Positions 1 through 64,000 of a stretch of DNA of 64,000 nt are shown here, one piece after another (positions within the stretch are counted from its first letter, which is position 1; each line of letters begins with the position of its first letter). The notes below the pieces were generated by a model. It ran no database searches. It was given only the letters and a program-made list of their open reading frames with translations, and had not been told where the DNA came from. The DNA is from an uncultured Acidobacteriota bacterium (GTDB lineage: Bacteria; Acidobacteriota; Blastocatellia; RBC074). The position numbers and the translations under genes are program-made. The stretch covers positions 7,325,352 through 7,389,351 of the forward strand of contig OY969418.1 of NCBI GenBank assembly GCA_963699175.1, in the 5' to 3' direction.

Positions 1-303
1 TTATTGTCACTTATTTTCGCTCCCATGATACTCGCAGTTGCGCTCACCACTTGCTCGCTCTGTGCTCTTTCTGCTTTTTGTAGTTGAATCGCTTGCCGTG
101 TTCGTGTACAGTGCGAAATGAAAAAGGCCACATAGGCTTCTGGTTTGCGTCATTTGCCTAGTGACCTTGTTTCGGAAAGCGAGGTGAAAGTCATGAGAAG
201 ATGACTGCGCCCCTCGAAAGGGCGAGGGGGCGGCGAAAGCCGCCCCCAGACACTACGCTTCTTTAGTTTTATAGCATAACCCCTAGCCTTTTGAAAGGTA
301 ATT

Positions 304-801
304 ATGGAAAACAGTGATAACCACCAAGATGTCATAGATCACGGCCCCTATCTCGCCAGCCTGGAGGAAAAGCTTGCCAATGTTGAAGCTGACCGGCTTG
401 CGTTAGAAGCTAGGGAGGCTGCATTAAGAAGGTCAATAGCATCAATCAGGGAGTTAGTTGCACTAGAGTCTGGGGCGGTTACGTTCGCTCCTTCGGATGA
501 CGTAATCATTCCCAAGCGCCATTTCAAGGGGCTACCCCTAATAGATGCGATTGAGAAATATATAAGGATGAATAAAACGGGCCGTACTGCCCGACAGGTA
601 GCCGATGCGTTAAGGCAAGGCGGAGTGGATTCAAAATCTAAATTCTTTGTAGCGAATGTCCGCACCGCACTAAAGCGCCAAGGGTCATCGCATGGAATTG
701 TTCGCCGTGGGAATACATATTGGCTTGCTGAATGGCCGAATACACCTAAAGAGCAAGAGGCGGACAAGCACGAAGAAGGAGGGGCAGAGGACGAGGCTTA
801 A
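304..801 (+). CDS. hypothetical protein (coiled-coil N-terminal region, basic C-terminal region)
   Basis: ORF track 165 aa. No catalytic motif recognised. Lies immediately upstream of the tRNA-like gene and IS1. Confidence 0.4.
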   Translation: MENSDNHQDVIDHGPYLASLEEKLANVEADRLALEAREAALRRSIASIRELVALESGAVTFAPSDDVIIPKRHFKGLPLIDAIEKYIRMNKTGRTARQVADALRQGGVDSKSKFFVANVRTALKRQGSSHGIVRRGNTYWLAEWPNTPKEQEADKHEEGGAEDEA

Positions 802-951
802 AGTAACTTAAATAAATTGAGCCTGCCGTAGCAGCGGCAGGCTCATCTCCCAGTTAGTCAGACTAGGAGAGGTTTAAAACCTAAAGTGACTTTAGCAGCC
901 AATTCCAAAAAAATCAAGATTTCCTTGTATGGTATCCCGGATATTAACTTA

Positions 952-1041
952 GGCGCGTTGGTCGAGCGGTCGAAGGCGACCCCCTGGCAGGGGGGAGAGG
1001 CCTAGTCAGCCTCCACGTGGGTTCGAATCCCTCACGCGCCT
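952..1041 (+). tRNA. class II (long variable arm) tRNA-like gene, isotype uncertain
   Basis: 7-bp acceptor stem GGCGCGT/ACGCGCC. D-loop GAGCGGTCGAA almost identical to bacterial tRNA-Ser. T-loop GGGTTCGAATCCC. Variable-arm stem GAGGC/GCCTC. Anticodon loop reads CTGGCAG (apparent anticodon GGC). A:G mismatch at the base of the anticodon stem and a U:U in the T-stem. T-run follows. Confidence 0.6.
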
Positions 1042-1171
1042 CTTTTAGCCTCCCTTGTCACTCTCCCTAAATAGGCTTCGTGCGCTCTCATTGCCTCGTT
1101 TTTACTTGACTTTGCATAGGCGCTCAAGCATAATGTCACCTGTGTTGCTATTGAATATCTGAGGTGATTAT

Positions 1172-2119
1172 ATGAACTGCCCACACTGCGAAAGCGACCA
1201 GACAAAGCGATTCGGCAAAGACCGCAAAGGCAATCAGCGTTTCCGTTGCCTAGCTTGTGGCAAGACCTTTCAGCCCGAACGCGACAAGCCGCTTGGTGAG
1301 ATGACGCTGGCGTTGGATAAGGCAGAAGCCGTGTTGCGCCTCTTGGTCGAAGGTTGCAGCATCCGCACGACTGAGCGCATCACTGGCGTTCACAAAAATA
1401 CAATCTTCAGTTTGCTTGAAACGGTTGGCGAGAAGTGCGCGATTCTGTTGGCTGAGAAGATTCAGAACGTGCGCGTGTCTCAAGTTCAATGCGATGAAAT
1501 TTGGGGCTTTGTCGAGATGAAGGAAAAGACCAAAAAGAATAAGCCTAACGCCAACGATACGGCGGGCGATGCTTGGTGCTATATCGCAATCGAGCGCACT
1601 AGCAAGCTGATTCTCGCTTGGCACTTGGGCAAGCGCACAATGCAAGACACGGTGCAATTCACAGAGAATCTAGCGCACGCCACCACTGGCAACTTTCAAA
1701 TCAACTGTGATGGTTTCCCCTGCTACAAAGAAGCGATTGAATTCAGCTTTGGCGCAGATGTGGACTTCGCGCAGATCGTCAAGATTTTCGGTTTGCCCGA
1801 AGGTGACGAGCGCCGCTACTCGCTGCCGGTAGTGACAGGCGTTAAGAAGGTGGTAGTGTCGGGCAGTCCTGATTTAGAGACTGCAACCACGAGCCACGTT
1901 GAAAGGCAAAACTTGACCGTCAGAATGCAGATGCGGAGAATGACTAGATTGACCAACGCCTTCAGCAAGAAATTTATCAATCTGCGGTATGCCTACGCGC
2001 TGCACTTTTTCCACTACAACTTTATCCGTGTGCATTCGTCGTTGCGCTGTACACCCGCGATGGAAGCGAAGCTGAGCAATCACATTTGGACGTGGAAAGA
2101 ACTGATAGGTTCGTTGTAA
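1172..2119 (+). mobile_element. IS1-family transposase (single fused InsAB-like ORF, 315 aa)
   Basis: N-terminal Zn-finger CPHC...CLAC. QCDEIWGFV matches the IS1 InsB DEMWS/GYV motif. C-terminal SHVERQNLTVRMQMRRMTRLTNAFSKK...HFFHYNFIRVH matches the IS1 InsB ERHNLxLRQ...LxRKTLxFSKS...HYN region. Confidence 0.8.
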
Positions 2120-2178
2120 TATTGATTCATCTCAAACAAGAAACCTCAATTAGTAACTAGCCCAACATAGGAGGATTT

Positions 2179-2319
2179 ATGGCAAAAAGCGGAGTAACAT
2201 CTAAGAGGGTAGCCAAGGCAGCGGCAGGATTATTGCGCAGCAAGAAGACTCCCAAGAAAGTCAAAGCTGTAGCAGCCTCTGCGCTGCGGCAAGCCAAGAG
2301 ACGAACAAAGAAGAAATAG
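2179..2319 (+). CDS. small lysine-rich hypothetical protein (46 aa)
   Basis: Not in ORF track (under 60 aa). ATG at 2179 preceded by strong SD TAGGAGGATTT. Translates MAKSGVTSKRVAKAAAGLLRSKKTPKKVKAVAASALRQAKRRTKKK. Confidence 0.35.
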   Translation: MAKSGVTSKRVAKAAAGLLRSKKTPKKVKAVAASALRQAKRRTKKK

Positions 2320-2322
2320 CTA

Positions 2323-2589
2323 TTATTTCTTTGCCGTCTTCAACGTTTTGATTGAGGCGATAGAGCACACTGGAATGGAAAGGCTACCGCAGCCTTGATG
2401 AATAGCTGCGCCTTCAGGGTGGGAAAGGTTAGCCATAAGCAGAATGGCTTCTTTCGTCTTGCGGACAAGCCAGCCAACGGAGTGGCAGACAATCGGTGTT
2501 GGCGCGTCTATTTCGTCAACCGGTTGCCAATCTATATTTCTGCCAGAGTCCAACCATTCCACTAAAACTAAATCGAAAGGCTGTTTCAT
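2323..2589 (-). CDS. hypothetical protein (88 aa)
   Basis: ORF track. AGGAAT SD-like sequence before ATG. Starts 18 nt downstream of the preceding minus-strand gene in the same frame (two-gene operon). Confidence 0.4.
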   Translation of the reverse strand: MKQPFDLVLVEWLDSGRNIDWQPVDEIDAPTPIVCHSVGWLVRKTKEAILLMANLSHPEGAAIHQGCGSLSIPVCSIASIKTLKTAKK

Positions 2590-2607
2590 ATTCCTAGCAA
2601 CACAACT

Positions 2608-3027
2608 TTAGCCCACTACCTTCTTTTCTACCTCCTTCGCACCATGCTTATCCTTGTGATCTTTGAATGCTGCCGCAAACTTCTCAATCGTCTTTTTGGC
2701 ATCACTCGCACGGTACGGTTCGCTCTGTTGGCCTATCGAGTATTTGCATTGAACAATGACAACCGAACTTGACTCGCTAAATGTCGGGTGTTTCCCAAAG
2801 TACAGTGTAAGGTCGGCAATCTCGACTGTTTTCGCCGATACCCTTGCTTGGTCAGCAGGCGCGAGGCCTTCAACGGCAATTCCCACAAATTCATCTGTTG
2901 GCATGACGAGTTGAAGCGACTTGCGTGCTGCCCAAGCCTCATGAAACTCGTGACCATCACGGGAAGCTCTTACTTTGTCAATTCGCGAGCGGTTGTTTTT
3001 CATTCTGAATAATAAATGGCAAAACAA
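2608..3027 (-). CDS. hypothetical protein (139 aa)
   Basis: ORF track. No recognisable motifs. Start may be at a downstream Met. Confidence 0.4.
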   Translation of the reverse strand: MFCHLLFRMKNNRSRIDKVRASRDGHEFHEAWAARKSLQLVMPTDEFVGIAVEGLAPADQARVSAKTVEIADLTLYFGKHPTFSESSSVVIVQCKYSIGQQSEPYRASDAKKTIEKFAAAFKDHKDKHGAKEVEKKVVG

Positions 3028-3139
3028 GAGGCGGTTTGTAATTGCTCAAGCGCCTGCGCCGTCTTCCCGCGTTGTAGTTCCAGCGCCGCGTGAACGGCTG
3101 GCAGCCAGGTCGAGTTGAGCAAGCCATCCTTCCGCGCGT

Positions 3140-4327
3140 CTACAACTCCACCTTTTCCGCGCCCACCAAGTTCGCCAGCCGCATCAACGCTTCCTCCAAT
3201 TTTTTCCGGCGGGCCTTGGTTACTTTAACCGCCGGTTCCCAATACACCTTCCGCACTTCCAAGGTGCCGCGTTCCCGTTGAAACTTGGGATCAATGCGTC
3301 CGACCAATTGATCGCCTTCGAGGATCGGCAGCACGTAATAGCCATATCGCCGCTGCGGTTCTGGTACGAAAGCTTCAAAGCGATAATCGAAACCGAACAA
3401 TCTGGCCACGCGGGCGCGATCTCGGATGACGGGATCAAACGGCGAGAGCAAGCGCATCCGGTCAGGCGCGACGGGCAGTTTGCGCAACCGCGTTCGCCAA
3501 TTGCTGAGTGCAAAGCTGGCGCGCGGCTGCTCGTCATTCATTGTCGCAACTGTCACAGGCACAATTTCTCCGGACTTCGCTGCTTGCTCACACCATTGCC
3601 GCGCTTGCGCGAGCGTGACGGCATGCCAGAAATCAGCGATTTCTTTTGGTGTCGCCAACACTAAGCGCTCGAACGCCGTGCGGCACGCCCATTCGATATG
3701 TTCGGCTTCGGTTGGCGGGGCCAGAGTGGTCACTGCAGGCAAGACACGTTCGGTCAGGTCATACACCTTTTGAAACTTTTCCCGCCGCGCCACCATCAGT
3801 TCGCCCGTGAACCACAGATATTCGAGCGCGGTTTTTTGCGGCTTCCAATCCCACCAGCCAGCGCGCGCGCCCTGGCGGTCATGCTCGAAATCCTGTGAAC
3901 GCAGCGGCCCTTCGCGTGCGATGCGTTCACGCACGTGTGCCACGGTTTTCTCCGGCTGCGCGCCCATCCGCGGCCCCCACCATCTGTCTCGCAGCCTCGT
4001 TTCATAGCGCGCAAACCGCGGCTTCCAATGCGCAAACCAAGCCGTCGGAACCGCCGCCGCGTCGTGCGTCCAATGCTCAAACAGATGCCGGTTTTTTTCG
4101 AGCAGGTAAGTGAAATGTTCGTGACGATAACCGTCGAGCCGGCTGCCCAGCGTGAGATGGTGGGCACGCTCGACATAGTTGATCGAGTCCATTTGCACGA
4201 AGCCCATTTGCTCAATCAATCGGGCCAGCGTCGTGCGTGTGGCTTTGCGCGTGGGGTCAGCCAGTAAGCCCTGCGCGCCCAGAAATAAGCGGCGGGCGGC
4301 TTCAGTTGAAATCACGGGAGCGTTCAT
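3140..4327 (-). CDS. ycaQ: YcaQ/AlkZ-like winged-helix DNA glycosylase family protein (DUF1006-like)
   Basis: 395 aa. Overall resemblance to the YcaQ family (multiple W-rich wHTH segments, conserved C-terminal RYGYYVLP...GRID). ATG lies 2 nt after the hutU stop. Confidence 0.55.
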   Translation of the reverse strand: MNAPVISTEAARRLFLGAQGLLADPTRKATRTTLARLIEQMGFVQMDSINYVERAHHLTLGSRLDGYRHEHFTYLLEKNRHLFEHWTHDAAAVPTAWFAHWKPRFARYETRLRDRWWGPRMGAQPEKTVAHVRERIAREGPLRSQDFEHDRQGARAGWWDWKPQKTALEYLWFTGELMVARREKFQKVYDLTERVLPAVTTLAPPTEAEHIEWACRTAFERLVLATPKEIADFWHAVTLAQARQWCEQAAKSGEIVPVTVATMNDEQPRASFALSNWRTRLRKLPVAPDRMRLLSPFDPVIRDRARVARLFGFDYRFEAFVPEPQRRYGYYVLPILEGDQLVGRIDPKFQRERGTLEVRKVYWEPAVKVTKARRKKLEEALMRLANLVGAEKVEL

Positions 4328-4329
4328 CT

Positions 4330-5988
4330 TTATGTTTCCGCCATTGGCACTTTGACGTTGTGCGCTTGCGCTTCTTCGAGCGCCTGTTCGTACCCGGCGT
4401 CAACGTGCCGAATGATGCCCATGCCCGGATCGGTCGTTAGCACACGCCGCAGCCTTCTGGCCGCTCCCTCTGTGCCATCGGCCACCACGACCATTCCTGC
4501 GTGCAGCGAATAGCCAATGCCCACGCCGCCGCCATTGTGCACCGAGACCCACGAAGCGCCAGCCGCCGTGTTCAGCAAAGCATTCAAAATTGGCCAATCG
4601 CCAATCGCATCCGATCCATCGAGCATCGCTTCGGTTTCGCGGTATGGTGACGCGACCGAGCCGGAATCCAAATGATCGCGCCCGATCACAAGCGGCGCTT
4701 CGACTTCACCTTTCCGCACCAACTCATTCAACGCCTCGCCAAAGGTCGCGCGGTCACCATAACCGAGCCAGCAGACGCGCGCGGGCAATCCTTGAAAATG
4801 CACACGCTCACGCGCCAGCTTCAGCCAGCGTTCCAGAATCGGATCGTCGGGGAACAACTCCTGCGCCAGATCATCAGTCTTGCGAATGTCGTTGGGATTG
4901 CCCGAGAGCGCCACCCAGCGGAACGGCCCGCGCCCTTCGCAAAAGAGCGGGCGAATGTATTCCGGCACAAAGCCGGGAATTTCAAAAGCGTCGTCAACGC
5001 CCCCCTTTTGCGCCTGCGCGCGAATATTGTTGCCGTAATCAAAAGTCACCGCGCCCATTCGTTTCAAATCCAACATCGCCTGCACGTGCTTGGCCATCGC
5101 CGCCAGCGAACGTTTAATGTATTCGTCAGGATTCTCGCGGCGCAGCCGTAAAGCTTCATCCAGCGTCATCCCATTCGGCACATAGCCGTTCAACGCATCG
5201 TGCGCGCTTGTCTGATCGGTCAACACGTCGGGCACAATGCCGCGCCGCACCAACTCCGGCAACACGTCGGCACAATTGCCGACCAAGCCAACCGACAACG
5301 CGCGCCCTTGCCGCTGTGCTTCATTCAACTGCCGCAATGCATCATCCAAGTCATAACTGATCGCATCGCAATAGCCCGTCTGAATGCGTTTCTCGATTCG
5401 TGCCGGATCAACGTCAATGCCCAAAAAACACGCGCCATTCATCGTCGCGGCCAATGGCTGCGCGCCGCCCATCCCGCCCATTCCGCCCGACACGACCAAC
5501 TTGCCGTTGAGCGATCCACCAGCATTGGCGAAATGTTTTGCGCCCACTGCCGCGAATGTTTCAAACGTACCTTGAATGATTCCTTGTGAACCGATGTAGA
5601 TCCACGACCCGGCGGTCATCTGGCCGTACATCGTCAAGCCCAGCCGTTCCAGCCGATGAAACTCCTGCCAATTCGACCACTGGCCGACTAGATTGGAATT
5701 AGCGATCAATACGCGCGGCGCGTCTTCGTGCGTGCGAAAGATGCCGACCGGCTTACCCGATTGCACCAGCAGCGTCTCGTCGTTTTCGAGCGATTGCAGC
5801 GAACGCACGATGGCGTCAAAGGCTTGCCAGTTGCGCGCCGCTTTGCCCGTGCCGCCGTAGACGACCAACTCATCGGGCCGCTCGGCAACTTCCGGGTCGA
5901 GGTTGTTCATCAACATTCTGAGCGCGGCTTCCTGCACCCAGCCTTTACAACTGATTTGGGTTCCGCGTGGCGCTTTGATGGTTCGCAT
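4330..5988 (-). CDS. hutU: urocanate hydratase
   Basis: 552 aa. [13 protein letters not shown]-binding motif. Typical urocanase N-terminus [10 protein letters not shown]. Confidence 0.95.
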
Positions 5989-6111
5989 AATTCAGCTTGG
6001 TTTTAATGCCAAAACGTCAAGGACGCCAGCAGGAATCAAGAAAACACAATTCGTCTGACGCATCTCGGATTACTGGACGTTGAGGTTAATTTACCGTTCT
6101 TGGCGTTTCAA

Positions 6112-7608
6112 TCATATAGTCCCCAACGTTGACACCAACGGCACGAGCGCTTCGATATAGCCCGACAATTGTACATCCTGCTCAATCGCCGGGACACGCT
6201 CGCGCACTTTGGCATAAACCTCCTGCAACTTCGGCCCCGGTTTGAGCGGCTTCAAAAACTCCAAGCCCTGCGCCGCGCAGAGCAACTCAATCGCCAACAC
6301 CGTCTCGACGTGCCGCACGATCTGCGCGAATTTGAGCGCCGCCGTCATCCCCATTGAAACGTGATCTTCTTTGTTCGCCGAAGTCGGCAGCGTGAAAACT
6401 GAGGCCGGATGCGCCAACACGTTGTTTTCGGCAATCAACGCTGCCGCCGTCACCTGCGCAATCATCAAGCCGGAATTCGTCCCCGGATTTGGTGACAGAA
6501 ACGCTGGCAAGCCCGACAGATCAGGATTGACCAGCCGTTCGACGCGCCGTTCGGAGATTGTCGCCAGATCGGCAATCGCCACCGCCGCGTAATCGAGCGC
6601 GAGCGAAACCGGCTCGCCGTGAAAATTGCCGCCCGACAAAACTTCGCCCGCTTCAGCAAAGACGAGTGGGTTGTCGGTCGCGCTGTTGACCTCGATCTCG
6701 ATGATCTGCTTGGTGTGCGCCAGCGCACCGCGCACCGCGCCGTGCACCTGCGGCATGCAGCGCAAGGCGTAAGCATCTTGCACACGTGGGTCACTTGCCC
6801 GATCGCGGTGCGATTCCCGAATCTCGCTGCCCGCGATCAATTCGCGCAAGCGCCGCGCGCTCGCTTGTTGACCAGCGTGCGGGCGCACGGCGTGAATCTT
6901 TTCGTCAAACGCGACGGGCGTCCCGCGCAAGGCTTCGAGCGTCAGCGCGCCAATCACATCCGCCGCCGCCGCTAATTTCTCCGCCGTCAGCAATGCCAAT
7001 CCGCCCACTGCCGTCATCCCTTGCGTGCCGTTGAGCAAAGCCAAGCCCTCTTTTGCTTCCAACTGCAACGGCGTGATGCCAGCGCGCCGCAACGCCTCAC
7101 CGCCCGGCAAACGTTCGCCTTGATAAAACGCCTCACCCTCGCCAATCGTCACCAGCGCCAGATGCGCCAGCGGCGCCAGATCACCCGACGCGCCCACCGA
7201 CCCGCGCGACGGAATTACCGGATGCACACTCGCGTTCAACAGCGCCAGCAAAGTTTCGATCACCACCGCACGGCAACCCGAAAAACCCTTCGCCAACACA
7301 TTCGCCCGGTGCAATAGCATCGCGCGCACGACTGACTCGGGCAGGGCTTCGCCCACGCCGCACGCGTGCGAGCGCACTAGATTGAGCTGCAAGGTGCGCA
7401 ACTCCTCCGGCGCGATGACCATCTCCGACAATTTACCGAAGCCGGTGTTGATGCCATAGACGACTTCGCCGCGCTCGACGAGCTGTTCGACAAAGCGGCG
7501 GGCTTGTCCGACGCGGGCGAGGGCTGCGGTTGCTAGCATCGCTTGTTCGCCAGCGGCGATTGCGGCGGTTTGGGCGAGGGTGAGTGAATTGCCGTCGAGT
7601 TCGATCAT
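6112..7608 (-). CDS. hutH: histidine ammonia-lyase
   Basis: 498 aa. ASG triad in GSVGASGDLAPLAHLA (MIO cofactor motif). Confidence 0.95.
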   Translation of the reverse strand: MIELDGNSLTLAQTAAIAAGEQAMLATAALARVGQARRFVEQLVERGEVVYGINTGFGKLSEMVIAPEELRTLQLNLVRSHACGVGEALPESVVRAMLLHRANVLAKGFSGCRAVVIETLLALLNASVHPVIPSRGSVGASGDLAPLAHLALVTIGEGEAFYQGERLPGGEALRRAGITPLQLEAKEGLALLNGTQGMTAVGGLALLTAEKLAAAADVIGALTLEALRGTPVAFDEKIHAVRPHAGQQASARRLRELIAGSEIRESHRDRASDPRVQDAYALRCMPQVHGAVRGALAHTKQIIEIEVNSATDNPLVFAEAGEVLSGGNFHGEPVSLALDYAAVAIADLATISERRVERLVNPDLSGLPAFLSPNPGTNSGLMIAQVTAAALIAENNVLAHPASVFTLPTSANKEDHVSMGMTAALKFAQIVRHVETVLAIELLCAAQGLEFLKPLKPGPKLQEVYAKVRERVPAIEQDVQLSGYIEALVPLVSTLGTI

Positions 7609-7675
7609 TGCTGCGCTTCAAGGCGGTAGATTGGGAGCATCAACGCTGGTAAACAGAATTAGCTGTTGAATTGCC

Positions 7676-7999
7676 TTACGCCGCACGTTTTGTGCCAATC
7701 ATCAATTGCATGCCGAGCGCATCCAGCAATGCCGCTACGTTCGCCAGCTTGGGATTAGCGCGGGCGGACAAAGCGCGTACAAGGCTCTGCCGGTCTAATT
7801 GTGTTTTCGCCGCCAAGTCATCCAAACCGTAAGCCTCGGCCACGTCGCGCAGCGCCAGCACGAAAGCGGCTTGATCGCCTTCCGCCAACACCGCGTTCAA
7901 ATAGCCAGCGGCTTCTTGCGGGTTGCGCAGCGAGGCTAGCAGGTAATCGCGATAGCTCACCGTCAAACTGTTCCGCTTGTCTTTCTTTTTACTCATCAC
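7676..7999 (-). CDS. addiction-module antidote protein (HigA-like antitoxin)
   Basis: 107 aa. Family-typical LNAVLAEGD...LALRDVAEAYG. Overlaps the upstream toxin gene by 11 nt. Confidence 0.75.
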   Translation of the reverse strand: MMSKKKDKRNSLTVSYRDYLLASLRNPQEAAGYLNAVLAEGDQAAFVLALRDVAEAYGLDDLAAKTQLDRQSLVRALSARANPKLANVAALLDALGMQLMIGTKRAA

Positions 8000-8339
8000 G
8001 CATCACCTTCTTTTGCTTTTGATATTCCTGCCAGTAAGACTTGGCGCGTTTGATGTCCGCTGCTTGCGTGCGTTTATCGCCGCCGCAGAGCAGCACTATG
8101 ATGCGCACGCCATCCTGCCCAAAGTAAACGCGATAGCCGGGGCCATAGTCAATCCGCAACTCCGACACGCCCTCACCAACCGCTTTGGCATCGCCCGGAT
8201 TGCCTGCGCGCACACGCGCCAAGCGCGCGTTAATGCGAAAGCGGGCCTCAGCATCTCTGAGCGCCTTCAACCACACCATGAAAGGAGCCGTGCCGTCTGG
8301 TTTGACGTAAGCCTCAATCTGTTTGATTTCAATCATCGT
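7989..8339 (-). CDS. addiction-module killer protein (RelE/HigB-like toxin)
   Basis: Start taken at the internal Met (MIEIKQIEAYV...), by codon arithmetic from the ORF track. C-terminal YRVYFGQDGVRIIVLLCGGDKRTQ is typical of the toxin family. Toxin-first order is as in HigBA. Confidence 0.75.
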   Translation of the reverse strand, partial: TMIEIKQIEAYVKPDGTAPFMVWLKALRDAEARFRINARLARVRAGNPGDAKAVGEGVSELRIDYGPGYRVYFGQDGVRIIVLLCGGDKRTQAADIKRAKSYWQEYQKQKKVMRDE

Positions 8340-8376
8340 GGCCTCTGGTTTCCAGGCAATGATAGAACGGCAAGTA

Positions 8377-10161
8377 CTAGGGAGTCTTTGCATCTAGCGC
8401 AACACGGAAACCAATATCGGAGTCACCTTTGTTGGATGGGAACCCAATACGAGTGGCGGAGCGGCAGTGGATAGATTTGGCACTCCACGCACCGCCACGC
8501 AGCACTATGTAGAGCACTAAGCTATTTGACTCTCCGCCGCTCGGCCAAGTTGAGCCATCGGTTGGCGCACCTTTATAGTTCTCATGCCAACCATCCTGGC
8601 ACCATTCCCACACATTGCCGTGCAGATCGTAAAGTCTGAAGCGATTCGGCAGTTTCTTTCCGACCGGATGCGTATTTTTTTCAGCGTTGTCAGCGAACCA
8701 AGCTATTGCATTAAGGTCGTCTGCATAATCGCCCGCACGGCAGGCATACTCCCATTCGGCCTCGCTGGGCAGACGATACGCCTTGCCGGTGTGCTGGCTG
8801 AGTCGCCTGCAAAACCTCGTGGCGTCCTCCCATGAGACCTGTTCGACCGGGCGATTGAGATCGCCTTTGAATTGGGACGGATTGTTGTCCATCACCGCTT
8901 GCCATAGCGCTTGCGTCACTTCGTGTTGGCCAATGTAAAAGTCAGAGAGAGTGACGGGGTGCTGGGGGTATTCGGCAATGTTGCCCTGTCCGTCGGGCGA
9001 ACCCATCTTGAACAAACCACCCGTCACACGGATCATTGTCAGATTGGCGCCATTGATCGGTTCGGTGAACTCCGGTCCGGTCGCGGGTCGCAGTTGCCCT
9101 TTTTCAGGCAACTCTCGTTCTTTAACCGGCTTTTGCCACAACCAATAGCCAATTCCCATCACCGCTTGTAACCCGACGAACACTAACGCCAGCAGCCACG
9201 ACCAGCGCGGTGCAGGACTGACGGCCTGTGCATTCATCGCAATCAGGCGCTTGTGGTACGGGGCAGCAGTATCAACAATGGGTGTGGATATTTCAGTCAT
9301 TGGTGTCAGGCAGAACGTCTGCGGCGAGGATTGCAGCTTGGTCACTGGCGGCGGCGCAATGTCAAGCTTAGGATACGTCAATGCAGCGCGTAACTCAGCA
9401 GCAGTGCGATAGCGCACCACTGCGTCCTTCTGCAACGATCTGGCGACGATCTCCTGCAACCATACAGGTACAGTGATTGGCAGAGGCTCCTGCTCTTCGT
9501 CGCGGATCGCGCCCATCAATTCGACCAGATCATGGCCTAAGAAGGGCAATTGTCCGCTCAGCAATTGGTACAATAGCACACCGACCGACCACAGATCAGT
9601 TTGTTCGTTCCGCTTACGCTGAAACGCTTCGGGAGCCATATAGACCGGTGTCCCAGCCATCACCACGCTATAACTATTAGATCTGAGCATCCGCGAAATG
9701 CCGAAATCGGCAATGCGTGGCGTCTCGCCCTGCAACAGGATGTTGGCCGGTTTCAGATCGCGGTGGATGATCTTGCGCGTGTGCAGGTATTCCAGCCCAG
9801 CCAGAATGCCGCGCGCCATCTCTACCGCGGCCTCGACCGAAGGCGCGCGTCCGCCGTGCCGTTTCAGCCACTCTTCCAGCGAACCATCGGGTGCGTACTC
9901 GCTGGCGATCACGACGTGCTCCCCGTACACACTGGCTTCAATAATCGGCAGCACGTTGGTGTGGCCGCTCGCGGCAATCCAGATGTCTGCTTCCTGCCGG
10001 ATGGCATCAAGGTCCAGGTCGTCGTCGAGCGGAATCTTTAGTGCGACCTCGCGGGCGGCCAGTGCCGTAATGTTCTGTGCCAACCAGACCTCGCCGAACG
10101 CGCCTTTGCCGAGTTTGCGGATGAGTTGATATGGGCCAATGCGGTCGTTGGCTTTAGGCAT
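8377..10161 (-). CDS. Ser/Thr protein kinase - TM - formylglycine-generating-enzyme (FGE/SUMF1) domain fusion
   Basis: N-terminal kinase: GKGAFGEV, HRDLKPANIL, DFG. One hydrophobic TM segment (WSWLLALVFVGLQAVMGIGYWLW). C-terminal FGE-sulfatase domain: YRLPSEAEWEYACRAG, NVWEWCQDGW, LRGGAWS. Confidence 0.85.
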   Translation of the reverse strand: MPKANDRIGPYQLIRKLGKGAFGEVWLAQNITALAAREVALKIPLDDDLDLDAIRQEADIWIAASGHTNVLPIIEASVYGEHVVIASEYAPDGSLEEWLKRHGGRAPSVEAAVEMARGILAGLEYLHTRKIIHRDLKPANILLQGETPRIADFGISRMLRSNSYSVVMAGTPVYMAPEAFQRKRNEQTDLWSVGVLLYQLLSGQLPFLGHDLVELMGAIRDEEQEPLPITVPVWLQEIVARSLQKDAVVRYRTAAELRAALTYPKLDIAPPPVTKLQSSPQTFCLTPMTEISTPIVDTAAPYHKRLIAMNAQAVSPAPRWSWLLALVFVGLQAVMGIGYWLWQKPVKERELPEKGQLRPATGPEFTEPINGANLTMIRVTGGLFKMGSPDGQGNIAEYPQHPVTLSDFYIGQHEVTQALWQAVMDNNPSQFKGDLNRPVEQVSWEDATRFCRRLSQHTGKAYRLPSEAEWEYACRAGDYADDLNAIAWFADNAEKNTHPVGKKLPNRFRLYDLHGNVWEWCQDGWHENYKGAPTDGSTWPSGGESNSLVLYIVLRGGAWSAKSIHCRSATRIGFPSNKGDSDIGFRVALDAKTP

Positions 10162-10220
10162 GGGGGAATCTCGCTTTTGCTTATCAGGGCACCAGCCTGA
10201 AATAGAAACGGGACAGTCTG

Positions 10221-10463
10221 TTATTGTGCTCGCAGAATGCTTCGGGCGCGTATCTTCGCCAGTCTCATCAAATGTTCCAGCAGGAGATAATCTTTTAGCT
10301 CCGCTGCTTCCTCGCTGGTTATCCCGACTGTCTTTTCACGCTTGATCAAATCGGCAACTCTTGCTTTTGTTTCCAGTGAGGCCTGGAAGACAGCTACCCT
10401 TTCGGTGGTCGTATCCGCTGCGATGAAATCAATGATCTCTTCGTAGGCTTTGCGTGTTTCCAT
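10221..10463 (-). CDS. hypothetical small protein (80 aa), co-transcribed downstream of uvrB
   Basis: ORF track. 19-nt gap after the uvrB stop. No motif recognised. Confidence 0.4.
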   Translation of the reverse strand: METRKAYEEIIDFIAADTTTERVAVFQASLETKARVADLIKREKTVGITSEEAAELKDYLLLEHLMRLAKIRARSILRAQ

Positions 10464-10481
10464 CGGCCTTACCTCAGACAG

Positions 10482-12470
10482 CTATGCTACCTCAAGCTCC
10501 CTCTCCCGCAAATACTTGATCTTATCCCTTAACTCCGCCGCCTTTTCAAACTCAAACCGCTGCGCCGCCGCGCGCATCTCGTATTCAAGCTGCACCATCG
10601 TCTCCTTCAATTTCGCCGGGCTGTAATCGTCATAGGCATCTAAATTCAAAGGCACTTTGAAGTAATCAGCTTCGTAGGCCGTGACCAGTGTGGCTTCGAT
10701 AGGTTTGATGATGGATTGCGGGGTGATGCCGTGCGCTTGGTTGTAGCCGATTTGTTTGGTGCGGCGGCGTTCTGTTTCGTCAAGCGCGCGGCGCATGGAA
10801 TCAGTCATCTTGTCAGCGTAAAGAATCGCTTTGCCGTTGGCGTTGCGCGCAGCGCGTCCGATGGTCTGGATGAGCGAGGAGGTGCTGCGCAGGAAGCCTT
10901 CTTTGTCGGCGTCGAGGATGGCGACGAGGGAGACTTCGGGCAAGTCCAAACCTTCGCGCAACAGGTTGATGCCGACCAGCACGTCGAATTCGCCTTTGCG
11001 CAGGTCGCGCAGGATTTTGATGCGTTCGAGCGTTTCGATCTCGCTGTGCATATAGCGGACTTTGATGCCGAGGTCGCCGTAATAATCGGCCAGGTCTTCG
11101 GACATCTTCTTGGTCAGCGTAGTGACCAGCACGCGCTCTTTGCGTTCGGCACGCACGCGAACTTCTTCGAGCAGGTCGTCAATCTGGCCGCGCACGGGGC
11201 GCACGTCTACTTCGGGATCAATCAAGCCGGTGGGGCGGATGATCTGTTCGATGAACTCGCCCTGCGTCTGTTGCAATTCGTAAGGGCCGGGCGTGGCCGA
11301 GACGTAGATGCGTTGAGTGGCGCGCTGATCCCACTCTTCAAACTTCAACGGGCGATTGTCCAGCGCCGAGGGCAAACGAAAGCCGAAGTCCACAAGCGTC
11401 TGTTTGCGCGAGCGGTCGCCGTTGTACATGCCGCGAATTTGCGGGATGGATTGGTGGCTCTCGTCAATCACGATGATGGTGTCGGAGGGCAGATAATCGT
11501 AGAGCGTTGGCGGCGGTTCGCCAGGATTGCGGCCTGTGAGATGGCGCGAATAGTTTTCAACGCCGTGGCAGAAGCCCATCTCGTTGAACATTTCGAGGTC
11601 GTACATCACACGCTGGTGCAGGCGTTGAGCTTCGATCAGCTTGTTCTGTTCGATCAGTTGCGGCTCCCACCATTCGAGTTCTTCCTTGATCGTTTTGACA
11701 GCGCGTTTGACCGTCGGGCGCGTGGTGACGTAGTGCGTTCGGGGATAGATCGGCACGCGGCTGGGAAGTTTCTGGATAACTTCACCAAGCAGCGGGTCAA
11801 TCAGCGAGATCGAATCAAGCTCGTCACCCCAGAGTTCGAGACGGATGGCGCGGTCTTGATAGCTTGGATAGATTTCGATCACGTCGCCGCGCACGCGGAA
11901 AGTGCCGCGCCCAAACTCGATGTCGTTACGTTCGTATAACAACTCGACCAGCTTCTTGACGATCTCGTCGCGCTTGATGTGCATGCCTGGCTCGACGAAC
12001 AAGGTCATGCCGAAGTAGGCGTTGGGGTCGCCGATGCCGTAGATGGCCGAGACTGAGGCGACGATGATCACGTCGCGGCGTTCAAACAAAGAGCGCGTAG
12101 CAGACAAACGCAGCCGGTCAATCTCTTCATTCACCGTAGCTTCTTTTTCGATGTAGGTGTCGGACGCGGGCACGTAGGCTTCGGGCTGATAGTAGTCGTA
12201 GTAGCTGACAAAATACTCGACGGCGTTTTCGGGGAAGAAGCTTTTGAATTCTTGGTAGAGCTGCGCGGCCAACGTCTTGTTGTGTGCCATCACGAGCGTG
12301 GGGCGTTGGACGCGGGCGATAACTTGGGCGACGGTGAAGGTCTTGCCGCTGCCCGTGATGCCGAGCAGGACTTGATGTTTCTCGCCGTTGTTCAAGCCGT
12401 TGACGAGCTGTTCGATGGCGGCGGGTTGATCGCCCTGTGGTTGGTAGTCGGAGACGAGTTTGAAGTTCAT
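10482..12470 (-). CDS. uvrB: excinuclease ABC subunit B
   Basis: 662 aa. Walker A GITGSGKT, helicase motifs, C-terminal UvrB/UvrC interaction helix. Confidence 0.97.
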
Positions 12471-12685
12471 AGTAAGACTCTACGGTTGAAACTTTCGTTG
12501 AGTTGCAAGGGAGCGATTATAGAGAGCGACAGAGAGGTGGGCAAAAGGCGCGAGGATGTAGAAGTGCGGTACGGGGAGCGGTAGCGACCCGGTTCCCCGC
12601 ATTGGAAATAGCTGGAGTAACCAGGTCGCCACCGCTCCCTGTACCGCACCGGCGGCGTTTTTCGTATACACAATTGCAAGCTGAC

Positions 12686-13414
12686 TTAGCCGCGCAAATC
12701 TACGATCCACGCGCTCGACAAACGCTCTTCAAGCGCAACTCGCGAGAGATTGAGCCAACCGCGTACGTTGTCGAGGATCTGGGAATCAGAGGTCACGGCC
12801 AGCTTGTCTGAAGCGCGTAATTCTTTGTCGGGATTCATCACGACTTCGACTTGCCAGGGCCAGTGATGAGCGAGGGCCATTTCACGCAGGCGTTGCGCCA
12901 ATCGCCCGCTGTTCGAGACTGGTTGATCGAAGAGCCAAGTCGCGGCGGCAGGTTGCGCGGCTAAGAGTGTTTCGCTGAGCAGTTGGATGGCCTGTTCCGT
13001 TTCAACAACCGTGCGGTAGGAGCCGTGGACGCTCGACATATCTCGCAGACAGCCGTCGCGGCAATTGAGCAATACGCCGTCCGAGAGCGCGGCTTCCAGC
13101 GTAACGATGAGATTGAATCCGTCGAGCAGCAATTGCTGTCCTGCTATTGCAGCCAGTGGCAGGCAACTTTGTTGACGGCGCTCACGTTGCTGATCAGAAC
13201 AAGCAGCGCGGGCGACGGCCAGTCGCTGGCGCTCTTTGAGTTTGTGATGATCGCCCACCAATTTTAACGACGCCGTGGGCGCGTACCCTTTGGTGAGCAG
13301 CCACGACAGATCAGCGACGGCTTGTCGCAATGCGGCGTGTTGCGTAGCCGCGAATAGCTTTTGATCTGCTGGGTGTGCGCCGCGATGGCGAAGCTGGCCC
13401 TCGCTCATGTTCAC
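12686..13414 (-). CDS. hypothetical protein, possibly DUF434/NYN-like nuclease fold
   Basis: 242 aa. LLLDGFNLI resembles the NYN-domain core. Confidence 0.35.
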   Translation of the reverse strand: MNMSEGQLRHRGAHPADQKLFAATQHAALRQAVADLSWLLTKGYAPTASLKLVGDHHKLKERQRLAVARAACSDQQRERRQQSCLPLAAIAGQQLLLDGFNLIVTLEAALSDGVLLNCRDGCLRDMSSVHGSYRTVVETEQAIQLLSETLLAAQPAAATWLFDQPVSNSGRLAQRLREMALAHHWPWQVEVVMNPDKELRASDKLAVTSDSQILDNVRGWLNLSRVALEERLSSAWIVDLRG

Positions 13415-13435
13415 CAGTTTCTTGCAGAGCCCGCC

Positions 13436-15643
13436 TTACTTCAACTCTAGCAGCCAAACATTGCCGAATGTTTCTCCATACTCGTACACGATCTGATTAC
13501 CACTAGGCGACCAGGCTGGGTAACGCACGTAGCTGTTCGGCGTGGTGTAATGGGTAAGCTGCTTTTGCGCTTTGCTGCGGCGCGCTACCCACCAGATATT
13601 CCAAAGGCCGTCGCGCAGCCCGGCAAAAACGATCTTGTCACCGTCAGGCGACCAACTGCCCGGCCAGCTTTGACCGCGGTCGAAAGTCAATTGTTCGAGC
13701 GCGCCGCCGTCACGCGGAATGACGGCGATGTGGCAATCTTCGCCGCGTTTCATTTCGACAGCCAACATTCGGCTGTCGGGTGCCCAACAGGCAAAGCCCA
13801 ACAGTTCCCGATCAAAGGTCAATTGTTTGGGCGGCCCGCCAGCGAGCGCGATTGTCCAGACGTTGAGTGCGCCGCTGGCGCGGGAGTTGAATGCGACACT
13901 TTGGCCATCGGGTGAGAGCCGTCCCATCCGCACTTCGGTGTTGTAAGCGCCCAGCGTAGTCTGCTGTCCACTCGACACGTCTACCTTGAGCAGCCGCGTG
14001 CCAGCGTTGTTCCTGGAAACAAGCAATGCTTGTTGGCTTTGTGGCAACCAGCCCAGCAACGCCGCCGGTTCTGCGGTCAACTGGCGCGGTTGGTTGCCCT
14101 GTGCGTCTATCAACCAGACTTCGCCATCGGCTCCCATGCGCCAGACGTTGAAGGCGATGGATTTTCCATCGGGCGAAAAGACGTGATTGTTTTTGCGGTA
14201 GCTGGTGTCCTGCGTCAGCAGCTTCGGTTCGCCCTGCGCAGTTGAAGACACCGGGTCGAGCGATACTGAGCCGATATTGTCGGTGAGGGTCAGCGAACTA
14301 TACGCGAGCTGTTTCCCATTCGCCGCGATGGTCAAATGGCGCGCTAAGGCCGGGCCAGTATTGGCGATTTCGCTGGGTTTTCCCACGGCTGAGCCTGTGT
14401 TGGCATCCAGGCGCAAACGCCACAACCGGAAATTGCCGGAAGCCATGCTGAAAAATAGATATTGTCCGTCGGGCGAATGGACCGGATCGTAGATGATGCC
14501 TGCACTTTTCCACACACAGCGCAGGTCTTGACCTTGCGGCGTAACCGACCAGATTTCTGATAATCCGAGGTCGTAAGTGACAAACACTATGCGGCGACCA
14601 TTGGGCGCCCAGGTAGGCGCGCCGTGCCCACCGGGAGGAGTGCCGATCGTGGTGATTTGTTTTGGCGCGCCACCGCGTGCGGAAACGATCCACAGAGTCG
14701 AAGGCGGCATCGCAGCAAACGCCGCTTGATTGATGTCAGAGGGCGTGTCGGATTGAAAAGCAATCCATTCACCGTCGGGTGACCAGACGGGGTGCGCGCC
14801 GAATTCGGTCAATTGACGGGTGACGCCGCCCAGCGCCGGGATGAGCCAGATACCGCGCCGGTTGCGCGAGTGGTAAGCGATCAACTTGCCATCGGGCGAC
14901 CACTTGGGTTGCAGATTCTGCGCTCCGTCCGCGGTGAGCTGAAGCTCTTTGCTGCCGGGCGCGAGTGGGCGCGCAAACAATTCGAAATTTCCCTGGCGCA
15001 GCGAACTATAGACAATCACACTGCCATCGGGAGAAAAGGCGGGGAAGAGGTCAAGCCCAGGTGTAGTGGTGAGCTGCGTAGTTCGCAGCACGCCTGCTTG
15101 CTCGGCAGCGCGGGGCTGTTTCCACAGCAGAAAGATAACCAGCAAGAGCAAGAGTCCAATGCTGAGTGGTTGTAAATAACGAGACACGCTCCAATGCCGA
15201 GGCGCAGCAAGTGGGAATATTGCGCTGCGCTGATGAGTGGACACAGTGGATTCAACCCAGGATGACCCATTCAAATTCTTTTGACCCGCATCCACCATTT
15301 GCACCTCGGCAATAAACCGGTACCCACGCGTCGGCACAGTTTCAATGTAGCGGGCCTCTTTGGGATCATCGCCAAGCAGCTTGCGCAGATGCGCAACCAC
15401 GCGGGTCAGCGCATTCGGCGTGACAAAGGTCTCGCCCCAAACCGCCTCCAGCAATTCATTCTTTTCTACCATCCGCTCTCGATGCCGGAGCAGAAAGACC
15501 AGCACCTCGAAGGCCTTCGGTTCGAGCGGCAGCGGCTGGCCCGCCTTCCAGACTTTGAAGGTTTGCGGCTCAACCAGCACATCATCGAATTGATAATAAA
15601 AGGGTTTTTCGTCCATCACCGAAACATCAGCAAAACGTGCCAA
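13436..15643 (-). CDS. CadC/OmpR-like winged-helix DNA-binding domain - TM - TolB-like (PD40) beta-propeller protein
   Basis: N-terminal wHTH (EPKAFEVLVFLLRHRERMVEKNELLEAVWGETFVTPNALTRVVAHLRKLL...GYRF). One TM (LLLLLVIFLLW). Multiple PD40/TolB repeats (SPDG...AF). Alternative start at Met10 (15616). Confidence 0.8.
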   Translation of the reverse strand: MARFADVSVMDEKPFYYQFDDVLVEPQTFKVWKAGQPLPLEPKAFEVLVFLLRHRERMVEKNELLEAVWGETFVTPNALTRVVAHLRKLLGDDPKEARYIETVPTRGYRFIAEVQMVDAGQKNLNGSSWVESTVSTHQRSAIFPLAAPRHWSVSRYLQPLSIGLLLLLVIFLLWKQPRAAEQAGVLRTTQLTTTPGLDLFPAFSPDGSVIVYSSLRQGNFELFARPLAPGSKELQLTADGAQNLQPKWSPDGKLIAYHSRNRRGIWLIPALGGVTRQLTEFGAHPVWSPDGEWIAFQSDTPSDINQAAFAAMPPSTLWIVSARGGAPKQITTIGTPPGGHGAPTWAPNGRRIVFVTYDLGLSEIWSVTPQGQDLRCVWKSAGIIYDPVHSPDGQYLFFSMASGNFRLWRLRLDANTGSAVGKPSEIANTGPALARHLTIAANGKQLAYSSLTLTDNIGSVSLDPVSSTAQGEPKLLTQDTSYRKNNHVFSPDGKSIAFNVWRMGADGEVWLIDAQGNQPRQLTAEPAALLGWLPQSQQALLVSRNNAGTRLLKVDVSSGQQTTLGAYNTEVRMGRLSPDGQSVAFNSRASGALNVWTIALAGGPPKQLTFDRELLGFACWAPDSRMLAVEMKRGEDCHIAVIPRDGGALEQLTFDRGQSWPGSWSPDGDKIVFAGLRDGLWNIWWVARRSKAQKQLTHYTTPNSYVRYPAWSPSGNQIVYEYGETFGNVWLLELK

Positions 15644-15723
15644 AACATCAGCGTCTCGTCACGACCTCATAGTACCACCAAAGGCAGAATCCTCGCGGCA
15701 ATTACGCCGGAGGATGATTCCCA

Positions 15724-16617
15724 ATGCATTCAATACAAGCGAGCAAGCTTTCCAAATTTGTGGTCTGCGCAACGCTCTGCTTCCTGTGCGGAAGCCTGCG
15801 AACAATGGCGGCTTCGACGGTGAACTTTAAGCTGCTGCGCGGCTATTTGATTGTCATTCCAGTTATGGTCAACGGCGCAGGGCCTTATGAATTTCTGGTG
15901 GACACAGGCACCAATACGACATTGCTCGGCTCGGAGTTCGCCCGGCAATTGCGGCTGCGCCCGCTAGATCGTATCGAACTAGTCACAGTCGCCGGTTCGC
16001 AGCTTCTGGTACGGTCACAGGTAGCGAGCCTGACCGTAGGCGCGCAAACCGTGACTCCACTGGAAGTGCTCTGGAGCGAATTGCGCGAATTGCGCGCCAT
16101 CGAGCCGAAGATTTGCGGTGTACTGGGCCAGAACTTTCTCGCGCAATTCAACTACCTGATTGATTACCGCAAACAGCGGCTGGAATTTGAAGACGTGGAT
16201 GAATTGGAAACGCGCCTGTGCGGCGAACCACTAACGCTTGAATGGCATGAGGGCCAAGCACTCCTCTCTGTCCCGGGGAAGAAAAAGCATTGGCGCTTTG
16301 TACCGGATACGGGCGTGGCGGGGTTGTTGCTGTTTACACCTTCGGGCAGTGGCTTTGAATTCGATTGGGAACCGGGCGCGCCGGAAACCGGGCAGGCGCG
16401 CACTGATCTCGGTAGTCGCTTGGTACAACAGCGCCGCTTGCGCAGCTTCCCACTCAGCCGCACTACTCTTTACGATTTACCCGTGATGTTAATGAAGACA
16501 GCGCCAGGTGGCGCGGAGCGGAGCGAAGATGGGCTGTTGCCTACGAGCCTGTTTGAGCGCATCTATTTCAATCATCGGAAGAGCTATCTGATTTTGAATC
16601 CGAAAAATGTCGGCTGA
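15724..16617 (+). CDS. secreted retropepsin-like aspartic peptidase
   Basis: Signal peptide. LVDTGTNTTLL (DTG active-site motif of clan AA). Confidence 0.65.
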   Translation: MHSIQASKLSKFVVCATLCFLCGSLRTMAASTVNFKLLRGYLIVIPVMVNGAGPYEFLVDTGTNTTLLGSEFARQLRLRPLDRIELVTVAGSQLLVRSQVASLTVGAQTVTPLEVLWSELRELRAIEPKICGVLGQNFLAQFNYLIDYRKQRLEFEDVDELETRLCGEPLTLEWHEGQALLSVPGKKKHWRFVPDTGVAGLLLFTPSGSGFEFDWEPGAPETGQARTDLGSRLVQQRRLRSFPLSRTTLYDLPVMLMKTAPGGAERSEDGLLPTSLFERIYFNHRKSYLILNPKNVG

Positions 16618-16849
16618 GTTCAAGGGGGTTTGGGAGCGTGCGCGTCAGTCGTCTAGCCAAATGCAGCATTATTATTTATTGCCAGCAATGCTGAGAGAAT
16701 GGCGGTTTGAGCTTGGCGAAACGGACAAAGCCGCTGATAATCTGCGGCGCGCGTTACAGTGTCAGTGTTCCGAGCCGGAACGCGGAGTTCTCGCAGCGGA
16801 AGCTCTCAGTAGTCACCGAACAGCAGTACCCCAAAATTCGGAGGACAAC

Positions 16850-17272
16850 ATGACAAACATCAACGTGGGACGTGTCCTGCTAGGTGGTTTGGTAGCAGGC
16901 GTAGTGTTGAATATCGGCGAAGCTATTTTGAATGGCGTGCTGTTGGCCGAGGCTGCGAAAGCTGACCTTGACCGGCTCCATCTGCCCGATCCAGGTGGCA
17001 CCTTCATCGTGCGCGCCGTCACGATCACTTTTTTGTTGGGTATCGTGCTCGTTTATCTGTACGCCGCGATCAGACCGCGCTTCGGCCCCGGTGTGAAGAC
17101 GGCGATTTGCGCAGGCTTGATCGCTTGGTTCTTCGTTTATCTGTACGCCGGATACATCCAGGAAGCACTGGGACTGGTTTCGTCAAAGCCGTTTATGATC
17201 GGGCTGATCTGGGGTCTCATCGAATACCCTATCGGCGCGATAGTCGGCGCGTGGGTGTACAAGGAAGCCTAG
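16850..17272 (+). CDS. small integral membrane protein (about 140 aa, 4 predicted TM)
   Basis: Internal ATG at 16850 with SD GGAGGACAAC. The upstream part of the ORF-track ORF overlaps the protease gene and looks non-coding. Confidence 0.45.
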   Translation: MTNINVGRVLLGGLVAGVVLNIGEAILNGVLLAEAAKADLDRLHLPDPGGTFIVRAVTITFLLGIVLVYLYAAIRPRFGPGVKTAICAGLIAWFFVYLYAGYIQEALGLVSSKPFMIGLIWGLIEYPIGAIVGAWVYKEA

Positions 17273-17413
17273 ATGTGTTGCGTGATTAACTGAGAGGATG
17301 CGGCAATCTCAAATTTCAAATTTGAGATTGCCGCGCCTTCCTCCTACTTTCGCAGACTGGCGCGTGATTCGAATATCGAACTGACAACTGCAAAATCTTA
17401 AAGAGGGAAGATA

Positions 17414-18169
17414 ATGAAAACCTTTTCGTTGTTTATCGCATTACTTATTTTTTGTGGCATGACAGGCCCTGCCGTCGCGCAAACTGGTGACCTGCAAGTC
17501 AAGACGCCCAAACAGCCGCCACAATTCGATCTCGACACCTATCAGTTTGCTATGCTGAAGAGAGGGCCGAAGTGGACGCCGGAGAGCACACCTGAAACAC
17601 AGCAGATTCAAGCCGGGCACATGGCCAACATCCAAAAGATGGCGCGGTTGGGCAAGCTGATGGCTGCCGGGCCGATGGAGGGCCATGGCGATTTGCGTGG
17701 GCTGTTTATTTTCAAGGCTGCTTCAATCGAAGAAGCGAAGGCGTTGGCAGCAGAAGACCCGGCGATCAAGGCGGGCCGCTTGACGATTGAGTTTCTGACG
17801 TGGATGGCTCCGAGAGGCATCGGCACGAAGTTGCAAGCGGATTATCAAAAAGACCCGAACACCAAAAACACCATGACCAAATACTATCTGGCGCTGCTCG
17901 GCAAGGGAGAGAAAAATGCTGCCGGGGCGCAGGAGAGCCAGCAATTGATGCTTGAACATTTGTGGAACATACGCAGGCAGCTCGATGCGAAAACCTTTGT
18001 GACCGCCGGGCCGTTTGTCAGTAACGGCGACCTGCGCGGCCTCTTCGTGATCGCCGCCACTTCGCTCGAAGAGGCCAACGCGATTGCCGGGGCCGACCCA
18101 CTGGTCAAAGCGGGCCAGCTTACGGTTGCCTTGCATCAGTGGTGGGTGGCGAAAGAGATCTGGCCGTAA
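17414..18169 (+). CDS. secreted protein with two tandem YciI-like (Dabb-fold) domains
   Basis: Signal peptide ending AVAQ. Two internally repeated segments (GDLRGLFIFKAASIEEAKALAAEDPAIKAGRL and GDLRGLFVIAATSLEEANAIAGADPLVKAGQL). Confidence 0.7.
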   Translation: MKTFSLFIALLIFCGMTGPAVAQTGDLQVKTPKQPPQFDLDTYQFAMLKRGPKWTPESTPETQQIQAGHMANIQKMARLGKLMAAGPMEGHGDLRGLFIFKAASIEEAKALAAEDPAIKAGRLTIEFLTWMAPRGIGTKLQADYQKDPNTKNTMTKYYLALLGKGEKNAAGAQESQQLMLEHLWNIRRQLDAKTFVTAGPFVSNGDLRGLFVIAATSLEEANAIAGADPLVKAGQLTVALHQWWVAKEIWP

Positions 18170-18198
18170 ACTTTTCGCCAGACGTATTGCAAAAAGAC

Positions 18199-18235
18199 GA
18201 GGAAGCTGGAACACTCCGGCTTCCTCATTTTTTTG
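18199..18235 (+). terminator. rho-independent terminator
   Basis: GAGGAAGCTGG-aacact-CCGGCTTCCTC followed by T7. Lies just after the YciI-like gene. Confidence 0.6.
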
Positions 18236-18260
18236 GCTAGCTTCGTTTCCAGGATGAACT

Positions 18261-19031
18261 ATGGCAGCACAATTTGATCTTCGCGGAAAAGTGGCTTTGG
18301 TGACCGGCGCCAGCTCCGGCATTGGCCGTGCGGCAGTGCTGGCGCTGGCGCGCAACGGCGCGGCGGTGGTGATCAACTACTACAACAACGGACGCGGCGC
18401 GGCGGAAGTCGTCAACGAAGTCCAGGCCATGCGGCGCAATGCGTGGTTGGCCAAAGCCGACGTGACCCAGCGCGGACAAGTCAACAGGATGATCGAAGAG
18501 GCGATACAAAACTTCGGGCGGCTCGACGTTCTGGTCAACAACGCGGGCAGCGTGATCAAGCTGGCGCGCACTGAAGAGATCACCGACGAACTATGGCAGG
18601 CCGCGATTGATGTCAACTTGAAAGGCGCTTTTCTGTGCGCACAGGCTGCCCTGCCTTATTTCAAAAAACAGCAGAAGGGCCGCATCATCAACGTCTCAGA
18701 TGCGCTGACCGGCAATGGCAACACGCTGGGCCAGCCTTACGGGTTGCTGCCTTATGAAGTCGCCAAAGCGGGCGTCAATGCGCTGACGCGCAGCTTGGCG
18801 CGCGAACTCGGCCCGTATCAAGTCACCGTCAACGCCGTCGCGCCCGGTTTGATCTTCACGCCTTTTCACGACAAATTCTCACGCCCGGAACGGCTGCAAC
18901 AAATCATCGAATCCACGCCGCTGCGCCGCGCAGGCAATCCCGAAGAGGTCGCTGAGTTGATCGCTTTCCTGGCTTCGGATGACGCCAGCTTTATCACTGG
19001 CGAAATCTTTGGCATTGATGGCGGTAGGTGA
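18261..19031 (+). CDS. SDR-family oxidoreductase
   Basis: [10 protein letters not shown] Rossmann motif. NAG. YxxxK (YEVAKAG). Confidence 0.9.
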
Positions 19032-19034
19032 GAT

Positions 19035-19132
19035 GTACCGTAGACTGTCAGTCTGCGGAAGACTCAGTTTTTTACCCACTGGAACCGAAGGGCACGACAC
19101 CAAGTCTTCCGCAGACTGACAGTCTACGGTAC
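19035..19132. repeat. 29-bp perfect inverted repeat with nested palindromes between convergent genes
   Basis: GTACCGTAGACTGTCAGTCTGCGGAAGAC ... GTCTTCCGCAGACTGACAGTCTACGGTAC. Each arm itself contains the palindrome TAGACTG-t-CAGTCTA. T6 in the spacer. Confidence 0.7.
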
Positions 19133-19166
19133 CGCGCGCGTGCCCCTCAATTTGAGGTGATTGGTC

Positions 19167-20513
19167 TTATTTGAAATTGACTTTGACTGTGTTGGCTGCT
19201 CGCTGATCAACCACCAGATTGAAATCTACGTCACCACGACCCGCCAGATTGCGCGGCAACTCCACGTTGACCTGATCCAGCCCGGCGAAGTCGTTTTGTG
19301 CTCCTGCATAACTTACCGGCAGCGAGGTATTCACGCTCACGCTGTTCAAACTGCTGCGCCCGCGTATTCCTGTGCCAAACAAGATCAAGAACGTTCTGTC
19401 ATTGGCCTCGCCGAACTCGATGGGATTGGCGACATAGCGATTCAAGCTGTTATCAAAACGTGCGACCGGTGTAGTAATCAAACTCCCGTCGGGTTTGACG
19501 CGCAAGGTATTTGCTGCCGGGAAGCCGCTGCCATTTGCTGCGAACGTGAACAAGCCGGGCGCAACAGCGGCAATGTTGAGTGCGCCGGTTGCTACTATGC
19601 CGCTCGTGTTGCTGACCGTGATGGTTGCCGGGCCAGTGCTTGTGCCTGTCGGAATCAGCAGATTGAGCTGTCCTGGCGAGACAAAAAAGAGTGGTGCGAG
19701 CCGCTCCGTCCCTGCGCTGTCACGCACCTTGACTGAAACGCCACCGAGCGTAGTTGGCAAAGGGAGAGTGACGGCGACAGATGTGCCGGTAGCAAGATTG
19801 CTGCCGAAGGCCGCGCCGATTGCCTCACTCGCCAAATCACCAGCGGCAAAGCTGGCGGCAGAGACAGTCGTCAACGCGCCCGGCACTGTTACTACCGCGC
19901 GAAGCATGAAATTGACCAGCGAGTTGTCGCCGGTCACGCGAATATCTCCGTTGTAGCTCGCGCCGTTGTCGGTCGAAGCGAAGCCGCGATTCTGTACCGG
20001 CTGGTTCGTATCGAACCAGAAGAAGGGCACGTTGTTGGTATTGGGTTGTTGGAAACCGACGAAGAAGTCACCAGCGTTGATGGTCGGGCCGTTTTGGATA
20101 GTGAACTCTACGTATTCACCGGCAGTGCTGGCTTGCGGGACTGTGACGGTTTGATTGACGAGCAGCGTTGGGTTGTTGACTGTTCCCGCCGTGCTCGGCG
20201 TGCGCGCAAAGGCGAGCAGGCGAATCTGTCGTCCCACCGGGCTTTGTGGCGTGACGTTGCGGAAGAAGATGCGGATGGCCTTCAGCGTGGCCGGATAGCG
20301 CGAGGGCGTGAGCCGGTTGACGATGATCAAATTTGGAATCAAGCCGACGGGCGAGCCTTCGGTCGTGCCATCATCCGTTTTGAGTTCTTCGTCGGTGGTT
20401 TGTTGTGGCGCAATGAAGGTTTGAGCCAGGCCGATCTGTGGTGAAGCACTAAGCCATAACCAGCCGGACAAGGTCAGCAGACAAATCGTTGAAATGAGCA
20501 GTCGCATTACCAT
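19167..20513 (-). CDS. secreted protein with Solibacter-type C-terminal domain (TIGR03437-like)
   Basis: Signal peptide. C-terminal FAANGSG...[19 protein letters not shown]...VKVNFK pattern, also present in the 43473..45281 gene. Confidence 0.6.
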   Translation of the reverse strand: MVMRLLISTICLLTLSGWLWLSASPQIGLAQTFIAPQQTTDEELKTDDGTTEGSPVGLIPNLIIVNRLTPSRYPATLKAIRIFFRNVTPQSPVGRQIRLLAFARTPSTAGTVNNPTLLVNQTVTVPQASTAGEYVEFTIQNGPTINAGDFFVGFQQPNTNNVPFFWFDTNQPVQNRGFASTDNGASYNGDIRVTGDNSLVNFMLRAVVTVPGALTTVSAASFAAGDLASEAIGAAFGSNLATGTSVAVTLPLPTTLGGVSVKVRDSAGTERLAPLFFVSPGQLNLLIPTGTSTGPATITVSNTSGIVATGALNIAAVAPGLFTFAANGSGFPAANTLRVKPDGSLITTPVARFDNSLNRYVANPIEFGEANDRTFLILFGTGIRGRSSLNSVSVNTSLPVSYAGAQNDFAGLDQVNVELPRNLAGRGDVDFNLVVDQRAANTVKVNFK

Positions 20514-20656
20514 CCTCCTGTTGAAGCGTGTGGGTTGAAAAGCTTCAAGCCCTCGGCACCGCGGGTGAGTTTACCGCAAGTGATGAGTTTGCGCCGAAGG
20601 ATTTTTGAGGATGGTGCTGTCCGACAAGCTGGTTAGAGCTTGCTTGTCGGACATTG

Positions 20657-21937
20657 TTAGCGCGCTTGAGCAAGCAGCTTTTTGATATGAACACTGCCGC
20701 TGAACGATTCGGCTTTGACTTGCGCGCCGCCTTTGCCCACGACACCTTGAATGGGGCCGCGTGAGCTGAGCCGGCCGGAGGTGATTTGGAGCGGGAATTC
20801 GGTGTTGATCGAGCCGCTGAAGGATTGCGCAGTCAAATTAAATTCGCTGTCAGCGGGAAGCACGACGATCACGTCGCCGCTGAAGCTGTTGAATTCGTAG
20901 CGCCCGTCGGCGTAGAGCTTGCCCTGATACTGCACGCCGCTGCTCAAGCTTTTGAGCCGCAGGTCATGTGAGTCAACGTCACGCAGCATAATCGAACCGC
21001 TGACGGTCTCGGCTTCGACGCGGCCTTTGGCGTTGAGGATTTCGATGTTGGCGCTGGTCGAGTTGGCGCGCACGCCTTCATCCGCTTTGCGCACGATGAC
21101 GTTGCCGCTGAGCGAACTGGCGATGACGCGACCGCGCACGTCCTCGACCGTGACATTGTCGCTGTGCGCGTGTGCTTCGACATCACCACCGACGCCCGTG
21201 ATGTTGATCCAGCCGCTGGTCGCGTTGGCGACGGCGCGTCCGCCGATGCGCTCCATTTTGATCGAGCCGCTGGTGCAGATGACTGTGGCGTCGTCGCGGG
21301 TCTGGCTGACGCGGATGTTGCCGCTGGTACTGCGCGCATTGAGCCGCGAGCCGACATCGCTGACGGTCACGTTGCCGCTGGTCGAGCCGATTGAGAGGCC
21401 GCCGCCGATGCGTTCGGCGCGCGCGTTGCCGCTGGTGCTGGATAAATTTGCATCACCGCTGACCTCGGTGGCGGAGACATTGCCGCTGGTTGAATGTGCG
21501 ATGGCGCGCGCTATGGGACCAGTGATGGCCACTTCGCCGCTGGTCGAATTGATCGAATTGAGCACGGCGGAGCGGGGAACTTTCAGATCGTAGTTGACCG
21601 AAGTGCTGTTTGATCTGCCGCGCGGGTAGACGGTGGTGATCTCCAAACGGTCAGGGCGGCTGGTGACGCGAATCTCGACCTGCTGCCAATCTTCTTCGCG
21701 GTCGCGGCGCGTCTGCTTGACGGCATCCACCTGCACTCGATTCTGGTTCCACGAGGTCACGCGGATGTAGCCGCTTGAATTGGTCACACTGATCGTGCCG
21801 TCAGGGTTCAACTCGAAGGTCTGATGAAACTCGCGCTCAAAGTTTTGCGCGTGCGTCGTAACGGCCAACGCCGCGCTGACAACAATTCCCAGCAAAGCAA
21901 CCACCAACCAATTGTTCAAACGTTTCGACATTTTCAT
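20657..21937 (-). CDS. DUF4097-family putative adhesin (beta-helical TSGN repeats)
   Basis: Signal/TM N-terminus. Many (S/T)SG(N/D)(V/I) repeat units. Positioned downstream of an anti-sigma factor. Confidence 0.75.
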   Translation of the reverse strand: MKMSKRLNNWLVVALLGIVVSAALAVTTHAQNFEREFHQTFELNPDGTISVTNSSGYIRVTSWNQNRVQVDAVKQTRRDREEDWQQVEIRVTSRPDRLEITTVYPRGRSNSTSVNYDLKVPRSAVLNSINSTSGEVAITGPIARAIAHSTSGNVSATEVSGDANLSSTSGNARAERIGGGLSIGSTSGNVTVSDVGSRLNARSTSGNIRVSQTRDDATVICTSGSIKMERIGGRAVANATSGWINITGVGGDVEAHAHSDNVTVEDVRGRVIASSLSGNVIVRKADEGVRANSTSANIEILNAKGRVEAETVSGSIMLRDVDSHDLRLKSLSSGVQYQGKLYADGRYEFNSFSGDVIVVLPADSEFNLTAQSFSGSINTEFPLQITSGRLSSRGPIQGVVGKGGAQVKAESFSGSVHIKKLLAQAR

Positions 21938-21948
21938 TTCACTCTATA

Positions 21949-22776
21949 CTATTGCCCAGCCTGTTCGGCAATCTCCTGCATCAATTCGAGCTTTTTCGCG
22001 TAGGCCGCTAGCAGGAACTGGCCGCCCGCCGCATCGCTCGGACGTTCGCGCAGGGCGCGGCGACTCTCGGCGATAGACTTATCAATCAGGGCCAAGCTGC
22101 TCTCGTATTGATTGAGCAAACCCGGCGCGAACTTGTCGCGGTTGCGCGCGATGACACGGTCGAGCAACTTGATCGCGCTCTGATACTCACGTTCGGCGCG
22201 TGCGATGTGAGTTTGGATCAACTGCGTTTCGCTGACCTCCGGTTGCGGTTTGGGTTGCACGCGCGGTTCGTTTCTCACTTGCGCAGTACGCGGCACGACG
22301 GCAGTAGTCGGCGATGGTAACGGCGCTGGCGGATTGACTGTGGGCGCTGGTGTCGGTAGGAGTACGACAGCGACCTCCTTACTGTCAGGCGCGTGGTGTT
22401 TGAGATAGAAAGTCGTCACGGCCACCGACACAATAATCAACGCCGCCGCGAAGGCCGCTTGCCGCAAGAGTGCCGGTGATAGCAAGCCGCTGAGCAGCCC
22501 GTTCAACCAGCCGGTCTTTTCTACTGTCGCTGCTTCAGCCGTGCGCGGTTCGACTTGAATGCGCGTGCGCACAGCCTCCCAAAGCTCCGGCGTAGGTTCG
22601 AGCGCAGTCTGTTCATAATATTGCGCGAAGATTTCCTGCTCGTGTGCGAGCGTCTCGCGCGCTTGTGTGCAAGCGGGGCAAGCGGCGAGATGCGCGCGCA
22701 GCTCAGCCGCGCGGTTCTCGCTCAATTCGCCGTAGAGGAAATCTTCCAGTTCAGTTTGATAACGTTCGCAGTTCAT
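21949..22776 (-). CDS. anti-sigma factor (zf-HC2 putative zinc-finger N-domain, one TM)
   Basis: Start at MNCERYQTELEDFLYGEL...HLAACPACTQ (H-x3-C-x2-C). TM segment (AAFAAALIIVSVAVTTFYL). Upstream ORF-track residues are encoded by the 10-mer repeat. Confidence 0.7.
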   Translation of the reverse strand: MNCERYQTELEDFLYGELSENRAAELRAHLAACPACTQARETLAHEQEIFAQYYEQTALEPTPELWEAVRTRIQVEPRTAEAATVEKTGWLNGLLSGLLSPALLRQAAFAAALIIVSVAVTTFYLKHHAPDSKEVAVVLLPTPAPTVNPPAPLPSPTTAVVPRTAQVRNEPRVQPKPQPEVSETQLIQTHIARAEREYQSAIKLLDRVIARNRDKFAPGLLNQYESSLALIDKSIAESRRALRERPSDAAGGQFLLAAYAKKLELMQEIAEQAGQ

Positions 22777-22785
22777 AACTTCCAG

Positions 22786-22822
22786 CTCCATCTGGCTCCA
22801 TCTGGCTCCATCTGGCTCCATC
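22786..22822. repeat. tandem 10-bp repeat (GCTCCATCTG x ~3.7) in the sigma/anti-sigma intergenic spacer
   Basis: CCATCTGGCTCCATCTGGCTCCATCTGGCTCCATC read directly. Confidence 0.7.
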
Positions 22823-22826
22823 AACC

Positions 22827-23441
22827 TTAGCAAGCCTGTGTGTCCAGGTACGGCGCAATCCGCTTTCTGATCTCCAGTCGCGCCCGATGCAGATCGGTTT
22901 TGAGCTTCCCGATGGAATGACCCGTGATCGCGCTGATCTCTTCGTAGCTCTTTTCGTGAAAAATCTTGAGACTGAAAACGACGCGTTTGTCTTCATCCAA
23001 ATCAGCCAGCGCACGGCTGATTTTGACGGTCAATTCCCGATCCAGCATAGCCCCCTCCGGCAACACATCCAGCGCGGGTAGTTGGAGCGTCTCCGGCGCG
23101 TCCAGGTCAACTTTTCTTTCCGCTTTGATCTTTTGGCGGATTGCTTCGCGGACGACATTGCGGGCGATGCCGAAGAGCCAGGTCGAGAGGCGCGCTTCGT
23201 CTTGCAAGCCGGGCAGATTGCGATAGGCGCGGACGAAAGTCTCCTGCGCCAGTTCCTCGGCCTGTTCGTGGTTCTGCACCTGGTTGTTGATGAAGCTGAG
23301 GACAGGCCGCCCGTAACGGTTGAAGATTAGATGGAACGCATCTTCATCGCCGTGTTTCGCGCGCGTAACCACGCCGGGCGCGATCTCGGTAAAGGCCATT
23401 GTCCCTCGCTTCTCACTGGCAATTGCCAAACTACTCATCAC
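22827..23441 (-). CDS. ECF (RpoE-like) sigma-70 factor
   Basis: Region 2 ([12 protein letters not shown]...[12 protein letters not shown]) and region 4 ([22 protein letters not shown]). Start may be Met15 (23399). Confidence 0.9.
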
Positions 23442-23550
23442 TTTTCAGCACCGCCCAATCGATTGTGTTGCGTGCTGTATGTGTCGTATACACCAAAATG
23501 GTTTCAATGCGATACCAAGATTTTTTGCCTTTAAGAGTCTATTCATGTTT

Positions 23551-23670
23551 AGCCACAGAGTCACGGAGACACAGAGTTTTGCGCTTGATCTGGTAGAACG
23601 GGCGACTAACTTTTGCGCTTTCGTCTAGTTCATTCCTTTATTTCTCTCTGTGTCTCCGTGACTCTGTGGC
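23551..23670. repeat. 26-bp perfect inverted repeat in divergent promoter region
   Basis: AGCCACAGAGTCACGGAGACACAGAG ... CTCTGTGTCTCCGTGACTCTGTGGCT, with a roughly 68-nt spacer. Confidence 0.7.
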
Positions 23671-23744
23671 TGACCTTCCCGAGTGTAAATAGACCCTGCG
23701 GATTTTTTGTCTTTAAGAGGGGATGTGATATAAAGCCGCTTGCT

Positions 23745-24710
23745 ATGCAGAACCGACGCTTTTTGATTACCGGCGGGGCGGGATTTATCGGCAGCCATTT
23801 GGTTGATCGTCTCTTGGCGCTCAATCCGGCGCGGCTGGTCGTGATTGATAACTTCGACGATTTTTATAACCCGCAATTCAAACGCGCCAACATCGCCACG
23901 CACCTGAACCACCCACGCTATCGCCTGATCGAAGCCGACATCGTCAATTACAATGCGCTCAAACAAGTCTTTGCCGAAGAAGTCTTCGACACGATTATTC
24001 ATCTGGCGGCGAAAGCCGGTGTGCGCCCTTCGGTCGCCGATCCGCGCGGCTATAACGAGGTCAACGTCACCGGCACATTGAATCTGCTCGAACTGGCGCA
24101 ACGCAACAACGTCAAAAAATTCATCTTTGGCTCGTCGAGTTCGGTCTACGGCGCGAAGGCTGTGCCGCCTTTCCGCGAAGACGACCCGCTGTGGCCCATC
24201 TCGCCATACGCGGCGACCAAAGCCAGCGGCGAATTACTGGCGCACACTTACAGCCATCTCTACGGCATGCAGATCGTGTGTTTGCGGTTCTTTACTGTCT
24301 ACGGCTCACGCCAGCGCCCCGATTTGGCAATTCACAAATTCGCGCGCTTGATCGCTAGCCAGAAGCCGCTGCCGGTGTATGGTGACGGCAAGAGCGAGCG
24401 CGATTTTACTTATATTGACGACATCCTCAGTGGCGTACTGGCCGCGCTTAACTACGACGCGACGCCGTTCGAGATCATCAACCTCGGCGAATCGCAGACC
24501 GTGACCGTCAAACGTATGATCGAATTGTTGGAACAGGCGCTCGGCCAGCAAGCCGTCATCGAGTATCAACCGCCTCAACCCGGCGACGTACCGCGCACGC
24601 ACGCCGACGTGAGCAAGGCCAAAAAACTGCTCGGCTACCAACCAACTACTCCGATTGAGGTTGGCATCAGACGCTTCGCCGAATGGTTTAAGCGCGGTAC
24701 AAAATTCTGA
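23745..24710 (+). CDS. NAD-dependent epimerase/dehydratase (UDP-glucuronate 4-epimerase-like)
   Basis: Start at [28 protein letters not shown] (YxxxK). The 44 upstream ORF-track residues span the inverted repeat and are unlikely to be coding. Confidence 0.85.
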
Positions 24711-25309
24711 AACCCTATTTGCAATTGAAGCGGAAACGGTCGGTTACTGTACCGCACCAAGGTTGCCTGTTCCAATTTAGATAGCTTGCGCTACGCTGGT
24801 GAGGCCAAAGCCCGGCCACTTTATCAAAAATACCATTGACCGGCTTGCGTCCGGCACACTAGAATTCGCCCGTATCAGCAGATCTACTCATAAAAAGATA
24901 GAACGTCGCGGTTGGCGAGCCGCTATTTGCCAAAGATTTGTTGATGCCCGTGCGTAGCCAAGCTTGGCACTGTTAGCTGTCATCTAGCCCCGGCCAGAAC
25001 CGGCTTTGTTTCGCGGTGCTGATAAGCGCTACGCCTCCTTCACAAGATTCGTCCGATTAGCCGATACCCGGCAGGCGCATCGCAGTAGGAACTCGTAGAG
25101 CAGAGAGGGTACGCCGAGGTATCGCCCCGAAATCATCCTTTCTTATCGGTCTTCTCAAAGACCCCGTTGAGAGCCACTCTGTTGTTGCCCCGCAATCATC
25201 GTGAGGTTTGAAATGATTGTGCGGAATCGAGCCGCGCCCCATCCGCAGTGGCGCGCACTCGCCGCCAGCAAGCACGTGTAGCGCATTTGCAACCAAATGG
25301 GAGTCCAAG

Positions 25310-28300
25310 ATGAAGAACTCGCGTCAAGCCGCTCAGTGGAGCGTCCGTAACAAATTTCAGCAACTTTTCCGCCGCTTCAAGCAGCGCCCGCTGCAATGGG
25401 GTGTTTGGGGAGCGCTCGTGTTGGTCGGCGCCGCGTGGCTGGGCAACGCCGCGTGGCAACACGTCGCAGCGCAGCAGGTGCAATTCAACATCAACACGGT
25501 GGTCGGCAGCAGCACCACTTCTGGCCTGGTCGCCGATCTGAAGAACGCGCGTGGCGTGGCGGCGGCCAGCGCCACAGTCTTTTACATTGCGGACACAGGC
25601 AATCACGTGGTGCGGCGCGTGGATACTACGACCAACAGTGTCACGGTTGTGGCCGGTCAAGTCGGCTTGGCGGCCACTGATCCACTTCTTGCCAACGGAG
25701 ACGGTGGCGCGGCGACCAGCGCACGCTTGCGCGAGCCGTATGATGTGGCGGTGGATGTTTCCGGCGATCTCTACATTTCCGACACGGGCACTCACAAAAT
25801 TCGCAAAGTGACATTGGGCAGCCAGCCCGGCAATCCTATTATCTCGACGATTGCAGGCAACGGTAATCCCGGCCTCGATACGGCGATTGCTGGCGCTAGC
25901 TTCAGCGACCCACGCGGCCTGACCTACAGTTCCGCTGGCAGTGGCACACTCTACGTCGCTGACTCGGCCAATCATCGAGTCGTTGCGCTCACGGGGCTGG
26001 CCACTCCAACACCTATTTTACAGCTCATCGCGGGCAACGGCTCTCCGGGTAGTGATGGCGACACCGGCCCTGCGGCGGTGGCTTTTCTCAATGGCCCGCG
26101 TGGCGTAGCCATAGACGCTACCAACCGCGTTTTTATTGCCGACACTGGCAACAATAAAGTCCGCGTCGTTACCACCATCAGCGGGAATTCTACGATTGAT
26201 ACTTACGCGGGCACGGGCACGCCGGGTTTCGACCAGGACGGCAACATGGCCAACACGAGTCAACTCAATGCGCCTTATGACGTAGTGGTGGACGGGGCCA
26301 ACGTTTATATCAGCGATAACGCCAATAATCGTATCCGCAGAGTTGATGGCGCAGGCTTCATCTCGACCGTCGCGGGGCGCAATGGGAGTGGTTTCAGCGG
26401 CGACGGCACGCCAGCGACGAATTTCACGCTCAGTTTTCCGAGCGGCATGGTCTTCGTCAGCAACAGCGTGGTCTTTATGGATACGGGCAACCGGCGGCTG
26501 CGGCGTGTGGCAGGGACATCGCTCACCACAATCGTGAGCGATGGCTCCGGCGGCTTTGCCGGTGAAAACGTAGCGGCGACACAAGCGCGGCTCGATGGCC
26601 CGTCGGCTATCACTGTGGATACGCAGGGCAACTGGTACATCGCCGACACCAACAACCAAGTCATCCGCAAGGTCAACGCCAGTGATGGCAAGATCAACAC
26701 GATTGCCGGTATGCCTGGCGTGGCTTCAACTGATCCGGTCGCTGCCAACGGTGACGGTGGCCAGGCGAACATGGCCACGTTCAAATCTCCGTCAGGTGTG
26801 GCGGTTGACGCAACCGGGAACATCTTCGTGGCCGATACTGGCAACAAGCGTATCCGCCGGATTGATCGCAACACCAACATTATTACTACGGTGATGGGCG
26901 TAGTTGGCAATGCGCTCATTGGCTTTGCGGGCATTCCAGCCTTGCTCGAGCCAATTGGTGTGGTGGTGGACAGTCAGAATAACCTTTACGTGTCGGATGC
27001 CTCACAGCACATCGTTATTGCGCAGAGCGGAGCCGTAACTCCAACCAAAGTCTTCATCGCAGGCAAGGCCAATATGCCCGGCGCCAGTGGTGATGGTGGC
27101 AATGCGGAGAACGCTCGGCTCAATCGTCCCACGGGCATTGCGCTAGCCGGCGGCATCCTCTACGTCGCCGACACCAACAATCATCGCATTCGCAAGATCG
27201 AAAACATCAACGGCATCTTCCAGATTTCCAGCCTCGTGCCGAAGAGTGCGGGCACCATTCAAATCGTCCCGCGTCCGGGTTTTGAAGGTGACGGCGGCAA
27301 CGCCGATTTCGCAAAGCTCAATTCGCCCACTGGCGTGGCCGTGGACAGCGCGGGCGCTCTTTATATCTCGGATCGCGGCAACAATCGCATCCGCCGCGTT
27401 GCTCCCGGCACTGACCCTTTGTCAGGTAATCCAGCGAATATCATCACTACCGTTATCGGCAACGGCGAAGTCGGCTTCAGCGGTGACGGCGGCCCGGCAA
27501 TAGCGGCAGCTTTGGGCTTGCCGCTTAATATTGGCGTGACCAGCACGGGCGAGATTTTGGTGGCCGATACCGGTAACAACCGCATTCGCCGGGCCGTGCA
27601 ACCGCCAAACGTCAAACCGACTTTGACCCACCCTGGCAACAAAAACACGACTGAGGGACAGGCGCTCGGTTTCACCTTGCAGGGCAGCGACTCGAACGCA
27701 GGGCAAACGCTGACTTATGCAATGAACTTTACCCCGGCACTCTCGCCATCAACTCCGGCGGAGAAAGTGCCCACACTCAATGCCGCAACGGGCGCATTCT
27801 CGTGGACGCCGGCGGCTGATGTGGCGAGCAGCGGTACGCCCTCGGTGCAATTCCAATTCACCTTTACTGTCACTGACAACGGCAGTCCGACGCTGACGAG
27901 CGATCCGGTGACGATCACCATCACGGTCAACAACACCAATGGCGCGCCGATCGTAAATGCCGGCACGATTCCGACCACGCTCGAAGCGACTGCGGCCAAC
28001 GGCGCGCAATTGCAGCTCAACGGCACGGCCACCGATCCCGATGGCGATACGCCGCTGGCCATCATCTGGACTGACACGCGTCCGGGCCAGTCAGCGGTGC
28101 AGATTGCCAACCAATTAAGCCCGACCGTCACGCTCGCGCTCGGTCAACATTCGCTTGTGCTGACTGCCAGCGACGGCAAGGGCGGCACGGCCAGCACGCC
28201 TGCCAAAGCGCTCACGGTGCAAGACACGACCGCGCCCGTCTTTTCAAACTTGCCGAGCAACATCAACGATACGATCACGTCGGGCAATAGCAAAGTGGTC

Positions 28301-30703
28301 AACTTCACGCTGCCGACCGCGACCGACGCAGTCTCCGGGCCGCGTCAAGTCACGGCCTCGCCGCCCTCCGGCTCGACCTTCCCGGTCGGCGCGACCACTG
28401 TGACCTTTTCGGCCAGTGACACCGCAGGCAACACGCGCACGGCGACGATTACGGTCACGATCACCTGCGTCGGCACTGGCTGCACAGGTGGCGGGCCTAA
28501 CCCGAACGCGATGGCTTTCACCATCTCAGCCTTCGCCGGCAACGGCAACTTCGGCGTAAGCGGCGACAACGGCACGGCGAACGCGGCAACTTTGAAAGAG
28601 CCGCGCGGCATAGCGATGGATGGCGCGAATAACGTCTACATCGCCGACCAGGAAGCGCACACCATCCGCCGCGTCAATGCGCAGGGCATCATCAGCCTCT
28701 TCGCGGGCAACGGCCAGAAAGGCTTCTCGGGCGACAGCGGCGCGGCGGCAAACGCGCGCTTCAACAATCCGACCGGTCTCGTCGTAGATGTGACGCGCAA
28801 CCTGCTCTACGTCGCCGACACCTGGAATCACCGCATCCGCCGGATTGATCTGGCCAACAACACGATCACGACGCTGGCCGGGAATGGCACGGCTGGCTTG
28901 GGCAGCGATGGCGCGGCAGGCAGCACGCCACTCAACTATCCGTCCGCCGTCGCGGTGGATGGCGCGGGTGTCGTCTACGTCGCCGACACCGGCAACAATC
29001 GCGTCGTCAAGATCAGCAGCAACACGCTCACAACCGTCGCGGGCAATGGCCAAGTCGGCAGCAGCGGCGACGGCGGCGCGCCCTTGCAAGCCAAGCTCAA
29101 TCATCCAACTGGCGTAGCCGTGACGACTGATGGCGCGACAATCTTCGTAGTGGATCGCGGTAACAATCGCGTGCGTAAGATTACTGCCAGCGCCATCACC
29201 AACTTTGCGGGCAATGGCACTGCTGCGAGCAGCGGTGACAACGGCCAGGCAACTGCCGCCAGTTTGAACGCGCCGACCGACGTAGCGGTGGATGGCTCCG
29301 GCAACGTCTTCATCACCGATACGGACGGCGAGCGCATCCGCAAGGTCAGCGCGAGCGACAACGTCATTATGACCATCGCGGGCAACGGCACGGCAGGCAA
29401 CGGCGGCGACGATGGCCCGGCGACCAGCGCCACGCTCAACACGCCGACGGCGCTCGTGCGCAACAGTTCGACCGGTGTGATCTTCTTCTGCGACACCGGC
29501 AATCTGCGCGTGCGCCGCTTGCTGCCAGTCGGGCCGACCAATCACACGCCGGTGCCCGATCAAGTGGCGAACATCCAGTTGACCAAGTCGCAGCAACTCA
29601 ATATCGGGCTATCGGCGACTGATTCTGATGGTGATCCGGTCACGTTCACGCTCGTGCCTGCGCTCTCCTTTGTCACGGTCACGAATGCGAACCCTGCCGC
29701 ACGCACGGCGACGCTCTTCATCAATCCGGCGGGCGGCAACGCGGGCGTCTACACCGTACGTGTGCAAGCCGCTGACAACAAAGGCGGCACTGGCCAGACG
29801 CCCGAATTCACCATTACCGTCACTGACCCGAGCGGCCCGACCAACAATCCGCCCACTGCAGTGATGAACATCTTGCCCTCGGTCATAACTGCTCCGAACG
29901 GCCAACAAACCGCTACTGTCAATCTCAACGGCACCAGTTCATCTGACCCGGACGGTGATCCGCTCACCTACGCCTGGTTTGATGGCGCAGCGGCGATTGC
30001 GACTGGGGCAACGGCGACCGTGCAGCTTGGGCCAGGCCCGCATGCAATCAAGCTGGTCGTGACTGACAGCAAGAATGCGACCGGCGCCAGCCCGACGCAA
30101 AACATCACAGTGCAGCTTGCCCAGGCTGGCAATAATCCTCCGACGGCGGTAATCAAGAATCTGCAAGCTTCGTATACGGCCACGAATGGTGCAAACGTAG
30201 TGGTCACGCTTGACGGTTCGGATTCGATGGATCCCGATGGCGATCCACTGTCCTTCAAGTGGTTCGATAACGGCACGGAGATAGCTAACGGTGTAACCCC
30301 GGCTGTCACGTTGGCGCTCGGCCAACACAGCATCAAGGTCCTTGTGAGTGATGATAAGGGCGCGAGTGCTGAGAGTGCATCGCAGACGGTCACAGTTACA
30401 GCTTCGCAGGGCGGGTCTGAACTGGACATCACCACCGTCTCGCCTGATTCCGGCAGGCGTGGTCAAACACTTACAATCACCGTGAATGGTCAAGGCTTCG
30501 TCCAGGGGTGTTCGGTCAGAATTTTCAAGGGCGGACTCCCAAGCCAGGTTGGCATCACGACCACGACTACCTTTATTTCGAGCACGCAACTGTCGGTGAA
30601 GGTGGTCATTTCGGAGCAAGCACAGGTAGGCGCGCGCATCGTCAGTGTCACCAATCCCGGTGGAGCAATGGTGCAGGCGAACGCTTTCTCGGTTTTGCAG
30701 TAG
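25310..30703 (+). CDS. giant (about 1800 aa) cell-surface protein with NHL repeats, HYR, PKD/Ig-like and IPT/TIG domains
   Basis: Start at MKNSRQ with GGGAG SD. N-terminal TM. More than 20 NHL-type repeats (YIADTGNHRIRKI-like). HYR-like segment (TTAPVFSNLP...ATITVTI). DPDGDPL PKD-like units. C-terminal IPT (ITTVSPDSGRRGQTLTITVNGQGF). Confidence 0.85.
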   Translation: MKNSRQAAQWSVRNKFQQLFRRFKQRPLQWGVWGALVLVGAAWLGNAAWQHVAAQQVQFNINTVVGSSTTSGLVADLKNARGVAAASATVFYIADTGNHVVRRVDTTTNSVTVVAGQVGLAATDPLLANGDGGAATSARLREPYDVAVDVSGDLYISDTGTHKIRKVTLGSQPGNPIISTIAGNGNPGLDTAIAGASFSDPRGLTYSSAGSGTLYVADSANHRVVALTGLATPTPILQLIAGNGSPGSDGDTGPAAVAFLNGPRGVAIDATNRVFIADTGNNKVRVVTTISGNSTIDTYAGTGTPGFDQDGNMANTSQLNAPYDVVVDGANVYISDNANNRIRRVDGAGFISTVAGRNGSGFSGDGTPATNFTLSFPSGMVFVSNSVVFMDTGNRRLRRVAGTSLTTIVSDGSGGFAGENVAATQARLDGPSAITVDTQGNWYIADTNNQVIRKVNASDGKINTIAGMPGVASTDPVAANGDGGQANMATFKSPSGVAVDATGNIFVADTGNKRIRRIDRNTNIITTVMGVVGNALIGFAGIPALLEPIGVVVDSQNNLYVSDASQHIVIAQSGAVTPTKVFIAGKANMPGASGDGGNAENARLNRPTGIALAGGILYVADTNNHRIRKIENINGIFQISSLVPKSAGTIQIVPRPGFEGDGGNADFAKLNSPTGVAVDSAGALYISDRGNNRIRRVAPGTDPLSGNPANIITTVIGNGEVGFSGDGGPAIAAALGLPLNIGVTSTGEILVADTGNNRIRRAVQPPNVKPTLTHPGNKNTTEGQALGFTLQGSDSNAGQTLTYAMNFTPALSPSTPAEKVPTLNAATGAFSWTPAADVASSGTPSVQFQFTFTVTDNGSPTLTSDPVTITITVNNTNGAPIVNAGTIPTTLEATAANGAQLQLNGTATDPDGDTPLAIIWTDTRPGQSAVQIANQLSPTVTLALGQHSLVLTASDGKGGTASTPAKALTVQDTTAPVFSNLPSNINDTITSGNSKVVNFTLPTATDAVSGPRQVTASPPSGSTFPVGATTVTFSASDTAGNTRTATITVTITCVGTGCTGGGPNPNAMAFTISAFAGNGNFGVSGDNGTANAATLKEPRGIAMDGANNVYIADQEAHTIRRVNAQGIISLFAGNGQKGFSGDSGAAANARFNNPTGLVVDVTRNLLYVADTWNHRIRRIDLANNTITTLAGNGTAGLGSDGAAGSTPLNYPSAVAVDGAGVVYVADTGNNRVVKISSNTLTTVAGNGQVGSSGDGGAPLQAKLNHPTGVAVTTDGATIFVVDRGNNRVRKITASAITNFAGNGTAASSGDNGQATAASLNAPTDVAVDGSGNVFITDTDGERIRKVSASDNVIMTIAGNGTAGNGGDDGPATSATLNTPTALVRNSSTGVIFFCDTGNLRVRRLLPVGPTNHTPVPDQVANIQLTKSQQLNIGLSATDSDGDPVTFTLVPALSFVTVTNANPAARTATLFINPAGGNAGVYTVRVQAADNKGGTGQTPEFTITVTDPSGPTNNPPTAVMNILPSVITAPNGQQTATVNLNGTSSSDPDGDPLTYAWFDGAAAIATGATATVQLGPGPHAIKLVVTDSKNATGASPTQNITVQLAQAGNNPPTAVIKNLQASYTATNGANVVVTLDGSDSMDPDGDPLSFKWFDNGTEIANGVTPAVTLALGQHSIKVLVSDDKGASAESASQTVTVTASQGGSELDITTVSPDSGRRGQTLTITVNGQGFVQGCSVRIFKGGLPSQVGITTTTTFISSTQLSVKVVISEQAQVGARIVSVTNPGGAMVQANAFSVLQ

Positions 30704-30733
30704 GCTGAATCGAAGCAGTCAAGCGTGGACATT

Positions 30734-30833
30734 CGCCCGAACGCAGGCCTCTCGCGTGCCAGGAGTCGGAGAGTTGCACTTGCCGGTCAACTCGTTCCGC
30801 TCTCAAGCACGCGGGAGGCCTGCGTTCGGGCGA
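30734..30833. repeat. about 25-bp near-perfect inverted repeat just downstream of the giant gene
   Basis: CGCCCGAACGCAGGCCTCTCGCGTGC ... GCACGCGGGAGGCCTGCGTTCGGGCG (one bulge). Confidence 0.5.
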
Positions 30834-31089
30834 CTCCACGGTGTAAATTTACGCGCACCTTTCAAACATACAAGACTCAGCCTGTGTGCCTGTGATACTT
30901 CATCACACTGCAACGCCAGCCCAGAATGTTGGATGCCCTCTGCGAGAAAGCTGCGCGTTGTATCACTGGTAGTACTCGCCCCCCCCGCTGACAGGTGCGG
31001 TAAGCTGTCGGCCACAACGCGACCAATCCCCGAAGACACAAGCGCAACCAAACAAATCGTCTCGCCGGCCCCGCGACTACAATTGGCCT

Positions 31090-31431
31090 ATGGTAGCAGG
31101 CGTCAGGCTCCCTCACTGGCTCGCCCAGGCGCGCCACATCCTTGACCGGGATTTTCGCGACCGTCTCACCACCACGCAGATCGCGCGAGTGGTGGGCGTG
31201 CACCCGGTCTATCTGGCACAAGTTTTCCGGCAGAATTTCGGCGTCGGCGTGATTGAATATCTGGCGCAACAGCGCGTGGCCTTTGCCAGCCGCGAATTGC
31301 GCGAGACGGCGGCTTCGATTGCCGAGATTGCGTCAGCCGCAGGCTTTTACGATCAAGGGCATTTCGCACGCACATTCAAACGCCTGACTGGCTTGACGCC
31401 CAGCGAATATCGTCGCCGTAACGGCGGCTGA
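31090..31431 (+). pseudogene. AraC-family HTH domain only (N-terminal sensor domain absent); probable gene remnant
   Basis: 113 aa ORF containing only the two AraC HTH units (TTTQIARVVGVHPVYLAQVF...ETAASIAEIASAAGFYDQGHFARTFKRLTGLTPSEYR). No in-frame upstream domain. Confidence 0.45.
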
Positions 31432-31496
31432 AGGAATTGAGCGAGTTACTTCGGTCCCACACACTACACACTTCAGGCTGTGAGATTGCCCAAGCA

Positions 31497-32225
31497 CTAG
31501 CGTGATTCGGTGCTGAGCGGTATCACAGCCTGCTTTTTTTTCTCCTCTGCGCTGTAGCGTGCGCGCGCGCCAAAGTAGAAATGTTTGAAGTACCCGTACA
31601 TTGACCAGCAGGACGAGATCACAACCAGCCACAACATTCCGCGCCCCAAGCCGTACAAGATCATCTGCAAATCGCGGAACCTGAATGCGCCGTGTCCGCT
31701 CAAGTGATTCAGCGCCACGCTCATCTCCGGCACCGTCCAAAACGCGAAGACTGGGAAGGCTCTAGTGGTGGTCGGCGGCCCGCCTTTGACCGAGGAGAAG
31801 ATCAGCAACGCCACGGTGACGACTTGCGAAAACATCTTGATCTTGCCCGCCTTGGACGCTGGAATGATCAAACCTTCGGTCGCAGCCACTGAGCGCAAGC
31901 CCGTCACAGCAAACTCGCGTCCCACGATAATCACCACCGCCCATGCTGGCGCGAGCTGATTTTCAACCAGCGAGATGAAGGCCGACGAGATCAACAGCTT
32001 GTCCGCAATCGGATCGAGCAAGGTGCCGAAGCGCGAGACCTGCCCGCGCCGCCGCGCCAGCCAGCCGTCGAGCGCATCCGTACAGGCCGCAAATAGAAAT
32101 AACGCCACACCCGCGATGTGTTGTGGCAAGCCAACGTAGTCTTCGGAAAAGCGCGTCAGTAGCACCACCACCAACAACGGCACGATAAAAATACGTAGAA
32201 GTGTGAGCAGGTTCGGGAGGTTCAT
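31497..32225 (-). CDS. pgsA: CDP-alcohol phosphatidyltransferase (PgsA-like) with extra C-terminal TM extension
   Basis: Start at MNLPNLLTLLRIFIVP. DALDGWLARR...GTLLDPIADK motif (D-G-x2-A-R-x8-G-x3-D-x3-D). Confidence 0.8.
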   Translation of the reverse strand: MNLPNLLTLLRIFIVPLLVVVLLTRFSEDYVGLPQHIAGVALFLFAACTDALDGWLARRRGQVSRFGTLLDPIADKLLISSAFISLVENQLAPAWAVVIIVGREFAVTGLRSVAATEGLIIPASKAGKIKMFSQVVTVALLIFSSVKGGPPTTTRAFPVFAFWTVPEMSVALNHLSGHGAFRFRDLQMILYGLGRGMLWLVVISSCWSMYGYFKHFYFGARARYSAEEKKKQAVIPLSTESR

Positions 32226-32312
32226 GAGCAATTGATAGTTGATGATTGCCAGTTGACAGTTAATTGTTGGGTTTGACCAAACTATCAACTATCAATTGTC
32301 AACTATCAACTA
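32226..32312. repeat. TCAACTATCAA direct/inverted repeat cluster between nadE and pgsA
   Basis: CAATTGATAGTTGA ... TCAACTATCAATTGTCAACTATCAACTA read directly. Confidence 0.5.
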
Positions 32313-34031
32313 CCCTCGGAACTTGTTCGTCAGCGGCATACGCCGGTCACGCCCAAAAGCGCGCGGCGAGATGCGCACGCCGGGCGCGGCCTGACGACGT
32401 TTATATTCGTTGATGTCTACCAGCCGCGCAATGCGGCGCACTGTCGCCTCGTCAAAGCCTGCGGCGATGATCGCGTCTAGACTCAAATCCTCTTCGACGT
32501 AAAGTTCCAGGATCGCGTCGAGCACCTCATACGGGGGCAGGGAATCGCTGTCCTGCTGGTTCTCACGCAATTCGGCAGAGGGCGCACGCGTGATGATGTA
32601 TTCGGGAATAACGGGATTGCCATTGCGTTGATTGAGCCAATTGCACAACTCGTAAACCAACATCTTCGGCACATCTTTGATGACCGCGTAGCCGCCGCAC
32701 ATATCGCCGTAGAGCGTGCAATAACCGACGGCCATCTCGCTCTTGTTGCCGGTCGAGAGCACCAGCGCGCCGAACTTGTTGGAGAGCGCCATCAGGATGT
32801 TGCCACGAATGCGCGCCTGAATGTTCTCTTCGGCCACACCCAGCGGCGTACCGGCGAAAACCGGCGCGAGCATTCCCAGATATTGGTTGAACGTCTCTTC
32901 AATCGGCACGATGTGATAATTGACGCCCAGATTGTTGGCAAGCTGTTCGGCATCGCGCGCGCTTTCATCCGATGAATAGCGCGTCGGCATAAAAACACAG
33001 GTCACATTCTCCGCGCCCAACGCATCCGTCGCCACACACGCGACCAGCGCCGAATCAATCCCGCCCGAGAGACCGATCACCACTGATTTGAAACCGTTCT
33101 TGCACACGTAATCCTGCGTGCCGAGCACCAGTGCGTGATAGACCTCTTCGGCTTTGCCAGGCGGCTCGGCCAATGGTGGCTGAACTTTTTCGGTCTTCTT
33201 CGTAAATAGCTTATCGCGCAAGCTGACTGGCTCACGCTGTTGGACAAACAGCCGATCCTGCCGCGCGCGCGGGTCGTGCAGGCGCTCGTTGAAGACGCAG
33301 TCGGCGTTTATATCCACCACCAGGAAGTCTTCCTCAAACGCCTTGCCACGCGCCATCAAGTTGCCGCGTTCATCTATAACCAAACTCTGCCCATCGAAAA
33401 CCAATTCATCCTGACCGCCGACCAAGTTGACGTAGGCCAGCACCACCGCATTGTCTTCGGCGCGCGTCGCTAGCATCCGTTCGCGCCCACTGCCCTTGCG
33501 CGCGTGGTAAGGCGAAGCCGAGATGTTGATGATGAGCTGCGCCCCAGCCAGCGCCTGCTCCTGCGTCGGCCCGCCCGGATACCAGATGTCTTCGCAGATA
33601 TTCACGCCGAATGGTACGTCGCCGAGTTTGAAGATCGGCGCAGTCTGCCCGGCATCGAAATAACGAAACTCATCAAACACCGCATAGTTGGGCAAGAACT
33701 GTTTGTGATAAACGCCCTTCAACTCGCCATCGCAGATGATGGCCGCCGCGTTGTGAATGTCGGCGGTCTTGTCCACAAAGCCGACAATCGCGACGATGCC
33801 GGTTGAAGCGACAATGATCTCGTCCAGCGCTTTCAGATTGGCTGCGACGAACTGCGGTTTGAGCAGCAGGTCTTCGGGCGGATAGCCGGGCAGAGCGAGT
33901 TCGGGGAAGGCGACGAGATCAGCTCCGGCGGCGCGGGCGCGTTCAATGTGGGAGATGATTTTGACGGTGTTGTCGGTGAAGGCGCCGACGGTGGTATTGA
34001 TTTGTGCGAGGGCGATGCGGATGGTGCTCAT
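32310..34031 (-). CDS. nadE: glutamine-dependent NAD+ synthetase
   Basis: 573 aa. N-terminal CN-hydrolase domain plus C-terminal NAD synthetase domain (SGGIDS PP-loop). Confidence 0.95.
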   Translation of the reverse strand: MSTIRIALAQINTTVGAFTDNTVKIISHIERARAAGADLVAFPELALPGYPPEDLLLKPQFVAANLKALDEIIVASTGIVAIVGFVDKTADIHNAAAIICDGELKGVYHKQFLPNYAVFDEFRYFDAGQTAPIFKLGDVPFGVNICEDIWYPGGPTQEQALAGAQLIINISASPYHARKGSGRERMLATRAEDNAVVLAYVNLVGGQDELVFDGQSLVIDERGNLMARGKAFEEDFLVVDINADCVFNERLHDPRARQDRLFVQQREPVSLRDKLFTKKTEKVQPPLAEPPGKAEEVYHALVLGTQDYVCKNGFKSVVIGLSGGIDSALVACVATDALGAENVTCVFMPTRYSSDESARDAEQLANNLGVNYHIVPIEETFNQYLGMLAPVFAGTPLGVAEENIQARIRGNILMALSNKFGALVLSTGNKSEMAVGYCTLYGDMCGGYAVIKDVPKMLVYELCNWLNQRNGNPVIPEYIITRAPSAELRENQQDSDSLPPYEVLDAILELYVEEDLSLDAIIAAGFDEATVRRIARLVDINEYKRRQAAPGVRISPRAFGRDRRMPLTNKFRG

Positions 34032-34067
34032 ACAGGCCTGGGGTGATTATAGATAAATACCAGCCGC

Positions 34068-34280
34068 TCACGCTACGGCGCGATGGCCCTTGGGTTGTGG
34101 AATAGGGCGGTTCAATTCCTGCGCTGTTTCGATCCACTCTTGGATCACTACTTCGAGGTTTGCCAGCGCCTCTTGTCGCGTTATCCCGTCAGCCATACAG
34201 CCGGGCAATTCCGGCGCTTCGGCAAGGAACGCCTGATCCTCTTCGCTCCAGTAAATGTTGACCTCATAGTTATTCGTCAT
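34068..34280 (-). CDS. hicB: HicB-family antitoxin
   Basis: Start at MTNNYEVNIYWSEEDQAFLAEAPELPGCMADGITRQEAL (UPF0150/HicB N-domain pattern). Overlaps hicA by 11 nt. Confidence 0.75.
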   Translation of the reverse strand: MTNNYEVNIYWSEEDQAFLAEAPELPGCMADGITRQEALANLEVVIQEWIETAQELNRPIPQPKGHRAVA

Positions 34281-34545
34281 CTTTCCCCTCGCTTTCTGCA
34301 TTTGCGAGTTGATAACTCACAATGATATGGCGGACTTGTTTGACTTGGTAGGATTTGGCCTGAGCGCCTTTGGGTTGGAGGTTAAGAATTTCAACGACGT
34401 CGTCACGAGTGAAGATGTGATGATCGCCACGAATTCGTTCGGTAAAGCCGAGGCTTTTCAGCAAGCCGCACAACTCATCGAATGGAATGTTAGCATCCGC
34501 AGTGCCGCGCAGTATTTTCAGCAACAGCTTGTAGCGGCGTCCCAT
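34270..34545 (-). CDS. hicA: HicA-family toxin (mRNA interferase)
   Basis: 91 aa. LKSLGFTERIRGDHHIF...QAKSYQVKQV matches the HicA/YcfA pattern. Confidence 0.8.
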   Translation of the reverse strand: MGRRYKLLLKILRGTADANIPFDELCGLLKSLGFTERIRGDHHIFTRDDVVEILNLQPKGAQAKSYQVKQVRHIIVSYQLANAESEGKDDE

Positions 34546-34560
34546 AAGCTCAGTCTGTAA

Positions 34561-34725
34561 TCAATCGGGCCTTTCGTCGCTCAGCAACATTTGATAGGCG
34601 TCACGAATGTTGTCTTCCAACTCGGCTAGTGTCTCACCCTGACTGAAAACCCCAGGAACCTCTTTCAGCCGTCCTATATACCAGCCATCATCTTGCCAAT
34701 ATTCCAAAGTAAAGTGTCTCACCAT
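34561..34725 (-). CDS. second HicB-like (N-domain only) antitoxin-like protein, 54 aa
   Basis: Internal ATG with perfect SD AGGAGG. MVRHFTLEYWQDDGWYIGRLKEVPGVFSQGETLAELEDNIRDAY matches the HicB/UPF0150 fold pattern. Begins 17 nt after the BMC-P stop. Confidence 0.6.
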   Translation of the reverse strand: MVRHFTLEYWQDDGWYIGRLKEVPGVFSQGETLAELEDNIRDAYQMLLSDERPD

Positions 34726-34742
34726 AACTCCTCCTGCGAGAC

Positions 34743-35012
34743 TCAATCCGTCACTTCGACCGTATCAATAATCCCCACCACCGCCGCATCCACCGGACGA
34801 TCTTTCAACCCTTCGGCCAGGCGCGCGCTGCTGCCCGCCACAACCAGCACCTTTTCGCGAAAGCCCGCGCCGACAGTGTCAACCGCGACCAGATAGCTGC
34901 TCTCATCCTCGCCAGTCAGCGTGATGGGACGCACGAGCAGGAGCTTCTTGCCTTCCAAGCGCGGGTCTTTGCGCGTGGCGACGACATTACCGATGATGCG
35001 ACCGATGATCAT
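34743..35012 (-). CDS. bacterial microcompartment vertex protein (BMC-P; EutN/CcmL/PduN family)
   Basis: Start at MIIGRIIGNVVATRKDPRLEGKKLLLV...VAVDTVGAG...VLVVAGSSAR...VDAAVVGIID, the canonical PF03319 pattern. Confidence 0.9.
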   Translation of the reverse strand: MIIGRIIGNVVATRKDPRLEGKKLLLVRPITLTGEDESSYLVAVDTVGAGFREKVLVVAGSSARLAEGLKDRPVDAAVVGIIDTVEVTD

Positions 35013-35087
35013 AAATTTCGAGTAGACAGTAGACAGTAGAAAGAGGTTCAACCTGTCTACAGCCTCCTGTCTCCTGTCTACGATTTC
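35013..35087. repeat. intercistronic GTAGACAG direct/inverted repeat element between BMC-H and BMC-P
   Basis: GAGTAGACAGTAGACAGTAG ... CTGTCTACAGCCTCCTGTCTCCTGTCTAC, same unit family as at 41527..41612. Confidence 0.6.
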
Positions 35088-35375
35088 TTATTTCTTCCGT
35101 GATTCAACGGCGACCGGCAACGCTTCGTCTACCGAGGCGTGCGGGCGCGGGATGACGTGGACGCTGACGAGTTCGCCCACGCGGCGCGCAGCGGCAGCGC
35201 CTGCGTCGGTGGCGGCTTTCACGGCGGCCACGTCGCCGCGCACGATGGCGGTCACAAAGCCGCCGCCGATCTTTTCATAGCCGACCAGCGTCACATTGGC
35301 CGCTTTGACCATCGCGTCCGAGGCTTCGATCATCGCGACCAAGCCTTTGGTTTCGATCATTCCGAGTGCTTCCAT
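35088..35375 (-). CDS. bacterial microcompartment shell hexamer protein (BMC-H; PduA/EutM/CcmK family)
   Basis: [79 protein letters not shown], canonical PF00936. SD AAAGGAA upstream. Confidence 0.95.
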
Positions 35376-35390
35376 CTTTGGGTGTTCCTT

Positions 35391-35591
35391 TCAATCTGCT
35401 TCGTCTTTTTTGGCTTTGATGATTTCGTATCCCGTAACGACTTTGCGCCCGTCGGGATGCTCCGTCCAAATCCAGCGTATCTCTTCGTCTTCCTGCAAAA
35501 CGATGTTGTCCACCAGCGGCAAGGCAGCGGGCTGCCCCGTTTGTGGCGCAACGGCGATGCGGGTTTTCTCTTCTTTTGGCTCTGGTTTCAT
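35391..35591 (-). CDS. small hypothetical protein (66 aa) inside the BMC operon
   Basis: ORF track. 15-nt gap to BMC-H and 22-nt gap to the aldolase. No motif recognised. Confidence 0.45.
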   Translation of the reverse strand: MKPEPKEEKTRIAVAPQTGQPAALPLVDNIVLQEDEEIRWIWTEHPDGRKVVTGYEIIKAKKDEAD

Positions 35592-35613
35592 GCTCTGTTA
35601 CCTCCTCGGCAAT

Positions 35614-36399
35614 TTAACGGCTCAAGAGCCGGGCCATTTCAGTCAATAGCTGGATCAACTCCTCGCGCGTCAATGATACCGCCCCGTCGTTCAGCCGTCC
35701 CACTGCTCCGACGCCGCTGCCGCAAACCTGTCCGGTGCGTGCTTCAACGGGCATCACGCCGTTGCGTTCGCGAATCTCGAAGAGCTTCGGAATTGCATAA
35801 TCAGGAATCGTATTTTCGTTGCCCAGCGTGCGCGCAATGAAGCTGATCTTGCAGGTGTGTTCGAGCGTTTCCAGCTTGTTGAACGCCTTCTCCAACGTGT
35901 CGGCGTAAGCCACTGCGCCGTGATTCGCCATCAACAGCGCATCGTGATATTGCAGAAACGGCTCAATCGCATCGGTCAATTCGCGCGTCGAAGGTGTCCC
36001 GTAAGCCGCCAGTGGCACACAACCCAGCGTCAACACGACCTCGGACAAGATAGCTTTACTCAGCGACAAGCCCGCTACGGCGAAGCCCGTTGCGTGCGGC
36101 GGATGCGCGTGTACGACGGCGTGAATGTCAGGCCGCTGTTCATAAATCACGCGATGCATCGGCCATTCGGAAGAGACTGTATAGGCAGACGGCTCGAGCG
36201 CATTGCCAGCCAGATCAACTACACACATCATCTCCGGCTTCATCCAACCTTTGCTCACGCCCGACGGCGTCGCGATCAGGCGATTCTCGCCGACGCGCAC
36301 GCTGATATTGCCATCGCCTGCGACTAGCAGTCCACGGTCGTAACAGCGCGTGGCGATCTCGACAATCTCTACTTTGACTTTCTGCTCATCAACCATCAT
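35614..36399 (-). CDS. class II aldolase (FucA/RhaD family) with C-terminal encapsulation-peptide-like extension
   Basis: Start at MMVDEQ. GDGNISVR and VVHAHPPHATGFA metal-binding motifs. About 45-aa C-terminal tail: Gly/Ser-rich linker (GQVCGSGVGAVGRLNDGAVS) plus amphipathic helix LTREELIQLLTEMARLL. Confidence 0.85.
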   Translation of the reverse strand: MMVDEQKVKVEIVEIATRCYDRGLLVAGDGNISVRVGENRLIATPSGVSKGWMKPEMMCVVDLAGNALEPSAYTVSSEWPMHRVIYEQRPDIHAVVHAHPPHATGFAVAGLSLSKAILSEVVLTLGCVPLAAYGTPSTRELTDAIEPFLQYHDALLMANHGAVAYADTLEKAFNKLETLEHTCKISFIARTLGNENTIPDYAIPKLFEIRERNGVMPVEARTGQVCGSGVGAVGRLNDGAVSLTREELIQLLTEMARLLSR

Positions 36400-36415
36400 C
36401 AACCATCTGGCAATC

Positions 36416-37117
36416 TCAAAGCGCCTGACCATTCTCTGCGCTGGCAAACCGAAATAGATCGAGGTGATTGACCGTTACGGCCTCCTCGCTCGGATGCGCC
36501 AGGAAATAAGAAAGGCTTTCCAACGAGACCGACAAGTCAACGTTCTTCACCTTCACGCCCGGCTTTGGGTTGAGCACGATGGGGGCGAAGTTGAGCACGG
36601 CCTTGATGCCCGCTTCGGTCACGCGGTCTAGTACTTGTTGTGCGGCAAAGGCAGGCACGGCAATCAAGACGATCTCAATTGTTTCGCGCTCGATAACTTC
36701 GGGCAGCCGCTCGGTCGAAAGAATCTCCAAGCCGTTGGCCGCGCGCGTCCCGATCTTGCTCGGCTCGTCGTCAAAGAGCGCCACCAGGCGGAAAGCAGCG
36801 CGATTGAAGCCCTGATATTTTGCCAACGCCAAGCCCAGATTGCCGACGCCGACGATGGCGATGCGCCGCTCGACGTTCAAGCCTAGGATCTGTTGCAAGT
36901 GTCGGCGCAGTTCTTTGACGTAATAGCCCACGCCGCGCACGCCGAATTCGCCGAAGTAGGCCAGGTCTTTGCGGATTTGCGCCGAATTCAAATTGAACTG
37001 TTCGGCCAACGTCTGCGACGAAACCGTCTCGATGCCTGCGCTTTCCAATTCGCTCAAACAGCGCAGGTAGACTGAAAGGCGATTGGTGGTGAGTTCCGAA
37101 ATCTTCTCTGTCTTCAT
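36416..37117 (-). CDS. rex: redox-sensing transcriptional repressor Rex
   Basis: Start at MKTEKISELTTNRLSVYLRCL (wHTH). Rossmann IAIVGVGNLGLAL. Overall Rex layout (about 230 aa). Confidence 0.85.
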   Translation of the reverse strand: MKTEKISELTTNRLSVYLRCLSELESAGIETVSSQTLAEQFNLNSAQIRKDLAYFGEFGVRGVGYYVKELRRHLQQILGLNVERRIAIVGVGNLGLALAKYQGFNRAAFRLVALFDDEPSKIGTRAANGLEILSTERLPEVIERETIEIVLIAVPAFAAQQVLDRVTEAGIKAVLNFAPIVLNPKPGVKVKNVDLSVSLESLSYFLAHPSEEAVTVNHLDLFRFASAENGQAL

Positions 37118-37335
37118 CTGGGGATTGCTATGCGGTGCTTCGATCAAATGCTTTAGAGTCTGCTCTATTAAACGAGCAGCAACGATAACGCAGGCTCAAC
37201 AAGACTGTCAACGCGCTGTTCTGACGGCCTTTCTGTGCAAGGCTGAAGTGCAAATTGACAGCTTGTGTAGGCGCTGCGTAAACTCCGAAGGCGGTTGTCC
37301 GTGACATCTTTGACGGACGGCGAACAGGAGCAGCA

Positions 37336-37944
37336 TTGATTGCACAGATCACTGGCAAGCTATTGCACAAACAACCCAACGCGGTCATTGTTGACGTAGG
37401 CGGCGTCGGCTACGAACTGACTGTGCCGCTCTCGACTTTCTACGAGGTGGGCGAAATCGGGGCGGAGGTCTCGCTGCGCGCTTACACCTATGTGCGCGAG
37501 GACGCTCTGCAACTTTTCGGTTTCCGCACCGACTTGGAGAAGCAGTTGTTCCTGCTGCTCACCAGCGTCAGCGGCGTCGGTCCGAAACTGGCGATCACGC
37601 TCTTGTCGGGCATGAGCGCCGACGATTTGATCCGCGCGATTCGGGACAATGATCTGGCGCGGTTGACGGGCATTCCCGGTGTGGGGCGAAAGACAGGAGA
37701 GCGTTTAGTCGTCGAGTTGCGCGACAAGCTGCTGAAACTGACGCTTGCAACGTCCGCCGAACCGCTGCTGCCGGCTTCGGCGTTTGCTAGCTCGGCAATG
37801 AGCGATGATGTAATTTCCGCCTTAGTCAATCTCGGTTATCAGAAATCGGCGGCGGAAAAGGCCGTGGCGAAGGTCTTCAAAGTAAACCCGGATGTGAATT
37901 TTGAGATGGCGTTGAAAATGGCTTTGAGTTCGCTCGCGCGCTAG
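37336..37944 (+). CDS. ruvA: Holliday junction DNA helicase subunit RuvA
   Basis: 202 aa. HhH motifs (LTSVSGVGPKLA, LTGIPGVGRKTGERL). Confidence 0.9.
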   Translation: MIAQITGKLLHKQPNAVIVDVGGVGYELTVPLSTFYEVGEIGAEVSLRAYTYVREDALQLFGFRTDLEKQLFLLLTSVSGVGPKLAITLLSGMSADDLIRAIRDNDLARLTGIPGVGRKTGERLVVELRDKLLKLTLATSAEPLLPASAFASSAMSDDVISALVNLGYQKSAAEKAVAKVFKVNPDVNFEMALKMALSSLAR

Positions 37945-37950
37945 GAGCTT

Positions 37951-39416
37951 GTGGGAGCACGCATGATGTCACCAGGCTACAAATGGAAACCCATCGAAGA
38001 TTTGCCGGAGGATTGGCCAAAACTCGCTTCTAGCGAATTGGCCGGTCTGTTTGCTGTCTGGAAAGAGCAAGCCGTGCAGTTGAAAGACTCGCCTGCCTAT
38101 CGAGAATTTCAGGTGCGCTTGCGTCGTGAATGGGCCATTGAAACTGGCATTATCGAAGGGCTGTACGACATTGATCGCGGGGTCACGCGCACTTTGATCG
38201 AGCGCGGATTGCACGCTAGCCTCATTGCGCACGGCGACGCCAACAAACCGGCGGAAGAGATCATTCCCATGCTCAAAGATCACGAAATGGTGGTCGAAGG
38301 GCTGTTTGATTTCGTTGGCCAGCAACGCCAGCTCTCGACCTCATACATCAAGCAAGTTCACCAAGCTCTAACCACCCATCAGGAGACTGCCAAAGGTATA
38401 GACAGTTTGGGACAGCCCACGCAAATTCCGTTGCTTCGTGGCGATTGGAAAAAGTGGCCTAACAACCCGACACGGCCTGATGGCAAAGTCCACGAGTTTT
38501 GCCCACCTGAACAAGTTGCATCCGAGATGGATCGTCTGATTGAAACGCATCAGCAGCATTTGCAAGCAGGCGTTCCGCCAGAAGTGGAGGCCGCATGGCT
38601 CCATCATCGCTTTACGCAAATTCACCCGTTTCAAGATGGGAATGGACGTGTGGCGCGGGCGCTGGCGTCGCTGATCTTTATTCGTGCTGAGTGGTTTCCT
38701 TTTGTTGTTCACCGTGACGACCGTGCTGATTATATTGATTGCTTGGAAAAAGCGGACGCCAGGGACATGACCTCATTAGTGAAGCTAGTGGGCCAAAGCC
38801 AAAGGAAAGCATTCAATCAGGCTATCAAGCTATCAGATAACGTGTTGTTGCCTGCTGATTCTGTTGAGCAAATTATTTTTGCTGGTGGGCGTTATTTGAA
38901 AGAGAAAGTGGAGAATCAACGGCTACTCGCTGAAGAACTCAAAAGGCTCCACGCTCAATATAAACATGTTGCTGAAACTCTTCAGGCGACTACCAATGAA
39001 CGGTTTGATAAACTTGTCGGCGATTTTGACAACCTCTTGCGTGAGTCTGGCAGCCAGCAGACGATTCGTATAGAAAAATATGGTTATGGATTTGGGCCAA
39101 TGTCCAAAGCGACTTTTGACCATGCAAATGCCAGCATCACAAAGCAATTAGGTTGTGATGCTGATATATGGTCGGATGGCTGGGGCTGTTCCATCCGTAT
39201 AGGAGATAGCATTGGAATGCACTTCGGCTTTTATCGGTTGCTCAACTCAGATTGGCGGATTGCCTGTGGGTTAGCTTACCTGAGAGCAACTAATCCTGAG
39301 CAGTTTTTCCCACTGTGCAGTGAAGCATTTCAATGCTCAACTAGCGAGGATTTGACAACCGTCGTCCCTCGCTTCAAGCAATGGCTTGAGGATGCGCTGA
39401 TCCTCGGCTTTGACTA

Positions 39417-39435
<19 letters not shown>
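37951..39435 (+). CDS. Fic/DOC-family protein (class II-like, with N-terminal inhibitory motif) plus about 250-aa C-terminal domain of unknown function
   Basis: Fic motif [14 protein letters not shown]. Inhibitory (S/T)xxxE(G/N) motif as TGIIEG near residue 70. Markedly AT-richer than flanks. Inserted between ruvA and ruvB. Confidence 0.85.
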
Positions 39436-40471
<1,036 letters not shown>

Positions 40472-40472
<1 letters not shown>

Positions 40473-41530
40473 TGCATATCTCCGCTTTCAATTTTGAGCT
40501 GCCCGACGAATTGATCGCGCAGGAGCCGCTGTCGCAACGTGACCAGTCGCGCATGCTCATCGTTGACCGTCGCACACAAAATTGGCGCGACAGCGCGTTT
40601 GCTGAATTACCGTCATTGCTAGCAGCCGGTGATGTGATGGTGCTCAACAATACGCGCGTTTTTCCGGCGCGCCTGCTGGGCCATCGCGTGCTACCCAATG
40701 GTGAACGCGGCGCGCAGGTTGAAGTGTTATTGGCACGGCTGCTCGACGCCGGCAGCAACGAATGGGAAGTGATTGCGCGACCGGGGCGCGCGTTGAAACT
40801 AGGCGCGCAAATCGAATTTGGTCATGGGCGGTTGCGCGGCGAGGTGACCGGGCTGCTCGAAGACGGCAAACGGCGCGTGCGTTTTACCTGTGAGGGCGAC
40901 TTCAATCAAGTGGTGGACGAGCTTGGCAATACGCCGCTGCCGCCCTACATCAAGCGCGCGCAGAGCGAAGAGCGCCGCTTGCACGAGCCGCGTTACCAGA
41001 CCGTTTACGCCCAGCAACGTGGTTCGATTGCCGCGCCGACCGCCGGGCTGCACTTCACCCCACGTGTGCTGGAAGAGCTAAAAGCGCGTGGCGTGCAGTT
41101 TGCTGAGATTACACATCATGTCGGGTACGCGACATTTCAACCCGTGCGCGTCGAGCAGGTCGAAGAGCATCGCATCGAAGCCGAAAGCTATACGATTGAC
41201 GAAACCGCCGCCCGCACGATCAACATTGCAAAAGCAAGTGGCAAGCGCGTTCTCGTAGTTGGAACTACCGGCACGCGTGCGCTCGAAAGCGCGGCCAACG
41301 CAGACGGCATGGTGCGCGCCGAAAGACGCGCGACGGAACTGTTCATCTATCCTGGTTATCGTTTCAAAGCGGCAGATGCGCTCTTGACCAACTTTCACTT
41401 GCCCCAATCGTCGCTGTTGATGTTGGTCGCGGCCTTTGCCGGATGTGAATTGGTGCTGGCCGCCTATCGCCACGCGGTCGCGCAACGCTATCGGTTTTAT
41501 AGTTATGGCGATTGCATGCTGATCTTTTGA
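40472..41530 (+). CDS. queA: S-adenosylmethionine:tRNA ribosyltransferase-isomerase
   Basis: 352 aa. N-terminus MHISAFNFELPDELIAQEP is typical of QueA. Confidence 0.95.
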
Positions 41531-41612
41531 GTAGACAGTAGGCGGTAAACAGTAGAAAACATCTGCCTACTGTCTGCTATCTACTGTCTACCGTCTACTA
41601 TCTACTGTCTTA
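41527..41612. repeat. GTAGACAGTAG / CTACTGTCTAC repeat cluster (direct and inverted units)
   Basis: GAGTAGACAGTAGGCGGTAAACAGTAGAAAACATCTGCCTACTGTCTGCTATCTACTGTCTACCGTCTACTATCTACTGTCTT. Confidence 0.6.
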
Positions 41613-42112
41613 TGCAGGTCTTCAACTACCATCCAATTTACCGGCAGCCGCTCAAGGGTGCGCTGAGGTCGCTGACGCTGGCCGATTTGAATGAGGTCTG
41701 GCAACTCGACCTGCGCTGTTTTTTGGATGGCGAGGCTTACGAGCGAGAGACCTTCCGTTACCTGCTTTCAAATCCACAGACCATCGCCCGGCAGATTCGG
41801 GCGGAGTTGGGTGAGATGCTTGCCTTTGCTATTGCCGTAGTAGATGAGACAGGCGGTGGCCACCTTACTACGCTTGCCGTCGCGCCCGAATACCGACGCC
41901 GCGGTTTGGCGCGCATGCTGATGCACGAGGTCGAGCGCAGTTTTGTCGCGCGCGGCATCTGTAGCGTCAGGCTTGAAGTCCGTGTGAGCAACCAAACCGC
42001 GCAGCAGCTTTATGAGCAGATTGGCTACGTGGTGATGCAACGGATGAACAAGTATTACTCGAATGGCGATGATGGCTACATGATGATTAAGGTGCTCAAC
42101 GGACTGGACTGA
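41612..42112 (+). CDS. GNAT-family N-acetyltransferase (RimI-like)
   Basis: [20 protein letters not shown] (acetyl-CoA binding motif A). Confidence 0.75.
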
Positions 42113-42415
42113 GACCTTATTTTCTTTATTTTCCGCTGCCGCCGCACCATATCGTGTGGCAAAGATAGTCCTGAGTGGCTTGTCGCAATTTTTCTGCCTG
42201 AACCGGCTAACCCACTGGAACTTAACTGTTTGCCCAACTAATACTCGCCTCCAAGCAGGCCGCTAATCACTTTTTCGGTCATTTTGTTACCCCGCAATAA
42301 TTGACAGCCCAAAAGCTAATCTGTTATAAACCCAGAACTTAGAGTAAGTAATACGGTGGCATTCAGCGGGTAAGGGGCAAAGAGTAATTCAATTCAGTTG
42401 ACGGGAAGAATTGAA

Positions 42416-43453
42416 ATGGCAGCACGCGCAAAGAAAGCCAAATCCAAAGACAAACCGAAGGCTAAGGCTAAACTTGCCAAAGCGACTAGAAAGCCTGCCA
42501 GGGCAGGTTCAGCCAAACTTGCCAAAGCGAAGTCAGCCAAGAAAACTCTATCTGCCAAAACTAAATCACTCTCAAAAAGTAAAGTTGCCAAGCAGCCAGT
42601 CATAAAGCCAGTCATAAAGCCAGTCATAAAGCCAGTCATAAAGAAAGCTGCTGTTACAAAAGCCAAGCCAAGCAAGGTGGTCAGACCCGGCAAACTCAGG
42701 GCAAGCAAAACAAAACTGAGCAAAAAAAAGCTAGCGGTAACTAAAACGACCAGCGTCGGAAACAAGCAAACCCGCACCAAAGGGAATGGGATAAAAAAGG
42801 CTCCGAGGCTTAGCAAGCCAAGCGTTGCCAAAACAACTTCGCGCGCACCGGTGCCTGCGGCCAAGCCACGTAATGCGTCTATGCTCAGACGAATATTGCC
42901 GCCCGCGCCTGCGCCTATACCAAAACCCGAACCACGCAAGACGGCTACGGCTGCCGCGTTACGCGCTTTTGAACAGGCTCTCAGAGTTTTCAATCGCCGG
43001 CAGTTTGAAGAGGCCAAGTCACACTTCGAACATTTGCAGCAACAGTTTCCGCTCGAAGTCGAAATCACCCACCGGGCGCAAATGTACATCCAGGTCTGCA
43101 CGCAGAAATTGGCGCAGGCTCCGGCCCCGGTAGTGCGCAACGTGTCGGCGGACGAGTTGTATGATCGTGGTGTCTATGCGCTCAATCTGGGCGATGTCGC
43201 CCAAGCGCGCAGCTTTTTTGAAAAAGCTTTGCGGATCAATCCAAACGAGCCACACTTCCTCTACTCGCTGGCCGTTACCCACGCGAAGAGCGGGGCACAG
43301 GAAGAGGCGTTGGATTACCTGCGCCGTTCCATCCAGATGCAACCACGTTTCCGCTCGCAGGCTTTCGATGATGTGGATTTTTCCGGCTTGCGCGAGAACC
43401 GGCAATTTCAAGAATTGCTTGGCCTGACTTCGCCATTTGATCTACTGCGTTAA
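42416..43453 (+). CDS. Lys/Ala-rich (histone H1-like) N-terminal region plus C-terminal TPR-repeat protein
   Basis: Start at [18 protein letters not shown]... basic low-complexity region including PVIK x4 (12-bp tandem repeat at 42595..42643). Three to four TPR-like helices at the C-terminus. Confidence 0.6.
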
Positions 43454-43472
43454 GTATAAAAATCCCTGACCG

Positions 43473-45281
43473 CTACTTAATCCTGATTCGCAAAACATTC
43501 GTTAGCTTGCCTTCTACCGCTACAGCAAAATCTACTTGCCCGTAACTCTTCAGCATGTGGGGTAGGCGCACGTTGACTTGATCCAAGCCCGCCAATCCCT
43601 CCACCGCACCGGCAAAAAGCACGGGAACTTCAACGTCGCTGACCTGCGCGCTGACCACTTCAAGCGAGCGGCGATTGCGCAGTCCGGTGCCATACGCGAT
43701 CAGAAAGACCTGTTCCCCTCCGTCGTATAGATCAATTGGAGCGCTGACGAATTGATTACCCTGCCGCACAGCCAATGGTTCATAGACCTGCGTGCCATCT
43801 GCTTTGATGCGCAAGAGAACAGCCGCCGGAACTCCGCTTCCATTGGCATTGGCCGCAAAGAGCGCGGGTGCAACCGGCTCAATCGTCACTGTGCCGCTGG
43901 CGAGCCTGCCAGTCGCATTCGTCACGATCACTGTCGCCGGGCCTGGGGCGACACCGGCGGGCATTAAGTAATTGATCTGTTCCGGCGAAACGAAGAAGAG
44001 CGGGGCGAAGAAATCTTTGTTCGTACGGTCGCGCACCGTTACCGTCGTGCCCGCCAAATTGATAGGCAGCGGCAGCGTGGCTGCTTCCGCGTGTGCGGCC
44101 AGTTCGGTACCGAAGGCGGCAACGATAGAATCGCTTGCTAGCGCCCCGCTGGTGAAACTCGCCGCCGACACACTCGCCAACGCTGCCGCGCCGCCCAGCA
44201 ATTCTTTTACGTTCGCGCGTAGGCTCGGAAACAGCGAATAGAGCGCATCGCCCGGACATTCGGTCGGACTCGGTCCGTCGCGGTGGCCAGAGATGTTGTT
44301 CAACTCCAGGCCCGACGCCGTATGGCGCGACTGGCCCAGCGGGTCAATCGCGCGCTGACTGGATTTCCACGCCAGGATGCGGCGCAAGCTGGTCAAAGCT
44401 TTTTCCGCCGGTGTCACGTCGGTGAACGTGCCGATCATCGAGACGCCCATCGTCCCGGCGTTGACGCTACTGAAATGCGCGCCCAACACGTTATCGCCGC
44501 CTGCACGCCCTTCGTAGATTACGCCGTCCGGGTCAATCAGATAGTTATAGCCGATGTCTGCCCAGCCGTTCGTAAAGATGTGAAAGTTCCAGATGCTGCG
44601 CACCACCGCCGCCCAATCATTATTGGTCGCTGTATTGCCAGTCGCCGTGTGATGCACGATCAGATGCGTCACCGTCGTGTAGCTCAACGCGCCGTGCGTC
44701 GTCACTTGTCCGTCAGGGCAGCCCCACTCGGTGCGCGTGACGACAGAGGGTTTGGGATAATTTGGCAAAGCCTGTTCATTGCTCATGGTTTCTGATTGTT
44801 TGGCGCGGATGCGATCCAGCATCGTGCGCGTTGTTGCGCCAGGGCTGATGAAATGAAAGCGCAAACTTCTAGTCGCAGGCAAGAGGTCTCCCGGCTTAGC
44901 GCCACTCAGGCGAAATTCAATCAAGCGCGTCCGCGCGTCCAGCAAAGCCAGATTGCTGACGAGTATGCCTGCTTCAACTGTCGCGTCTTGATTGAATGGC
45001 AAAACAAACCACTCACTCCAGCCTGCGCCATCAACTGAAGTGCGCAGGCTCAACTGTGATTTAGCCTCAGCTACGCCTGATGAATGCCAAGTTACACCCA
45101 AGGCCAAAAAGGGTTCAGCTTTTTCAAGCGGCACGTCGAGCACGGCGGAGAAACTCGCGCGGCTCGTACTTGAAAAAGTGATTGTGCTGTGCCGAACCTC
45201 CGGCGCTCTGACAGGCTGTTGTGCTAGAATATGCGCCGAAAGCAGCACGAGAGACAGACTGACCCACAGAATTGCTTTCAT
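43473..45281 (-). CDS. N-acetylmuramoyl-L-alanine amidase (Amidase_2/PGRP) domain protein with Solibacter-type C-terminal domain
   Basis: Signal peptide. [11 protein letters not shown]...[16 protein letters not shown]...GHRD...CPGD amidase_2 motifs. C-terminal FAANANGSG...[19 protein letters not shown]...LRIRIK. Confidence 0.8.
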
Positions 45282-45438
45282 ATTTTCCCGCCTGGATTCG
45301 TTTGACGTTGCTGGTTATAGCACAAAGAAAACTGACCACGAAGCTGCTCGCGCCGGTACAGAACCGGAAGTGATAGCGACCGGGTGCGGTGGCGCTTGGA
45401 AGCGTCCGTTGTCAGGCCTACCCGGTCTGGAGGAAGTT

Positions 45439-46464
45439 ATGCGCTACGTCAACAATCCGCCCAATCCCTGGCTCACCACACATCCCGAATGGATCGGCGA
45501 ACCGCCCGAAGCCAAGCTCGAAGTTTTTGAAGAGACGGCCACGCGCACGATCATCAACAAGAACGACAGCCCGGACATTCCCTTCGATTACTCGGTCAAC
45601 TGTTATCGCGGCTGCCCGCACGCTTGCACCTATTGTTTCTCGCGCCCGAAGCACGAGTTTTTAGGCTTTGGCGCGGGCACCGACTTCGAGCGCAAGATCG
45701 TCGCCAAAGTCAACGCGCCGAAACTCCTGCGCGAAGAGCTGATGAAGAAGCGTTGGAAAGGCGACACGCTGGTCTTCTCATTCACGTCCGACCCTTACGT
45801 GCCACTCGAAGCCAACTACAAGCTTACGCGGCAATGTCTGGAAGTCTGTCTGGAGTTTCGCAACCCGGTCGGCCTCATCACCAAATCGGCCTTGATCCGC
45901 CGCGATCTGGAACTCATCAAACAACTCTCGGAAGTCGCCGACGTGATGATTCACTTCACGATTCCGTTTCTGGATCACGATGTCGTGCGCGCGATTGAAC
46001 CCGGCGCGCCTTTCCCCGAAGCGCGCTTCAGTGCGATGAAAGATTTTGCCGACGCGGGTGTGGAAGTCGGCTTGAGCATCTCGCCGATCATTCCCGGCTT
46101 GAACGAACACGCGATTCCCGAGTTGCTGGCGCGAGGGCGTGAATGCGGCGCGCAATCGGCTTTTATCAACTTGCTGCGCTTGCCTGGCAGCGTTGAGCCG
46201 TACTTCTTGGAACGGCTGCAAGCGACGATGCCGCTGCGCTACCAGAAGATTGTCAACCGCATTCAAGAAGTAAAAGGCGGCGTCCTCAATCGTTCTGACT
46301 TCTTCACGAGGATGAAAGGCGAAGGCGAGTTTTGGAAGATGGTGGTGAAGTCATTTGAGATTCACTCGCGGCGGCTGGGCTATAACAATCGGCGTTACGT
46401 GACACGAGTGCGACACGATAGTTTCAGAAGACCGAGCGCGCAGGGGAGTTTGTTTGAGGATTGA
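45439..46464 (+). CDS. radical SAM protein, SplB/COG1533-like (DNA-repair photolyase-like family)
   Basis: ATG at 45439 with SD GGAGGAAG. CxxxCxxC in [14 protein letters not shown]. About 340 aa. Confidence 0.65.
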
Positions 46465-46865
46465 GAATATAAGAGCGAGAGTAGCTATAGAATTCAAGAA
46501 ATTGAGCATCAGCAACATTGAGACAGGGACAGTAGACAGAATTGACAAGCTTTTCCAGGATTGGTCAATGGTGATAGGTCGCTCGCTTGCTTTCATCCTG
46601 CACAATTCTGTCAATCCTGTCCAAATGTTTTGTGGCTTGATTTAGACAGGATTGCTGACTGCGTTCGGTTGGAATACGGCAAGCCTTGAGCTGGCGCGGC
46701 AACGGCCAACCATCGAGAGTTACTTCAGCAAGCGCGAGCCAGAGATTCTCTGGCTCGCGCTCCATTTTGCTCCTTCCGTTTCGCTTCTTTAGCGGCTAGA
46801 CTGCGGCCTGCGGAAATCGGCCATTAAAATATCAAGTCTTGGGCCGTTCACTAGAAGGAATAACG

Positions 46866-48974
46866 ATGAAGGTGCGCCTACTTATTTCACTTGTTCTGGT
46901 TTGTGCGACGCTGTTCCTAGTCGGCGAATCAATCTATTCGAACACGCCACTGCCGCAAGCCAGTCAATCAACAGCGCAGCGCAAAATCGCGCCGTGGGTA
47001 CTGGAGCGCACTGCCGACGGCAAGCAAGCCGAGTTTCTCGTCATCCTCGCTGACAAGGCCGACTTGAGCGGCGCAAAAGAGTTTCAGACCAAGCGTGAGA
47101 AAGGGCGTTTTGTACGCGACGCGCTTTTCGCCAAAGCGCAACAGACGCAAGCGCCGCTGCTCGCCTGGCTGCGTGCGCGCGGCATCGCACATCGTTCGTT
47201 CTACATCGTCAACGCAATCTGGGTCAGAGCCACGCGCGCCACCATGCTTCAGATCGCCGCGCGTGCCGAGGTCGCGCGCATCGAAGGCAATCCGAGAATT
47301 CGCAACCTCGAACCCGTCAAGCCGACTGAAGCAGAACTGCAAGCGGCGCTCAACGCCGTCGCGGCTCCGCAGGCCATCGAGCTGGGCGTGACCTACATTC
47401 GCGCGCCGGAAGTCTGGGCGCAGGGCTTCACTGGTCAAGGCATCGTCATCGGCGGCGCGGACACGGGCGTTAAGTGGGATCATCCGGCGCTCAAGAATCA
47501 TTATCGCGGTTGGAACGGCTCGTCAGCCGATCACAACTACAACTGGCATGACAGTATTCATTCGGGCGGCGGGTTGTGCGGACCGAACTCGCCGACCCCA
47601 TGCGATGACGACGTTTCCTCCCCTAATCATGGCACGCACACGCTCGGTACGGCGGTGGGCGATGACGGCGGCACTAATCAGATCGGCGTCGCACCCGGCG
47701 CAAAATTCATCGCCTGCCGCAATATGGATCGTGGCAATGGCACGCCTGCAACCTACATCGAATGCATGGAGTGGTTTCTCGCGCCTTATCCGGTGGGTGG
47801 CAATACGTCGCAGGGCGATGCGTCCAAGTCGCCCGACATCACAACCAACTCGTGGGGTTGTCCACCTTCAGAGGGCTGCGCGCCCGGTACGCTGCAAACC
47901 GCCATCGAAGCGCAACGCGCCGCCGGCATTATGACCGTAGTCGCAGCGGGCAATAGCGGTTCGGCCTGCTCAACTGTGGTAGACCCGCCCTCACTTTACG
48001 ACGCGGCCTACACCATCGGCGCGATTATTTCGGGCGCTGGGACGATTGCTTCATTCAGCAGTCGCGGCCCGGTGACGATTGACGGCAGCAATCGGCGCAA
48101 GCCCGACATCACTGCGCCCGGCGTAGGCGTGCGTTCTTCGGTGGGCAGCAGTAGCTATACATCTTTAAGCGGCACTTCAATGGCCACGCCACACGTGGCC
48201 GGCGCGATAGCCTTGCTCTGGTCGGCGCACACTGAGTTGCGCCATCAAATCACTGCCACCGAGGACATCCTAAACGAGGCCGCGGTGGATGTTGCCAGCA
48301 CTTTGTGTAGTAGTAGCGGCGTCCCGAACAATGTGTATGGCTTCGGACGATTGGACATCAAAGCCGCAGTGGATTTGGCAGCGGCTTTGGTGCTGAGAAT
48401 TGACAGTGTGACGCCACCAGCAGGGCGAACTTTAGGTGGGCAGCCGATCAAGTTGGCAGGGGCATTCGCCAACTTATTGAGTGTGACGGTGGGTGGAAAC
48501 TCCGCCACCTGGGACTACACTAATGGGCCGAGCGATACAAGCATGATTACTGTCACTACGCCAGCACACGCCGTTGGAGCCGTTGATATAGTTCTGACGC
48601 CAAACTCGGGCAGTCCTTATACCAGGACTGCCGCCTTCGCCTATCTGCCGACCAGCTTCACTGACGACACGCTGGTAGTGGGCGAGACGACGGTCAAAGT
48701 CCAACACCTTCTCGAACTGCGTCAGGCGGTGGACGCTTTGCGCGTAGTCGCCGGATTTGGGCCAGCGACCTGGACTGATCCCACGTTGTCGTCCACGATC
48801 ACTATAATTAAGGCCGTGCATATTACCGAGTTGCGGACAAACTTGGAGAACGTCGCGCTGTCGCTCGGCTACTCCGCTGTAGCATACATTGACCCAATGC
48901 TCAGTGGTGGTTTTGTGATCAAGCAGGTACACATTGAGGAACTACGCCAGCGCATTCGAGCTATCGCTGGCTGA
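46866..48974 (+). CDS. secreted subtilisin-like serine protease (S8) with C-terminal IPT-like plus conserved HIxELR-repeat module
   Basis: Signal peptide. Catalytic D (GADTGV), H (HGTHTLGTAVG), S (GTSMATPHVAGA). Last about 190 aa nearly identical to the metalloprotease C-terminus. Confidence 0.9.
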   Translation: MKVRLLISLVLVCATLFLVGESIYSNTPLPQASQSTAQRKIAPWVLERTADGKQAEFLVILADKADLSGAKEFQTKREKGRFVRDALFAKAQQTQAPLLAWLRARGIAHRSFYIVNAIWVRATRATMLQIAARAEVARIEGNPRIRNLEPVKPTEAELQAALNAVAAPQAIELGVTYIRAPEVWAQGFTGQGIVIGGADTGVKWDHPALKNHYRGWNGSSADHNYNWHDSIHSGGGLCGPNSPTPCDDDVSSPNHGTHTLGTAVGDDGGTNQIGVAPGAKFIACRNMDRGNGTPATYIECMEWFLAPYPVGGNTSQGDASKSPDITTNSWGCPPSEGCAPGTLQTAIEAQRAAGIMTVVAAGNSGSACSTVVDPPSLYDAAYTIGAIISGAGTIASFSSRGPVTIDGSNRRKPDITAPGVGVRSSVGSSSYTSLSGTSMATPHVAGAIALLWSAHTELRHQITATEDILNEAAVDVASTLCSSSGVPNNVYGFGRLDIKAAVDLAAALVLRIDSVTPPAGRTLGGQPIKLAGAFANLLSVTVGGNSATWDYTNGPSDTSMITVTTPAHAVGAVDIVLTPNSGSPYTRTAAFAYLPTSFTDDTLVVGETTVKVQHLLELRQAVDALRVVAGFGPATWTDPTLSSTITIIKAVHITELRTNLENVALSLGYSAVAYIDPMLSGGFVIKQVHIEELRQRIRAIAG

Positions 48975-49048
48975 AAGTCTCTGATCGAGTGAACGTCTCA
49001 GTTCACCGATCAGTTCATCGCTTAAATAGATCGCAAAAAATGCTTTGC

Positions 49049-49145
49049 CAACCACGAAGAGACGAAGGACACGAAGAAAGCTGAAAAGCCTTGTGCCTGC
49101 CTGTTTTCTTCTTTCTATGCTTCGTGCTCTTCGTCTCTTCGTGGT
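49049..49145. repeat. about 26-bp near-perfect inverted repeat between the two protease genes
   Basis: ACCACGAAGAGACGAAGGACACGAAG ... CTTCGTGCTCTTCGTCTCTTCGTGGT. Confidence 0.5.
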
Positions 49146-49200
49146 GGAAAAATTGTGTCAACGAACCCTACTTAGTTACTCTGGTTTCTTTTGATTTTTT

Positions 49201-51807
49201 ATGAGCAAACGTTTCAATCACCCCCGTTACCTTTCATTGCGCAAAACTCTCTTCTGGTTTGTCTGCGCGCTCTTCATCTTCACACTGATCGCAGCCGTAC
49301 TTTCTATTCGGAATACTCAAGCGTCAGCGCAAACCAATGCCCAATCCTCTGACGGGGTATGGAAATTCATAGCAGAATCTTCGATCATCGTCAGAGGTGA
49401 GCGATTGATTATCCCGCAGGTTTATCAGACAGCGCAGGTCAACGAAGCGGCCTTAAGACAACTACTGGATAAAGCCCCACTGGAATTCACGCAGGAAGCC
49501 AAGGACAACAGGATAACGCTCGCGTTGCCTCTGCCTGATGGCCGCTTCTCCACCTTCCGCATTGAAAAATCACCTATTATGGAACCGGGGCTGGCGGTTA
49601 AATTTCCTGAAATCAAAACCTATCGCGGGCAGGGGGTTGACGACCTAACGGCCACGGTTCGTTTTGATTTAACTCCTGCCGGTTTTCACGCGCTGATTCT
49701 GGCGGAACGTGGCTCGATTTTTATTGATCCTTATTCAAAAGGCGATACGGCAAATTACATAATTTATTTCAAAGCCGATTACCGCAATGACGACAAATCA
49801 TTTCAATGTTTCTTTGAAAACCCTGGCCGACCGCCGCGCAGAACTAATCAGCCCGCCGCGCCCAATGTTGTGAATGGCGCGACGCTGCGCACCTATCGTC
49901 TGGCTTTGGCTGCGAACGGCGAATACACCATGACCAAGGGCGGAACAGTTGCGGGAGCGTTGTCAGCGATGACGACGACGATGAATCGCGTAAATGAAGT
50001 TTATGAACGAGAGCTGGCGGTTCGCCTGATACTTGTCGCCAATGAGGACTTGATTATTTACACGAACGCCGCGACCGACCCGTACTCGAACTCGAACGGC
50101 TTCCTAGCCTTGAACCAGAACCAGGCGAATCTGGATGTGGTCATTACCAGCGCGAACTACGACATCGGGCACGTCTTTACGACAGGCAGCGGCGGGGTTG
50201 CCGGCTTGGAAGTGGTTTGTGTGAGCGGAGTAAAAGCCCAAGGCACCACTGGTCTTTCTGATCCGAGCGGCGATGTCTTTGCCATAGATTATGTGGCGCA
50301 CGAGATGGGGCATCAATTTGGCGGCAACCACACGTTTAATGGAACGACCAGCAACTGTGGCGGCGCCAACCGTGAACCTTCTGCCGCTTATGAGCCTGGC
50401 AGCGGTTCAACGATTATGGCTTACGCAGGTATCTGCGGCGCGCAAAACCTGCAATCAAACAGTAACGATTATTTTCACGTGAAGAGCCTGGAAGAGATTG
50501 GCGCCTTCATTGCATCAACTACTTGTGATCAGGAAACCAGCACAGGCAACACTGTGCCAACCGTGAGCGCGGGAGCAACGGTGACCATCCCTAAAGGCAC
50601 TCCCTTTACTTTGACGGCTACCGGTAACGATGCCAATGGCGATGCGATAACTTATTGCTGGGAAGAATATGATTTGGGAGATGCTTCACCACCGGATAAT
50701 GATGCGGATGGGATCGCCAGACCGATCTTCCGCTCGTTTAATCCAACCACAAATCCTTCGCGTACCTTTCCAAAACTTTCCGATCTGTTAAACAACACAT
50801 CAACTATTGGCGAAGTCCTGCCGGCGATCACCCGCACCATGAATTTCCAAGTTACGGTTCGTGACAATCGTGCTGGCGGAGGCGGTATCAATACAGCTAC
50901 GAAGCAAGTTATTGTCAACGCAACTACCGGGCCTTTTTTAGTAACACAACCAAATACGGCAGTAACTTGGGCTGCCGGAAGCCAACAGACAGTTACCTGG
51001 AATGTAGCAGGCACTACTAACGCTCCTGTGAGCGCAGCTAATGTCAAGATTTCATTTTCAACCGATGGCGGCAATACTTTCCCAACAGTGCTGATTGCCA
51101 GTACCCCCAATGACGGGTCAGAGAATATTACTGTCCCTAATACGCCAACCTCTACGGCGCGCATTAAAATAGAGGCGGTCGGTAACATCTTTTTCGACAT
51201 ATCCAATGTCAACTTTACCATCGGCGCTGCCACAACACTGGCAATTAACAGCGTCATCCCGCCCGCCGGGCGTATTTCCGGCGGACAACCAGTCAAGATA
51301 GCTGGCATATTCCCTAACTCATTTACCGTGACAGTGGGCGGCGTCTCCGCCAACTGGGTCTTCTCTAGCGGCATGAGCGAGATTACTGTCACTACCCCGG
51401 CCCACGCCGTCGGGGCTGTTGATATAGTTTTGACGCCAACTGCGGGCAGCCCCTACACCAAGGCCAACGCCTTCGGCTATTTGCCGATCAGCTTCACTGA
51501 CGACACGCTGGTGGTGGGCGAGACGACGGCTAAGGCGCAACACATCCTTGAACTGCGGCAGGCGGTGGACGTTTTGCGCGCGGTCGCGGGACAGGGGGCT
51601 GCGGCTTGGAGTGATTCTACGCTCACCCCCACCAGCACGCTGATCAAGGCGGCGCACATTACCGAGTTGCGGACGAATTTTGAGAGCGTCGTAGCGACGC
51701 TCGGCTATTCTCCCGGAACATATACTGACCCGACGCTCAGTGGTTTGGTGATCAAGCGAGTACACATCGAAGAATTGCGCCAGCGTATTCGGGCCATTGC
51801 GGGCTGA
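49201..51807 (+). CDS. secreted zinc metalloprotease (metzincin, HExxHxxGxxH) with the same C-terminal module as the S8 protease
   Basis: N-terminal TM/signal. VAHEMGHQFGGNHTF. Same C-terminal module as the S8 gene. Confidence 0.75.
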   Translation: MSKRFNHPRYLSLRKTLFWFVCALFIFTLIAAVLSIRNTQASAQTNAQSSDGVWKFIAESSIIVRGERLIIPQVYQTAQVNEAALRQLLDKAPLEFTQEAKDNRITLALPLPDGRFSTFRIEKSPIMEPGLAVKFPEIKTYRGQGVDDLTATVRFDLTPAGFHALILAERGSIFIDPYSKGDTANYIIYFKADYRNDDKSFQCFFENPGRPPRRTNQPAAPNVVNGATLRTYRLALAANGEYTMTKGGTVAGALSAMTTTMNRVNEVYERELAVRLILVANEDLIIYTNAATDPYSNSNGFLALNQNQANLDVVITSANYDIGHVFTTGSGGVAGLEVVCVSGVKAQGTTGLSDPSGDVFAIDYVAHEMGHQFGGNHTFNGTTSNCGGANREPSAAYEPGSGSTIMAYAGICGAQNLQSNSNDYFHVKSLEEIGAFIASTTCDQETSTGNTVPTVSAGATVTIPKGTPFTLTATGNDANGDAITYCWEEYDLGDASPPDNDADGIARPIFRSFNPTTNPSRTFPKLSDLLNNTSTIGEVLPAITRTMNFQVTVRDNRAGGGGINTATKQVIVNATTGPFLVTQPNTAVTWAAGSQQTVTWNVAGTTNAPVSAANVKISFSTDGGNTFPTVLIASTPNDGSENITVPNTPTSTARIKIEAVGNIFFDISNVNFTIGAATTLAINSVIPPAGRISGGQPVKIAGIFPNSFTVTVGGVSANWVFSSGMSEITVTTPAHAVGAVDIVLTPTAGSPYTKANAFGYLPISFTDDTLVVGETTAKAQHILELRQAVDVLRAVAGQGAAAWSDSTLTPTSTLIKAAHITELRTNFESVVATLGYSPGTYTDPTLSGLVIKRVHIEELRQRIRAIAG

Positions 51808-51838
51808 GGTAACGGGTCAGTAAGAGGCTGTTTTTGCC

Positions 51839-53719
51839 ATGCAATTTTTCGATTACTTGGTTTGGTCGCTCGCCCATTTCCTGGTCTGGGCATTGATGCT
51901 ACTGGCAGCCTTTAGTTTGGGCAGTCTAGGAACGTTTTTCATGCGCCCACAGCCTTATCAGTCGTTACTTGAAAGGCTCGTATTTACTGTCGCCTTGGGG
52001 TTGGGTTTATGGGCATCGCTGATCTTCGCACTAGGCTTGGTCGGCGCGATTTATGCCCCGCTGCTCTGGTTGCTGACGGTTATTATCGCGTTCAGGCAAG
52101 TGCTCGCTGTGCTGCCACGGCTTCGGCAGATCAACGTTGAAAACCTGCGCGACTGGTTGCATAAGCTGCGTTCGGCCACTGCTGTGCCAGTGTGGTTGTT
52201 ACTGGTGGTGCTAGGCTACGTGGCGATCCCGCTCAGGCTAACACAGTATCCGCCGATTCAATGGGACGCGGTTGGCAATCATCTCGTGGTGGCGCGCGAG
52301 TATTTGTTGACGCATCGTCTAGCTCTTTATCCAGGTGTGGCGCAGCCCGTGCTGCCAGCGCTCAACCACCTACTTTTCACCTGGGCAATGGCCTTGCTCG
52401 ACGACCTGGTCGCACAATTAATCGAATTCACTTTTTTGATGCTGACGGCGGTCGGTTTGTATCTCTGGGGGAGGCGGGAGAACCGCGAGCTACTGGGACT
52501 GGCCGCCGGGGCGCTGTGGCTGGCCCATCCGCTAGTGTTGCAGCTCGGCGCAAGCGCCTACATTGACGTGGGACTGACTTGCTATGTCTTTCTGGGTTTG
52601 TACGCGCTCCGTGTTTTTGCTGAAAGTCGTGAAGCACAATGGCTCGCGTTGGCCGTCGCTCTGCTCGGAATGGCTGCTGGCTCGAAGATGACGGGGCTGT
52701 TCTTTTTCGGGTTAGGGACGCTCCTCGGCCTGTGGCTGGCTTGGCGTGCGCGCTTAGGTTGGACGGCGCTGGCGAAAGCGTGCGTGATTGGCGGGTTGGT
52801 GGCCGCGCCGTGGTACGGACTGATTGCCTATCACACGGGCAATCCGGTTTGGCCCTTTTTTCCGCAATGGAGTCGCAGTCAATTGATCGGTGGCGAAATG
52901 TCCCAGGCGACCATTAGCGGCTTTATGTCCGGAGTCGGAGGTGAGAAGACTTGGCTCAACTTCCTCAAGCTTCCTTACAATTTGCTGCGGCGGCAGGAGC
53001 TTTTTTTCAAGGACGACAATCGGGGCTACTGGGGAATTATTGCCTTGTGGCCGGTGGCCTTGCTCGCCCTCATCTGGCGGCGTTCTGAATGGTGGCGAGC
53101 CGCAGGCTGGTGGGCTGCTTGGACGCTGGCCTATACCCTATTCTGGTACGCGACGGCGTCGTATTTGCGCTATTTGTTACCCGTCGTTCCGTTAATGGGG
53201 CTGGTTTTGTATGAGTCAATTGATTATGGATTGAACCGCGCAGATCGAGCGGGGACTTGGCGCCGGATGTTCTGGATAGTCATGACATTGGCCATGCTGG
53301 GATTGAGTCTACCTTTGATCGCGCGGAGTGGCAGGGGGCTGGGTCATTTGCCGCCAACCAATGCTGCGGCGCGCCAGTCATATCTCAATCGAGTCGGCTA
53401 TCGCGGTGTGCAATATATAAATGAACACGCCCAGGCGACCGATAAGGTTTTTATCTTGAATGGCAACTATCTGACTTATTACTTAAAGCCGCGCGTAGTC
53501 GGATTCGGTTGGGTGGAGATTGACCCAAACGGCAAGTCTTCAATTCGGTCGGTAGACACCCGTTGGCTGAGGAAAGTGGAAGAAGAGCAGGTGAACTGGA
53601 TCATCTTGCAGCACGAAGGGCTTACTGCATCGCCAGACAGCCCATTCGCCAGCCCCGACGGCCCGCGGTTTGAAAGGGTCTACAGCGATGAGCGGTCTTA
53701 TGTTTATCGTCGAATGTAA
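51839..53719 (+). CDS. polytopic membrane protein, GT-C-fold glycosyltransferase-like (ArnT/PMT-like), putative
   Basis: About 12 predicted TM helices in the first 420 aa, then a soluble C-terminal domain. Periplasmic loop WDAVGNH. 31-nt gap after the metalloprotease gene. Family assignment tentative. Confidence 0.45.
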   Translation: MQFFDYLVWSLAHFLVWALMLLAAFSLGSLGTFFMRPQPYQSLLERLVFTVALGLGLWASLIFALGLVGAIYAPLLWLLTVIIAFRQVLAVLPRLRQINVENLRDWLHKLRSATAVPVWLLLVVLGYVAIPLRLTQYPPIQWDAVGNHLVVAREYLLTHRLALYPGVAQPVLPALNHLLFTWAMALLDDLVAQLIEFTFLMLTAVGLYLWGRRENRELLGLAAGALWLAHPLVLQLGASAYIDVGLTCYVFLGLYALRVFAESREAQWLALAVALLGMAAGSKMTGLFFFGLGTLLGLWLAWRARLGWTALAKACVIGGLVAAPWYGLIAYHTGNPVWPFFPQWSRSQLIGGEMSQATISGFMSGVGGEKTWLNFLKLPYNLLRRQELFFKDDNRGYWGIIALWPVALLALIWRRSEWWRAAGWWAAWTLAYTLFWYATASYLRYLLPVVPLMGLVLYESIDYGLNRADRAGTWRRMFWIVMTLAMLGLSLPLIARSGRGLGHLPPTNAAARQSYLNRVGYRGVQYINEHAQATDKVFILNGNYLTYYLKPRVVGFGWVEIDPNGKSSIRSVDTRWLRKVEEEQVNWIILQHEGLTASPDSPFASPDGPRFERVYSDERSYVYRRM

Positions 53720-53859
53720 GCGTGGGAATGGCCTCGGCAGGGTGGATTTGAAGACTGCTGCGATTGCAAGTTGAAGATTGGTCTTTATAATTTGCAGCCG
53801 GTTGGTTGTGTACATTCACCCATTGATTGCACCATATTGATTGCCGAGGAAGCGACTTC

Positions 53860-55461
53860 ATGCCATCTCCCAACGCGAAAGTGCCGAAAGTTTTTATCAG
53901 CTATAGCCACGATTCGCACGTGCAGCTTGACCGCGTGCTGGCGCTGGCCGACCGGCTGCGCGCAGAAGGGATTGATTGCAACCTTGATCAATATGAATCC
54001 ACGCAGCCGCAACGCTGGCCAAGTTGGATGAACGAACAGTTCCGTGCCGCTGATTTCATCCTGGTTGTCTGTACTGAGATTTATTGCCGTCGCTTCGAGG
54101 GGCGTGAAGAGTCGGGCAAAGGCATGGGCGCGAAATGGGAAGGCGCAATCATTACCAGCGAATTGTACCGGGATGAAACGCTCAATCGGCGCTTCATCCC
54201 AATTATCTTTGCTGCCGAAGATGCCGCACAAGTGCCGGAACAATTGCGGGATTACACGCGCTATCTGGTGACGGACGAGCAGGGCTACGAAGCGCTTTAC
54301 CGACGCCTGACCAAGCAGCCGCGCGTGGTCAAACCGCCGCTCGGACAGGTGCAGACATTCGAGCCGGTCAATAAGCTGAACGCCTTGCCCGACGAGAACC
54401 GGCAACAGGAGTTTCCAGTGATTGAAGCGGAAGTCGCTCACCCATCTTCACATCAGAGTGTCGCCACACTCACTCCATCGCTAGTTACTGAACCTGTTAG
54501 AGCGCCAGTCAAAGAACCGGAGACGCCCTGGCAAGAACAACACGACAAGGTTGAAGTGAAGAACCCAACCCGTCAGCTAGCGCCACTAAGCAGCCGGCGC
54601 AGAAGACTGATCTTAGCAAGCGGCGTATTGGTGATGGGGTTGGCAATCGCAGTAGCTTCCAGCCTGTTGTACAAAAGCAATTCGGTTGTGACTGACAATC
54701 GCAGCCCGACGCCGACAGTTGCCTCACCCAGCCCAGTGGCCAAAGCGACTTTGCGATCATTCACTGCTGATCTCGGCAACGGCGTGAAGCTGGAGATAGT
54801 CGCGTTGCCAGGCGGCACGTTTGAGATGGGGTCGGACAATGGCACGATTGATGAGAAGCCGAAACACAAAGTGACGCTCTCACCCTTTGCCATCGGCAAA
54901 TACGAAGTGACGCAGGCGCAGTGGCAAGCCGTGATGGGCAACAATCCGAGCTACTTCAAAGGCGATAACTTGCCGGTGGAAAGAGTTTCGTGGCTCAATG
55001 TCCAAAAGTTTATTGAGAGGCTCAAGCTCAAGACCGGCAACCAGACTTATTGCTTGCCGACCGAAGCCGAGTGGGAGTACGCGGCGCGCGCCGGTTCGAC
55101 CGGCAAGTACAGCTTCGGCGACGATGCAGCCAAGCTCGGCGAGTATGCTTGGTTTAGGGGAAACTCCGGCGCCAAGACGCATCCCGTTGGGCTAAAGAAG
55201 CCAAACGATTGGGGCTTATATGATATGCAGGGCAATGTATCGGAGTGGTGCCAGGATTGGTACAGCAAGGATTACTACGAGCAAAGTGTGAACAGCACTA
55301 ATCCGCGAGGGCCATCATCAGGCGAGTATCGCGTCCTGCGTGGCGGCCCGTGGTTCATCAACATTGATGATGCGCGCCCCGTCTACCGCGGCTTCTACAA
55401 TCCCGGCGACCGCGACATCAGTGTGGGTTTTCGGGTGGTGGTGGCGCGTTCTCCTTCCTGA
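53860..55461 (+). CDS. TIR-domain - TM - FGE/SUMF1-domain protein (receptor-like architecture)
   Basis: Start ATG 53860 with SD GAGGAAG. N-terminal KVFISYSHDS...FILVVCTE (TIR_2-like). One TM (LILASGVLVMGLAIAVASSLLY). C-terminal FGE domain (YCLPTEAEWEYAARAG, NVSEWCQDWY, LRGGPW). Confidence 0.8.
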   Translation: MPSPNAKVPKVFISYSHDSHVQLDRVLALADRLRAEGIDCNLDQYESTQPQRWPSWMNEQFRAADFILVVCTEIYCRRFEGREESGKGMGAKWEGAIITSELYRDETLNRRFIPIIFAAEDAAQVPEQLRDYTRYLVTDEQGYEALYRRLTKQPRVVKPPLGQVQTFEPVNKLNALPDENRQQEFPVIEAEVAHPSSHQSVATLTPSLVTEPVRAPVKEPETPWQEQHDKVEVKNPTRQLAPLSSRRRRLILASGVLVMGLAIAVASSLLYKSNSVVTDNRSPTPTVASPSPVAKATLRSFTADLGNGVKLEIVALPGGTFEMGSDNGTIDEKPKHKVTLSPFAIGKYEVTQAQWQAVMGNNPSYFKGDNLPVERVSWLNVQKFIERLKLKTGNQTYCLPTEAEWEYAARAGSTGKYSFGDDAAKLGEYAWFRGNSGAKTHPVGLKKPNDWGLYDMQGNVSEWCQDWYSKDYYEQSVNSTNPRGPSSGEYRVLRGGPWFINIDDARPVYRGFYNPGDRDISVGFRVVVARSPS

Positions 55462-55665
55462 TCACTGTTGGGGCGGTGCGCGAAGCGCAGGCGCGTATGC
55501 GCCAGCCCCACTGCGCCGCAGGCGCAGTCGAAGATTTTTCTACCCTGGCGCTGGCAACGCCGCATGCGTGGCCATCTCTGCTAGTTGCGCTAAAAGGAGC
55601 GGCGTGTGGGCAGACTGGGCGAGGTAGTGCCTGGTAGCTTCAAATGAAACAATGAGCCAAAGCGA

Positions 55666-55947
55666 ATGGCGACTATCCAGAAAATCCGGCAGAAAATTAT
55701 TGATCGGGCTTACTACCTCTCCTCGCATGCTGAAGAGGAAATGGCAGCGGATGGATTCGAGCGTGCTGATGTGGAACAGGCGATTTGTAAAGGACGGATC
55801 GAAAAGAGACTGACGCAGGATGAGCGTGGCACGCGCTACCGTATCGAAGGGCCAGCCAAAGATGGTAGGATGATGCAGGCCCTTTGCCGCTTCGGGGCGG
55901 ACAGCGATCTGGTGATCATTACGGTTTACGCTTTAACGGAGAAATGA
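55666..55947 (+). CDS. DUF4258-family protein (toxin-like)
   Basis: 93 aa. Family-like AYYLSSHAEEEMAADGF...ADVEQAI. Stop overlaps the next start (ATGA). Confidence 0.6.
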   Translation: MATIQKIRQKIIDRAYYLSSHAEEEMAADGFERADVEQAICKGRIEKRLTQDERGTRYRIEGPAKDGRMMQALCRFGADSDLVIITVYALTEK

Positions 55948-56171
55948 TGATTTGCGAATTCTGCGGTGGGCAGACTGCTTTACGAAAAGTCAGGAAACAA
56001 CATTGGCTCGGCGGTAAACTCTACCTCGTGGAGAATGTCGAAGCTGCGGTCTGCACTGAGTGCGGCGAGCGTTACTTTCACGCGACGGTGTTGGATCAGA
56101 TAGACGAGATGTTGAAGGCCGAGCATCTGGTTAAAGAGCATCTTTCGGTCGAAGTGGTGAGCTTTGCGTGA
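55944..56171 (+). CDS. YgiT-type zinc-finger protein (MqsA N-domain-like antitoxin)
   Basis: MMICEFCGG...AAVCTECGERYF (CxxC...CxxC). Confidence 0.65.
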   Translation: MMICEFCGGQTALRKVRKQHWLGGKLYLVENVEAAVCTECGERYFHATVLDQIDEMLKAEHLVKEHLSVEVVSFA

Positions 56172-56422
56172 TTATGCCTGAGGATTTCTGCGAATACTGC
56201 GATGCCACGTTGCCCGCCGGGGAAAAACTGGTAACGGTCTACCGCCACCGGCAGGGACAACACTTTATCTTCGAGCGAGTGCCAGCGCAGGTCTGTCCGC
56301 GTTGTGGCGAGCGTTATTATTCGGCAGCCGTAGTGCACGAAATGGATCGCTTGATGCAACAGCCTAGCTCATTAGCCAACCTTGTTTCAGTTCCAGTTAT
56401 TGCCTTGAAACCCGCTGTGTGA
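56168..56422 (+). CDS. second YgiT-type zinc-finger protein
   Basis: CEYCDA...CPRCGERYY. 4-nt overlap with the preceding gene. Confidence 0.65.
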   Translation: MIMPEDFCEYCDATLPAGEKLVTVYRHRQGQHFIFERVPAQVCPRCGERYYSAAVVHEMDRLMQQPSSLANLVSVPVIALKPAV

Positions 56423-56429
56423 AGGTTCT

Positions 56430-57176
56430 ATGAAGAAGCTACCTGTTTTGACGCTAATGCTGCTGTTGCTAGCTTGCCTGCAAGCGCAAGACAAGGTGGC
56501 AGGGCAATCAGCCAGCAAACCCGCCGACAAGCCGATCTACGAAACGCGCGCCAACCACGACCCCGAAGGCACGGGCAAGTTTTACCTGGGCCGCGAGATC
56601 GCGCACGTGATGGGCTACGCGGGCGCAAGCTGGCTGGAACGGCCAGGACGCGTCGAAGAAGAACAGCCCGACAAGGTCGTCGCCGAAATGAAGCTCAAGC
56701 CGACCGATGTAGTAGCTGATGTGGGCGCAGGCACGGGCTACTTTTCATTTCGCATCAGCCGCGTCGTCACACAGGGCAAGGTCTACGCGGTGGACATTCA
56801 GCCCGAAATGCTGAATGTCATTGAGCAGCGCAAACAGAAGCTGAAGGCCGAAAATGTCGTGGGCGTGCGCAGCACTGAAAAAGAAGTAAAGCTACCGGAC
56901 AATTCGGTAGACGTGGTGTTGATGGTAGATGTCTATCACGAGTTCGAGTTCCCCTACGAAATGATGCAGAGCATCAAGCGCGCGTTGAAGCCCGGCGGGC
57001 GCATCGTCCAGATCGAATATCGCGGCGAAGACCCGGACGTGCAGATCAAACGCACGCACAAGATGACTGTCGCTCAGGCGCGCAAGGAGATGGAGTTTGT
57101 TGGACTGGCCTGGAAAGAGACGAAAAGCTTCTTGCCGCAACAGCATTTCCTAGTCTTCGAGAAACCTGCCAAGTAG
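56430..57176 (+). CDS. secreted class I SAM-dependent methyltransferase
   Basis: Signal peptide. Motif I VADVGAGTGYFS. Confidence 0.8.
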   Translation: MKKLPVLTLMLLLLACLQAQDKVAGQSASKPADKPIYETRANHDPEGTGKFYLGREIAHVMGYAGASWLERPGRVEEEQPDKVVAEMKLKPTDVVADVGAGTGYFSFRISRVVTQGKVYAVDIQPEMLNVIEQRKQKLKAENVVGVRSTEKEVKLPDNSVDVVLMVDVYHEFEFPYEMMQSIKRALKPGGRIVQIEYRGEDPDVQIKRTHKMTVAQARKEMEFVGLAWKETKSFLPQQHFLVFEKPAK

Positions 57177-58480
57177 TGCAACTGAATCCCACCCAATCTG
57201 AATCTGCTTTGAGCTACGGCGAATTCGCGCGGCAGCTTTATGCTACGGGCATTCTCTCTGACCCGTGGCTCAATGGCCGCGAGCGGTTTCGCTTGTCCGC
57301 CGTGGTGCTCGCGCCGCAGCAATTGCAGGCACTTTACGTTGCAGCCGAACGTGTCGCGCATATCTATCACGAATTGGCCGAGATTGTTTTGGCTCGGCCT
57401 GAATTGCTGGATGAGTTCTTCGAGCTGACACCTTTTCAAAAGGCAATGTGGCTAGCCAGCGAAGGCCGCTGGCACGGCATCGCGCGTGTTGATCTGTTTG
57501 TTTGCACGGATGGCCGCGTCCGCGCGTGCGAGTTGAATTCCGACACGCCGTCGGGCGAAGCTGAAACCGTGCTGCTCAATCAACTGCTGCACCCTTATTA
57601 TCCGAACACCGCAGACCCGAACACAGCGTTTGCCGAACGCTTCTGGCAAATGCTGCAAGTTTCGCAACAAGCCACTGTCTCCCGCTCTCTTGCTCTCCCG
57701 CTCTCCCACTCACTGCAACGCGCAGCAATCATCTATCCCACGGATATGCCGGAAGATTTAAGCATGATCGCGCTCTATCGGCACTGGCTTGAAGCGCGCG
57801 GTTGCGAGGTCGTGCTCGGTTCTCCGTATAACCTGGGCTTGGATGAGCAGCGGCGCGTGACCGTGTTGGGCAAGCCGGTCGAACTCATCATTCGTCATTA
57901 CAAGACCGATTGGTGGGGCGAGCGCGAATTGATCTGGGAAAATCAGACGCCTTATCCCGATCCTGATCCGTTGGAGCGCGAGTTATTGCTGTTGCTTGAA
58001 GCAGAGAACGAAGGGCGCGTGACGGTGGTCAATCCTTTTGGCGCAGTGGTGACGCAGAACAAGCTGGCGATGGCGTTGATGTGGGAGCGGCAGGAATTGT
58101 TTTCAGCGCAAGCGCGTGAATGGATCATTGAACACATCCCAGAGACGCGCCGCCTGGCGGTGTTGGACGCAGAGCAATTGCCGCGCGAGGAGTGGGTGTT
58201 GAAATCGGATTATGGGTGCGAAGGCGATTCGGTGGTGATTGGCGTGTTTACTAAACTGAGTGATTGGCGTTTGGTCTTGGCCACGACGATTAAGGAGCAT
58301 TGGGTAGCGCAACGCTTCTTTGAAGTCGCACCAGTTGTCGAAGCTGAAAACAAACTGTTGCCGAATTACGGGGTCTATTTGCTAGGCGGGCGCGCAGCCG
58401 GATTATTCACGCGCTTGTCTCAACAGGCGACCGATTACACTTCAGTGACCGCGCCGACGTTTGTTGTGGCGGCTGACTAG
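57176..58480 (+). CDS. glutathionylspermidine-synthase-like ATP-grasp family protein
   Basis: GTG start overlapping the methyltransferase stop. ARVDL...ELNSDTPSG pattern of the GSP_synth pre-ATP-grasp family. Tentative. Confidence 0.55.
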   Translation: MQLNPTQSESALSYGEFARQLYATGILSDPWLNGRERFRLSAVVLAPQQLQALYVAAERVAHIYHELAEIVLARPELLDEFFELTPFQKAMWLASEGRWHGIARVDLFVCTDGRVRACELNSDTPSGEAETVLLNQLLHPYYPNTADPNTAFAERFWQMLQVSQQATVSRSLALPLSHSLQRAAIIYPTDMPEDLSMIALYRHWLEARGCEVVLGSPYNLGLDEQRRVTVLGKPVELIIRHYKTDWWGERELIWENQTPYPDPDPLERELLLLLEAENEGRVTVVNPFGAVVTQNKLAMALMWERQELFSAQAREWIIEHIPETRRLAVLDAEQLPREEWVLKSDYGCEGDSVVIGVFTKLSDWRLVLATTIKEHWVAQRFFEVAPVVEAENKLLPNYGVYLLGGRAAGLFTRLSQQATDYTSVTAPTFVVAAD

Positions 58481-58666
58481 CCTATTTTGACTTAGGGCGC
58501 GCGCCGGTTAAGATAGTGGCCATCTCATCGGTAGAGAAAACTTTACACCACAGTCCCGATGGTCGCCCACTTGGGTCGGGCGCAAAAGTTTAATCGTACC
58601 CCCGATTGATGCCTTAAATTCCCGCATGGCTTCATCATTTTCCGATCATCTTTGGAGTTAAGCAGT

Positions 58667-61600
58667 ATGCAATGGCGAGCGATTTCTAGCAGTGTGTTCT
58701 TGGTCTGTGTGTTGGTGGCCGCGCAATGGATGTGGTTGTCAGGCACTAGCTCTGTGGCTGCTAATCCGCGTGAATTAAAGCTGGTTAGCAAGTACCAAAC
58801 GATCACTGGCACGCTGGAAGGCAACGTTATAGATGCCGCCGGGATAGGCATCCCACAGGCGACGGTAACGGTTACCAACGAAGAGACCGGCAATCCACGC
58901 AGCATGCGGACAAATGACGAAGGTCATTACTCGTTCAGGCTTTTGCCGATGGGCATCTATAAAGTTGAGGCCTCCAAAGAAGGCTTTGTGGCGAGGGCGG
59001 ACGCTAGCAATCTGATTAAGGTCAAGCTCAACGCGGTTGCGTTGAAAGCGCCTCCGATTACTTTGGTACCAGCAGCGGCCACGCCCGCGCCGTTACCAAC
59101 GCCACCGCCTGTGGCTGCTCAGAGTGATGAAGTCACGACGGGGCAACTTGCTAATCAATTCGACGCGACGCGCCGGTCGAATACTGACGAGAGCCAACTG
59201 CTTGGCTTGCCGTTGGCCGATAGCCGCACTTTTGACGTGCTAGCCACGCTGGCCGCAGGCGTAGCACCGCCGCCGCAAGTCAAAGGTGTCGCTGGCCCAG
59301 GCATCGGCGCTGGCATCGGCACGGCAGGACAATTTGCAGTGAACGGTCAGCGCGCGCGCTCCAATAACTTCACTGTAGACGGTTCAGACAACAACGATGA
59401 AGACGTGGGTGTGCGCCGCCAGGGCTTCGCCGCGCTGGTGCCGCAGAGCGTTGAGAGCGTCAAAGAGATTCAGATCGTCACGCACCTGTGGGATGCCGAA
59501 GCCGGGCGCAGCAGCGGCTCGCAGGTCAACGCCGTCTCACGCTCGGGCGCGAACCAGGTGCACGGGACGCTTTACGATTTCTTCAATCACGACGCGCTCA
59601 ACGCGCGCAACTTCTTCGATTACATGTCGGACAAGGCACAGAGCTATGCTTTGACAGCGACAGCGATCAGCCGGTTCCAGAATGGCCAACCAGCCAGCAC
59701 GCGCCTGCTACCTGTTGTAGTGCGCAGCGCAGGGCAAGTTGTTCAGCCCAACCCCTCATTGGACAAAGATCAGTTTCAGCGCAATCAAGGCGGCGGAGTG
59801 ATTGGCTTCCCGTTGCGCAAAGACAAGACTTTCTTCTTCGGTTCTTTTGAACGGCAGGACGTGAAGGCGCGCCAGGAGCAGCATTTCTCTGTGCCGACGG
59901 TGGCGCAGCGCGGGTTCCTGAACTTCGGCGCATCGGGTTATAACATTAGCGGGCAAGACCCGCGCGATTGTTGCTTTCCAACTTCGATTGTAGGCGATGC
60001 GGTCTTCTCGCTCTTTCCTTTCCCGAACAATCCGATTGGGCCGTATGGCGCAAACACTTATACGCAAGTGCTGCCTGCCGATGGTTCGGCCACTATCTTT
60101 TCGGGCAAGGTGGATCACAGCTTCAAGACCTGGGGCCACGATCACATAGTAACGGCGCGTTACAACTTCACGAATGATGAACGCATTGTGCCCTCGGTTG
60201 GTGGCGCGCTTTTTTCAAGCCTGATTCCGCGCGTGGGCACACAGAATCTTTCGCTCTTCCTCAACTCGCAGCTTTCCGACAAGCTGGCGAATCAACTGCG
60301 CGCCAGCTACGGACGCACGCGGTTGCGGTTTGATGAGAAACGGGACGCCTATCTGTCGCCCTCAACCTTCACGCCGAAGGAACCGTTTCTGCTCAATGCC
60401 GGCTTATTGACCAATCAAAGCACACCACCGACTCAACCCGGGCAGCCACCGTTGGCTTATGTGGACTATATTCGTAGCAGCCGCACGGCTGACGAACAAT
60501 TGGGTACGATTGGCCAATTGATTGTTGCGCCCTACAGCCCGTTGGGGCTGGACGTTTACCTCTTCCCCCAAGGGCGTGCTAACAACACCATTCAAACGGC
60601 TGATGCCTTGACGCAATTCAGCGGCGATCACACATTCAAATACGGCTTCGACGTGCGCCGCACGCAGCTCAACAGCTTTCTCAATCGCAACTATCGCCCG
60701 CAAGTCGTCTTTGGCGGCACGCCGGATTTGACCAACTCGCCTTTCGTGCAGGAGTTCGCTTCGCGGATACCGTTTAAGAACCCTAGCCAATTTGGCCCGA
60801 CGCCCGGCTTTTTCAGCGGCACCGATCTGGCCGCGCTCGGCATCCCGACCAGCATCTCGCAAGCCTTGGCGCTCAACACGCCTGATTCAACGATTGGCTT
60901 GCGGTTTTGGCAACTGAACTTTTTCTTCAACGATAACTGGCGCGTGCGGCGCGGACTGACGCTTGACTACGGGTTGCGGTACGAACTCAACACCGTGCCC
61001 AAAGAAGTCAATCAGCGCATCGAAAAAACCTTCGCGCTCGACCAACTGCCCGCGAATGATACGAGCCTGCGCATCGCTGCGCCCTTCACCAATGCGCGAA
61101 CGATCTATGATTCCCAGCGCCTGCTCGGCTCGCTCAACGCTACGCTGGATGCCTACCGCCGCATCCTGGGCGGGCGCGAAAGCATCTACGAGACCGACCG
61201 CAACAACTTTGGCCCGCATTTCAGCCTGGCCTGGGACCCGCTGGCTGGCAGCAAAACGCAGGCGGGCAAAACCGCTGTGCGCGCAGGCTTCGGCGTCTAC
61301 TACGATCTGAATTTGGGTAGCGTCGTGAGCCAGTCGCGCAACGTCTTCCCCACATTCATCCCGTTCAACGTTGACGCGAACACTTTCTTTTACGCCCGCG
61401 ATGCCTTCTCTGTATTCGGCCAGCCGTACGGCATCTTCAATCCGCGCTTTGTACCCGTGGATGTAGTCAGCGGCAATCGTTTCACGCACTACGGCTTGAT
61501 TGCGCCACAACAGTTGAATGCGATTCAGCTTCCGAGCGGTGTATTGCAACAGTTGTTAGGGTTGCTGTTCGATCCGAGCATCGGTGGCGGCCGTCCTTCG

Positions 61601-62656
61601 GGTGGCGGGCTGGCTTTTACCTTGCCTGACCGAAATCTGCGCACGCCCTACACGCTGCAATACAACCTGCAAATCGAGCGCGAGTTGTCCAAAGACTTGC
61701 TCGCCAACCTGGCTTACGTCGGCAGCAGAGGCGTCAAGCTGACGCGCTTTCGCACGCCGAATGGCGGCCCAAATTCGATTCCGATTCCGATTGATCCGTT
61801 AGGCTTGATCTTCGATGAAGCCGTTCCCACGATTCCGGCAATTGCCTTGCCGCCGCTCGGCAATCCGAGTTCGTCGCGCCCGACACGTCCCATTGCCGAA
61901 CTCGGCGCGTTCACGATCTTTGATTCGTCGGCAGCCTCGAACTATCATTCCTTGCAAGCGAGTGTGACCAAACGTTATTCAAGAGGCTATCAGTTCACCG
62001 CCGCCTACACGCTGTCGCACGCGATTGATGATGTGTCGGACGTTTTCGATCTGGCAGGCGCGTTCGTGTTGCCGCAAGCCGACCGTGACTTGCGCGCGGA
62101 ACGTGCCGACGCCAACTTCGACGTGCGCCACCGCTTTGTGTGGAGTGCGGTGTCCAATGTGCCGCTGCTGAATCGTTTCAACAACAAGAAAGGCGCGACG
62201 GGTTTACTGCTGGGCAATTGGCAATTCGCCGCGCTCTCGACTTATCAAACCGGGCAGCCCTTCACAGTCAACACGAGTTATGACATCAACCTGGATGGCA
62301 ACTTGACTGATCGCCTTGACAGCTTGAACGGTTTGCAGATTCTCGACGAGCGACAGCGGCGCTTGGCACTGACAGGCACGGCCGCGAGTTTGCTCGCGCC
62401 GCTCGGAAGAAACGGCAGCGTCGGGCGCAACACCTTTCGCGCGGCAGGCGTGGCCAAGACCGATTTGGCCGTCTTCAAAAATTTCAGGTTCCGCAACGAA
62501 CAATCGCTGCTGTTCCGCGTCGAAGTTTTCAATCTCTGGAATCGCACGCACTTTGCGATTCCCGTGCGCGTGCTGGAAGCGCCTAGCTTCGGTAGCTCCA
62601 CAGACACGCTGTTCAATCCACGGCAAATACAGTTTGCGTTGAAGTATGTGTTTTAA
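58667..62656 (+). CDS. TonB-dependent receptor-like outer-membrane protein with N-terminal CarboxypepD_reg domain
   Basis: ATG 58667 with GGAG SD. Signal peptide. CarboxypepD_reg (TLEGNVIDAAG...ATVTVTNEETG...GHYSF). About 1330 aa. C-terminal ...ALKYVF ends in Phe. Confidence 0.8.
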   Translation: MQWRAISSSVFLVCVLVAAQWMWLSGTSSVAANPRELKLVSKYQTITGTLEGNVIDAAGIGIPQATVTVTNEETGNPRSMRTNDEGHYSFRLLPMGIYKVEASKEGFVARADASNLIKVKLNAVALKAPPITLVPAAATPAPLPTPPPVAAQSDEVTTGQLANQFDATRRSNTDESQLLGLPLADSRTFDVLATLAAGVAPPPQVKGVAGPGIGAGIGTAGQFAVNGQRARSNNFTVDGSDNNDEDVGVRRQGFAALVPQSVESVKEIQIVTHLWDAEAGRSSGSQVNAVSRSGANQVHGTLYDFFNHDALNARNFFDYMSDKAQSYALTATAISRFQNGQPASTRLLPVVVRSAGQVVQPNPSLDKDQFQRNQGGGVIGFPLRKDKTFFFGSFERQDVKARQEQHFSVPTVAQRGFLNFGASGYNISGQDPRDCCFPTSIVGDAVFSLFPFPNNPIGPYGANTYTQVLPADGSATIFSGKVDHSFKTWGHDHIVTARYNFTNDERIVPSVGGALFSSLIPRVGTQNLSLFLNSQLSDKLANQLRASYGRTRLRFDEKRDAYLSPSTFTPKEPFLLNAGLLTNQSTPPTQPGQPPLAYVDYIRSSRTADEQLGTIGQLIVAPYSPLGLDVYLFPQGRANNTIQTADALTQFSGDHTFKYGFDVRRTQLNSFLNRNYRPQVVFGGTPDLTNSPFVQEFASRIPFKNPSQFGPTPGFFSGTDLAALGIPTSISQALALNTPDSTIGLRFWQLNFFFNDNWRVRRGLTLDYGLRYELNTVPKEVNQRIEKTFALDQLPANDTSLRIAAPFTNARTIYDSQRLLGSLNATLDAYRRILGGRESIYETDRNNFGPHFSLAWDPLAGSKTQAGKTAVRAGFGVYYDLNLGSVVSQSRNVFPTFIPFNVDANTFFYARDAFSVFGQPYGIFNPRFVPVDVVSGNRFTHYGLIAPQQLNAIQLPSGVLQQLLGLLFDPSIGGGRPSGGGLAFTLPDRNLRTPYTLQYNLQIERELSKDLLANLAYVGSRGVKLTRFRTPNGGPNSIPIPIDPLGLIFDEAVPTIPAIALPPLGNPSSSRPTRPIAELGAFTIFDSSAASNYHSLQASVTKRYSRGYQFTAAYTLSHAIDDVSDVFDLAGAFVLPQADRDLRAERADANFDVRHRFVWSAVSNVPLLNRFNNKKGATGLLLGNWQFAALSTYQTGQPFTVNTSYDINLDGNLTDRLDSLNGLQILDERQRRLALTGTAASLLAPLGRNGSVGRNTFRAAGVAKTDLAVFKNFRFRNEQSLLFRVEVFNLWNRTHFAIPVRVLEAPSFGSSTDTLFNPRQIQFALKYVF

Positions 62657-62681
62657 GAAATAGAGCGGCATCAAGGCTGAA

Positions 62682-62705
62682 GCCGAACGGCTCGGCGCTT
62701 TTCTG
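62682..62705 (+). terminator. possible rho-independent terminator
   Basis: GCCGAACGGCTCGGC hairpin followed by GCTTTTCT. Confidence 0.35.
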
Positions 62706-62797
62706 GGCGCGGGAATCGAATTGAATTATGCTTGAGGCTGAGTTACAAACATCCCGCAGATAATTTCAAAAAGCAATCAAACAGTCTTCAAACATAA

Positions 62798-64000
<1,203 letters not shown>

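Follow-up and report, generated by a model that had tools for sequence, protein, structure and literature searches.

The gene and its neighbourhood

The gene at 53860–55461 lies on the forward strand of the analysed window, a stretch of DNA of 64 kb, and encodes in one polypeptide a SEFIR domain, a linker, a single transmembrane (TM) helix, a stalk and a domain of the FGE/C-type-lectin-like (FGE/CLec) fold. The features on which the argument draws are as follows.

8377–10161: Ser/Thr-kinase-TM-FGE paralogue in the same window
53764–53791, +: sigma-70-like promoter match TTGCAA-16-TATAAT, weak (1 site against 1.6 expected in shuffles)
53846–53852, +: Shine-Dalgarno-like GAGGAAG, read from the sequence, 8 nt 5' of ATG 53860
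53860–55461, +: whole SEFIR - linker - TM - stalk - FGE/CLec gene, 533 aa (ORF list; Pfam, PADLOC and NCBIfam scans)
53881–54387, +: predicted cytoplasmic SEFIR (STIR-superfamily) domain, residues 8–176 (Pfam, PADLOC, PDB sequence matches, Foldseek)
54139–54141, +: candidate catalytic Glu, E94, within the SEFIR domain
54160–54162, +: Glu at the TIR position, E101, within the SEFIR domain
54388–54594, +: disordered Pro/Glu/Gln-rich linker, predicted cytoplasmic, residues 177–245 (pLDDT < 50, composition)
54595–54672, +: RRRR (residues 246–249) and single TM helix (residues 250–271) (hydropathy, N-side positive charge)
54673–54759, +: Ser/Pro/Thr-rich stalk, predicted extracytoplasmic, residues 272–300 (composition, low pLDDT)
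54760–55446, +: FGE-sulfatase-fold (C-type-lectin-like) domain, predicted extracytoplasmic, residues 301–529 (Pfam, PDB search, Foldseek)
55348–55425, +: hypervariable patch, residues 497–522, counterpart of the variable region of DGR targets (column entropy, identity)
55666–55947: DUF4258 gene
55941–56171 and 56168–56422: two YgiT-type zinc-finger genes

In the ORF list of the window the reading frame runs from ATG 53860 to a stop at 55461, and the exact 533-residue protein is found in a public sequence collection. There is a rival in-frame start upstream (TTG at 53827), but ATG 53860 is favoured because of the GAGGAAG motif at 53846–53852 and because homologues start about 8 residues ahead of the KVFISYSHDS strand. 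The protein is conserved across dozens of Acidobacteria/Blastocatellia assemblies, which puts the ORF far beyond chance. Named homologues and synteny are the basis on which the DNA itself is assigned to this group. Domains and conservation thus bear out the observation, made in an earlier note on this DNA, of a real gene at this position. The promoter match is weak evidence and only suggests that the gene has a promoter of its own.

Neighbours in the window include a glycosyltransferase, a reprolysin-like protease, a methyltransferase, a GSP-synthase-like protein and an outer-membrane barrel. The order recurs across genomes as SpoIIE, TsaD, (XisH/XisI), the gene itself and, further on, methyltransferase, GSP_synth and outer membrane barrel. 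The locus is conserved and housekeeping-like rather than a defence island, with only small TA-like genes adjacent, and such synteny resembles that expected of a resident function passed on vertically. The DUF4258 and YgiT genes do adjoin the gene, as had been pointed out, but the module they form was rejected as its partner: it is not conserved at orthologous loci, where the same spot holds an AF2212-like gene plus PemK, Asp_protease_2, PIN, UPF0175 plus BrnT, or nothing, and its genes have no PADLOC matches. TA-like genes of various kinds are inserted at this hot spot.

The kinase-TM-FGE paralogue at 8377–10161 had been overlooked in the earlier note. Its FGE domain is 50% identical to that of the gene studied here.

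The SEFIR head and its glutamates

The N-terminal region had been described as TIR-like. A TIR_2 match is present (PF13676, residues 11–146, E = 3.2e-13, 50.7 bits), but the head does not behave as a generic TIR domain: SEFIR scores higher (PF08357, residues 9–140, E = 3.9e-15, 56.9 bits) and the PADLOC model for bSEFIR matches residues 8–176 with E = 4.1e-51 and 173 bits (model positions 38–212 of 412). On both grounds we class the head as a SEFIR domain of the kind found in bSEFIR, an anti-phage NADase. The two Pfam matches, like that to FGE-sulfatase, exceed the Pfam curated cut-offs, and a SEFIR score above the TIR score, as seen here, is the rule by which Millman et al. selected bSEFIR. 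PDB sequence matches of the head are the bacterial SEFIR 5y8e (5e-11) and Act1 (9e-7); a PDB profile search with the SEFIR family returned SEFIR chains only and no TIR chains, and Foldseek ordered the structures as 5y8e, 9ot1 and then SARM1. The family signature is retained at S14, Y15, H17, D18, D43, W53, W56, C71, T72, Y75, R78, W93-E94-G95, Y103 and P114.

Elsewhere in the SEFIR subfamily the domain is fused to NB-ARC/NACHT plus TPR, PNP_UDP_1, CHAT and FGE, according to a Pfam scan that covered 98 of the 150 cluster representatives. TM-like segments occur in 37 of the 150, and in 31 of these 37 the first segment follows closely on the C-terminal side of SEFIR (residues 180–260, approximately).

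In TIR NADases the catalytic glutamate lies in helix C within a W-x-x-x-E motif, as in SARM1 and plant TIRs. A conserved glutamate had been expected in the head domain and is found at E94, which is Glu in 148 of the 150 relatives (SEFIR cluster representatives; 99%). The corresponding residue is likewise Glu in the SEFIR structure from Bacillus cereus and Ile in the non-enzymatic adaptor Act1; E94 is placed at W+1, unlike the W+4 of TIR domains. E101, by comparison, is Glu in 82 of the 150 (55%). It has TIR-like spacing to strand D (P114 = E+13), as in SARM1, and its correspondence to the Glu of the TIR 'HEI' comes from a weak hhalign match (E 0.061, 27 columns, one TIR sequence). We regard E94 as the candidate catalytic residue.

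Membrane topology and the variable FGE domain

The sole TM-like segment, LILASGVLVMGLAIAVASSLLY (residues 250–271), comprises 22 hydrophobic residues without a charge and has a Kyte-Doolittle 19-residue mean of 2.25; it sits between RRRR on one side and the Ser/Pro/Thr-rich stalk on the other. Because the single helix carries RRRR on its N-side, the positive-inside rule predicts an N-in/C-out orientation, with the SEFIR domain cytoplasmic and the FGE domain extracytoplasmic. The N-terminal position of the SEFIR domain and the lack of a signal peptide in the 533-residue protein would make it a type II protein. Pfam, hydropathy and charge agree with the domain order, single helix and N-in/C-out topology proposed earlier. 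The kinase of the paralogue, across the TM helix from its FGE domain, must be cytoplasmic, and this type of FGE domain therefore operates outside the cell. AlphaFold does not model the TM helix; its confidence is low for the segment and moderate overall (pLDDT 67.8). Within the SEFIR-FGE family, length varies most in the linker ahead of the helix (residues 177–245).

Comparison of about 57 SEFIR-FGE proteins identified a TM helix in only three, the present protein included; equivalent insertions are found in P0012 and P0033 alone, both with positive N-flanks. TM helix and signal peptide are both absent from 54 of the approximately 57, whose FGE domain is consequently placed in the cytoplasm. 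The arrangement of sensor outside and TIR inside that had been proposed is thus supported for this protein by its TM helix and RRRR but does not extend to the family, in which the Toll-like topology is a rare variant. FGE-domain cysteines number 2, 4 and 1 in the TM variants as against 4–9 in most soluble members. Within a SEFIR-FGE family of Blastocatellia-like Acidobacteria whose members are mostly soluble, the protein represents a membrane-spanning branch; in the soluble members the ligand of the same sensor is presumably cytoplasmic. Orthologues that have the TM helix and those that lack it would make a natural experiment, the same sensor being placed in different compartments. The searchable literature contains no minimal SEFIR-TM-FGE protein in Acidobacteria and no paper pairing 'SEFIR' with 'formylglycine'.

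The C-terminal domain matches FGE-sulfatase over residues 312–527 (PF03781, E = 2.3e-49). Its best PDB sequence match is TvpA (2y3c, 7e-41), with true FGEs at about 1e-22, and Foldseek returns TvpA (7.7e-20), PvdO, pFGE (the human FGE paralogue, 1y4j) and EgtB. The Cu-binding catalytic Cys pair of the motif GGSxLCHxSYCxRYR is absent, with GGPWFINIDDARPVYRGF in its place; alignments to 6s07 and 5nxl end ahead of the motif, and the domain has just 2 Cys, both away from it. TvpA has no FGE activity (PMC5758913). Since the Cys pair is replaced and the closest structure is that of a binding protein, nearest in both sequence and fold, the domain is classed as non-catalytic and is probably a binding module, in line with what the earlier note expected of such domains.

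Residues 497–522 form a hypervariable patch, the most variable folded part of the protein, with column entropies of 1.9–2.7 bits (0.3–1.2 elsewhere in the FGE domain) and a mean identity to relatives of 29% as against 65% for the FGE core. Like the target proteins of diversity-generating retroelements (DGRs) of the CLec/FGE class, the protein thus carries its variable region at the C-terminal end of a CLec/FGE scaffold. The patch aligns gap-free to the VR/TR pair of a soluble orthologue at locus L005, which has a textbook DGR template repeat and in which 14 of 15 VR/TR mismatches fall at template adenines (14/24 A sites as against 1/78 other sites, p = 4e-10). At least one soluble member thus has its sensor diversified by a DGR. 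No RT motif was found on the 15.8 kb contig of L005, and a regular expression for G...SQ...[YF]xDD found none in the window or in L001–L008. Blastn with the 3' end of the gene and with the whole gene gave no template repeat in the 64 kb window, where only the kinase-FGE paralogue matched. The gene's own patch differs from the L005 template at 12/24 A sites as against 22/78 others, a difference that is not significant (p = 0.08). The family joins SEFIR/TIR NAD+ depletion, FGE-type C-lectin scaffolds and DGR hypermutation, which are usually separate fields of study. The patch of DGR type, like the paralogue, had escaped earlier notice.

Likeness to known systems and possible function

According to published reports, bSEFIR defends the cell as a single protein, its N-terminal SEFIR domain depleting NAD+. 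The present protein resembles bSEFIR of Bacillus sp. NIO-1130 (Millman et al. 2022) in its N-terminal SEFIR domain (PADLOC 4e-51) and in combining an effector head and a presumed C-terminal sensor in one polypeptide. It differs in having an unrelated C-terminal half (linker, TM helix, FGE/CLec), only positions 38–212 of the 412-position model being aligned, and in lying outside a defence island; NADase activity would be ascribed to it by likeness. With TvpA of Treponema denticola and the FGE-type C-lectin DGR proteins it shares an FGE fold without FGE catalytic residues and a C-terminal patch whose hypervariable positions coincide, with a genuine adenine-mutagenesis template repeat in the L005 orthologue. 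Unlike these variable proteins, it has neither template repeat nor RT motif within the 64 kb window and, unlike TvpA, which is a lipoprotein, it carries a signalling head. Proteins that join TIR, CHAT, kinase or STAND to a C-terminal FGE/CLec domain (FGS) have been proposed as antigen sensors, both cytoplasmic and periplasmic, and in these conflict proteins, as here, the effector or signalling domain is always N-terminal to FGE (Wu 2018; Kaur 2020; Dore 2024). Most of them differ from the present protein in having an NTPase/vWA module or belonging to multi-gene systems, and they come mostly from cyanobacteria and other multicellular bacteria. The kinase-TM-FGE receptors, represented by the paralogue, have an identical layout past the head domain, which is a Hanks-type kinase in theirs and SEFIR here.

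Animal SEFIR domains are adaptors, and the bacterial SEFIR domain has been reported as an NADase. On hydropathy, the protein is laid out like IL-17R and TLR, single-pass with a ligand-binding domain outside and a STIR-superfamily (SEFIR/TIR) domain inside, and its SEFIR fold matches chains of the IL-17RA/RB/Act1 assembly (Act1 and a second chain, 9ot1_E/9ot1_S). Unlike those receptors, it has the reversed, type II orientation with SEFIR at the N-terminus and an ectodomain of C-lectin/FGE fold rather than LRR or FnIII. Since the ectodomain is unrelated and the orientation is type II, the likeness is an analogy, a convergent layout.

We propose, with somewhat less than even confidence, that the protein is a type II single-pass inner-membrane receptor, and by analogy it would most likely act as a ligand-clustered, membrane-anchored NADase. 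The FGE-fold, C-type-lectin-like domain would lie in the periplasm or at the cell surface after export and bind ligand via its hypervariable C-terminal face. Binding of a multivalent ligand outside the cell would cluster the receptor and bring together the cytoplasmic SEFIR domains (the N-terminal 176 residues), which once assembled would hydrolyse NAD+, on the model of TIR NADases and the bSEFIR defence protein, leading to growth arrest or abortive infection. An immune role may be argued from the immune-receptor-type fusions of the subfamily and the bSEFIR precedent. Counting against this proposal are the location outside a defence island, the synteny, the cytoplasmic FGE domain of most orthologues, the 55% conservation of E101 at the TIR position together with the placing of E94 at W+1, the window without template repeat or RT motif, the non-significant adenine bias of the patch (p = 0.08) and an AlphaFold model that is moderate and leaves out the TM helix.

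A bolder proposal, which we consider possible but doubtful, is that of a minimal surface receptor made of one protein, Toll/IL-17-like in layout, in which an antibody-like C-lectin, DGR-shaped in the history of the family, senses an extracytoplasmic threat and clustering switches on the SEFIR NADase. The threat might come from a phage, as a particle or tail on its way through the periplasm, or from a competitor, as a toxin or glycan. As far as is known, bacterial defences of the TIR and SEFIR types detect infection from within the cell; the bolder proposal, if true, would imply outside-in immune signalling ahead of any foreign DNA entry. A SEFIR NADase coupled to an extracytoplasmic variable lectin would offer a very simple model of such signalling in bacteria and, as one gene of 533 aa, is small enough for direct biochemistry.

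The conserved chromosomal position (SpoIIE-TsaD ... outer membrane barrel), the housekeeping neighbourhood in the window and the presence in the same genome of a kinase-TM-FGE paralogue with an ordinary signalling layout would also fit a resident envelope sensor without an immune role. The molecule monitored by its lectin-like domain would be a periplasmic one, of self or environmental origin (cell wall, exopolysaccharide or glycan, for example), and SEFIR would tune NAD+ or make an NAD-derived signal for dormancy or physiology. We consider this rather unlikely, given that hypervariability is found on the binding face alone and that a DGR template accompanies one orthologue (both of them hallmarks of recognition in an arms race), that the SEFIR subfamily is otherwise joined to immune-type modules, that bSEFIR is phage defence by experiment and that varied TA-like inserts make the locus a hot spot. 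Even as an ordinary envelope sensor, the protein would add a new output domain to those of X-TM-FGE receptors, whose layout is widespread. An adaptor-type SEFIR domain is quite unlikely: without enzyme activity it would assemble through SEFIR-SEFIR or SEFIR-TIR contacts, as in IL-17R/Act1, and recruit an effector encoded elsewhere, yet tblastn detected no second SEFIR protein in the window, about 20 Pfam-scanned ORFs gave no TIR/SEFIR match and no partner gene is conserved across orthologous loci. Conservation of E94, moreover, reaches 99% among the bacterial members but Act1 has lost the residue, and later papers assign NAD+ cleavage in a single-protein system to the SEFIR domain. An adaptor would be in keeping with the original definition of SEFIR as a protein-protein interaction domain, with the sole mutant in the bSEFIR preprint (D40A), which was aimed at the predicted SEFIR-SEFIR interface, and with profile search and hhalign results in which the catalytic residue could not be mapped here onto TIR NADases.

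Two further alternatives concern the remainder of the protein. The hydrophobic segment might be a peripheral anchor or oligomerisation helix, leaving the whole protein in the cytoplasm to act like the soluble SEFIR-FGE proteins; 54 of about 57 relatives are soluble, and the topology is derived from hydropathy and charge in a region of low AlphaFold confidence. This is very unlikely for 22 uncharged hydrophobic residues (mean 2.25) between an RRRR flank and a Pro/Ser/Thr stalk, with an equivalent insertion in three proteins and the same layout in the kinase-TM-FGE paralogue. It is hardly credible that the C-terminal domain is an FGE/EgtB/PvdO-superfamily enzyme acting on a periplasmic substrate, with SEFIR in a regulatory role. 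Relatives do appear in databases as 'SUMF1/EgtB/PvdO family nonheme iron enzyme', and there are partial NCBIfam matches to PvdO, EgtB and SenA; these matches, however, fall far below the curated cut-offs (PvdO 102.8 vs 500 bits) and reflect the shared fold only. For this reason, and because the Cu-binding Cys pair of FGE is missing, an enzymatic function of FGE type was rejected; the best match, TvpA, is non-enzymatic, and the face that would form the binding site is the most variable part of the domain. Across 79 genome loci with related FGE domains, a heterogeneous set, domains of this FGE type occur in secreted, membrane-anchored and soluble proteins.

Domain layout and predicted topology

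The open reading frame at 53860-55461 (forward strand) was confirmed in the ORF list and encodes a protein of 533 residues, present in identical form in a public protein collection. An alternative in-frame TTG start at 53827 is unlikely, since a Shine-Dalgarno-like GAGGAAG, read from the sequence, lies 8 nt 5' of the ATG and the N-termini of homologues fall about 8 residues ahead of the conserved KVFISYSHDS strand. Three Pfam matches, all above curated cut-offs, outline the architecture:

Residues 9-140: SEFIR (3.9e-15)
Residues 11-146: TIR_2 (3.2e-13)
Residues 312-527: FGE-sulfatase (2.3e-49)

The earlier note had read the protein as TIR, transmembrane helix and FGE with a Toll-like receptor topology; the finding is real, its interpretation holds in part, and both domains are recovered by profile. 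In a PDB sequence search the N-terminal domain hits 5y8e, a crystal structure of a Bacillus cereus SEFIR (5e-11), and the Act1 SEFIR (9e-7). The AlphaFold model has a pLDDT of 67.8 overall (60-96 in the domains), and Foldseek ranks 5y8e and 5y8f first for its SEFIR part, followed by 9ot1 and, after it, the TIR domain of SARM1. The PADLOC bSEFIR model (an anti-phage defence protein) matches residues 8-176 at 4.1e-51, covering only positions 38-212 of 412, which is the SEFIR part of the model alone.

Compared with 150 cluster representatives of the SEFIR subfamily, the head retains the conserved signature, including a Glu that is a candidate equivalent of the TIR catalytic residue. E94 lies in a W-E-G motif, and 148 of the 150 have Glu at this position. 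E101, at the TIR catalytic-Glu spacing (strand D P at E+13), is Glu in only 55% of relatives and aligns weakly with a TIR 'HEI' Glu. Residue 22 (53923-53925) is Gln, as in the homologues P0009 and P0010, where 141/150 relatives have a conserved His.

The C-terminal domain is nearest to TvpA, a Treponema denticola variable protein diversified by a diversity-generating retroelement (DGR), both by sequence (7e-41) and by fold (7.7e-20). True FGEs follow at about 1e-22 by sequence, and the Cu-binding Cys pair of those enzymes is missing, with GGPWFINIDDARPVYRGF at that place. The domain is therefore best read as a putative binding module, as the earlier note had supposed, and an enzymatic role is highly improbable. 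NCBIfam matches to PvdO, EgtB, SenA and GldK all fall far under their cut-offs. Between the two domains, a hydropathy scan found exactly one TM-like segment (residues 250-271, mean 2.25), flanked by RRRR on its N-side and a Ser/Pro/Thr-rich stalk on its C-side. Since there is no signal peptide and 245 residues precede the segment, N-in, C-out (type II) is the only plausible topology predicted. A second receptor in the window bears on this point:

8377-10161, reverse strand: Ser/Thr protein kinase - TM - FGE-sulfatase protein, 594 aa, a paralogous receptor

Its FGE domain and the one on the SEFIR protein share 50% identity; the genome thus puts one sensor type behind different cytoplasmic heads. 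Because a Hanks-type kinase must be cytoplasmic, this FGE type would function outside the membrane. That the hydrophobic segment is not a genuine span is improbable.

A mostly soluble family with a hypervariable patch

Dozens of SEFIR-FGE proteins were found among the homologues, the named ones from Blastocatellia or Acidobacteria. We examined 49 from a first search and 7 more from a second with residues 1-300. A TM-like linker segment occurs in just three (the present protein, P0012 and P0033); the remainder lack a signal peptide, and their hydropathy peaks (at most 1.58) lie within domain strands. The great majority of the family is thus predicted to be soluble, keeping the FGE domain in the cytoplasm, and the Toll-like topology is a rare insertion variant. 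A sensor outside and a TIR-like domain inside, as the earlier note proposed, describes this protein and not the family norm. Plasticity within the family is concentrated in the linker, which is 29 to 185 residues long and a hot spot for module insertion, the TM helix being one such insert. P0058 carries a zinc-ribbon-like CPECG...CGECG there, and P0081, P0090 and P0089/P0103/P0114 carry unassigned inserts of about 100-150 aa, those of P0081 and P0090 measuring about 150 aa. FGE-domain Cys counts (2, 4 and 1 in the TM variants, 4-9 in most soluble members) are weakly consistent with export. The SEFIR domain is nearest to P0010 (79%) and P0009 (78%) and the FGE core to P0033 (76.5%), yet the P0033 SEFIR is only 48% identical; this mosaic suggests that the domains recombined separately or evolved at very unequal rates.

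Among the folded parts, column entropy across 32 relatives peaks at residues 497-522 (1.9-2.7 bits versus 0.3-1.2). Mean identity to the present protein drops to 29% there, whereas the FGE core averages 65% and the SEFIR domain 59%. At locus L005, which encodes the soluble orthologue P0009, a 122-bp copy of the variable stretch lies about 500 bp past the stop codon:

L005:5794-5915 and L005:6413-6534: DGR-type repeat, variable and template copies of P0009

The two copies differ at 15 positions of the 104-bp repeat core, and at 14 of these the downstream copy has an adenine (14/24 A sites mismatched against 1/78 other sites, p = 4e-10); translated, the downstream copy gives the Asn-rich RGGSWGNNNENCRSAYRNYNSPGHANINNGFRVV. 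The repeats are a textbook DGR template/variable pair. Given the variable patch and this pair, the family has a DGR-type, putatively ligand-binding face. No reverse transcriptase motif (by regular expression) or RT-family Pfam match was found on the 15.8-kb L005 contig, and neither the window nor eight further family loci yielded a template repeat. The adenine bias of the present patch relative to the L005 template is not significant (p = 0.08), so the window offers no apparent evidence for active diversification of this gene itself.

Proposed mechanism and related receptors

The best-supported model, which we hold tentatively, is a ligand-clustered, membrane-anchored SEFIR NADase. The exported C-lectin-like domain would bind ligand via its variable face, and a multivalent ligand would cluster the receptor. 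The cytoplasmic SEFIR domains would then assemble and hydrolyse NAD+, an activity reported in the literature for bSEFIR, leading to growth arrest or abortive infection. A resident envelope sensor is a possible but considerably less favoured reading. In its favour, the gene holds a conserved chromosomal position and its locus is not a defence island; against it, other fusions of the SEFIR subfamily (Pfam NB-ARC/NACHT-TPR, PNP_UDP_1, CHAT and CarboxypepD_reg) are of the kind usually seen in immune or conflict receptors of bacteria. TM-like segments occur in 37 of the 150 subfamily representatives, the first directly downstream of SEFIR in 31. That the head serves as an adaptor only, as in Act1, is unlikelier still: the position of E94 is Ile in Act1 and Glu in the bacterial structure 5y8e.

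Several known systems can be set beside this protein. It resembles bSEFIR in its head, but its C-terminal half and island context differ; it resembles TvpA-type DGR targets in its tail, but neither a template repeat nor a reverse transcriptase motif was found in the window. Lacking the catalytic Cys pair, it is not an FGE. What it shares with TLR and IL-17R is a convergent layout, its orientation being the opposite and its ectodomain unrelated, so that only the layout of the Toll-like comparison stands. The same syntax of N-terminal effector and C-terminal FGE/CLec domain has been proposed for antigen sensors (Wu 2018, Kaur 2020, Dore 2024), with periplasmic placements also predicted (Dore 2024). 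Our literature search found no paper mentioning SEFIR together with formylglycine. As a rare TM variant in a soluble family with a DGR link, the protein lends itself well to tests of whether bacteria use outside-in SEFIR/TIR signalling.

Genomic neighbourhood

The upstream side carries genes for a PMT_2-like glycosyltransferase and for a reprolysin-like protease, and farther upstream come Fic, RuvB, QueA, GNAT, amidase, radical SAM and subtilase genes. Features on either side include:

37951-39435, forward strand: Fic/DOC-domain protein, 494 aa, just upstream of ruvB and queA
55666-55947: DUF4258, downstream
55941-56171 and 56168-56422: two overlapping YgiT-type zinc-finger genes without the MqsA HTH half
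56430-57176: secreted-type SAM methyltransferase with N-terminal signal-like sequence, downstream
57176-58480: GSP_synth-like ATP-grasp protein, downstream
58652-62656: CarboxypepD_reg/beta-barrel outer-membrane protein, downstream

The methyltransferase and GSP_synth-like genes share one base (57176). All three genes from the methyltransferase to the barrel recur downstream of SEFIR-FGE in L003 and L005, where small Asp_protease_2 or PIN genes are interleaved with the first two; in L001, L006 and L090 only the barrel recurs. Upstream, most orthologous loci have SpoIIE-TsaD, then 1-4 tandem XisH/XisI pairs, which directly precede SEFIR-FGE in L001, L005, L006, L087 and L090 and are absent from the window and L003. 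In L005 a DDE_5 transposase separates upstream XisH and XisI genes.

The DUF4258/YgiT module noticed earlier is real but not a partner, because the slot just 3' of SEFIR-FGE holds other TA-like genes elsewhere (AF2212-like/PemK, Asp_protease_2, PIN or UPF0175/BrnT); the module has no PADLOC match. Its one-toxin, two-antitoxin-like arrangement is unusual. Small TA-like modules of different families adjoin both FGE receptors in the window, that beside the kinase gene being:

7676-8393, reverse strand: Gp49-like (HigB-type, borderline score) gene and HI1420-type antidote gene
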